Shown: piece by piece, positions 1 through 10,458 of the stretch
Layout of the letters: every line of letters starts with the position of its first letter
Position numbering within the stretch: position 1 is the first letter of the stretch
Virus record (IMG/VR): IMGVR_UViG_2563366942_000013
Direction: 5' to 3' (one strand)
Length of the DNA: 10,458 nucleotides
Source of the DNA: a virus
Taxonomy: Duplodnaviria > Heunggongvirae > Uroviricota > Caudoviricetes
Position numbers and translations under genes: made by a program
The notes under the pieces: model-generated
What the model was told of the DNA's origin: nothing
Databases searched by the model: none
The model's input: the letters and a program-made list of their open reading frames with translations, nothing else

Positions 1-1284
1 TTAAAGACTTCTGGAAGGTTGCGCAGCTCTGACAACACGAAGTTGATCTTCCGCAGCGTCTTCCAGCGCACTTAAATCACGGTCTTTCACTTCTGGCATT
101 TTCAGCGCAGAGATTAAACCAATCACTGAATATGCCATGATCATAATGGCGATCGGATACCAGGATTCCGTCATGGTGCAGAAAATACCCGCCAGGATAG
201 GACCAAAACCGGAAGCGATAAGACCACCAATTTCTTTAGAAATAGCCATCCGGGTAAAGCGGTTTTTACAGCCGAACATTTCTGCCATGGTAATGTTTTC
301 CAGAGCAAATAATCCCAGCACCGCACAGTTATGAATCACAATCAGTGCAACCATAATGGTGCTCGGGGCATAGCTTTTATCTACGATGATAGAAAGCATT
401 GGCCACGCCAGCACAATCGCAGAGGTATTCATAATAATATACGGGATCCGGCGACCTATTTTATCGGATAACCAACCAAGGAACGGAATGGTCATAAAGC
501 CGAGAATCGAACTGATCATCAATGCATCTGTTGGAATTGCTTTGTTAAACAATAACGTCTGCACTAAATAGCCTGCAAGGAAAGTCTGAATTAAACCGGA
601 GTTACCAGCCTGACCAAAACGCAGCCCTGTTGCCAGCCAGAAGGATTTGCTCTGGAACATGCTACCAGCAGGTGCAGGTTTTGCTGTCGGTTGGTTGCTG
701 TCGTTAACCTTCTCAAAGACCGGGCTTTCTTTCAGATTCATACGCAACCAGATAGCAAAGACCATCACGACAACGCTCGCCAGGAACGGTATACGCCATC
801 CCCACGCCAGCAGTTCCTCTTTACTGAGAATGAAGAACATAAAGGCCCAGATTGCCGTTGCGCTTAAGGTTCCGCAGTTAGTTCCCATAGCCACAAATGA
901 GGAGATAATTCCGCGCTTACCTTTTGGCGCATATTCCGCCAGCATCGTACCGGCACCGGAAATTTCCGCGCCTGCCCCCAGCCCCTGAATAATACGCAGC
1001 GTCACCAGCAAAATTGGCGCAAACACACCAATTTGTGCATAGGTCGGCAGCACACCAATTAAGGTGGTACAGATCCCCATCATAGTTATGGTAATAAAGA
1101 GCACTTTTTTACGCCCGATTCTGTCGCCCATTTTGCCGAAAATAAATGCTCCGACAATACGCGCCACATAACCTGCACCGTAGGTTCCCATTGCCAGAAT
1201 TAACGCCATTGCCGTTGATGATTCAGGAAAAAATATTTCATGAAACACTAACGCTGCGCCGAGCGAATATAACTGGAAATCCAT
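1..1284 (-). CDS. ydfJ: MFS (metabolite:H+ symporter-type) transporter YdfJ, probably N-terminally truncated by prophage insertion
   Basis: 427-codon ORF with MFS signature G-x3-D-R-x-G-R-K (FGKMGDRIGRKKV) and many hydrophobic helices. The ORF begins M-D-F-Q-L-Y, inside the conserved TM1 motif of ProP/KgtP-type carriers, with an in-frame TGA two codons upstream. Symbol from recalled K-12 gene order ydfJ-ydfK-pinQ. Confidence 0.8.
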   Translation of the reverse strand: MDFQLYSLGAALVFHEIFFPESSTAMALILAMGTYGAGYVARIVGAFIFGKMGDRIGRKKVLFITITMMGICTTLIGVLPTYAQIGVFAPILLVTLRIIQGLGAGAEISGAGTMLAEYAPKGKRGIISSFVAMGTNCGTLSATAIWAFMFFILSKEELLAWGWRIPFLASVVVMVFAIWLRMNLKESPVFEKVNDSNQPTAKPAPAGSMFQSKSFWLATGLRFGQAGNSGLIQTFLAGYLVQTLLFNKAIPTDALMISSILGFMTIPFLGWLSDKIGRRIPYIIMNTSAIVLAWPMLSIIVDKSYAPSTIMVALIVIHNCAVLGLFALENITMAEMFGCKNRFTRMAISKEIGGLIASGFGPILAGIFCTMTESWYPIAIMIMAYSVIGLISALKMPEVKDRDLSALEDAAEDQLRVVRAAQPSRSL

Positions 1285-1887
1285 AATTCACAGGTGTTTT
1301 TTCCCATCCTGTGGTTTCCTTGGCGTTTTCTAGGTTTTTTCAGATAGTTGCATTTTTTAAAAAGCATCCTAAGTTCGATCTCAGTGTCTATCTGGGGCCT
1401 ATTTCTGTCCCATATATGCCCCAAAAAAACTCCTCAACAGATAAGTAGTTTTTTCATGGAGTTACGCGTAAAATCATTAACGGCTGGAAATCATTCAATA
1501 CTCGCACTATCGAAAAATTTACCAGCCAACCGCAGCACGTTCTTGCATAAGGCGTGTCTGCGGTTTTTCAACTATTCAGATACATCACTCCCATCACATT
1601 CATTCCTCCGCATCAAAGGCATATAGGCTATATCACCTTGATATTTTTCTTCTTCAGATAAAAACTGTTATCTATGTATACTTTTAAACCCAATCCGTGT
1701 AGAGTCTCTGCATAAGATAGTTTGCAGTTGCCACTTCAGCTTGCGCCATAAACCGCCTGATTTTTGCCGCCATCTGTTAGCATTCCTGTATACCTGAAAC
1801 GACAATGTTTATCTACGAACTTTAAGAACACCCAGGATAAAAATTGTCAACTATATCATATATAACACATTACTAATTCGAGGCTAT

Positions 1888-2001
1888 ATGAACAGCATAC
1901 TGATAATCACTTCGCTCCTTATCATATTCAGCATTTTTAGTCATGCTCTAATAAAATTAGGGATTGGCATATCCAATAACCCAGACAAAACCGATGTATA
2001 A
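1888..2001 (+). CDS. Possible small hydrophobic protein (37 aa, single predicted TM helix)
   Basis: ATG at 1888 preceded by GAGG about 5 nt upstream; translation [37 protein letters not shown], stop TAA 1999-2001. Not in the supplied ORF track (below length cutoff). No homology check possible. Confidence 0.25.
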
Positions 2002-2069
2002 GTCAACATATCCTGAATCAGACATACAATATCGCAATGAAAATCAATAATATTTTAAGGAATATATTC

Positions 2070-2303
2070 ATGAAATCAAAAGACACCCTAAAGTGGTTCC
2101 CTGCGCAGCTTCCTGAAGTCAGAATTATCCTAGGGGATGCTGTAGTGGAAGTAGCAAAACAGGGAAGACCTATCAATACCAGAACATTGCTTGATTACAT
2201 TGAAGGAAACATAAAGAAAAAATCATGGCTGGATAACAAAGAATTATTACAAACAGCGATATCAGTTCTTAAAGACAACCAAAATTTAAATGGTAAAATG
2301 TAA
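2070..2303 (+). CDS. ydfK: Small prophage protein YdfK (cold-shock-associated, DUF-type), 77 aa
   Basis: ORF in track is 2037..2303; the internal ATG at 2070 has an AGGA Shine-Dalgarno 9 nt upstream and gives MKSKDTLKWFPAQLPEV... Position between ydfJ and pinQ matches the recalled K-12 Qin order. Confidence 0.7.
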   Translation: MKSKDTLKWFPAQLPEVRIILGDAVVEVAKQGRPINTRTLLDYIEGNIKKKSWLDNKELLQTAISVLKDNQNLNGKM

Positions 2304-2619
2304 TATAATAAACTTACTTTTTTATCATTTTTCCACTTTAACAACATTTTGCTCCACTTTTCCACGACCAAACAACTTGAAATCTGGTTAAAATAACACG
2401 CAACACTATTCTTCTTCCTTGAGTCCGCCCGGAACTCGAAAAACAAACCGAGTTAAAGCCATTTTTCACAAAATCGATTTTGGGTCTCACCAAAATTACG
2501 GGGTTGCATACGCATTCGTTTATTTTCGAACGTGTACATACAAACATGCACAAAAATAATCAAAATTATTTTCTGAGATGCATTATGATATGAACACCAA
2601 TTTCGTATAGAGTCTCACT

Positions 2620-3210
2620 ATGTCTCGAATTTTTGCTTACTGTCGGATATCAACGCTGGATCAGACCACCGAAAATCAACGCCGGGAAATCGAAAGTGCA
2701 GGTTTTAAAATCAAACCTCAGCAAATAATCGAAGAACACATTAGCGGCTCAGCAGCAACCAGTGAGCGTCCTGGTTTTAACCGGTTGCTTGCTCGCCTGA
2801 AATGTGGTGATCAATTGATTGTGACAAAACTGGATCGCCTTGGTTGTAATGCAATGGATATCAGGAAAACAGTGGAACAACTGACCGAAACAGGTATCAG
2901 AGTGCATTGCTTAGCATTGGGGGGCATTGACCTGACCAGTCCAACAGGAAAAATGATGATGCAAGTAATTTCAGCAGTCGCTGAATTTGAACGAGACCTT
3001 TTACTTGAACGCACTCATTCCGGGATAGTAAGAGCCCGGGGCGCAGGGAAACGTTTTGGTCGACCACCTGTGTTAAATGAAGAACAGAAACAGGTGGTAT
3101 TCGAACGGATTAAGTCAGGTGTAAGTATAAGTGCCATTGCCCGGGAATTCAAAACCTCGCGGCAAACCATTTTAAGAGCCAAAGCAAAACTTCAGACACC
3201 TGACATATAA
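2620..3210 (+). CDS. pinQ: Serine recombinase / DNA invertase (Pin/Gin/Hin/Cin family)
   Basis: 196 aa; N-terminal resolvase/invertase catalytic motifs (YCRISTLDQ with active-site Ser, [10 protein letters not shown]) and C-terminal helix-turn-helix ([18 protein letters not shown]). Size and context match PinQ/PinR of Qin/Rac-type prophages. Confidence 0.9.
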
Positions 3211-3307
3211 AAAATAATCTCGGTGTGAGATGCCTTACGTCTTCCAAGACCCCTTCCTTGCCGTAAATGGAAAGATACATCTAATTATAGAATTTATATG
3301 TTTTACC

Positions 3308-3427
3308 CTACGGCAGTGCTGGCCATTCAATATCCTGTGCAGTTGACGTATCAACACGGTTCAGCAACACCCGATACTTCTTCCAGGCTTCCCGCAACGA
3401 GGTTTCTTCCTCCGTTGCATATACAGC
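3308..3427 (-). pseudogene. 3-prime remnant (39 codons) of a tail fibre assembly gene (tfa)
   Basis: Minus-strand frame translates [39 protein letters not shown] then stop (3308-3310); this matches the conserved Tfa C-terminal motif ([16 protein letters not shown]...IEWP) as recalled from lambda Tfa. An in-frame TGA lies immediately upstream (3428-3430) and there is no start codon. Confidence 0.6.
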
Positions 3428-3428
3428 T

Positions 3429-3431
3429 CAC
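3429..3431. repeat. Target-site duplication (CAC), left copy
   Basis: CAC immediately outside both IS termini (3429-3431 and 4742-4744); 3-bp duplications are typical of IS3-family transposition. Confidence 0.6.
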
Positions 3432-3455
3432 TGAACCGCCCCGGGTTTCCTGGAG
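3432..3455. repeat. IS terminal inverted repeat (orfB-proximal end)
   Basis: TGAACCGCCCCGGGTTTCCTGGAG; partner at 4718-4741 in inverted orientation. Confidence 0.8.
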
Positions 3456-3473
3456 AGTATTTTATCTGTGAAC

Positions 3474-4364
3474 TCAGGCTGCCAGATCATCGTTTCCGAT
3501 GGAAGCATAATAAGCTTTTTCTGCTTCTGCCGGAGGAGTATGGCCCAGCCTTTCCAGCAATCGTCGATTGTTATACCAGTCCACCCACGTGAGTGTGGCC
3601 AGTTCCACTTCTGCACGGTTTTTCCAGCTCTTACGGTGTATTACCTCCGCTTTGTAAAGACCATTGATGCTCTCCGCCATCGCGTTGTCATACGAGTCGC
3701 CTGTACTTCCTGTTGATGCCAGTAATCCGGCTTCCTTAAGCCGCTGTGTGTAGGCCAGCGATACATACTGAGAACCTTTATCACTGTGATGGACCGTGCC
3801 GGACGGTCGACGGGCCCATAACGCCTGCTCCAGTGCATCCAGCACGAATGTCGTCTCCATGGACGATGAGACCCGCCACCCCACAATGTATCCGGCAAAC
3901 ACATCAATGATGAACGCCACATAGACGAAGCCCTGCCATGTGCTGACGTAAGTAAAATCAGCCACCCACAGCTGGTCAGGTCGTTCTGCCACGAACTGAC
4001 GGTTTACGCGGTCGCCTGCGGCAACGGCTTTCCGGCTGATGGTCGTACGGACCTTTTTACCCCGGAGAACACCGGCAAGTCCCATAACCGCCATGAGACG
4101 TGCCACAGTGCATCTGGCCACTCTGATACCTTCCCGTAACAACTGACGCCAGACTTTACGCACACCGTATACCTTGTGATTTTCATCGTATACGCGCTGT
4201 ATCTCTTTCTTCAGCCAGTCATCGCGCTGCGCACGGGCACTGCGTTTATCCGGATGATGTCGCTGTTGCTGACAGTGGTAATACGTTGACGGGGCAATAT
4301 GCAGTTCGCTGCATAGCGGTCCGACCCCGTACTGCTCACGCAGCTTATCCAGCAGTGGCATCAT
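3474..4364 (-). CDS. IS3-family transposase OrfB (DDE catalytic domain, 296 aa), normally expressed as OrfAB fusion by -1 frameshift
   Basis: DDE-type motifs (WVADFTYV..., [25 protein letters not shown]); ATG overlaps the orfA stop (ATGA) in the -1 frame. Confidence 0.9.
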
Positions 4365-4372
4365 TTTTTCCA
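4361..4372 (-). other. Putative programmed -1 ribosomal frameshift window (A6 run at orfA/orfB overlap)
   Basis: Minus strand reads TGG AAA AAA TGA with orfB ATG overlapping the stop; the A-run is a plausible slippery site by analogy with other IS3-family elements. Exact heptamer not verified. Confidence 0.45.
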
Positions 4373-4687
4373 GAGGCGGTCGAACTCCGCCTTCGCAAAA
4401 TAAGCGGAAGCCTGGCGAAGGATATCGTTACTGCGGCGCAGTTCACGATTTTCACGCTCCAGCTCTTTCAGACGCTGACGTTCAGCGGTGGTGAGCCCTC
4501 CATCACCGCCCCCGGTATCCCGCTCATGCTGGCGAACCCAGACACGCAGAGTCTCCGGCGTACAGCCAATCTTTGGAGCAATGGAACAAATTGTCGCCCA
4601 TTGTGAGTCATATTCGCCCTGACTTTCCAGAACCATACGGACTGCCCGTTGACGGACTTCAGGGGAAAAACGAGTATTTTTAGTCAT
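4361..4687 (-). CDS. IS3-family transposase OrfA (DNA-binding subunit, 108 aa)
   Basis: [53 protein letters not shown]... (HTH plus leucine-zipper-like region), recalled as characteristic of IS629/IS1203 OrfA. Confidence 0.9.
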
Positions 4688-4717
4688 CCTGTTTACCTCT
4701 TTCTCAGGAAGTTTAGT

Positions 4718-4741
4718 CTCCAGGATTCCCGGGGCGGTTCA
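4718..4741. repeat. IS terminal inverted repeat (orfA-proximal end)
   Basis: CTCCAGGATTCCCGGGGCGGTTCA, reverse complement of the 3432-3455 repeat with 2 mismatches. Confidence 0.8.
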
Positions 4742-4744
4742 CAC
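4742..4744. repeat. Target-site duplication (CAC), right copy
   Basis: See left copy. Confidence 0.6.
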
Positions 4745-4750
4745 CTTTTT

Positions 4751-5044
4751 TCACCCACGATTAACCAACAGCCAGACCAGCAGACACGCCACCACCGGCA
4801 CAGCAAAATCCATCAGGCTTGCCACATCCCACGCACGCGGATCAAAACCGCCCCACCACGGCATATTCATACGCTTGCCATGCCCGAACATTTCAATCCA
4901 GCGATATTCTGCCTGGGTATGTTCACGCGCAATGAAGAACGTACAACCAGCTATCGCCCCGTAAGCCCAGTTTCCGGTAAAAAGACCAACCAGTACCTGC
5001 GCAGCCACAGCACAAAGTGCATGAAGGAAAGGTGTTATATCCAT
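4751..5044 (-). CDS. Small integral membrane protein of unknown function (97 aa)
   Basis: Perfect Shine-Dalgarno AGGAGG 4 nt upstream of ATG (reverse complement of 5049-5054); two to three hydrophobic segments (FLHALCAVAAQVLVGLF, FAVPVVACLLVWLLV). Last gene of the tight minus-strand operon; stop is 6 bp from the IS target duplication. Confidence 0.55.
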   Translation of the reverse strand: MDITPFLHALCAVAAQVLVGLFTGNWAYGAIAGCTFFIAREHTQAEYRWIEMFGHGKRMNMPWWGGFDPRAWDVASLMDFAVPVVACLLVWLLVNRG

Positions 5045-5054
5045 TACGCCTCCT

Positions 5055-5759
5055 TTATCCGATATCGCTTCGGGAAACGGATAACAACTTTAATTCTGAC
5101 TCAAGTTCATCAACTCTTTCAGTCAGCTTCTGGATATGGTGAATCAGTGGAACAACCAGACGTTCGTACATTACACCTTCGGCAACAAGGCCATTGCTGG
5201 AAATGGTTTCCGGTGCATCATCTTCGTTGGCTGGTCGCCAGTGAACAAACTGAGGGGCAATTTCTCCAACTTCCTCGGCAATCAATCCATAGAATCCCCA
5301 GTCACGCCTGTCATTTTCGCATTGCGACCTGTACCACACAGGGCGCATCCTGAAAATGAGATCGGCGTGCTCTGAATCTATCGTCTCTACTGAATGTTTA
5401 TAGCGGATAGACGATGTTGACCGCAGCACAGACGAAATTGCAGGGTCAGGATTAAGATAAAGATTTGCCGCCGCTGTAGTTGTGCCCAATCCCCATAAAT
5501 AAAACGCTTCACGGCCAGTCAGCGGGTAAAAATCTCCGCCATAACGACCACTTTCCAGATCGTTCACTTCCACTTTGTTTTTCAGCTTATTATCAACTTC
5601 AGTTTTTGTGTATCTGGTGCTGATATCCTGCTTTGCACTGGCCATATCAGTCTGAAGCGTTGATACTTTTCCGTTAATAGAGGAAATATCTTCCTTTGCT
5701 TTACTGACATCTCCCTTCAGCGTGGTGATGTCTCCCGGAATTACTGTTGATGTAGCCAT
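5055..5759 (-). CDS. Short fibre-like protein: N-terminal coiled-coil region plus C-terminal peptidase-S74-type intramolecular chaperone domain (234 aa)
   Basis: GAGG Shine-Dalgarno 7 nt upstream. C-terminal half matches the S74 chaperone-domain pattern as recalled: S-S-I-R-Y-K-H-S-V (Ser116/Lys121 spacing like S-D-x-R-L-K-x-N-I), RPVWYRSQ, GFYGLIAEEVGEIAPQFV, VPLIHHIQKLTERVDELESEL. N-terminal heptad-like repeats (DITTLKGDVSKAKEDISSINGKVSTLQTDMASAKQDIS). Confidence 0.7.
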   Translation of the reverse strand: MATSTVIPGDITTLKGDVSKAKEDISSINGKVSTLQTDMASAKQDISTRYTKTEVDNKLKNKVEVNDLESGRYGGDFYPLTGREAFYLWGLGTTTAAANLYLNPDPAISSVLRSTSSIRYKHSVETIDSEHADLIFRMRPVWYRSQCENDRRDWGFYGLIAEEVGEIAPQFVHWRPANEDDAPETISSNGLVAEGVMYERLVVPLIHHIQKLTERVDELESELKLLSVSRSDIG

Positions 5760-5768
5760 TTCTCTACC

Positions 5769-6050
5769 TCACATCCAGCCACGAAGTTGATGCTCAACAG
5801 CAACCGCGTATTCATCGAATAATGACGATATTTGCGTATCCTTAATAATGCGCACGTTTACAAAATATCCATCTTCCTTAACACATACCGGTTCGCCATC
5901 TTCAGTCAGCTCTCCGGTTTCTTTGTACACGTTACCTATCACATCAATCAGAATATCATCCTGCATCGACTCGTCATTATAATAGCCAATACTTCCCATA
6001 AAGGCCGAAAAGTCGGCCCTGTCGGCAAATTTGAGTGTTAAATCTTTCAT
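5769..6050 (-). CDS. Hypothetical acidic protein (93 aa); possible fibre chaperone or accessory protein
   Basis: ATG overlaps the upstream stop (TAATG) indicating translational coupling; GGGGAG about 8 nt upstream. No recognisable motif; highly acidic. Confidence 0.5.
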   Translation of the reverse strand: MKDLTLKFADRADFSAFMGSIGYYNDESMQDDILIDVIGNVYKETGELTEDGEPVCVKEDGYFVNVRIIKDTQISSLFDEYAVAVEHQLRGWM

Positions 6051-6913
6051 TAGATTGACTCCCCCATCTGAGCATCAGTCAATGCCTTGTGCCAAATACG
6101 CAGATTTCGAACGTGTCCAAATAGGTGACGGTTGCCGGATGATGATTGACCACCAATATTAATGAAGCCTCCTGTATATTTGTGTTTTTTATAAGGAGAA
6201 ACTACCTTAGCACCAATATTACCGTTAACCACAACACACAATTCTCGACTTTCTGTGAATCTAAAGCCGATAATGCTTTTTCTCTCTGGTCGTTCTATAA
6301 CGCTTTTATATTCTATTTTAGTGCCTTTACCATTTGTAATGATTGCGCGTGCTCCCAAAGATGTATACCCCAAATACATATAACTTTCATCTGCAATTTC
6401 AGTTGTATCTCCCGTAGTGGAAATATTAAGAATACGTGCGCTACCTTCTTTGTTTGGCGATTCATCCCAATTGGTATTAACTTCTGCTAATGAACTAATA
6501 GCGGGATTGCACCAATTTAGAGAAATGGGGACCGTTACAATATCGCTGGCGCGTGTTACAGGGGATGCGCCTGTTATAATAAACGATGAAGCGCATGCCC
6601 CACCTTCAACTTGAGGGGTCGCAATATAAATATAATCATCCGCGCCAGTGCCCACTCCTTTTGCCGGGGCATACTGAACCATTCCACCTATCATATTTTC
6701 TGTATCAAGTGCCTTAATTGTCGCCTCAAAAAAGATCCATTTGCTTGCTTCATCTTTAACAGCCCTTGCAGTAATGCGATTAGCGGCACCACCCGTCTTA
6801 TCAATAGATAAATCTGTCGTATTTAAGTAAGCGTCACCTAAGAATGTGTAGGTAGAACCATCATAGTTTTCAAATCGTAATCGGCATCTTAAATTTGGAG
6901 TGCCACTTTGCAC
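6050..6913 (-). CDS. LamG/concanavalin-A-like lectin-domain protein; probably the distal receptor-binding part of the side tail fibre (287 codons, GTG-initiated as drawn)
   Basis: C-terminus shows LamG-type pattern (VVVNGNIGAKVV...GGFINIGGQSSSGNRHLFGHVRNLRIWHKALTDAQM). In the same frame as stf, separated by a single TGA (6941-6943) and 9 sense codons; no ATG and only a weak RBS at the GTG. Confidence 0.6.
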   Translation of the reverse strand: MQSGTPNLRCRLRFENYDGSTYTFLGDAYLNTTDLSIDKTGGAANRITARAVKDEASKWIFFEATIKALDTENMIGGMVQYAPAKGVGTGADDYIYIATPQVEGGACASSFIITGASPVTRASDIVTVPISLNWCNPAISSLAEVNTNWDESPNKEGSARILNISTTGDTTEIADESYMYLGYTSLGARAIITNGKGTKIEYKSVIERPERKSIIGFRFTESRELCVVVNGNIGAKVVSPYKKHKYTGGFINIGGQSSSGNRHLFGHVRNLRIWHKALTDAQMGESI

Positions 6914-6940
6914 CCTGCATGATATGGTTACATACTTTTC

Positions 6941-8455
6941 TCAGCCTGTTACATCAAAACCTTTACTGCCGGAAACGGTTACTATGTTAATCGCTGAAAT
7001 TTGCCCTACCATTTCTGGTTTTAATGTAAATTTTGCGTACTGGAATCCGAAATCATCTACACCTGATGCACTTAAGATCATATTTGACGACTTGTTCCAT
7101 TTAGTCGGATTTGTTGAATTGATTAGCAGGTTAGTTCTTTGCCCCTCAATAAGCAGGCCATCACGTTCAAATCGTGGCTCGTCAATGGCAGCCTCTGTCA
7201 GCACACCAGATTTATTAATGTAAGTTGCTTTCGATGCGCGTTTAAACTTTACAATCTTGTCGCCAGGCATTGTTATTTCATCGTCGCCAATAACAATTTT
7301 TTTATATGATGGCGAAAAGCCCGTAATCATATCCAGTGAATCATTAAACGGTATCCACACATCAGGCAGTGGCTGTAAGACATATTTATACGGCTCTGCT
7401 GCCTGACTTGCATACTCTCTGGCTGCGTCTTCACTTGCTTTAGCTGCTGTCTGGCTTGCTGCCGATGCTTTCGCCGAGTTCGCCGCTGCAGTCTCGCTTG
7501 TCTTTGCATTGGTTTCACTGGTTTTTGCTGCTTTTTGACTGTTGGCTGATGCAGTGGCAGAAGCAGCCGCCGCGCTTGCAGAACTGGCTGCGGCACTCTC
7601 GCTTTGGGCCGCTGCATCCTGACTGCTTTTCGCCGCAGTTTCACTGGCTTTGGCATTCGTTTCGCTGGTCTTCGCTGCCGTCTGGCTGGACTTTGCGTTA
7701 GTTTCACTCGTCTTCGCAGCTTTCTGGCTGTTAGCCGCAGCAGTTGCTGATCCAGCTGCTGAAGTCGCAGAACCGGCTGCCGCGCTCTCGCTTTGGGCTG
7801 CTGAAACCTGGCTGTTTTTTGCTGCAGTTTCACTGGCTTTAGCATTCGTTTCGCTGGTCTTCGCTGCCGTCTGGCTGGACTTTGCGTTGGTTTCGCTTGT
7901 CGTTGCGGCTGTCTCGCTATTTTTCGCGTTGGTTTCTGATTTTTTAGCTGCTGTTGCGGAGTTTGCCGATGCAGTCTGCGAGGCCGCTGCCGCCTGTGCG
8001 CTGTTAGCTGCATTCGTTTCTGAGGTTTTCGCCGCGTTCTTCGATGATGCCGCTGCAGTTTCGGATTTCTTTGCCGCCGCTGCGCTCTGAGAGGCGGCTT
8101 CAGCGTTGCGTGCCGCTTCTTCCACCATTTCCTCAAAACGACGCAATGCCTCCGGCATGACATCATCTTCCGTCATGGCACCGAGAAAATCATTCAGCGT
8201 ACCTGGTCTGGAACCTTCATAGACGGTAATGGTTCCGGCATGTGAAGGCGGAAAACCTTCAACCAGCAGGGTGACGCTGTACTGGCCATACTCAACATCC
8301 ATGCTGTAACGCCCGGCTTCATCCGGATTTTCAGAGGCCACTGTGTTGACCAGTACCGTGGTGCTGTTACGCTTTGCCTTCAGTTGAATAGTGCAGTTCT
8401 GTATTGGTTTTCCCGCACCATCTTTCAGCACACCTGAGATTTTTACTGCTGCCAT
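6941..8455 (-). CDS. stf: Side tail fibre protein Stf (lambda-like N-terminus, Ser/Ala/Thr-rich repeat region, distinct distal segment)
   Basis: MAAVKISGVLKDGAGKPIQNCTIQLKAKRNSTTVLVNTVASENPDEAGRYSMDVEYGQYSV... closely resembles the lambda/Rac Stf N-terminus as recalled. GGAG Shine-Dalgarno 5 nt upstream of ATG at 8455 (track start at GTG 8461 is probably an over-extension). Ends at TGA 6941-6943. Confidence 0.85.
   Translation of the reverse strand: MAAVKISGVLKDGAGKPIQNCTIQLKAKRNSTTVLVNTVASENPDEAGRYSMDVEYGQYSVTLLVEGFPPSHAGTITVYEGSRPGTLNDFLGAMTEDDVMPEALRRFEEMVEEAARNAEAASQSAAAAKKSETAAASSKNAAKTSETNAANSAQAAAASQTASANSATAAKKSETNAKNSETAATTSETNAKSSQTAAKTSETNAKASETAAKNSQVSAAQSESAAAGSATSAAGSATAAANSQKAAKTSETNAKSSQTAAKTSETNAKASETAAKSSQDAAAQSESAAASSASAAAASATASANSQKAAKTSETNAKTSETAAANSAKASAASQTAAKASEDAAREYASQAAEPYKYVLQPLPDVWIPFNDSLDMITGFSPSYKKIVIGDDEITMPGDKIVKFKRASKATYINKSGVLTEAAIDEPRFERDGLLIEGQRTNLLINSTNPTKWNKSSNMILSASGVDDFGFQYAKFTLKPEMVGQISAINIVTVSGSKGFDVTG
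7596..7973. repeat. Imperfect tandem direct repeats inside stf (189-bp spacing, about 115-bp conserved core, nested 42-bp/14-aa sub-repeats)
   Basis: CTCTCGCTTTGGGC... recurs at 7596 and 7785; protein shows repeated AAKTSETNAKxSxT units. More degenerate copies extend to about 7440-8060. Confidence 0.6.
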
Positions 8456-8463
8456 ATCCACTC

Positions 8464-8493
8464 CACAAAAAAGCCCGCCTGAACCGGCGGGCT
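8464..8493 (-). terminator. Rho-independent terminator downstream of lom / upstream of stf
   Basis: Minus strand: GCCCGCC-GGTTCA-GGCGGGC followed by TTTTTTGTGGAG; the T-tract runs into the stf Shine-Dalgarno. Confidence 0.6.
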
Positions 8494-8519
8494 GTCATAA
8501 CACTGTGTTACCTGGCTAA

Positions 8520-9119
8520 TCAGAATTTATAACCGACACCAACGATGAAACCGTCAGTGCGCCAGTCACCACTGCCAGAACCTTCATAAGCAATATCAAT
8601 GGCCACGGATTCGGTCGGGTTAAACTGCACGCCAGCCCCCCACGCCAGAGACGTGTTGCTGTGGCGATCGTCATCACTTCCGGTCAGCACATCGTGCGTT
8701 TTCCCCTTGTTGTCAGTTACGCGGAGATAATCCCCGGAGAACGTCGAAACACGGCTGTAAGCCACACCTGCCATCGCATAAGCACTGAACCATTCATTCA
8801 CGCGTACAGATGGCCCCGCCATCATGCTGAACCAGCGGTTACGCACTGAATCTTCATGCCAGCGGGTATCGCTGTAATGCGTTTTTTGCTCACCTTTGGC
8901 ATTGGCATAACTGAATGACGTCACCAGCCCCAGCGTGTCCGTAAATTCATAACGGTATTTCACGTTAATGCCCTTCAGGTCATCACTGCCTGGCATATCA
9001 GTATGGGTTTGAAGATACCCGGCGCTTAGTGTGGACTGATGCTCTGCTGCGCTCGCTGACGTACCAGCAGCAACCAGCCAGACTACTGCGGACAGAATAA
9101 CAGCACATAATTTACGCAT
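8520..9119 (-). CDS. lom: Lom/Ail/PagC-family outer-membrane protein (prophage moron)
   Basis: 199 aa with signal peptide (MRKLCAVILSAVVWLVAAGTSASA) and C-terminus DIAYEGSGSGDWRTDGFIVGVGYKF matching lambda Lom as recalled; GAGAGG RBS upstream; location between J and stf as in lambda. Confidence 0.9.
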   Translation of the reverse strand: MRKLCAVILSAVVWLVAAGTSASAAEHQSTLSAGYLQTHTDMPGSDDLKGINVKYRYEFTDTLGLVTSFSYANAKGEQKTHYSDTRWHEDSVRNRWFSMMAGPSVRVNEWFSAYAMAGVAYSRVSTFSGDYLRVTDNKGKTHDVLTGSDDDRHSNTSLAWGAGVQFNPTESVAIDIAYEGSGSGDWRTDGFIVGVGYKF

Positions 9120-9140
9120 AATTACCTCTCGCTTTTCTGC

Positions 9141-9167
9141 AATAAAAAAGGCGTCATTTCTGACGCC
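9141..9167 (-). terminator. Rho-independent terminator downstream of J
   Basis: Minus strand: GGCGTCA-GAAA-TGACGCC followed by TTTTTTATT, between the J stop (9187) and the lom RBS. Confidence 0.65.
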
Positions 9168-9186
9168 CGTATTGGGGTTATAAAAT

Positions 9187-10458
9187 TCAGCTGATACTGA
9201 TGCCTGCGGTGGCTTTCTTCATCACCACAACCAGCAAATCGCTGATACTTGCTGTGGGATACCAGTCATTTACCAGCCATGCTGACACCGAAAACTCCAG
9301 CGTCATGTGACCGTGACCGGCAGGCATATCAATAACGCCACTGTAAATCAGCGTATTATCCAGCGCGGTACGGTTATAAATTTCAGCACCGTTTTTCCGC
9401 ACTATCAGACGGCATGAGGAGTAAATATCAGTATGCTCTCTCTCATGTTTAGCGCCGCTGAATGCCACCGCCGGAATAACAATCTGCCGGTCAAACGGCT
9501 GATCGTCATAAATCCTGACGGTAATGGTCCCTGATGGCCACCGTTCCGGTGCACGGGAGTCCCGGGGGAAAGCTTTGCCCACTGTTTTAACGAGATCGCC
9601 TTCAATCTGGTTCGCGGACAGTTTTCCCAGAACCCGGCAGTTCTCGTTAATCGTGACGTTGTTGAGCGTCCCGGAGTTCGCATTCACGTTACCGCTGATA
9701 TCGGCATTTTTCGCCGTCAGCCGCCCGTCCGGTGTCAGGGAAAATGCCGGAGGATTACCGCCGCTGGTAATGGTGGGAGCCGTCAGATATTTCAGGAACA
9801 CTTCGTTCATGAATATCTGATCGCCCTGCCCAACAAACATCGGCTTTGTGTTGCCATTCGCAGGATTAATCATCGCAATCCTGTCTGCCGCCAGCAGCAC
9901 CTGACTCTGCATGCCGTCAGGGGTGTTTTCAATACCGGCACCAATACCCGCGATATAAAGGCGTCCGTCCTGCATCTGCTGCAGCTTCACAGCCCACATG
10001 CTGTTCAGGTTATTATTTGTATCAACCTGAACCTTCTGTATCTGCTGGATCGCTGCACTCTGGTCTTCCAGTTTCTTATTGACGGTCTGCGTGATTTCAT
10101 TACTGACATCCGTGATGGACGTTCTGATTTCCGCCAGGTCAGGCGCAAGCTGACCGTTATCAATCTGCGTCCACAACTCCTGAGCCAGATGGGTTTTCCC
10201 TATCTCTCCTTTGAAAAAATCCAGATAGCCGGATGCATCATCACTCGGCTGGCCAACAGCCTCCACGAATGCCGATTTGCCAACGGTGTTCACACTGCGG
10301 ATGTAAAAATAATAATCATGGCCCGGCTTGATATTGATACTGGCAGCTATCCAGTACAGCGCCGTGCCAAGATAGCGGGCTGTGGTTTCAACCTGCCTGA
10401 TATCCGCAATCCGCTTTTCCGAGAACCAGAACTCAAACTGTACCGTCGGATCATAAAC
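9187..10458 (-). CDS. J: Tail tip / host specificity protein J (central tail fibre), C-terminal portion; 5-prime end lies beyond the window
   Basis: Frame is open from the window edge through 9187. Translation ([19 protein letters not shown]..., [39 protein letters not shown], ...DMPAGHG...) matches the lambda J C-terminal region as recalled. Track start at 10293 is an internal GTG. Confidence 0.9.

Follow-up and report, generated by a model that had tools for sequence, protein, structure and literature searches.

The DNA around the recombinase gene pinQ in the viral sequence analyzed here (10,458 nucleotides of the IMG/VR caudovirus record IMGVR_UViG_2563366942_000013; hereinafter, the window) very probably reflects three independent, layered events, namely, a transposon relic, a swap of a tail fiber module and the insertion of an IS element, at the right end of a lambdoid prophage of the Qin/Rac type. 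A local invertible segment next to pinQ never existed, and none was lost. This finding is at odds with a sequence-only reading of the same DNA, according to which an invertible segment with alternative fiber and tfa genes had been deleted or replaced, leaving the invertase orphaned. Judging from its nearest relatives, pinQ does not descend from the Din-family invertases and is instead a relic of a Tn3-family resolvase.

The sequence that follows pinQ is the genuine C-terminal end of a Tfa protein and no chance match, as the sequence-only reading had recognized. On the minus strand, positions 3427 to 3311 encode 39 residues that are followed by a TAG stop codon (3308-3310) and preceded by an in-frame TGA (3428-3430); there is no ATG, and the frame holds no listed open reading frame of at least 30 amino acids. 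Frame 1 of the interval 3308-3431 was rejected, given that it contains stop codons and is one base off from the right frame, which starts at 3427. The 39 residues match the Caudo_TAP domain (Pfam PF02413) with an E-value of 6.4e-15 and a score of 55.9 bits (the cut-off is 22.1), the match covering positions 95-130 of the 131 positions of the profile. The frame, the Pfam match and the nucleotide homology jointly delineate a tfa pseudogene at 3308-3427 on the minus strand. Within it, the homology to the full-length tfaQ gene of Escherichia coli K-12 and to the tfa gene of phage 2H10 extends from the stop codon to position 3419 and then breaks, so the true remnant (3308-3419) consists of 36 codons, out of the 191 codons of tfaQ, and the stop. 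Positions 3420-3427, which stay in the same open frame, are junction sequence, and so the first three of the 39 codons (AVY) lie outside the tfa homology. Thus, the earlier description of this sequence as the last 39 codons of a tfa-like gene is accurate with respect to the nature of the gene end and has to be shortened with respect to its length. The 36 residues differ from residues 156-191 of TfaQ at two positions, the other 34 being identical.

The surroundings of the remnant follow the K-12 arrangement, with the window colinear with the K-12 genome through ydfJ, ynfT, ydfK, pinQ and the pinQ-tfaQ spacer into tfaQ. Compared with the tfaQ and tfaR genes of the K-12 prophages Qin and Rac and with lambda-type Tfa in general, the last 36 codons and the stop are approximately 95% identical to tfaQ at the DNA level, and here, too, a 97-bp spacer leads to pinQ and the two genes converge, an orientation noted already from the sequence alone (the remnant is on the minus strand, and pinQ, at 2620-3210, is on the plus strand). 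Unlike tfaQ and tfaR, the remnant retains 36 of the 191 codons, has no start codon and has no matching stf C-terminus in front of it. A complete Tfa ORF, with a start codon and an N-terminal part (about 190 amino acids), is absent, the homologous codons being limited to these 36, and no cognate stf is located immediately upstream, where three unrelated genes and the IS element intervene. The scar itself is ordinary and already known, being annotated as a pseudogene in relatives: for E. coli CE10, GABEEC10 and HCM-26C-1, the RefSeq label of the equivalent 111 bp is that of a tail fiber assembly protein, partial. At the other end of the colinear region, ydfJ (1-1284, minus strand) lacks its N-terminus, as it does in K-12, where Qin interrupts this gene, which places the window at the right extremity of a prophage that occupies the Qin attachment locus. 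In HCM-26C-1, the same pin/scar arrangement is found at the Rac locus as well.

The distal part of stf and most of tfa are replaced by a different fiber module, as previously surmised. The module consists of genes for an 801-amino acid Stf, a 93-amino acid protein, a 234-amino acid fiber protein and a 97-amino acid predicted membrane protein. The side tail fiber gene (6050-8461, minus strand), which was identified by a profile match, encodes a phage_tail_N N-terminus. The 234-amino acid tail fiber protein (5055-5759, minus strand) contains a Peptidase_S74 intramolecular chaperone domain (PF13884, E = 4.6e-6), and a fiber that carries its own chaperone domain plausibly would need no Tfa. The gene for the 97-amino acid protein (4751-5044, minus strand) is the last one in the module, with the tfa remnant located on its 3' side in the relatives. 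This protein has no family assignment; its gene ends the module in numerous lambdoid phages (HannyBb, PhiR49_1, 4A7 and the Lambda_ev phages) and, in the lambdoid phages that carry it, is always found at a mosaic boundary. Between positions 7400 and 8100 (minus strand), the Stf shaft contains a repeat tract rich in Ala, Ser and Thr, with units of the KTSETNAK type, and the internal repeats, offset by 189 bp, are about 82% identical. The stf gene differs from that of GABEEC10 by 17 substitutions, with no insertions or deletions, and is broken by a nonsense change, GGA to TGA, at 6941-6943 (minus strand). Together with the IS insertion, this change suggests that the prophage is decaying.

The remnant and the module are separated in the window by an IS3-family element of 1310 bp (3432-4741, minus strand), identified by its ORFs, terminal repeats, pseudoknot and target duplication, so the earlier statement that the remnant directly abuts the new module does not hold for this DNA. 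The element contains orfA (4361-4687, minus strand) and orfB (3474-4364, minus strand), with a programmed -1 frameshift and an ALIL frameshift pseudoknot (4290-4406, 120 bits), and is bounded by imperfect 41-nucleotide terminal inverted repeats that begin with TGAACCGCCCCGGG. In the length of 1310 bp, the orfA/orfB organization with the ALIL pseudoknot, the TG...CA ends and the 3-bp duplication, it is the same as IS1203/IS629, and its counterparts in relatives bear the annotation IS1203 family. The target duplication, CAC, is present at 3429-3431 and 4742-4744. In relatives that lack the IS, a 19-bp spacer joins the remnant to the stop codon of the 97-amino acid ORF, and the left part of this spacer is seen in the window at 3420-3431 (it begins with TATACAGCTCAC and includes the 3429-3431 copy of CAC). 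When the IS and one CAC are removed, the window becomes colinear with CE10 and GABEEC10. Taken together, the duplication and the IS-free junctions indicate that the IS is a later simple insertion and not the cause of the tfa truncation. An IS at the position seen in the window was found in none of the 5426 complete E. coli genomes searched. Independent insertions of IS1203 are present nearby in other strains, namely, inside pin in CE10 (locus L001, 9581-10888) and inside the 97-amino acid ORF in HCM-26C-1 (locus L017, about 7300-8640). Three independent IS1203/IS629 insertions within approximately 1.5 kb in different strains may point to a local hot spot.

The junction between the remnant and the module is an old, widespread scar of a module swap. 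The IS-free junction, represented by a 381-bp probe, is covered over at least 80% of the probe length in 927 of the 5426 complete E. coli genomes. The window also matches the isolated phage HannyBb with 99.2% identity over 1113 bp, from the start of pinQ through the remnant into the 97-amino acid ORF. On the tfa side, the breakpoint (CCGTTGCA joined to TATACAGCTCACC) is exactly the same in phages 4A7 and PhiR49_1, whose remnants are shorter or end differently and are followed by other cargo. The cargo downstream of the scar is sitABCD in 4A7, ybcY/ompT in PhiR49_1 and pinQ-ydfK in the window. The identity of the tfa-side breakpoint in 4A7 and PhiR49_1 implies that the truncation happened once and that the scar travels with the fiber module. 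Compared with K-12, the window shows no differences at 3308-3367 and five at 3368-3419, the latter being partly common to other phages that carry the module; this pattern would fit the attachment of the pinQ-ydfK arm through a crossover within the scar and is suggestive only. From the three phage contexts and the coverage classes of the junction probe, it can be inferred that the conserved 3' end of tfa acts as a homology patch for the joining of downstream cargo. Short fragments labeled as tail fiber assembly protein are found also deeper in the cargo of PhiR49_1 (locus L009, 3282-3416) and PhiR68_2 (locus L014, 2493-2678), and scars of the tfa 3' end seem to recur in the b-regions of lambdoid phages.

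Two other accounts of the remnant have to be weighed against a module swap. The position of the IS, exactly between the remnant and the fiber module, might be taken to mean that the element itself truncated tfa, either by deleting adjacent DNA or through recombination of two IS copies, and in doing so brought the module to pin. The probability of this course of events is negligible: the element is flanked by the CAC duplication, and the junction that results from its removal is identical to those in CE10, GABEEC10, HannyBb, 4A7 and PhiR49_1, none of which has an IS at this place. The other account holds that the remnant is kept for a function, as a terminator or 3' untranslated region for pinQ and for the late operon that converges on it, or as the source of a small peptide, and its 90-100% conservation in hundreds of genomes and in one isolated phage speaks in favor of such a role. 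This we regard as improbable, given that the remnant has no start codon, follows an in-frame TGA and is out of frame with the 97-amino acid ORF; that a terminator scan of 3211-3431 yielded no terminator-like site; that an Rfam scan of the interval between pin and the remnant found no match, the only one being the pseudoknot of the IS; and that the length of the remnant varies by lineage, as expected of neutral DNA.

With the remnant assigned to a module swap, the question is whether pinQ ever had an invertible segment next to it. Crossover sites of the Din type (26 bp) were sought in the window with a pattern search that allowed up to three mismatches and were not found. A position-weight matrix was also built from gix, cixL/R and pixL/R; real sites score 27-30 with this matrix, whereas the best score in the window is 9.9, against a median of 9.7 for shuffled sequence. 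The scores did not exceed 9.9-12, the level of shuffled sequence, in the window, K-12 Qin, 2H10, mEp460, CE10, GABEEC10 (49 kb), PhiR49_1 and the whole of HannyBb. A search of the window for inverted repeats recovered the IS ends and chance pairs only, and the entire 45-kb genome of HannyBb, which contains the same remnant junction, yielded neither a crossover site nor any convincing inverted repeat. The sequence TCTTCCAAGACCCC downstream of pinQ looks like a crossover site by eye; this candidate was rejected, being a Tn3-type terminal repeat.

An identical or 99% identical PinQ is encoded in 2H10, mEp460, Kati, PhiR68_2, PhiR34_1 and K-12 Qin, and in all of these, a single full-length stf-tfa pair is located convergently with pinQ, with no second tfa/stf pair and no Din-type site detected. 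Among the PinQ contexts inspected, which include six isolated or induced phages and K-12 Qin, all eight have either one stf-tfa pair or the scar, and none has an opposed stf'/tfa' pair. No clear invertible segment was seen either in the context of a 61% identical homolog from an Erwinia phage. The absence of a local substrate even beside a complete tfa shows that the truncation did not orphan pinQ. Hence the proposed deletion or replacement of an invertible segment fails in the phages with the same PinQ and a full tfa, whereas the notion of a pin without a substrate is borne out insofar as no local substrate is seen, a condition that is independent of the tfa truncation and long precedes it. 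The gene order differs as well: in Mu and e14, the crossover site lies approximately 55 bp upstream of the start of the invertase gene, that of P1 overlaps cin at its 3' end, and in all three systems, the site adjoins the 5' start of the variable (S) part of the fiber gene, never the 3' end of tfa. A Fis-dependent enhancer is annotated within the cin gene of P1.

The origin of pinQ is indicated by the comparison of its product with other small serine recombinases. The intact gene (2620-3210, plus strand) encodes a protein of 196 amino acids that consists of a Resolvase domain (E = 2.5e-36) and an HTH_7 domain (E = 3.8e-11), with the catalytic Ser11 aligned, and differs from the K-12 PinQ by two amino acids (99% identity). 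It shows 36-39% identity to the Din invertases PinE, Gin and Cin, which are far more similar among themselves than they are to PinQ; the mean column identity in the four-sequence alignment of PinQ with these three proteins is 72%. Against the solved structures in the PDB, the score for Gin, 105 bits, is only slightly higher than the 83 bits for gamma-delta resolvase. By contrast, a database search retrieved a large set of proteins with 77-86% identity to PinQ, many of them encoded on plasmids. One of these, a TnpR (P0014) that is 84% identical to PinQ, is present on 512 contigs and, in four of the five places shown, is encoded divergently from a 994-amino acid transposase of the DDE_Tnp_Tn3 family, across a 160-bp interval. 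The transposon unit spans 3.8 kb (for example, in NZ_CP012500, locus L020, 4823-8637) and is bounded by 38-bp terminal repeats, GGGGTCCGCTTGGAAAACGGAAAATATCCCACGCTAAG and of the GGGG...ACGCTAAG type; the element is common on enterobacterial plasmids and was detected in complete form in 186 plasmids from PLSDB. It is a compact tnpA-res-tnpR transposon of the Tn3 family. The interval between tnpA and tnpR contains three pairs of TGTCCGAAA-type half-sites with a spacing like that of Tn3 res I, II and III, which we take, by analogy with Tn3, to be sites I, II and III.

The similarity between the window and this transposon extends well beyond the recombinase gene. In BLAST comparisons, the window matches the transposon at 82% nucleotide identity from position 2540 to 3248-3254; the match begins within res, about 80 bp 5' of pinQ, includes the whole gene and continues for about 44 bp beyond it, as far as the outer edge of the right terminal repeat. 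The 5' part corresponds to a decayed res relic (2524-2619, plus strand; the BLAST homology starts at 2540) in which site II (2547-2578) and site III (about 2591-2609) are decayed and still recognizable. The right half of site I would be the sequence TTTCGAACG at 2524-2532, a colinear match at 7 of 9 positions, whereas the left half is unrecognizable, with 2 of 9 positions matching. Distal to 2540, the resemblance to res lacks significance by itself, the observed score being reached in 66 of 1000 shuffles; the argument from the site I half-site depends on this one colinear match. On the 3' side, a degenerate right terminal inverted repeat is located at 3219-3253 (minus strand; reverse complement GGGGTCTTGGAAGACGTAAGGCATCTCACACCGAG compared with GGGGTCCGCTTGGAAAACGGAAAATATCCCACGCTAAG), with 26 of 35 positions matching when counted by hand. 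The tnpA gene and the left terminal repeat are absent from the window. The pinQ cassette resembles the plasmid-borne tnpR and res in 84% of the amino acids and 82% of the nucleotides. What sets it apart from the plasmid transposon is the lack of a transposase, of a left repeat and of the left half-site of site I, as well as Cys76 in place of an arginine. The boundary of the homology nearly coincides with the crossover point of res, so the loss of the transposase arm through an event at the res site would fit. A literature search retrieved no paper that links PinQ or PinR to Tn3 resolvases, and the Tn3 ancestry of these proteins is the only part of the present findings with some novelty.

The active site of PinQ deviates from those of both its resolvase relatives and the Din invertases. 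Codon 76 (2845-2847) encodes a cysteine at the position equivalent to the catalytic Arg71 (Tn3 resolvase numbering), and mutation of R71 abolishes recombination by Tn3 resolvase and slows cleavage approximately 1000-fold (PMC2794168). The sequence KLDRLGC is present in all PinQ and PinR copies examined, including those of K-12 and every phage copy, whereas Gin, Cin, PinE and the Erwinia phage homolog have an arginine at this position. Among the 120 nearest cluster representatives, the motif contains arginine in 112, arginine was identified by eye in three more, and five have cysteine. In terms of the Tn3 catalytic set (Y6, R8, S10, D36, R68 and R71), PinQ keeps Y7, R9, S11 and R73, and has glutamate for D36 and Cys76 for R71, so that the set is incomplete. 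Nevertheless, pinQ and the tnpR of the transposon have diverged with a dN/dS of 0.155, and pinQ is intact in thousands of sequences, which means that PinQ is conserved for something.

Three views of the current state of PinQ were weighed. Under the sequence-only reading, pinQ is a Din-type invertase orphaned when the adjacent invertible fiber segment was deleted or replaced. The window does have in common with the Din switches (Mu G/Gin, P1 C/Cin and e14 P/PinE) a gene for a small serine recombinase beside tail fiber genes; Gin is the best match of solved structure, the region of distal stf and tfa was truly replaced, and no crossover site is left in the window. Unlike these switches, the window has no 26-bp sites, no opposed stf'/tfa' pair, a different gene order and Cys76. 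We consider the orphaned invertase highly unlikely because the second fiber pair and the crossover site are missing even where the same PinQ adjoins a full-length tfa, because the genes are not arranged as in Mu, e14 or P1, and because PinQ, at 36-39% identity to the Din invertases, is 84% identical to a TnpR of the Tn3 family and is encoded between transposon relics.

A view that deserves more credit, though still short of an even chance, is that PinQ is a working invertase whose substrate, of the Din type, is remote, namely, the e14 P segment, so that the tfa scar is irrelevant to it. According to Kirigo et al. 2025, the K-12 PinQ acts in trans to invert the e14 P segment of 1797 bp and in this way blocks the adsorption of phage T2, the inversion of this segment rises from about 30% to 88% upon overproduction of PinQ, and PinQ inverts no DNA next to itself (PMC12529663). 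The inversion in trans already answers, for K-12, the question of the missing substrate. The K-12 PinQ also has Cys76, and the PinQ of the window is intact, nearly identical to it and evolves under purifying selection; PinQ may be an active invertase that acts in trans despite its ancestry and Cys76. Against this view stand the cysteine at a position where loss of the arginine abolishes recombination by Tn3 resolvase, the TGTCCGAAA half-sites of the res type, unlike pix or gix, that accompany the nearest relatives of PinQ, and the report that in a pinE mutant, the P segment is locked although pinQ and pinR are present (PMC12529663). Moreover, an e14-type P segment, at 80% coverage or more, is found in 284 of the 5426 genomes and so is rarer than the junction described here, with its 927. 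Conceivably, and we put this forward tentatively, PinQ and PinR are domesticated Tn3-family resolvases outside the invertase lineage that have lost the crossover site and one catalytic arginine and yet are under purifying selection across thousands of genomes and in phage isolates, and so might function as DNA-binding regulators or as modulators of true Din invertases such as PinE rather than as catalysts.

Starting from the observed anatomy, the homologies, the identities of the junctions and the lack of crossover sites, we infer the following order of events for the layered origin of this locus. Long ago, a compact Tn3-family transposon with tnpA, res and tnpR would have landed approximately 54 bp downstream of tfa in a lambdoid phage and later would have lost its transposase, its left end and, of res site I, the left half. 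Left over from this element would be the pinQ/pinR cassette, in which the resolvase gene is flanked by res sites II and III, both decayed, and by the degenerate right repeat, with no local substrate for recombination in any context examined. In one phage lineage, the distal part of stf and most of tfa then would have been swapped for another fiber module, leaving 36 tfa codons as a non-coding scar attached to the gene for the 97-amino acid protein. Because lambdoid phages have a conserved tfa 3' end, the scar may have served as the patch through which pinQ-ydfK, ybcY/ompT and sitABCD were joined. In the strain at hand, IS1203/IS629 would then have entered the 19-bp spacer between the scar and the module.

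By itself, the scar is a marker of a module boundary in a mosaic lambdoid genome and carries little weight, and the adjoining IS is strain-specific noise. The pinQ and pinR genes have been named in the manner of invertases ("P segment inversion", and "DNA invertase" in several phage records), PinQ was lately put forward as an invertase for phage defense, and the present case cautions that the name pinQ is no ground for inferring a missing invertible segment. It also raises the biochemical question of whether PinQ with Cys76 is catalytic. Should PinQ and PinR indeed be domesticated resolvases that act as regulators or modulators, the published system of anti-phage inversion by PinQ would need to be read anew, with the P segment of the pinE mutant locked despite the presence of pinQ and pinR. 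More generally, the 3' end of tfa may be a shared joint at which lambdoid phages exchange fiber modules and downstream cargo, such as pinQ, ompT/ybcY and sitABCD.

Follow-up and report, generated by a model that had tools for sequence, protein, structure and literature searches.

A full-length IS629 element in a non-coding spacer of a decaying Qin-type prophage of Escherichia coli KTE36

The locus and its source

The analyzed window, a stretch of 10,458 bp, originates from scaffold KE136762.1 of E. coli KTE36 (assembly GCA_000407965.1), which contains it as an exact match; the truncated Stf protein encoded in it (6941..8455) is carried by a single record, namely this same scaffold. The host prophage is a defective, decaying Qin-type prophage of KTE36. 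The scaffold is a gapped draft, and some caution is due for repeats in assemblies of this kind. A scaffold gap of 4755 Ns adjoins the right end of the window (10458 and beyond), and hence the apparent 423-aa fragment of the J gene was cut by the assembly rather than by biology. A literature search returned no paper on KTE36.

The usual C-terminus of stf and tfa are replaced in this prophage by a module of three genes, encoding proteins of 93 aa, 234 aa (with the Peptidase_S74 chaperone domain), and 97 aa. The neighboring tfa gene is cut down to a remnant of 37 codons (3308–3418, minus strand) that matches only the C-termini of PHROG tail-fiber assembly proteins (E = 1e-10 to 1e-13), and the pinQ gene for a serine invertase of 196 aa (2620–3210, plus strand) is intact. 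The insertion sequence considered here is flanked by the following two features.

3308..3418, minus strand: 3′ remnant of a tail-fiber assembly gene of the tfaQ type, a PGAP pseudogene in GABEEC10, CE10, and MS 21-1
4751..5044, minus strand: final gene of the replacement tail-fiber module; its 97-aa product (phrog_1443) has unknown function

Anatomy of the element

The element itself and its target-site duplication consist of the following parts.

3432..4741, minus strand (transposase genes): IS629, IS3 family, 1310 bp, from sequence reading, with one mismatch to the element in LC567824
3429..3431, no strand: left copy of the target-site duplication, CAC, from direct sequence reading and empty-site alleles with a single CAC
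4742..4744, no strand: right copy of the target-site duplication, CAC, from direct sequence reading and the empty-site comparison
4716..4741, minus strand: left inverted repeat (IRL), the end upstream of orfA; the transposase strand reads TGAACCGCCCCGGGAATCCTGGAGAC
3432..3457, plus strand: right inverted repeat (IRR), TGAACCGCCCCGGGTTTCCTGGAGAG when read inward, equal to IRL at 23 of 26 positions
4361..4687, minus strand: orfA, 108 aa, helix-turn-helix DNA-binding protein (Pfam HTH_Tnp_1, E = 6e-13)
3474..4364, minus strand: orfB, 296 aa, in the -1 frame relative to orfA, with the catalytic DDE domain (Pfam HTH_21, rve, rve_3)

The first-pass annotation described the stretch 3429–4744 as a complete insertion sequence with both inverted repeats and both ORFs, and these coordinates are exact, covering the element together with its two CAC copies. 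The outer sequences of the element are TGAACCGCCCCGGG... and ...CCCGGGGCGGTTCA, so that the ends read TGAACC...GGTTCA (TG...CA). The repeats TGAACCGCCCCGGGTTTCCTGGAGAG and TGAACCGCCCCGGGAATCCTGGAGAC agree at all 14 positions of the tips, in addition to the overall match of 23/26. In a repeat search, the arms 3432–3472 and 4701–4741 formed the top inverted pair of the region, and no long inverted repeat besides the IS ends was detected between 2500 and 8600.

The stop codon of orfA and the start codon of orfB overlap as ATGA, placing orfB in the -1 frame, and no stop interrupts the orfB frame from window position 4427 onward. The exact orfA protein is encoded in at least 1000 contigs. In OrfB, the rve domain (E = 4.8e-28 in Pfam) contains the DD(35)E signature, formed by D136, D195, and E231, with K238 at position +7 after the glutamate.

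Members of the IS3 family are approximately 1.2–1.55 kb long and have imperfect inverted repeats of the form 5′-TG...CA-3′ and two partly overlapping ORFs. In these elements orfB is in the -1 frame, the OrfAB protein is produced by programmed frameshifting, and the DD(35)E (rve) domain has a lysine or arginine at +7. The length, TG...CA repeats, ORF layout, DD(35)E signature, and short target duplication of the window element all agree with this family, and, judged from its sequence, the element is structurally complete.

Predicted frameshift signal and OrfAB fusion

Two further features are situated in the region where the two ORFs meet.

4397..4400, minus strand: U_UU.U tetramer, predicted site of -1 programmed frameshifting; the OrfAB fusion expected from a shift here equals an exact NCBI protein
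4290..4406, minus strand: ALIL (apical loop-internal loop) pseudoknot, predicted frameshift stimulator (Rfam RF01497)

In the orfA frame, the codons UAU_UUU_GCG hold the U_UU.U tetramer, which is situated 5 bases upstream of the first stem-loop of the pseudoknot. The class to which such tetramers belong is one of the three that shift most readily, and it is frequent in IS3-family elements (PMC4066793). When the entire window was scanned with Rfam, the pseudoknot was the sole match above the gathering score (120.2 bits, threshold 50, E = 1.7e-31), and the full model (1–117) was covered. Its stem-loop 1 (4391..4375) and stem-loop 2 (4330..4290) were both seen in a single-sequence fold. The apical loop of stem-loop 1, GUUCGA (4385..4380), could form base pairs with UCGGAC (4324..4319) in the internal loop of stem-loop 2, and the predicted helix has six pairs, one of them G-U. 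Such pairing between a loop and an internal loop defines ALIL stimulators and was first demonstrated for IS3411 (PMC5009743).

The OrfAB fusion predicted for a shift at U_UU.U is 404 aa long (...AYF|...). It is identical to the NCBI protein “IS3 family transposase,” found in 258 contigs, and scores 371 bits against NCBIfam NF033516 (cut-off 160), matching profile positions 1–369 of 369. As another candidate, a shift at the A6 run near the orfA stop codon (GGAAAAAATGA) was considered and rejected, as the resulting fusion protein has no database record; it is also disfavored by the location of ALIL stem-loop 1 upstream of the A6 run.

Identity of the element and its copies elsewhere

IS629 was first found in Shigella sonnei and is plentiful in E. 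coli O157:H7. The best match to the window element in a phage collection is in the Stx2a phage Stx2_499 (LC567824), with 1309 of 1310 positions identical. The element there is 1310 bp long, carries the depositors' label “insertion sequence: IS3 family IS629,” and is flanked by a CCAG duplication; the internal offsets of OrfA and OrfB are equal in the two elements. This agrees with the initial description of the insertion as IS629-like. Names within the 90% cluster of OrfB include “IS629 transposase OrfB” and “IS3-like element IS629 family transposase.” The element is best named IS629, an assignment that follows the depositor-annotated match (99.9%) and the cluster names and not an ISfinder reference.

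Copies of 1310 bp with 100% identity are present in at least 12 E. coli plasmids, and full-length copies with 99.9–100% identity occur at unrelated chromosomal sites in complete E. coli genomes. The presence of identical copies at many sites points to recent movement of the exact 1310-bp sequence.

Comparison with known IS629 elements yielded no structural difference: the length of 1310 bp, the ORF offsets, and the target duplication of 3–4 bp are shared. Relative to IS629 generally, the window copy differs only by its insertion site, which no other searched genome shares, and its non-O157 host. IS629 duplicates 3–4 bp and follows no target consensus, and of its copies in O157, 62% are located inside prophages (PMC3271280); prophage DNA, the preferred location of IS629 in that study, also harbors the window copy. 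IS1203/IS1203v and IS3411 are isoforms of IS629 (PMC3271280), and their architecture is the same as that of the window element. Three published subtypes of IS629 are 4–5% apart (PMC3271280). Copies labeled by PGAP as “IS1203 family” are about 98% identical to the left-junction query, which combines the tfa-remnant flank and the left end of the IS.

Similarly to the window element, IS911, IS3, and IS2 have ORFs in the 0 and -1 frames, a frameshifted OrfAB, and a DDE transposase. Copy-out-paste-in transposition via a circle is known from the models for these three elements, and by homology the window element would move in the same way. The frameshift signals differ: IS911 has the heptamer A_AAA_AAG and a stem-loop, whereas the window element has the U_UU.U tetramer and the ALIL pseudoknot.

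Insertion site

The IS target is in the middle of an 18-bp spacer between the tfa remnant and the 97-aa gene, and the insertion breaks no ORF. The stop codon of the 97-aa gene (TGA, 4753..4751) is separated from the right CAC by the 6-bp gap 4745–4750, exactly the distance given in the first-pass annotation. The claim that the element sits precisely at the junction of the module and the remnant is correct insofar as the insertion occurred in the spacer between them, but not at the level of the breakpoint base, as the homology to K-12-type tfaQ and the pseudogene called by PGAP both end at approximately 3418/3419 and the IS target is about 10–12 bp from this breakpoint.

An in-frame stop ahead of the remnant at the restored junction was also noted initially, and it does exist: the TGA at 3430..3428 (minus strand) is present with or without the IS. 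It had served as an argument that the IS arrived after the module replacement. This logic is weak on its own, since the TGA belongs to the remnant side and is left unchanged by the IS; the relative timing is decided by the empty-site alleles described below.

The pinQ gene (2620..3210, plus strand) converges on the same 18-bp spacer. The most likely consequence of the insertion is none at all, i.e., it is neutral. The IS is co-oriented with the tail-fiber operon and located directly behind it, and no terminator-like sites were found in the IS flanks, including the 9-bp gap between the operon and the IS. It is conceivable, if very improbable, that late prophage transcription could read into the IS, raise the level of transposase, and thereby couple IS629 movement to prophage induction, or that the IS alters antisense transcription over pinQ.

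Empty-site alleles and the target duplication

A match of 3-bp flanks would arise by chance alone with a probability of about 1/64. Removal of the IS together with one CAC copy yields a restored window of 9145 bp, which is gap-free and collinear with GABEEC10 at 159 mismatches, with identity around the insertion site. Among the 5426 complete E. coli genomes, 927 have an unbroken copy of the restored 300-bp junction, and the copy in strain 746 matches it at 100% identity. For the flanking backbone, the nearest complete genome is that of MS 21-1, a strain from human colon, in which the first 6050 bp of the restored window contain a single mismatch and the site contains a single CAC. As GABEEC10 and MS 21-1 both have one CAC in the empty site, the CAC copies flanking the IS are a true target-site duplication, as had been proposed.

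The exact empty junction was also identified in the species representative of Escherichia ruysiae (NZ_CABVLQ010000001.1), where the locus is collinear at 96.6% over ydfJ, pinQ, the tfa remnant, and the 97-aa gene. Given that E. ruysiae carries both the arrangement and the empty junction, the module replacement would be old or else exchanged between species. The uninterrupted junction in 927 E. coli genomes and in E. ruysiae indicates that the junction of the module and the remnant is much older than the IS insertion, and this establishes the proposed order of the two events.

In contrast to the empty site, the junction with the IS is absent from all 5426 complete E. coli genomes, and a junction 34-mer was not found in GTDB species representatives or JGI metagenomes. 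A few full-coverage matches to the junction query in complete E. coli genomes consist of two pieces several hundred bp apart and hence were rejected. CE10, which like N32 had 90% coverage and at first resembled the same allele, was rejected because its IS629 is situated inside pinQ and has a GTC duplication of its own.

Order of events and other insertions

The stf gene of the window is split by a TGA nonsense codon at 6943..6941 (minus strand), which corresponds to GGA in GABEEC10. Thus, the single ORF of 801 aa in GABEEC10 is represented in the window by pieces of 504 aa and 287 aa. The same stf TGA is carried by MS 21-1. As MS 21-1 combines this TGA with an empty site, the nonsense mutation preceded the IS insertion. 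The reconstructed order is the module replacement, followed by the stf nonsense mutation, followed by the insertion of IS629 in the KTE36 lineage.

The mismatches of the window to GABEEC10 and MS 21-1 are clustered at window positions of approximately 7360–7550 and 8560–9110 (6051–6231 and 7255–7797 in the restored sequence), which belong to the Ala/Ser/Thr-rich repeats of stf and to lom, and elsewhere the locus hardly differs from MS 21-1. This clustering suggests local recombination or repeat shuffling. The stf repeat region is marked by PGAP as broken in CE10 and ECOCN22.

Further insertions were observed in the same prophage remnant of other strains. In CE10 (O7:K1), the independent IS629 in pinQ is located at the equivalent of window positions 2977–2979, with a 3-bp GTC duplication and 7 mismatches relative to the element in the window. 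ECOCN22 has an unrelated IS3-family element within the 234-aa gene with the tail-fiber domain. In MS 21-1, lom contains an IS3-family element interrupted in turn by a group II intron (ltrA), and a deletion has removed the tail genes as far as FI. Two more strains with the same prophage module, OZ546925 and SCU-172, carry IS1A. Mobile DNA has landed in this prophage remnant repeatedly.

Transposition competence and alternative explanations

The best explanation, to which we assign a probability of about 0.95, is that a full-length IS629 recently entered the 18-bp non-coding spacer of a Qin-type prophage in the KTE36 lineage, duplicating CAC, after both the formation of the junction and the stf nonsense mutation, with a likely neutral outcome.

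The copy itself is probably transposition-competent. According to the established model for the IS3 family, a small fraction of ribosomes would shift frame and produce the OrfAB transposase; OrfAB would then generate a circular copy of the element, and, as in other members of the family, the circle would be pasted in elsewhere with a duplication of 3–4 bp.

Alternatively, the copy may be intact in appearance yet silent, a fixed passenger lacking expression or host factors. IS911 and IS2 have a strong promoter at the circle junction; a simple scan of the modeled circle junction of the window element revealed no clear sigma-70 promoter, and this agrees with a silent copy, as does the normally very low rate of IS3-family transposition caused by the frameshift requirement. 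On the other hand, the exact 1310-bp sequence resides at many unrelated sites, the coding and cis elements are all unbroken, and the insertion is young, with 1 mismatch in 6 kb to the empty-site relative. We consider a silent copy unlikely.

That the IS was misplaced while the draft KTE36 scaffold was built is highly implausible. IS copies are classic sites of misassembly, and this scaffold is a draft with a large N gap nearby, but both IS junctions are within continuous sequence, and a misjoin would not yield flanks perfectly collinear with empty-site genomes together with an exact 3-bp duplication. Finally, the hypothesis of an old insertion, with empty sites arising by precise excision, e.g., via the IS-excision enhancer IEE, for which IEE-dependent precise excision of IS629 has been documented (bioRxiv 10.1101/2023.06.07.543989), can be practically dismissed, as the site is empty in 927 genomes and E. 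ruysiae and occupied in no other genome among those searched, and parsimony strongly favors a single recent gain over hundreds of clean losses.

Host background and implications

IS629 is present in 22–25 copies per O157:H7 genome and absent from K-12 (PMC3271280; bioRxiv 10.1101/2023.06.07.543989). The first-pass annotation took the element as a hint of an O157- or Shigella-type host, and this did not hold: the source is E. coli KTE36, and its nearest relative is MS 21-1 from human colon. Matches to the IS were found in 4258 of the 5426 complete E. coli genomes (near full-length in 3043, with a median of 4 places per genome), in a collection that left out Shigella; the KTE36 record itself is named E. 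coli. As IS629-type elements are present in most complete E. coli genomes, one copy says little about the lineage. The closest loci carry no O157 label (MS 21-1, SCU-172, MSB1_4I, CE10 of serotype O7:K1, and an O102:H6 strain), and the nearest relatives of KTE36 are human commensal or extra-intestinal strains. Hence, a single IS629 copy is no sign of an O157 or Shigella background.

The insertion of IS629 described here is ordinary, its biology is already known, and it is of little importance beyond annotation. At that, the gain of IS629 after the shared stf nonsense mutation provides a clean, datable strain marker of the KTE36 lineage, and the locus is a further case of a decaying Qin-type prophage that accumulates IS elements.

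Follow-up and report, generated by a model that had tools for sequence, protein, structure and literature searches.

What has taken the place of the usual side-tail-fibre C-terminus and its assembly gene in this element, an E. coli lambda-like prophage? An earlier note on the window (the whole stretch of 10,458 nucleotides analysed here) described four tightly packed open reading frames between the stf repeat region and pin, and read them as an undescribed, horizontally acquired host-range or accessory cassette. We consider it probable instead, judging from sequence comparisons, that the block forms the distal half of a side tail fibre module with two parts, which lambdoid phages have in common with T1-, T5- and rV5-like phages. 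The features on which this reading draws are as follows.

2620-3210, pin (Pfam search)
3311..3418, minus, 3′ remnant (36 codons) of the tail fibre assembly gene tfa
3432..4741, minus, IS3-family insertion sequence of 1310 bp (HTH_Tnp_1 and rve domains, terminal repeats)
3474-4364, minus, orfB of the IS3 element
4361-4687, minus, orfA of the IS3 element
4751..5044, minus, open reading frame for a 97-aa three-helix membrane protein, phrog_1443 (structure model, motif)
5055..5759, minus, open reading frame for a 234-aa predicted minimal distal fibre (Pfam S74, N-terminal motif)
5769..6050, minus, open reading frame for a 93-aa acidic protein, phrog_1361 (start overlaps the stf stop)
6050..8461, minus, stf, side-tail-fibre frame of 803 codons with an in-frame TGA (single-frame reading)
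6050-6913, minus, 287-aa "LamG" open reading frame, the 3′ end of stf
6941-6943, minus, in-frame TGA at codon 507 of stf (GGA in the relative L001)
8472..8493, minus, GC-rich hairpin with a T-run, terminator-like, between lom and stf

Composition and borders of the block

The coordinates, overlaps and Shine-Dalgarno sequences agree with the description of tightly packed minus-strand genes. The stf stop and the 93-aa start overlap in TAATG behind a Shine-Dalgarno sequence GGGGAG, the 93-aa and 234-aa genes are separated by 9 nt containing the Shine-Dalgarno sequence GAGGTAGAG, and the 234-aa and 97-aa genes by 10 nt containing AAGGAGG. The frames are not four independent genes, however; the block consists of three genes and the broken 3′ end of stf. 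The 287-aa frame, which had been taken for a lectin gene of its own, lies in frame with the 506-codon stf frame, and only the TGA and nine codons stand between them. At the same position locus L001, 99.8% identical, has GGA (Gly) within a single open 801-codon frame, and phage IdasGreatGrand has GAT (Asp). A separate "LamG" gene was therefore rejected. The exact truncated product, 504 aa long, is recorded on a single contig (GCA_000407965.1), and the TGA is either a nonsense mutation private to this copy or an erroneous base in a draft assembly. With TGA at codon 507 only a tip-less shaft would be made, so the fibre module is probably inactive in this window.

The block had also been called AT-rich as a whole. 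This holds for the stf C-terminal module and the 93-aa gene (GC 0.41-0.42), in part for the 234-aa gene (0.46), and not for the 97-aa gene, which at 0.53 is backbone-like and lies outside the AT-rich block; J, lom and the N-terminal part of stf range from 0.51 to 0.54. The GC content of about 0.41, together with 85-95% amino-acid identity over Stf residues 365-650, supports the proposed horizontal transfer and points to an origin in T5-/T1-like lateral fibres.

As noted earlier, the canonical Stf C-terminus and Tfa are absent and replaced by the module, and a tfa remnant and pin lie nearby (3311-3418 and 2620-3210). The tfa remnant, also present in phage 21, 2G7b and L001, is a scar of this replacement. 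It is separated from the module by the IS3 element, which the earlier note did not mention and which carries 41-nt terminal inverted repeats, is bounded by a 3-bp target duplication (CAC), and is inserted 7 nt past the 97-aa stop codon. On the other side of stf, the terminator-like hairpin has an annotated counterpart at the equivalent place in phage 21, which lacks lom, between J and stf.

The side tail fibre and its neighbours

Read as one frame, Stf divides into four parts.

Residues 1-134, tail-attachment domain PF08400 (225 bits)
Residues about 115-355, Ala/Ser/Thr-rich repeat shaft (189-nt tandem repeat, 2.2 copies)
Residues about 365-650, module that is conserved in the lateral fibres of T1-, T5- and rV5-like phages, with a GTA head-spike-fibre-like domain
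Residues about 651-803, hypervariable ConA/LamG-like (galectin-like) tip

NF048003 scores above its cut-off in Stf (38 vs 36 bits), and Stf matches PDB 6tb9 (E 5e-5), the RcGTA head fibre Rcc01080, which binds capsular polysaccharide (PMC10218006; PMC7296036). At the C-terminus of the 287-aa frame Laminin_G_3 falls below its Pfam cut-off (20.5 vs 27.6 bits); the match recurs at the same place in six of nine homologues, and a profile of the tip found no match in the PDB. Residues 651-740 are just 21-38% identical among homologues. Whole-length alignments give 44% identity to Bas32 gp22, 56% to the BUCT632 LTF, 64% to the tuinn LTF and 42% to phage 21 Stf, and the C-terminus of the rV5-like nimi fibre aligns at 36%. 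A Pfam search found no S74 domain in Stf and no Tfa. An intact Stf would attach to the tail tip via its PF08400 domain and form an Ala-rich coiled-coil shaft, ending in a module of ~440 residues that comprises the GTA-head-spike-fibre-like and the hypervariable ConA/galectin-like domains. The primary receptor, bound reversibly by this end, may be a polysaccharide of the cell surface (O-antigen or capsule).

The tip comes without a lambda-type Stf C-terminus or a complete tfa, and the translationally coupled 93-aa gene always comes after it. Homologues lie directly 3′ of the fibre gene in lambda-, T1-, Dhillonvirus-, T5- and rV5-like phages, at every locus examined and in 181 phage records. The product is acidic, as had been claimed (pI 4.2), and its AF2 model is alpha/beta (pLDDT 81.7), for which structure comparison gave no informative fold match. 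Its identity showed no clear co-variation with that of any Stf sub-region (r 0.15-0.41, 9 loci). We propose that the 93-aa protein is an assembly or accessory factor of the fibre tip, most likely one that helps to fold or complete it.

The 234-aa protein had been described as a coiled-coil protein with a peptidase S74 domain, and Pfam and PDB matches agree on this: Peptidase_S74 (PF13884) scores 27.2 bits against a cut-off of 22, and the domain matches PDB 8hqz_d, residues 952-1068 of DT57C LtfA (E 1e-7). The protein opens with an adaptor motif MATSTVIPGDITTLKG, continues with a coiled-coil stalk (~50 residues) and a conserved segment, again of ~50 residues, ahead of the cleavage site, and closes with the S74 domain, which carries a Ser116/Lys121 pair; the N-terminus corresponds to phrog_4563 and the C-terminus to phrog_3299. 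T1-like phages have full-length homologues (57-62% identity). The N-terminal motif is common to the 345-aa fibre of 2G7b, Bas32 gp24 and the 579-aa fibre of BUCT632, and motif and Ser/Lys pair are kept in distal fibres of 166-579 aa. On these sequence criteria we read the 234-aa protein as a minimal distal fibre. Its S74 domain would trimerise the protein and then release itself by cleavage in front of Ser116; the remaining stub of 115 residues may dock on Stf through its N-terminal motif, as Bas32 gp24 has been modelled on gp22. A remnant of ~115 residues is small for a receptor-binding fibre. Phage 21 and the rV5-like phages carry tip and 93-aa gene but no distal fibre, so a branch is optional. 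The individual domain calls of the earlier note (ConA/LamG-like tip, self-cleaving S74 domain, small acidic protein, membrane protein) hold, and its phrase of a lectin-tipped side fibre with an auxiliary self-cleaving short fibre is a fair description.

The structure model of the 97-aa product, predicted to be a membrane protein, shows three long hydrophobic helices (pLDDT 94), in keeping with that call; the protein has an invariant motif REHTQAEYRW...R.NMPWWGGFD. The gene is 97% identical in phage 21, whose fibre reaches just 42%. It is also found 3′ of a P22-like tailspike gene, two genes downstream of gpJ in a Comamonas prophage, and alone on an Aeromonas chromosome. Its backbone-like GC, the P22-like tailspike neighbour and the lone Aeromonas copy argue for an accessory gene of the lambdoid backbone rather than a fibre component. 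The product may be an unrelated inner-membrane protein at the usual site of lysogenic-conversion or exclusion genes, and we propose a membrane factor expressed in the lysogen; no sigma-70-like promoter was found for the gene, which leaves lysogen expression unsupported.

Alternative readings of the three downstream genes

The 234-aa protein could instead be a trans-acting, S74-derived chaperone of the Stf tip that acts in assembly and is absent from virions. Residues 116-234, most of the protein, are S74 domain and the mature part is tiny, Stf itself has neither an S74 domain nor Tfa, and homologues are labelled "putative lateral tail fiber chaperone" (in BASEL phages) or "chaperone of endosialidase". 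S74 domains, however, are known to act in cis, on their own chain. The N-terminal 16-32 residues are common to long distal fibres (2G7b, 345 aa; Bas32 gp24, 574 aa; BUCT632, 579 aa), which indicates a docking adaptor, phage 21 and rV5-like phages build the same type of tip without the gene, and several plaque-forming T1-like phages have a split or truncated homologue. We therefore regard a trans-acting chaperone as unlikely and a docked distal fibre as the better reading.

That all four frames form one undescribed cassette with a membrane-acting part, as first suggested, is very unlikely and, by the synteny data, largely refuted. A literature search found no paper describing the lambdoid version or assigning a function to the 93-aa and 97-aa proteins, neither of which matched a Pfam, NCBIfam or PADLOC family. 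Against this, many cultured phages and thousands of genomes have the genes in this order, with annotation, so that the arrangement largely proved to be on record already. The full set of four is found in 146 of 5426 complete E. coli genomes and in the cultured temperate phages IdasGreatGrand and PhiR49_1, classical phage 21 holds three of the four, and BASEL T1-like phages annotate the trio of fibre, 92-aa and S74 genes as [quoted passage not shown]. The fibre part has even been modelled in print, in T5-like Bas32, with gp22 as a proximal fibre that has a galectin-like domain and carries gp24 (PMC11990801). Nor do the genes travel jointly: loci may lack the 234-aa gene, and the 97-aa gene, with its different GC, accompanies unrelated receptor-binding proteins. 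It is scarcely credible that the three downstream genes are lysogen cargo ("morons") unrelated to the fibre, like lom or bor. They do lie at the late-operon end beside the prophage end, a place used in lambdoid phages for cargo such as sitABCD, and for the 97-aa gene the idea is plausible. The 93-aa and 234-aa genes, however, overlap or abut the fibre gene without a promoter-like site of their own and are kept behind it in T1- and T5-like phages, which are strictly virulent; rV5-like phages keep the 93-aa gene there as well, and none of these phages has a lysogenic state. This indicates virion-related rather than lysogeny genes. The fibre module is largely ordinary, a widespread, little-studied alternative side-tail-fibre gene set also present in phage 21 and in T1-, T5- and rV5-like phages.

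Comparison with known fibre systems

With the lambda Stf-Tfa system, including the pin-type invertible tips of e14, Rac and Qin, the locus shares the N-terminal attachment domain, the repeat shaft and the place after J and lom, with a tfa 3′ remnant and pin nearby; the C-terminal receptor-binding region and a complete Tfa are missing here, and the module stands in their stead. Phage 21 (OL657228) has the same Stf architecture and the same backbone of J, stf, small gene, membrane gene and tfa remnant, in the order stf, 92-aa hypothetical protein, 97-aa putative membrane protein and sitDCBA. Its 97-aa protein is 97% identical, its 93-aa counterpart 53% and its Stf just 42%, and it lacks both lom and a distal-fibre gene between its two small genes.

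T1-like phages (Drexlerviridae; BASEL Bas05 PeterMerian, tuinn) combine a lateral tail fibre with a 92-aa protein and a ~230-aa S74 protein, the last 57% identical over its full length, with up to 90% identity to the Stf module over residues 365-650. They differ in being virulent, in their N-terminal anchor, in lacking the 97-aa gene and in the label of chaperone given to the S74 protein. The branched L-shaped LtfA/LtfB fibres of DT57C and DT571/2 likewise consist of a proximal fibre carrying a second, S74-ending fibre (Golomidova et al. 2016, PMC4728585; Ayala et al. 2023, PMC10713586). In DT57C the C-terminal end of LtfA itself is an S74 domain, where Stf has a lectin-like tip; no match to LtfA was obtained for Stf residues 355-803, a search with the 234-aa N-terminal motif retrieved neither DT57C nor phiEco32, and the section consulted on the DT57C locus reports no 92-aa gene.

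Bas32 (IrisVonRoten, T5-like; Humolli et al. 2025, PMC11990801) differs in having a T5 Ltf-type N-terminal anchor where Stf has the lambda-type PF08400 domain, in the two receptor-binding domains of gp24, both of which the 234-aa fibre lacks, and in its host element, which here is a temperate lambdoid prophage with a 97-aa membrane-protein gene following. Its gene order is the same as here: gp22 (residues 61-796) aligns with Stf residues 133-803 at 44% identity, gp23 (92 aa) is 38% identical to the 93-aa protein over its full length, and gp24, the distal T-shaped fibre, shares with the 234-aa protein both the S74 domain and the N-terminal motif (MATSTVIPGDITTLK here vs MVTKTVIPTDITKLK in Bas32).

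A single stf frame interrupted by a stop codon

The fibre locus of this E. coli lambda-like prophage contains a side-fibre gene (stf) that is read here as two ORFs, followed by three small ORFs, an insertion sequence and a remnant of tfa.

Features of the window (coordinates, strand, description)
9187-10458, minus strand: ORF, C-terminal part of J
8520-9119, minus strand: ORF, lom
6941-8461, minus strand: first ORF of stf, 506 codons
6050-6913, minus strand: ORF of 287 aa
5769-6050, minus strand: ORF of 93 aa
5055-5759, minus strand: ORF of 234 aa
4751-5044, minus strand: ORF of 97 aa
3432-4741, minus strand: complete IS3-family element of 1310 bp, encoding orfA/orfB; its terminal inverted repeats (41 nt) are imperfect and its target duplication is CAC
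3311-3418, minus strand: 3' remnant of tfa, 36 codons
2620-3210, plus strand: pin

The 287-aa ORF, which the earlier note listed as an ORF of its own with a LamG-like domain, is the in-frame 3' part of stf, separated from the 506-codon ORF by only a TGA (6941-6943) and nine codons. A locus 99.8% identical to the window (L001) carries GGA at the position of this TGA, and its frame stays open for 801 codons; the corresponding codon of phage IdasGreatGrand is GAT, within an intact 731-aa protein. Both halves fall into one 793-position PHROGs family, phrog_1419, in which the first ORF (residues 4-506) occupies positions 1-503 and the second (residues 4-287) positions 516-793. Because the relatives carry GGA or GAT and the exact truncated product is on record from one contig only, that of this assembly, the TGA is either a nonsense mutation private to this genome or a wrong base in the draft assembly. 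Owing to the stop codon, the fibre gene is probably not functional in this genome. The intact 801-codon stf of L001 (7711-9714) is tagged by RefSeq as a pseudogene "missing C-terminus", though its frame is open to position 7309; the annotation pipeline appears to have been misled by the unusual tip.

The ORFs and their tight packing, recognized earlier from the sequence, are real. The stf stop and the 93-aa start overlap as TAATG, with GGGGAG just before. The 93-aa gene is separated from the 234-aa gene by 9 nt, in which GAGGTAGAG is found, and the 234-aa gene from the 97-aa gene by 10 nt, in which AAGGAGG is found. The AT-rich block that had been ascribed to all of them comprises the C-terminal module of stf (GC 0.408), the 93-aa gene (0.418) and the 234-aa gene (0.457), but ends before the 97-aa gene, whose GC content of 0.531 is like that of J, lom and the N-terminal part of stf (0.51-0.54). 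At approximately 0.41, the fibre block matches the fibre loci of T5-like (0.40) and T1-like (0.44) phages.

The IS3-family element separates the 97-aa gene from the tfa remnant, lying 7 nt past the stop codon of the former, and L001 displays the empty site. A tfa remnant beside the module is common to L001, phage 21 and 2G7b, which indicates that replacement of the lambda-type tip is old and not strain-specific; the strain-specific events are the stf TGA and the IS insertion.

J only appears truncated: it is cut by a 4755-N gap in scaffold KE136762.1 (E. coli assembly GCA_000407965.1; positions 1243-5997 of L013, the window's source scaffold) just past window position 10458, and the window ends there because of this gap. 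The short J is thus an artefact of the assembly, and a truly truncated J was rejected. A group II intron reverse transcriptase gene is found beyond the gap in L013. Between lom and stf (8472-8493, minus strand), a strong terminator-like hairpin is followed by a T-run, so stf expression presumably depends on late antitermination. Phage 21 has an annotated terminator at the equivalent place, between J and stf. The flanks of the window hold YnaE-like, YnaM-like, MFS and mannitol-dehydrogenase-family genes. A shiA-like assignment of the MFS gene was dropped, since its YnaE-, YnaM- and mannitol-dehydrogenase-family neighbours suit the ydfJ/ydfI end of a Qin-type locus on the K-12 map, which makes this a putative Qin-type prophage end. 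The fibre module adjoins pin and the putative Qin-type chromosomal end in the window, not the sitABCD iron/manganese transporter genes, which it adjoins in L001 (2211-5660) and phage 21 (L008, 5177-8626).

Domains and relatives of Stf

Stf begins with a PF08400 attachment domain (residues 5-134; 225 bits against a cut-off of 26.6), and its gene comes after J and lom. The Ala/Ser/Thr-rich shaft (residues ~115-355) contains a 189-nt tandem repeat (7484-7901; 2.2 copies of a 63-aa unit with a 42-nt sub-period), through which the length variation among relatives (731-803 aa) probably arises. Residues ~365-650 contain a GTA head-spike-fibre-like domain (NF048003, 38 bits against a curated cut-off of 36) that matches RcGTA Rcc01080 (PDB 6tb9 sequence) over ~240 residues with an E-value of 5e-5. 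Capsular polysaccharide is the ligand of the RcGTA head fibre (PMC10218006; PMC7296036), and a glycan receptor is therefore expected for Stf. The tip (~651-803) is putatively ConA/LamG-like: Laminin_G_3 (PF13385) scores 20.5 bits, under its gathering score of 27.6, and is found below threshold (17-25 bits) at the same C-terminal place in six of nine homologues, near full length in two of them. A profile of the lectin-like tip found no match in the PDB. The domain calls of the earlier note were right. Its statement that the canonical Stf tip and Tfa are absent also stands, as the window holds no lambda/T4 gp37-like C-terminal tip and no complete tfa, only the 36-codon 3' remnant. A search of Stf for an autocleaving S74 domain gave no match.

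Relatives of Stf (protein, identity, aligned region)
tuinn lateral tail fibre (T1-like): 64%, Stf 246-803
BUCT632 lateral tail fibre (T5-like): 56%, Stf 133-803
IrisVonRoten (BASEL Bas32, T5-like) gp22: 44%, Stf 133-803 with gp22 61-796, BLASTP E 2e-179
Phage 21 Stf (lambdoid): 42%, Stf 5-803, essentially full length
nimi fibre C-terminus (rV5-like myovirus): 36%, Stf 365-803

As these alignments show, the distal half of Stf also occurs outside the lambdoid phages. Identity with IdasGreatGrand, tuinn and BUCT632 rises to 85-95% over residues 365-650; residues 651-740 are only 21-38% identical in all comparisons, the pattern that a specificity-determining surface would show. The horizontal origin proposed earlier is borne out by the GC content of ~0.41 together with the 85-95% identity to tuinn and BUCT632. 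Matches to parts of the 2.7-kb block occur in 165 phage records; of 5426 complete E. coli genomes, 3749 match parts of it and 146 contain at least 80% of it.

The small genes downstream of stf

The C-terminal half of the 234-aa protein carries the S74 domain (PF13884, residues 116-172; 27.2 bits against a gathering score of 22), and this domain matches the C-terminus of LtfA from the branched T5-like tail fibre pair LtfA/LtfB of DT57C (PDB 8hqz_d, E 1.2e-7). Ser116 and Lys121, five residues on, lie in the sequence TSSIRYK, which aligns with TSGIEYK of LtfA and with SDRDLK, SDSRLK and SDSRVK of longer fibres; we take the two residues to be the S74 catalytic pair. At the other end, the first 16-32 residues (MATSTVIPGDITTLKG...) recur in distal fibres that are 345, 574 and 579 aa long, among them gp24, the distal T-shaped fibre of Bas32. 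The motif M(A/V)T.TVIP.DI..LK is kept in the window protein, the 231-aa protein of PeterMerian, tuinn, the 345-aa protein of 2G7b, gp24 and the 579-aa fibre of BUCT632. Only residues 86-228 align with gp24 (445-569), spanning a short stretch ahead of the self-cleavage motif and the S74 domain.

Full-length homologues with 57-62% identity occur in ~45 T1-like phages, and the 234-aa protein is therefore not a fragment. We read it as a minimal distal fibre, which would dock on Stf and shed its S74 chaperone domain. Less probably, it acts as a chaperone in trans, as some annotations suggest. Several plaque-forming T1-like phages (L003, 2750-3250; hits H60-H62 and H72) carry this homologue truncated or in two pieces, which suggests that the gene is dispensable on the rough K-12 isolation host.

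A homologue of the 93-aa protein directly follows the fibre gene in every locus opened, namely those of the lambdoid phages IdasGreatGrand, 2G7b and phage 21, T1-like tuinn and PeterMerian, T5-like BUCT632 and IrisVonRoten, and rV5-like nimi. Phage 21 and nimi possess this homologue and lack the distal fibre, so the 93-aa protein goes with the tip rather than with the branch. From this synteny, we infer that it partners the lectin-type tip, either in assembly or as an accessory protein. Its co-variation with Stf sub-regions is weak.

The 97-aa membrane protein has a different distribution. It is 97% identical in phage 21, directly after the 92-aa gene, where the fibre is only 42% identical. 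Relatives are located immediately behind the JEP4 tailspike gene (a P22-like phage), in a Comamonas prophage at two genes downstream from gpJ, and in Aeromonas as a lone chromosomal gene in a non-phage context. These settings, along with the missing distal fibre in phage 21 and nimi, dissolve the four-gene unit that the earlier note had proposed; the 97-aa gene, with its backbone-like GC content, is an accessory gene of lambdoid (and P22-like) phages rather than a component of the imported fibre module. Members of the family occupy 4751-5044 in the window and 5001-5309, 5001-5303 and 3989-4288 in the compared loci L009, L010 and L011. An exhaustive profile search groups the family into 438 clusters at 50% identity, and each of the best 150 matches listed is a protein of 58-146 aa with a single domain; there are no informative fusions among them. 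The family displays an invariant polar motif, REHTQAEYRW...R.NMPWWGGFD, and the AF2 model comprises three helices (pLDDT 94). No promoter-like site was found for the gene. From the gene's position, one may guess that it acts in the lysogen, for instance in exclusion or envelope modification.

Neither the 93-aa nor the 97-aa protein matches a Pfam, NCBIfam or PADLOC family, even when 42 family members were searched at relaxed E-values. We regard it as rather doubtful that the two constitute new functional classes, the first a dedicated, hitherto unrecognized partner (assembly factor or removable cap) of lectin-tipped fibres in at least five phage groups and the second a new superinfection-exclusion or envelope-modifying factor.

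Comparison with known fibre systems

Side and lateral fibres determine which O-antigen or capsule types are in a phage's reach, and lambda-based delivery particles have been retargeted with interchangeable fibre modules. The 85-95% protein identity that links the lambdoid tip module to portions of T1- and T5-like fibres documents that temperate and virulent phages have recently exchanged such DNA. A defined junction near Stf residue 365, usable for chimeric fibres, is provided as well, and the 93-aa gene, as a conserved small partner, may need to be transferred along with such tips. The 97-aa gene brings to light a conserved membrane protein family.

The earlier note had not recognized the combination as a described unit, and was wrong on this point. 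IdasGreatGrand and PhiR49_1 each carry all four genes, and the Bas32 homologue has been modelled in print (PMC11990801). For lambdoid phages, our survey of the literature on phage 21, ECOR prophages and variants of lambdoid Stf yielded no account of the module.

The DT57C type of docking pairs a phiEco32 gp14-like region (LtfA 223-471) with a phiEco32 gp15-like N-terminus of the distal fibre. This LtfA/LtfB arrangement, considered for the window, is unsupported: Stf 355-803 has no match to LtfA (8hqz_d) at E-values up to 1, and DT57C and phiEco32 are absent among the 60 of 69 matching records listed in a tblastn search with the N-terminal 32 residues of the 234-aa protein. LtfA also ends in its own S74 autocleaving domain, whereas none was found in Stf. 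With lambda-type Stf, the window protein shares the PF08400 N-terminus and the place after J and lom, but not the lambda-type tip with a complete tfa.

Close parallels are seen with Bas32. In the model of Humolli et al. 2025, gp22 is a "proximal fiber" with a C-terminal "additional galectin-like domain" and distal gp24 attached, the attachment being an AlphaFold-Multimer model (PMC11990801). The window's proximal fibre is homologous to gp22 through the C-terminal lectin-like domain, and Laminin_G_3 is sub-threshold in both. A ~92-aa gene lies directly downstream in each case; the 93-aa gene of the window overlaps the stf stop, and its product is 38% identical to gp23. The N-terminal adaptor motif of the distal fibre is likewise common to the 234-aa protein and gp24. 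In contrast, the Gp12-like and T5-like receptor-binding domains that give gp24 its T-shape are missing from the window protein, which has no room for them in 234 residues. We read the window module as a lambdoid representative of this known class of lateral fibres, which are lectin-tipped and consist of two parts; it is probably inactive in this genome.

What the first reader, a model, noticed from the sequence alone, without database searches (positions are those of the whole stretch)
4751..5044. Small membrane protein at the 3-prime end of the fibre module
A 97-aa protein with two to three transmembrane segments and a strong AGGAGG RBS sits at the end of the tail-fibre operon. Small membrane proteins adjacent to receptor-binding genes are sometimes superinfection-exclusion or receptor-masking factors; the function here is unknown and I do not recognise the sequence.
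Basis: inference. Interest (0 to 1): 0.4.

Follow-up and report, generated by a model that had tools for sequence, protein, structure and literature searches.

The report
Conserved small membrane gene behind phage fibres
This is a real and very common prophage gene for a 97-residue inner-membrane protein of unknown function that, across many unrelated phages, sits directly behind the gene for the host-recognition fibre or spike; its conserved part probably faces the cell interior, so it is unlikely to mask a surface receptor.

Summary
The ORF is real: minus strand 4751-5044, 97 aa, AGGAGG 4 nt before the ATG, three confident helices, median dN/dS 0.18. It is a full-length member of PHROG 1443 (unknown function). 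It has no Pfam, NCBIfam, PADLOC, PDB or fold match, and no paper was found. It is very common, present in 1,924 of 5,426 complete E. coli genomes and in phage 21.

In 148 of 155 phage-derived loci it directly follows, on the same strand, a receptor-binding gene or that gene's small companion. The partners include S74 fibres, pectate-lyase tailspikes, P22-type tailspikes and lectin-type Stf. The phages are lambda-like, P22-like, P2/HP1-like and phage-plasmids. Nearly identical copies follow different partners.

Homologues also sit in ordinary chromosomal neighbourhoods in Aeromonas and Sphingomonadaceae, so the family is cellular and phages have captured it.

Conservation is concentrated in H8, R40-E41, Q44-A45-E46, R58, W72, D79 and P83. 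The positive-inside rule places this block on the cytoplasmic side.

Verdict: an accessory, host-directed inner-membrane protein that travels with receptor-binding cassettes. Direct receptor masking is disfavoured. Superinfection exclusion by another route remains untested. The biochemical function is unknown.

The parts
4751..5044 (-). Target gene: 97-aa three-helix inner-membrane protein, member of PHROG 1443 (the family that includes phage 21 gp24)
   Evidence: ORF list and translation; phrog_1443 match 1-96 of 97, E=3.5e-59; 97% identical to phage 21 CPT_21_24; AF2 pLDDT 91.6; dN/dS 0.18
5049..5054 (-). Shine-Dalgarno AGGAGG, 4 nt before the ATG, overlapping the TAA stop (5055-5057) of the upstream gene
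   Evidence: Read directly from the sequence
5055..5759 (-). 234-aa short fibre protein with a C-terminal Peptidase_S74 intramolecular-chaperone domain; the immediate upstream partner
   Evidence: Pfam PF13884 E=4.7e-6; phrog_3299 positions 1147-1384 of 1385. The same pairing occurs in 80 loci
5769..6050 (-). 93-aa acidic protein (phrog_1361, unknown function). In phage 21 and PhiR41_1 its homologue lies directly between Stf and the target family gene
6050..8461 (-). Side tail fibre stf (phage_tail_N ... Laminin_G_3-like C-terminus), split by an in-frame TGA at 6941-6943
   Evidence: Pfam and PHROG: phrog_1419 positions 1-503 and 516-793; in-frame stop; RefSeq note 'internal stop' in the equivalent locus
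3432..4741 (-). IS3-family insertion of 1,310 bp (the IS629/IS1203 size) with orfA 4361-4687 and orfB 3474-4364; 3-bp target duplication at 3429-3431 and 4742-4744; inserted 6-9 bp beyond the target gene's stop codon
   Evidence: Pfam HTH_Tnp_1 and rve; breakpoints from alignment to the IS-free locus L002
3308..3418 (-). Remnant of a tail-fibre assembly gene (tfa, C-terminal part only). Before the IS insertion this was the next feature after the target gene
   Evidence: RefSeq annotation of L002 4880-4990, mapped with an offset of 1572
2620..3210 (+). pinQ-type serine invertase, a relic of an invertible fibre segment
   Evidence: Pfam Resolvase + HTH_7; annotated pinQ in L002

Best explanation
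The gene encodes an accessory, non-structural inner-membrane protein of about 97 aa. It belongs to a large, strongly conserved, uncharacterised family found in Proteobacteria and their phages.

The protein is a three-helix bundle, predicted N-in and C-out, with TM1 and TM2 forming a tight hairpin. Each helix has one conserved face: H8-A12-Q16-G20-G24; G29-F37-E41-A45 with R40-Q44-R48; and D79-P83. By inference, H8, R40/E41 and D79 lie at the same depth, near the cytoplasmic surface of the membrane. They sit next to an invariant, Trp-rich cytoplasmic loop (R58..MPWWGGFD..W72). This looks like a ligand, ion or catalytic site that works from the cytoplasmic leaflet on a conserved host membrane component.

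Phages captured the gene from cellular genomes and carry it as a passenger at the 3' end of receptor-binding-protein cassettes. It is either translationally coupled to the fibre gene (lambdoid and P2/HP1-like phages) or forms its own unit at the tailspike-integrase conversion locus (P22-like phages).

My most likely functional reading is that it changes the envelope physiology of the infected or lysogenic cell in a way that pays off for phages with glycan-directed fibres. Examples would be acting on lipid-carrier-linked surface-glycan supply, or otherwise making the cell refractory to related phages. It does not do this by masking a receptor.

Shown: the gene is real, the family is conserved, the RBP linkage holds, cellular homologues exist, and no known domain matches. 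Inferred: the topology, the clustering of the conserved residues, the target, and any phage-resistance phenotype.
For: The gene is real and under purifying selection.

RBP linkage. Of 155 phage-derived loci, 90 have an S74-bearing fibre protein upstream, 32 another ORF of at least 500 aa, and 20 the 92-aa companion of a lectin-type Stf. For 46 non-redundant upstream ORFs, Pfam gives Peptidase_S74 13, Pect-lyase 11, Tail_spike_N 8, Head_binding 2, GDSL 2, and K1-lyase, Phage_tail_fib and Laminin_G_3 1 each. The same arrangement occurs in Leclercia and Aeromonas P2/HP1-like prophages with overlapping stop and start codons, in a Chelativorans prophage, next to DGR bAvd genes, and in phage 21, Gally and PhiR41_1.

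Independence from RBP type. Copies 98-99% identical to the window follow different partners.

Cellular homologues. Aeromonas species share the syntenic order Pirin -> gene <- RIO1-like kinase, LpxL/M. In Sphingomonadaceae the gene lies next to ligA and other housekeeping genes.

Site-like conservation. Family-wide, at 90% or more: H8, G29, R40, E41, Q44, A45, E46, Y47, R48, I50, R58, P62, W72, D79, P83.

Topology. K+R averages 5.7 on the N-tail plus loop side against 0.7 on the other side. The AF2 three-helix model has pLDDT 91.6.

Not a holin. Complete holin-holin-endolysin-spanin cassettes lie downstream in one phage group.

Conversion-locus architecture in Gally: a terminator, then a promoter-like site, before the gene.
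Against: There are no functional data of any kind and no homology to a characterised protein. No paper was found.

The topology rests on a heuristic. The phage 21 record quotes TMHMM as '2 TMDs, N-in, C-in', which would put the loop in the periplasm.

No sigma-70 promoter was found upstream on the gene's strand in the window, phage 21 or L002. Expression in lysogens is therefore unproven, and a late lytic role is possible.

Copies are intact in the large Aeromonas phages AVP1 and 62AhydR11PP, which I take to be non-temperate. Copies are decayed in the HC6 group and in KFSST3. These two observations give conflicting hints about whether the function is tied to lysogeny.

The link to glycan-directed RBPs could simply reflect the base rate of such RBPs, and the fact that RBP 3' ends are recombination and moron hot spots.

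The loci are redundant, and ORFs were called naively.
Confidence: 0.4

Rival explanations
1. It is an inner-membrane superinfection-exclusion protein that blocks genome entry, working like T4 Imm, P22 SieA or HK97 gp15. From the cytoplasmic membrane it would prevent incoming phage DNA, or the ejection and tape-measure proteins, from crossing. It would be expressed from the prophage or early after infection.
For: The protein is a small polytopic inner-membrane protein. It is linked to RBP cassettes and, in P22-like Gally, sits at the tailspike-int conversion locus with its own terminator and promoter-like signals. It is retained intact in a decaying cryptic prophage whose stf is broken. It occurs in 35% of complete E. 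coli genomes, often in several copies.
Against: It has no similarity to any known Sie protein and no PADLOC hit. Almost nothing is exposed to the periplasm under the favoured topology. Syntenic chromosomal homologues lie in non-phage contexts. Deep invariance of a polar cluster is unusual for a factor that targets variable phage proteins. No promoter was detected in the lambdoid contexts.
Confidence: 0.2
2. It is a host-benefit moron with a housekeeping-type activity, such as ion or metal handling or membrane-lipid homeostasis, unrelated to phage resistance. Its position behind RBP genes would reflect only the fact that this is a permissive cargo and recombination site.
For: The family is cellular and its chromosomal neighbours vary. 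The His/Glu/Asp cluster resembles a metal or ion site. Downstream neighbours in phages are highly variable: sitABCD, UmuD-like, lysis genes, int, tail genes. The same protein follows different RBPs.
Against: The coupling to the RBP gene is very tight, including overlapping stop and start codons in the middle of P2/HP1-like tail operons. This recurs across at least five phage architectures and is more than expected for random cargo. Remnants in the virulent phages HC6 and KFSST3 show the gene moves together with the RBP 3' end.
Confidence: 0.2
3. It has a late lytic function tied to the fibre or spike. Examples would be membrane-associated help for RBP maturation or virion assembly, protection of progeny from re-adsorption, or fine-tuning of lysis.
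For: No promoter or terminator separates it from the fibre genes, and the SD overlaps the upstream stop codon. It lies in the middle of the late tail operon in P2/HP1-like prophages. Intact copies exist in the large Aeromonas phages. It lies between the RBP and the lysis cassette in one phage group.
Against: The same protein serves unrelated RBP folds. S74 fibres carry their own chaperone domain. Separate holins are present. Cellular homologues have no phage partner. The copy has decayed in two virulent lineages whose upstream RBP ORFs are uninterrupted. In Gally it is separated from the tailspike by a terminator.
Confidence: 0.12
4. It is a receptor-masking envelope lipoprotein in the manner of T5 Llp or phi80/N15 Cor. 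Residues 31-34 (IAGC) resemble a lipobox, and the phage 21 record quotes a 29-aa signal sequence from SignalP.
For: A lipobox-like IAGC sits at residues 31-34. The phage 21 annotation carries the SignalP note. The gene is adjacent to RBP genes.
Against: The N-terminus is acidic (MD...) and has no positively charged n-region. C34 is invariant only among close relatives and falls below 80% family-wide. AF2 models residues 4-53 as a confident helical hairpin. A third hydrophobic helix at 74-96 would be odd for a lipoprotein. There is no receptor-specific co-variation.
Confidence: 0.03

Closest known systems
PHROG 1443 / phage 21 gp24 (CPT_21_24, 'putative membrane protein'; RefSeq WP_000355609.1 'hypothetical protein')
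   Same: Same family. Full-length profile match (E=3.5e-59) and 97% identity to the phage 21 protein. Same position at the end of the side-tail-fibre block.
   Different: Nothing is different, but the family has no assigned function, no Pfam or NCBIfam model and no literature.
RBP-linked superinfection-exclusion lipoproteins: T5 Llp and phi80/N15/T1 Cor (from my own knowledge of the literature)
   Same: They are small envelope proteins encoded next to the receptor-binding gene, and they move with it.
   Different: Those proteins are periplasm- or outer-membrane-directed lipoproteins specific for one receptor (FhuA). This one is a polytopic inner-membrane protein whose conserved loop is predicted to be cytoplasmic. 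It shows no receptor-specific co-variation and has cellular homologues.
Inner-membrane exclusion proteins: T4 Imm, P22 SieA, HK97 gp15 (from my own knowledge)
   Same: They are small inner-membrane proteins encoded by phages as non-structural cargo.
   Different: There is no sequence or profile similarity. This family is deeply conserved across Proteobacteria and also sits in non-phage chromosomal loci.
Lysogenic-conversion loci between tailspike and integrase in P22-like phages (gtrABC, oac; from my own knowledge)
   Same: In the P22-like phage Gally the homologue occupies exactly this slot, after a terminator and before int.
   Different: It is a single gene of about 95 aa. It gives no GtrA or acyltransferase match and has no gtrB/gtrC partners.
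Lambda late-region morons lom and bor (from my own knowledge)
   Same: They are non-structural envelope-protein genes embedded in the late and tail region of lambdoid phages. lom is present in this same window at 8520-9119.
   Different: lom and bor encode outer-membrane proteins with their own promoters. Here no promoter was detected, and the gene is coupled to the fibre genes.

Membership tests
PHROG 1443 (uncharacterised phage protein family) | Full-length match to the family profile | tested here: met
   phrog_1443, residues 1-96 against profile positions 1-96 of 97, E=3.5e-59, 198 bits
PHROG 1443 (uncharacterised phage protein family) | Family core residues present (H8, R40, E41, Q44, A45, E46, R58, P62, W72, D79, P83) | tested here: met
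   All are present in the window protein. They are conserved at 90% or more across 364 sequences
Receptor-masking lipoproteins (Llp / Cor type) | Lipoprotein signal peptide with a basic n-region and a conserved lipobox cysteine | tested here: not met
   A lipobox-like IAGC exists at 31-34, but the N-terminus is acidic, C34 is below 80% conserved family-wide, and residues 4-53 are modelled as a helical hairpin
Receptor-masking lipoproteins (Llp / Cor type) | Specificity that tracks the receptor-binding protein | tested here: not met
   Copies 98-99% identical follow S74 fibre proteins, the 92-aa/Stf arrangement and other partners
Receptor-masking lipoproteins (Llp / Cor type) | Blocks adsorption or the receptor when expressed | not testable with these tools
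   Needs expression and adsorption assays
Inner-membrane superinfection-exclusion proteins (Imm / SieA / gp15 type) | Sequence or profile similarity to a known member | tested here: not met
   The only PHROG hits are two families of unknown function. No Pfam, NCBIfam or PADLOC hit
Inner-membrane superinfection-exclusion proteins (Imm / SieA / gp15 type) | Expressed in the lysogen, and blocks DNA entry without affecting adsorption | not testable with these tools
   The promoter scans are only suggestive: none in lambdoid contexts, one promoter-like site in Gally
Holins | Encoded in the lysis cassette next to the endolysin, as the only membrane-lesion factor | tested here: not met
   The gene lies behind RBP genes. 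Where a lysis cassette follows, it already has two holins, an endolysin and a spanin. Cellular homologues lie outside phages
Tail-fibre assembly chaperones (Tfa / gp38 type) | Soluble protein matched to the fibre C-terminus; Caudo_TAP-type domain | tested here: not met
   The protein is an integral membrane protein with no Pfam hit. The same protein follows unrelated RBP folds, and S74 fibres carry an intramolecular chaperone
GtrA-type / O-antigen conversion proteins | GtrA-like domain with gtrB and gtrC partners, or an acyltransferase domain | tested here: not met
   No Pfam hit at E<=0.01 for the window protein, or at E<=1 for ten distant members. No such neighbours were seen
Prolipoprotein diacylglyceryl transferase (Lgt; label on one UniRef entry) | LGT domain, a multi-pass protein of about 290 aa (size from my own knowledge) | tested here: not met
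   The label appears on one cluster member only. No LGT Pfam match. Family members are 60-146 aa

The most novel reading that the evidence does not exclude
The family is a previously unrecognised class of tiny inner-membrane enzymes or regulators. They would have been captured repeatedly from cellular genomes and hard-wired to the 3' end of receptor-binding cassettes. From the cytoplasmic leaflet they would act on a universal step of envelope-glycan or lipid-carrier metabolism. A phage that swaps its glycan-directed fibre would then automatically carry a generic device that makes its own host refractory, or protects its progeny. That would be a receptor-independent form of exclusion linked to host-range modules.
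Probability: 0.15. Interest if true: 0.7.

Novelty: new member of a known kind. Interest (0 to 1): 0.45.

Why it matters
The gene is in about a third of complete E. coli genomes, often in several copies. It is also in the classical phage 21 and in many lambda-like, P22-like, P2-like and phage-plasmid genomes. Yet it has no name, no domain model and no literature.

Its near-obligate position behind the host-recognition gene is notable. So is a site-like invariant motif shared from E. coli phages to Sphingomonas chromosomes. Together these make it a tractable candidate for a new host-range-linked accessory function. It also matters to anyone who engineers or swaps phage tail fibres, because the gene is likely to be carried along with the cassette.

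If it has no phage-related phenotype, it is still a widespread uncharacterised bacterial membrane-protein family that deserves a domain entry.

Tried and rejected
1. Curated family searches gave nothing. I tried Pfam, NCBIfam and PADLOC on the window protein, and Pfam at E<=1 on ten distant members.
2. A PDB sequence-profile search gave only one chance-level hit.
4. Literature searches found nothing relevant. I searched by accession, family identifiers and keywords, and read one lysogeny-transcriptomics paper.
5. I considered that the gene is specifically tied to Peptidase_S74 fibres. This was suggested. I rejected it as a rule, because the Gally tailspike, the phage 21 Stf and many pectate-lyase or GDSL spikes lack S74.
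6. I considered that it is a holin, and rejected this.
7. I considered that it is a lipoprotein, and rejected this.
8. I considered the 'Lgt' label on one UniRef entry, and found it unsupported.
9. I considered that the gene decays in non-temperate phages, so that the function would be specific to lysogeny. This is only partly true. There are remnants in the HC6 group and in KFSST3, but copies are intact in Aeromonas AVP1 and 62AhydR11PP.
10. A viral scan seeded with the most distant subgroup failed, because no stretch was conserved enough.
11. Cluster-member names were all 'hypothetical'.

Full report
**Setting**

The window is the tail end of a decaying lambdoid prophage at the E. coli ydfJ-ydfK-pinQ (Qin) site. 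On the minus strand it carries, in order:
- the C-terminal part of the presumed host-specificity gene J;
- lom (Ail_Lom, E=6e-126);
- a side tail fibre stf with a phage_tail_N domain;
- a 93-aa gene (phrog_1361);
- a 234-aa fibre protein that ends in a Peptidase_S74 intramolecular-chaperone domain;
- the 97-aa ORF of the finding.

An IS3-family element follows, then pinQ, ydfK and ydfJ. I compared the window with an IS-free copy of the locus in strain MS 21-1. The insert spans 3432-4741 (1,310 bp) with a 3-bp target duplication, and it begins 6-9 bp after the stop codon of the 97-aa gene. In the undisturbed locus the next features are a tfa remnant and pinQ.

The ORF is at 4751-5044 on the minus strand. 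AGGAGG lies at 5049-5054, 4 nt before the ATG, and overlaps the TAA stop of the upstream gene. Hydropathy and an AlphaFold2 model built on 32 homologues (pLDDT 91.6, pTM 0.78) give three helices: 4-23, 26-53 and 74-96.

It is a genuine gene:
- It matches PHROG 1443 end to end (E=3.5e-59).
- It has 583 homologous clusters at 90% identity and 429 representatives at 50% identity. All of the 150 best are stand-alone proteins of about 60-146 aa.
- The median pairwise dN/dS is 0.18 over 2,233 pairs.

It is also very common. It occurs in 1,924 of 5,426 complete E. coli genomes, with a median of two copies and up to seven, and it is always annotated 'hypothetical protein'. It is 97% identical to gp24 of the classical phage 21, annotated 'putative membrane protein'.

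**Nothing known matches it**

- Pfam, NCBIfam and PADLOC give no hit, even for ten distant members at E<=1.
- A PDB sequence-profile search gives only one chance-level hit.
- No paper in the searchable library mentions the family.
- Public sources call every sampled member 'hypothetical'. The one exception is a single UniRef 'Lgt' label that no profile search supports.

**Conservation pattern**

Among relatives 55-97% identical, 27 columns are invariant. They include D2, H8, Q16, C34, the block R40-E41-(H42)-T43-Q44-A45-E46-Y47-R48-W49-I50, then G56, R58, M61-P62, W64-G65-G66-F67-D68, W72, D79 and P83.

Across 364 family members the residues kept at 90% or more are H8, G29, R40, E41, Q44, A45, E46, Y47, R48, I50, R58, P62, W72, D79 and P83. 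The conserved positions fall on one face of each helix (8-12-16-20-24; 29-37-41-45 and 40-44-48; 79-83), while the other transmembrane positions vary freely.

K+R averages 5.7 in the N-tail plus the 34-residue loop, against 0.7 in the TM1-TM2 turn plus the C-tail. By the positive-inside rule the protein is N-in and C-out, with the conserved loop in the cytoplasm. Only about five residues would be exposed to the periplasm. On that topology H8, R40/E41 and D79 lie about one helical turn in from the cytoplasmic surface. This is an inference, not a measurement. The phage 21 record quotes a TMHMM prediction (2 TMDs, N-in, C-in) that would place the loop outside.

**Genomic company in phages**

The constant neighbour is a receptor-binding gene immediately upstream on the same strand.

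| Phage or prophage | Gene order |
|---|---|
| Phage 21 and phage-plasmid PhiR41_1 | Stf (Laminin_G_3 C-terminus), 92-aa gene, family gene |
| P22-like phage Gally | tailspike, terminator, promoter-like site, family gene, integrase (the classical conversion slot) |
| P2/HP1-like prophages of Aeromonas media and Leclercia | Phage_tail_fib + S74 fibre, family gene with overlapping stop and start, in the middle of the tail operon |

Over 155 phage-derived loci, the upstream same-strand ORF ending within about 120 nt falls into these classes:

| Upstream neighbour | Loci |
|---|---|
| S74-bearing fibre protein | 90 |
| Another ORF of 500 aa or more | 32 |
| The 92-aa companion of a lectin-type Stf | 20 |
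| Something else | 6 |
| None found | 7 |

For 46 non-redundant upstream ORFs, Pfam gives Peptidase_S74 in 13, pectate-lyase beta-helix in 11, Tail_spike_N in 8, P22 Head_binding in 2 and GDSL esterase in 2. K1 lyase, Phage_tail_fib and Laminin_G_3 each occur once. These are mostly glycan-directed fibres and spikes.

The link also appears in a Leclercia prophage (Tail_spike_N), in a Chelativorans prophage (Laminin_G_3), and next to DGR bAvd genes in Comamonas and Pigmentiphaga.

Downstream neighbours vary: sitABCD, integrase, a UmuD-like gene, tail genes, or a complete holin-holin-endolysin-spanin cassette. The last case rules out a holin role.

Copies 98-99% identical to the window follow different partners, so the protein does not co-vary with the receptor-binding domain.

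**Genomic company in cells**

The family is not confined to phages. In several Aeromonas species it sits in a syntenic, phage-free neighbourhood: Pirin, then the gene, convergent with a RIO1-like kinase and two lipid A acyltransferase genes. In Sphingomonadaceae and other Alphaproteobacteria it lies beside ligA, ftsZ, PPIase, cyclopropane-fatty-acid synthase and other housekeeping genes. The protein therefore has a cell-autonomous activity, and phages have picked it up.

**Lifestyle hints conflict**

Unannotated, decayed remnants lie right behind RBP genes in two virulent lineages: the HC6 group after an S74 fibre, and Kuttervirus KFSST3 after a tailspike-cluster gene. This suggests the gene is dragged along with RBP cassettes and can be dispensable in a lytic lifestyle.

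Against that, the copies in the 234-kb Aeromonas phage AVP1 and in 62AhydR11PP are intact and keep the core residues.

In the lambdoid contexts no sigma-70-like promoter on the gene's strand and no terminator was found. That fits read-through from the fibre genes. In Gally the gene looks autonomous.

**Interpretation**

The predicted topology, the lack of co-variation with the RBP, the site-like invariance and the cellular homologues all argue against it.

The best-supported reading has three parts:
- The gene encodes an accessory, host-directed inner-membrane protein.
- Its conserved site faces the cytoplasm.
- It is carried as a passenger of receptor-binding cassettes.

What it acts on is unknown. 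I favour an envelope-level effect that benefits phages with glycan-directed fibres, but with low confidence in the specific target.

The live rivals are entry-blocking superinfection exclusion, a phage-unrelated housekeeping moron, and a late fibre- or lysis-associated role. A lipoprotein mask is very unlikely.

**Limits**

- The loci are redundant.
- ORFs were called naively, which is noisy in high-GC genomes.
- The promoter scan is a simple consensus match.
- The topology rests on a heuristic and a monomer model.
- No expression or phenotype data exist.

Noticed in passing
window 6941-6943 (minus strand): The side tail fibre gene stf is split by an in-frame TGA (...DVTG*EKYV...) into 506-aa and 287-aa ORFs. 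Together these match phrog_1419 positions 1-503 and 516-793. RefSeq flags the same 'internal stop' in strain MS 21-1. It is probably a nonsense mutation in a cryptic prophage; read-through was not examined.
   Followed up: partly
window 3432-4741; duplications at 3429-3431 and 4742-4744: A 1,310-bp IS3-family element (orfA 108 aa, orfB 296 aa; the length fits IS629/IS1203) is inserted with a 3-bp target duplication between the 97-aa gene and a tfa remnant. It separates the fibre block from pinQ.
   Followed up: yes
window 5769-6050 (minus strand): This 93-aa acidic, apparently soluble protein (phrog_1361, unknown function) has no Pfam hit. Its 92-aa homologue sits directly between a Laminin_G_3-type Stf and the family gene in phage 21, in PhiR41_1 and in 20 viral loci. 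It could be a fibre-specific helper.
   Followed up: partly
window 5055-5759 (minus strand): This stand-alone 234-aa 'mini-fibre' has an N-terminal 32 aa that matches the N-termini of fibre PHROGs, then a coiled-coil-like stretch, then a Peptidase_S74 domain. It equals the last ~240 positions of the 1,385-position phrog_3299 profile. Variants of 227 and 346 aa occupy the same slot in other E. coli prophages.
   Followed up: partly
window 7484-7918 (minus-strand stf): There are internal direct repeats of about 246 bp at about 82% identity inside stf. They correspond to the Ala/Ser/Thr/Lys-rich KTSETNAKSSQTAAK-type repeats of the fibre shaft.
   Followed up: no
L006 4965-5120 (phage HC6 and relatives); L240 6001-6156 (Salmonella phage KFSST3): Unannotated, decayed remnants of the family gene lie immediately after RBP genes in virulent phages. 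They look like footprints of RBP-cassette acquisition from temperate phages.
   Followed up: partly
L121 and L123 (Comamonas nitrativorans, Pigmentiphaga humi), about 5947-6691: The family gene lies between a ~370-383-aa ORF with no Pfam hit and a bAvd-like gene. It therefore appears to sit inside a diversity-generating-retroelement cassette, next to the presumed variable target gene.
   Followed up: no
L009, L097, L099, L101, L104 (Aeromonas chromosomes): The chromosomal homologue is syntenic across several Aeromonas species. It is convergent with a RIO1-like kinase gene and two lipid A acyltransferase (LpxL/M-type) genes. This may hint at an envelope-lipid connection, or it may be coincidence.
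   Followed up: no
L001 7386-10835 (phage 21): In phage 21 the family gene is followed, convergently, by a sitABCD manganese/iron transporter moron. Given the His/Glu/Asp cluster of the family protein this caught my eye, but nothing links the two.
   Followed up: no
cluster of P0077 (member P0275): One UniRef entry labels a 102-aa Aeromonas family member 'Prolipoprotein diacylglyceryl transferase'. No profile search supports this, and it looks like an annotation error.
   Followed up: yes

Follow-up and report, generated by a model that had tools for sequence, protein, structure and literature searches.

The nearest described counterpart of the locus presented here is that of the Tequintavirus IrisVonRoten (Bas32), whose products Gp22, Gp23 and Gp24 are encoded in the same three-gene order, and in which Gp24 was modelled as a distal fibre, equipped with a predicted intramolecular chaperone domain (ICD), on the proximal Gp22 (Humolli et al. 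2025, PMC11990801, Fig 12B). In the same model a galectin-like domain protrudes from Gp22 (PMC11990801). Phages DT57C and DT571/2 with their fibre proteins LtfA and LtfB likewise possess an S74-ended second fibre, which is attached via the first one by its N-terminus. For DT57C it was shown genetically that LtfB is mounted through LtfA by the N-terminus of LtfB, and LtfA was found to be unstable without LtfB (Golomidova 2016, PMC4728585); a 92-aa gene at the LtfA/LtfB locus is not mentioned in that publication (PMC4728585). In a fibre atlas preprint, typical members of class TC7 begin with a coiled coil and end in an S74 domain, and in the mature fibre of another atlas class the S74 domain was without cryo-EM density (bioRxiv 10.1101/2024.10.28.620165). 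The likeness of the protein studied here to TC7 is one of class description, the TC7 examples coming from other BASEL phages. Domains of the same fold, in the same C-terminal position and with an S-x4-K pair, are known from endosialidase K1F (3gw6), GA-1 gp12 (3gud), T5 pb1 and the ICA domain of MyRF (7dc3), where they cap long spikes and fibres or a transcription factor, whereas the ICD dealt with here follows just 115 residues. Regarding the short allele and its orthologues in T1-like phages, no experiment, genetics or virion proteomics was found in the literature.

In the present study a stretch of 10,458 nucleotides, hereafter the window, was analysed as a whole. It comprises the terminal part of a lambdoid prophage that occupies the E. 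coli ydfJ (Qin) site, and the closest genome, that of E. coli strain CE10, matches it with 97.7% identity across 90% of its length. On the minus strand the C-terminus of J, lom, stf, orf93, the gene of a 234-aa protein with an S74 domain and orf97 succeed one another, and beyond orf97 an IS3-family element, a remnant of tfa, pin, ydfK and a truncated ydfJ are located. The operon of stf, orf93, the S74 gene and orf97 is tight: the stop of stf and the start of orf93 overlap as TGATG, and the next two junctions (orf93/S74 gene and S74 gene/orf97) comprise 9-10 nt, each with a Shine-Dalgarno sequence. The features of this region are the following.

9187-10293, minus strand: J, C-terminus only
8520-9119, minus strand: lom
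6050-8461, minus strand: stf, proximal side tail fibre, with a phage_tail_N domain, an Ala-rich shaft and a lectin-like C-terminal domain (Pfam and NCBIfam)
6941-6943, minus strand: in-frame TGA breaking stf, crossed by a single-frame tblastn match
6050-7380, minus strand: C-terminal module of Stf, residues about 361-803, a mosaic common to four phage groups
5769-6050, minus strand: orf93, the conserved 92/93-aa partner gene (phrog_1361), between the proximal and the putative distal fibre gene
5767-5770, minus strand: GAGG Shine-Dalgarno sequence of the 234-aa gene, 8-11 nt upstream of its ATG and overlapping the TGA stop of orf93
5055-5759, minus strand: gene of the putative distal fibre subunit, stop codon included, with ATG start, 234 aa and a precursor of 26.2 kDa (open reading frame list and Pfam S74 match)
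4751-5044, minus strand: orf97, 97 aa, last operon gene in lambdoid versions (phrog_1443), with a strong AGGAGG Shine-Dalgarno sequence
3432-4741: IS3-family element of 1,310 bp, with imperfect 41-nt terminal inverted repeats at 3432-3472 and 4701-4741
about 3308-3418: tfa remnant, separated from orf97 by the IS3-family element
2620-3210, plus strand: pin, an intact Pin/Hin-type invertase gene beside the tfa remnant

In CE10 the same kind of IS element lies inside pin and not beside orf97, and because the positions differ, the insertions in the window and in CE10 are regarded as independent.

Compared with IrisVonRoten, Stf of the window shares 44% identity with Gp22 (E=1.6e-180), orf93 shares 38% with Gp23, and the ICD of the 234-aa protein shares 27% with the C-terminus of Gp24. 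Moreover, Gp24 opens with MVTKTVIPTDITKLK, which is the same anchor motif as in the window protein, but differs from the latter in its length of 574 aa and its two receptor-binding domains (T-shaped). True orthologues of the 234-aa protein with the same neighbours are bas05_0029 of PeterMerian and bas06_0035 of KarlJaspers; such T1-like orthologues differ in that they possess two fewer stalk heptads, reside in virulent phages and lack orf97 in the modules inspected. As to DT57C, the ICD of LtfA (8hqz) is the best PDB sequence match to the window ICD, whereas LtfB differs in having a phiEco32 gp15-like N-terminal motif and in being much longer than the window protein.

From these comparisons a portable module can be defined, consisting of a lectin-headed proximal fibre, a 92/93-aa protein and an anchored, probably distal fibre, and distributed over four siphophage groups and about 14% of complete E. 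coli genomes. Gene 1 encodes the long proximal fibre, the N-terminus of which is specific to the phage family and the C-terminal module of which, with a lectin-like (GTA_spike_fiber / LamG-type) head, is shared; gene 2 encodes the 92/93-aa protein and gene 3 the S74 protein, which was third in every locus inspected. Besides the window, another 10 phage loci showed this order, belonging to the lambdoid phages (among the viable ones PhiR49_1 and IdasGreatGrand), the Drexlerviridae (the T1-like PeterMerian and KarlJaspers), the Queuovirinae (ESCO3, JenP2, KurtStettler) and Tequintavirus (the T5-like IrisVonRoten). The proteins of the third position, or slot 3, vary in length from 225-234 aa in the window and the T1-like phages over 294 aa in PhiR47_1 and 346-351 aa in Tritos, JenP2 and ESCO3 to 510 aa in KurtStettler and 574 aa in IrisVonRoten Gp24, and all of them share the N-terminal anchor motif and Peptidase_S74. 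Longer alleles insert an extra globular region of 150-400 residues between stalk and ICD. The window protein has only about 50 residues (66-115) there and no recognisable receptor-binding domain, for which reason we classify it as a minimal form of the Gp24 type. An earlier note on this DNA, made from its letters, had suggested a minimal accessory fibre, and this suggestion gains support from a slot and an anchor that are common to fibres of 294-574 aa, including Gp24 as a published distal fibre. Judged by the aligned loci, slot 3 shows allelic replacement. The slot is even empty in some viable lambdoid phages with stf, orf92 and orf97 (Lambda_4B5), so that the distal subunit is dispensable or optional.

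In the Salmonella phage VSe12 a 277-aa 'tail fiber protein' is annotated at 3314-4147, after the 92-aa gene. It resembles IrisVonRoten Gp24 from about residue 44 of the latter onwards, like an internal piece of such a protein, and has neither the anchor motif nor S74, and hence truncation of the gene or mis-annotation of its start is probable.

The 234-aa protein itself is composed as follows.

5706-5759, minus strand: N-terminal anchor motif, residues 1-18, MATSTVIPGDITTLKGDV, conserved across slot-3 proteins
5565-5732, minus strand: heptad-repeat (trimeric-type) coiled-coil stalk, residues 10-65, about 8 heptads (heptad register and AlphaFold helix)
5415-5564, minus strand: small tip segment, residues 66-115, the C-terminal end if cleavage occurs
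5058-5414, minus strand: intramolecular chaperone / peptidase S74 domain, residues 116-234 (Pfam, PDB alignments, AlphaFold and Foldseek)
5412-5414, minus strand: codon of Ser116, catalytic pair
5397-5399, minus strand: codon of Lys121, catalytic pair

The presence of a genuine S74/ICD domain with the pair Ser116/Lys121 is confirmed. In Pfam, Peptidase_S74 (PF13884) matched residues 116-172 (E=4.7e-6), and the 27.2 bits of this match exceed the gathering score of 22. S116 and K121 sit at the start of the domain in VLRSTS-S116-SIRY-K121, with S-x4-K spacing, and in phmmer searches against PDB sequences TSSIRYK was aligned with TSGIEYK of DT57C LtfA (8hqz_d, E=1.2e-7) and the two residues also with S587 and K592 of the MyRF ICA domain (7dc3). 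All members of a family alignment of 50 sequences retain K121, and S116 is conserved there to at least 90%; both are invariant in two further family alignments. Residues 120-232 reached a pLDDT of 84-96 in the AlphaFold2 monomer model, in which, according to Foldseek, the ICD fold including its long C-terminal helix is recovered: the only meaningful matches in PDB were MyRF ICA (7dc3, E=1e-5, probability 1.0) and the ICDs of GA-1 gp12 (3gud) and endoNF (3gw6). The domain forms the extreme C-terminus of the protein, and a position mostly at or near the C-terminus was also noticed for the S74 match in the best 150 of 3,583 representatives, obtained at E<=0.001 from a homologue search of 1.84 billion representatives. 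Thus, the chaperone domain, the catalytic dyad with its numbering, and the Pfam match that had been named as a check in the earlier note all hold, as does the coiled-coil-like part it had seen upstream, which corresponds to the heptads of residues 10-65.

In these heptads position 2 is occupied by I, V or M in the first six, position 5 mostly by L, A or I, and a helix is modelled confidently over residues 11-47 (pLDDT 82-91, AlphaFold2 monomer model). The stalk is weakly similar to the coiled coil of the gp26 tail needle (4lin) and to residues 446-506 of LtfA. Some orthologues differ in length by whole heptads, with two 7-residue gaps against PeterMerian and 234 versus 227 aa for P0003. The anchor follows the consensus M(A/V)TxT(V/I)IPxDIxxLKxDV across slot-3 proteins; M1, T3, T5, I7, P8, D10, I11, L14, K15 and V18 are invariant in those of 225-510 aa from lambdoid, T1-like, Nonagvirus and Seuratvirus phages. 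This stretch is of low entropy and matches the N-termini of phrog_4563 and phrog_19752. Among copies of the short allele, conservation of the anchor (residues 1-13) and of the tip (79-117) equals that of the ICD core, and the stalk is variable. No Pfam domain was detected within residues 66-115, residues 59-111 are of low confidence in the AlphaFold2 monomer model, and the conservation profile of the mature part contains no hypervariable patch such as a receptor-binding tip would be expected to show.

How unusual such a short protein is can be judged from 114 Met-starting S74 representatives, in which a median of about 370 aa precedes the catalytic Ser. The 115 aa of the 234-aa protein correspond to about the 6th percentile, and 120 aa or fewer were counted in 7 of the 114. 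The earlier note had called the protein unusually short; its rank in this sample agrees with that, but the wording overstates the rarity, because the allele is widespread, conserved and already annotated. Full-length copies were recorded in 740 of 5,426 complete E. coli genomes (~14%), BLR(DE3) among them, 2,928 sequences fall into its cluster at 90% identity, and RefSeq labels the product 'tail fiber domain-containing protein'. Lambdoid orthologues of 227-234 aa with 92-97% identity occur in PhiR49_1, IdasGreatGrand and PhiR55_1, and about 40 T1-like phages (Drexlerviridae) possess orthologues of 225-231 aa with 57-62% identity over >90% of the length; overall, orthologues in viable lambdoid and T1-like phages range from 221 to 269 aa. 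Pairwise dN/dS lies at 0.02-0.21 in the mature half and in the chaperone half alike, and the gene is under purifying selection. Being common and already annotated, it is ordinary rather than surprising. The protein is a further example of a known architecture, and the biological advance is incremental, as publications on longer alleles already contain both this architecture and the two-part fibre model.

In the window the presumed partner is interrupted. The halves of stf are ORFs of 506 and 287 aa, which match intact Stf proteins of 731-812 aa in one frame, and the match to phrog_1419 is divided over both. Owing to the single in-frame TGA, and barring read-through of that codon, stf is considered a pseudogene here, which leaves the S74 protein without an intact partner in this window; the TGA and the IS element beside the operon together indicate that the side-fibre apparatus of the prophage is probably defective. 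Conservation along Stf changes sharply across phage groups: it amounts to 78-100% over residues 361-440, gives way to hypervariability in residues 641-760 (11-42% identity) and returns in the last 40 residues, a pattern that fits a lectin head with specificity-setting loops.

As a candidate docking site for the S74 protein, the last 40 residues of Stf (RIGGQ..G.RHLFGH.RN.RIWHK.LTD) were considered and rejected as unsupported: they are equally conserved in Lambda_4B5, which is without a distal fibre, and resemble the usual end of a LamG-type fold.

Taken together, we favour the reading that the gene probably encodes the distal (second) subunit of a two-part side or lateral tail fibre, in its shortest known form. 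Three precursor chains of 26 kDa would be gathered by the C-terminal S74 domain (residues 116-234), which, acting in cis, would nucleate the folding of the tip (66-115) and zip up the heptad stalk (10-65). Ser116, activated by Lys121, would then cut the chain, so that a chaperone fragment of a predicted 13.8 kDa is freed and an N-terminal mature chain of 12.4 kDa stays behind as part of a trimeric stalk a few nanometres long. By its N-terminal peptide (MATSTVIPxDIxxLKxDV) this stub would be anchored to the distal end of Stf, beside the variable lectin-like domain. By analogy with the fibres described above, we infer both autoproteolytic release and ICD-dependent trimerisation; docking on Stf and attachment to the virion are likewise presumed. 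Since no hypervariable patch was found and the slot is optional, the proposal leans towards a conserved target or a structural cap. For side fibres of lambda-like, T1-like and T5-like phages, the conserved 18-residue anchor, combined with an S74 cassette acting in cis, could offer phage engineering a compact scaffold on which receptor-binding domains are swapped.

A narrower version of this proposal, which we advance tentatively and consider possible rather than probable, regards the 115-residue mature product as a 'blank' distal subunit without a receptor-binding domain, which would both plug and stabilise the distal-fibre socket of Stf while the lectin domain of Stf does the binding. It finds a parallel in DT57C LtfA with its instability in the absence of LtfB. 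If it were true, the slot would be a plug-and-play socket that, across phage populations, is either empty as in Lambda_4B5, filled by a dummy as in this allele, or occupied by receptor binders of 294-574 aa.

The main competitor of a structural distal subunit is an assembly chaperone that acts in trans and outside the virion, replacing lambda Tfa and helping Stf or its lectin domain to fold. Such a role is unlikely in our judgement, even though the S74 gene occupies the position of tfa in lambda-type loci, with a tfa remnant following the module, and though the protein is small and its mature part is devoid of a hypervariable, receptor-binding-like patch. The BASEL annotation of the T1-like orthologues, 'putative lateral tail fiber chaperone', also points in this direction, but appears to stem from the Pfam name 'chaperone of endosialidase', and no paper testing it was found. 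A chaperone in trans is further opposed by the conserved anchor and the heptad stalk, as well as by a slot and a motif held in common with proteins of 294-574 aa that have obvious globular fibre domains. Nor does the S74 protein co-vary with Stf: in comparison with IdasGreatGrand, identity is 42% over the final 150 residues of Stf and 94-96% for the S74 protein, and phages with the same type of Stf do without the S74 protein. The S74 domains of endosialidase and of T5 fibres act in cis on their own chain, which likewise counts against action in trans. The chaperone label, carried by dozens of T1-like and Queuovirinae genomes, is hence likely to be a misnomer for what is most probably a structural distal fibre subunit.

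Far less probable is that the ORF is what a decaying prophage has kept of a formerly long tail fibre gene, namely its C-terminal end. This would agree with the damage to the prophage by the stf nonsense codon and the adjacent IS element, and with the coverage of only positions 1147-1384 (the last 238) of the 1385-position family phrog_3299. A cassette of tip and ICD, starting at about residue 45, indeed recurs with 57-64% identity at the end of one-piece Stf proteins with a phage_tail_N start and also terminates P2-type fibres, the host fibres measuring 539-1243 aa. However, orthologues that are closely similar in length (225-234 aa) and begin alike are found in viable phages of two families, the gene possesses a Shine-Dalgarno sequence of its own and a conserved N-terminal motif that is absent from the long fibres, and the dN/dS of the N-terminal half falls well short of 1. 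Given intact orthologues in plaque-forming phages, degeneration from a longer gene is effectively refuted.

Equally refuted in effect, and the least probable of all, is an alternative fibre C-terminus flipped by Pin in the manner of the Mu G and e14 P segments, which the intact pin and the tfa remnant nearby might bring to mind: the S74 gene is co-oriented with stf and possesses a start codon and a Shine-Dalgarno sequence of its own, pin in the window no longer has beside it any invertible fibre segment bounded by inverted repeats, the only repeats of this kind around the S74 gene being the IS ends and 16-17-nt chance matches, and T1-like loci carry the module without an invertase gene nearby.

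Beside the proposed distal subunit, the small neighbours deserve mention. The family of orf93 comprises 181 phage records, which include rV5-like myophages in addition to siphophages of the lambdoid, T1-like, T5-like and Queuovirinae groups, and the gene invariably follows directly on that of a lectin-headed fibre, also in loci that lack a distal fibre gene downstream. Its confident AlphaFold model (pLDDT 85) yielded no informative fold match, and connector or chaperone for the lectin head are candidate roles. Neither orf93 nor the S74 protein matched a chaperone family, including those of the Tfa type (lambda Tfa / Mu U / T4 gp38, gp57A), in Pfam and NCBIfam. A read-through fusing orf93 to the S74 fibre was considered and discarded on comparison of 11 loci: both genes share the same frame in 10 of them, but KarlJaspers breaks the frame, the stop codon varies, being TGA in lambdoid phages and ESCO3 and TAA elsewhere, and the spacer of 9 or 12 nt merely houses the Shine-Dalgarno sequence. 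According to its hydropathy profile, the small orf97 product carries a hydrophobic segment towards either terminus (about residues 1-35 and 73-95), and it may be an accessory membrane protein of the prophage. The shaft of Stf (7450-8170) is made up of Ala/Ser/Thr-rich repeats of the SETNAK type with an extreme AT skew (-0.58), and these repeats give rise to long spurious ORFs on both strands, for instance at 7327-8166 and 7650-8090.

Follow-up and report, generated by a model that had tools for sequence, protein, structure and literature searches.

The ORF at positions 6050-6913 of the window, the whole 10,458-nucleotide stretch of DNA analysed here, proved not to be an independent gene. It is an orphaned piece, the 3' part of a side tail fibre (stf) gene that was inactivated recently and that belongs to a cryptic, decaying prophage. 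The C-terminal domains of this fibre probably form an exchangeable specificity module, in which a LamG domain acts as a glycan-binding knob and which a nonsense mutation has put out of use in this copy. The features of the window are listed in Table 1.

Table 1. Features of the window and parts of the repaired 803-residue fibre
Feature	Position	Strand	Fibre residues	Remarks
Truncated ydfJ	1-1284	minus		
ydfK		plus		
pinQ invertase gene	2620-3210	plus		intact
tfa 3' remnant	3308-3427	minus		adjoins pinQ
IS3-family element	3432-4741			1310 bp; terminal inverted repeats TGAACCGCCCCGGG...
IS3-family element orfB	3474-4364			
IS3-family element orfA	4361-4687			
97-aa hydrophobic protein	4751-5044	minus		phrog_1443; last gene of the cassette
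234-aa short second (distal) fibre protein	5055-5759	minus		Peptidase_S74 C-terminally
93-aa gene	5769-6050	minus		start overlaps fibre gene stop
Side tail fibre gene	8461-6050	minus		~803 codons, split by TGA
ORF 6050-6913	6050-6913	minus		287 aa from GTG; 3' fragment of fibre gene
In-frame TGA	6941-6943	minus		nonsense mutation of GGA Gly codon
Fibre gene 5' part	6944-8461	minus		506 codons; tail-attachment domain, Ala/Ser/Thr-rich shaft, conserved junction
phage_tail_N (Pfam PF08400)			5-134	225 bits; in ORF 6944-8461
Ala/Ser/Thr-rich repeats			~105-355	
Conserved junction			~356-440	
Domain 1	6518-7246	minus	~406-648	GTA head-spike-fibre-like beta-sandwich; spans TGA
Domain 2 (LamG)	6053-6553	minus	637-803	C-terminal jelly roll, ~165 aa
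lom	8520-9119	minus		
gpJ C-terminal part	9187-10293	minus		frame open up to window end

Concerning the status of ORF 6050-6913, an earlier note had read a LamG/ConA-like lectin fold in it. The sequence was indeed found where described, on the minus strand with a GTG start and 287 residues, but translation showed that it shares one frame with ORF 6941-8461 and that the TGA at 6941-6943 is all that separates them, so that it cannot be regarded as a gene of its own. Both parts match a single 793-position PHROG designated 'tail protein' (phrog_1419), positions 1-503 corresponding to the upstream ORF and positions 516-793 to ORF 6050-6913. Intact relatives have GGA (Gly) where the window has TGA, and P0001, which is 100% identical across all 287 residues of ORF 6050-6913, has Gly at the stop position (...VTGGEKYV...). 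A single ORF of ~800-814 codons is present in the E. coli loci L009 and L010 and in most of 80 IMG/VR contigs, L011-L018 among them. In L011-L018 the LamG domain is 100% identical to that of the window and the fibre gene is uninterrupted; relatives thus have an open frame from attachment domain to tip, and the window does not. A 41-mer centred on the TGA had an exact match in only 1 of 5426 complete E. coli genomes, which fits a recent random mutation. The GGA-to-TGA change would stop translation 296 codons early, inside domain 1. At the other end of the gene, the ATG at 8455 is likely the true start. RefSeq labels the fibre copy of strain MS 21-1 an 'internal stop' pseudogene.

We considered whether the LamG domain might still be produced from the window. 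If ORF 6050-6913 were independently translated from the GTG at 6913, it would give a free LamG lectin; an open frame with a GTG start is present, and N-terminally shorter database proteins of ~406-430 aa exist. However, these shorter entries start at an internal Met of the continuous ORF or lie on short contigs, the window frame runs on into the upstream ORF past the single TGA, and a protein made from the GTG would start midway through the beta-sandwich of domain 1 and lack the tail-attachment domain. Moreover, an AGG directly abuts the GTG, leaving no spaced Shine-Dalgarno sequence, and a scan of the minus strand from 4700 to 8700 gave no promoter-like site. We regard a gene of this kind as extremely improbable. 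Of the stop codons, UGA leaks most in E. coli, the remainder of the ORF is without further lesions, and its LamG part is 100% identical to intact alleles, all of which would suit a TGA that is read through or recoded often enough to supply useful amounts of full-length fibre. On the other hand, intact alleles of the same LamG type have a sense codon (Gly in P0001, no stop in L009-L018), and the TGA allele is confined to the single genome mentioned above. In addition, related prophage copies decay too, with IS elements cutting lom in strains MS 21-1 and Ecol_316 and both J and the fibre gene in SCU-172, and the window itself carries the IS3-family insertion at 3432-4741. Productive read-through is very unlikely in light of these points, although UGA may be read through at a low level. 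As the nonsense codon cuts off the LamG domain and neither a promoter-like site nor a usable ribosome-binding site is available to its fragment, the domain is very probably not made in the window's genome, which speaks against its serving there as a fibre tip. The window LamG would persist only as sequence that an infecting phage could acquire by recombination. This copy is a dead allele of small direct importance, at most a recombination donor to infecting phages (PMC3945230).

Annotation of this gene family in the databases is affected by an artefact. Two intact alleles homologous to window 6050-8461 (L009 2809-5253 and L010 2809-5253) are labelled by RefSeq/PGAP as pseudogenes 'missing C-terminus'. 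The RefSeq feature stops ~133 codons early, which leaves the LamG coding part unannotated, whereas the ORF is actually continuous over 814 codons. In the window, the antisense ORFs 6146-6490, 6417-6614 and 6611-6811 overlap the conserved coding frame of 6050-6913 on the opposite strand and were treated as chance ORFs. Long overlapping ORFs in other frames or on the other strand at 7327-8166 and 7650-8090 look like by-products of the repeats; the repeat shaft (window 7400-8150) displays an AT skew of -0.45 to -0.59 and a GC content of 0.56.

The intact fibre would consist of four parts, a tail-attachment domain, an Ala/Ser/Thr-rich shaft, a head-spike-fibre-like beta-sandwich (domain 1) and a terminal LamG jelly roll (domain 2). 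It has the phage_tail_N N-terminus of lambdoid Stf proteins and, like them, is encoded after J and lom. Among relatives, the length of the intact fibre ORF ranges from about 700 to 822 codons. Domain 1 was recognized by the NCBIfam model NF048003 (GTA_spike_fiber) with 38 bits against a cut-off of 36, over aa 30-122 of ORF 6050-6913 and despite the cut made by the TGA. A family profile also matched the PDB sequence 6tb9_F3 (Rcc01080) with an E value of 1.3e-14 at profile positions 29-271, and the pLDDT of domain 1 was 85-96 in structure model 1. The first ~120 residues of ORF 6050-6913 are the C-terminal half of this domain, and the coordinates of the ORF thus enclose half of domain 1 and the whole of the LamG domain.

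The C-terminus of ORF 6050-6913 reads ...GNRHLFGHVRNLRIWHKALTDAQMGESI up to the stop codon, also given as ...HLFGHVRNLRIWHKALTDAQMGESI. With Pfam Laminin_G_3 (PF13385), the window sequence scored 20.5 bits (E 5.6e-4, aa 224-282, model positions 92-149), below the gathering threshold of 27.6 bits for membership. The same model matched 29 of 40 homologues at E <= 0.01, the best at 9e-9, and several homologues have precomputed PF13385 annotations. With AlphaFold2, the last 167 residues (6053-6553) were modelled from a 41-sequence alignment at a pLDDT of 83.2 and a pTM of 0.81. The model is a jelly-roll beta-sandwich of two sheets and can be superposed on LG/LNS domains. In a Foldseek comparison with predicted viral structures, coliphage tail fibres came out on top, followed by many proteins with LamG/ConA-like names. 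Taking the homologue matches, the model and the Foldseek matches together, the predicted fold of domain 2 is a LamG/ConA-like jelly roll, which confirms what had been read from the sequence. The pattern had been placed in the C-terminal ~130 residues; it is there, in a domain that extends over ~165. Compared with the laminin-G, neurexin LNS, pentraxin and CBM40 domains of the ConA-like lectin/glucanase superfamily, sequence identity to the window LamG is only 10-19%. A homologue search with a LamG-only alignment returned mainly short E. coli fragments and did not widen the family. Relatives are named 'phage head spike fiber domain-containing protein' or 'LamG domain-containing protein' at NCBI; the LamG-type domain is already annotated in many coliphages, and the window copy is a defective member of that family.

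The C-terminal module was found by tblastn in 205 phage records. These include the T5-like phages KookSpook (65.7% identity), VSe12 and IrisVonRoten (43.8%), the T1-like EC125, Seuratvirus KurtStettler, Dhillonvirus, the rV5-like phage nomine and lambda hybrids such as Lambda_2G7a. The allele of the window (at least 99% identity over the LamG module) occurs in 60 genomes, and some relative of the module in 1123 of the 5426 complete E. coli genomes. An alignment of the repaired window protein with 66 distinct full-length relatives was used to calculate their mean identity to it. Values were 0.79-0.98 for aa 1-440 (>0.9 outside the repeat shaft), 0.42-0.65 for domain 1, 0.73 for the inter-domain linker and 0.88 for the last 23 aa. 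The lowest values, 0.32-0.37, fell in the LamG core (aa 681-760), where the protein varies most. The variability is internal to the domain, the terminal strands being conserved and the core hypervariable, with the first ~45 and last ~35 residues nearly invariant. GC content, 0.56 in the shaft, is lower in the C-terminal module (0.37-0.47). Relatives of the module were also seen in records labelled Campylobacter (8) and Listeria (3), which is unexpected for an enterobacterial fibre tip; these records may be mislabelled or contaminated.

We then turned to the genes 3' of the fibre gene. A homologue of the 93-aa protein is encoded within a few bases 3' of every LamG-ended fibre gene in the 90 loci compared (90/90), and each annotated phage example has a gene of ~92 aa straight after the fibre gene. 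The 93-aa protein (phrog_1361) is 38% identical to gp23 of IrisVonRoten (E 3e-25). LamG-ended fibres have it as their obligate partner. No match was obtained in Pfam or NCBIfam, and a PDB sequence search gave nothing below E 0.5; with these searches empty, its role as an adaptor or assembly factor is put forward by inference. The next gene usually encodes a fibre protein with the N-terminal motif M[AV]TxT[VI]IPxDIxxLK and a C-terminal Peptidase_S74 chaperone, and the order fibre, 92/93-aa gene and chaperone-domain fibre is conserved across relatives. In the window this is the 234-aa protein, whose N-terminal docking motif (MATSTVIPGDITTLK) is conserved and common to all distal-fibre types, and which matches Pfam Peptidase_S74 at aa 116-172 (27.2 bits against a cut-off of 22). 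Its best relative in the PDB is 8hqz_d ('L-shaped tail fiber assembly', 1076 aa; E 1.2e-7). The main distal-fibre types are N1 (234 aa, that of the window) and N2 (~346 aa), and those of lytic phages have 510-582 aa. In 4 of the 90 loci (L007, L033, L034 and L089) the second fibre gene is absent. Divergence of the 93-aa protein was rejected as a marker for the presence of a distal fibre, as divergent forms occur both in these four loci and in the lytic phages, which have one. The 97-aa protein, which has no Pfam or NCBIfam match, is encoded in most loci behind the distal fibre gene or, where that gene is absent, immediately behind the 93-aa gene. The homologue of the 234-aa protein in the lytic phage EC125 (L005 5128-5808) is 59% identical over aa 1-223, and the record annotates it as two hypothetical proteins (a 174-aa protein and a 51-aa ORF), which suggests that this second fibre gene is split or mis-called.

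How the LamG domain and the distal fibre vary with respect to each other bears on function. Clustering of the LamG domains gave 13 types, of which types 1, 4 and 9 are each found with both N1 and N2, and one 93-aa cluster pairs with eight LamG types. The LamG core assorts independently of the distal-fibre type. Since this core varies more than any other part of the protein and reassorts freely against distal fibres, we favour a role in host range, by receptor recognition and probably through glycan binding, and the receptor role that had been suggested from the sequence remains plausible. A polysaccharide is the favoured ligand, because domain 1 is homologous to the capsule-binding fibre of the gene transfer agent RcGTA and because the lateral fibres of the coliphage groups listed above end in the same module and their loci are generally held to recognize O-antigen (10.1101/2021.03.08.434280). 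Domains 1 and 2 would together be the exchangeable specificity module of the fibre. LamG most likely serves there as a lectin-like knob whose ligand, bound reversibly, is a variable polysaccharide of the cell surface (O-antigen, capsule or LPS core). The second fibre protein, self-cleaving by means of its chaperone and separately exchangeable, would probably join the same fibre. Attachment would probably proceed through conserved elements, namely its own N-terminal motif, the 93-aa protein and/or the conserved junction, giving a two-part or branched fibre. The conserved terminal strands of LamG, the junction and the 93-aa protein may accordingly provide a constant scaffold for the second fibre. 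LamG had been placed at the distal end of a side fibre; it does form the C-terminus of an Stf-family fibre, but as the conserved 93-aa gene and usually a second S74 fibre gene follow, it is unlikely to be the sole tip.

That the 93-aa gene is so strictly linked to LamG could also mean that LamG is a docking or assembly surface. It would then be a structural platform for the 93-aa protein and thereby for the second fibre, with receptor recognition residing entirely in the second fibre and J. This would agree with the presence of the 93-aa gene behind every LamG-ended fibre gene, with the almost invariant ends of the domain and with the N-terminal motif conserved among distal fibres. Baseplate wedge proteins also have LamG-like folds, and LtfA of phage DT57C can act merely as an attachment site for LtfB (PMC4728585). 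A surface for conserved partners, however, is expected to be conserved, and it is the LamG core that varies most. LamG clusters also pair freely with either type of distal fibre and with a single 93-aa cluster, and in the four loci without a second fibre LamG ends the only side fibre. Taking these points into account, we consider a purely structural role unlikely and retain host-range recognition as the preferred function.

The closest system described to date is the lateral fibre Gp22-Gp23-Gp24 of the Tequintavirus IrisVonRoten (Bas32) from the BASEL collection (10.1101/2024.09.12.612763). The C-terminal 287 aa are 43.8% identical to Gp22, and both systems have the order fibre, 92/93-aa protein and a fibre with an MxTxT(V/I)IPxDIxxLK N-terminus and a C-terminal chaperone. 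The N-terminus, on the other hand, is the lambda Stf phage_tail_N type in the window and of the T5 Ltf type in IrisVonRoten, and the window gene is a nonsense pseudogene in a cryptic prophage. The distal proteins also differ, that of the window having 234 aa and Gp24 574 aa, with only the first ~30 aa and the chaperone region aligning. The middle part of Gp24, which would hold the Gp12-like domain, had no detectable similarity to the 234-aa protein, and the T-shaped distal fibre with a Gp12-like RBD1 and a T5-like RBD2 has no equivalent in the window. In IrisVonRoten, Gp24 is predicted to be the distal, T-shaped fibre and to attach to the proximal fibre Gp22, and the C-terminus of Gp22, in these predictions, protrudes as a 'galectin-like' domain that may serve as one more receptor-binding domain (10.1101/2024.09.12.612763).

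Domain 1 is related by sequence to the RcGTA head spike fibre Rcc01080 (GhsB; PDB 6TB9, 6TSU), which binds capsular polysaccharide (PMC7296036, PMC10218006). Rcc01080 itself is a single-copy head decoration of 325 aa that attaches through N-terminal Leu-Gly repeats. The profile match stops at its residue 281 of 325, and LamG has no aligned counterpart there. As only residues 2-10 of Rcc01080, and not its globular part, have been resolved experimentally (PMC7296036), the two were compared at the level of sequence. With the lambda/K-12-type Stf, the window fibre shares the N-terminal domain, the place after J and lom and a nearby Pin invertase, whereas its C-terminal ~400 aa consist of unrelated modules. 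The genes that follow are the 93-aa, S74 fibre and 97-aa genes and not tfa, of which only the 3' remnant is left; no Tfa-like ORF was found among them in Pfam, NCBIfam or PHROG. The tip of this fibre thus differs from that of the lambda/K-12-type Stf. Among Stf proteins, that of Ur-lambda targets OmpC and that of Gifsy-1 the Gal II of the LPS core (PMC12312913). The T5-like DT57C LtfA/LtfB (PMC4728585, PMC10713586) resembles the window system in having a two-protein lateral fibre with the second protein, carrying Peptidase_S74, attached via the first; the best PDB relative of the 234-aa protein, 8hqz_d, is likewise an L-shaped tail fibre protein. LtfA and LtfB, however, both end in chaperone domains, and neither a LamG end nor a 93-aa gene has been described there; DT57C was for these reasons rejected as the closest architecture. 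The LtfB N-terminus is related to gp15 of phiEco32.

The range of O-antigen or capsule types open to a phage depends on the tips of its side and lateral fibres, and a catalogue of exchangeable fibre modules would be useful for predicting and engineering host range. The module, comprising the head-spike-fibre-like domain, the LamG knob and the obligate 93-aa partner, is widespread in E. coli genomes and in at least five lytic coliphage groups, and its LamG core is a diversity hotspot that recombines independently of the second fibre. A broader, tentative and at present rather doubtful idea is that LamG fibre, 93-aa adaptor and the N-terminal peptide of the next fibre make up a general plug-and-play coupling used by lambdoid prophages and by T5-, T1-, Seurat-, Dhillon- and rV5-like phages. 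If true, one side fibre would bear two independently exchangeable binders, the LamG knob and the distal fibre.

The window is a segment of the E. coli chromosome at the ydfJ/Qin prophage site. A truncated J was considered and rejected, as the J frame is open through the window end. Flanked by the tfa remnant and the 97-aa gene, the IS3-family element is absent in the closest genomes, whose match begins at 4742; its size and ends resemble those of IS629/IS1203. The stretch separating the tfa remnant from pinQ showed no alternative tail-fibre gene segment. The remnant and pinQ may be the relic of a former Stf/Tfa inversion system that was displaced by the LamG cassette. Between lom and the fibre gene start, the minus strand contains a strong terminator-like hairpin (8472-8493) with 8 pairs, 7 of them G-C, followed by a T run.
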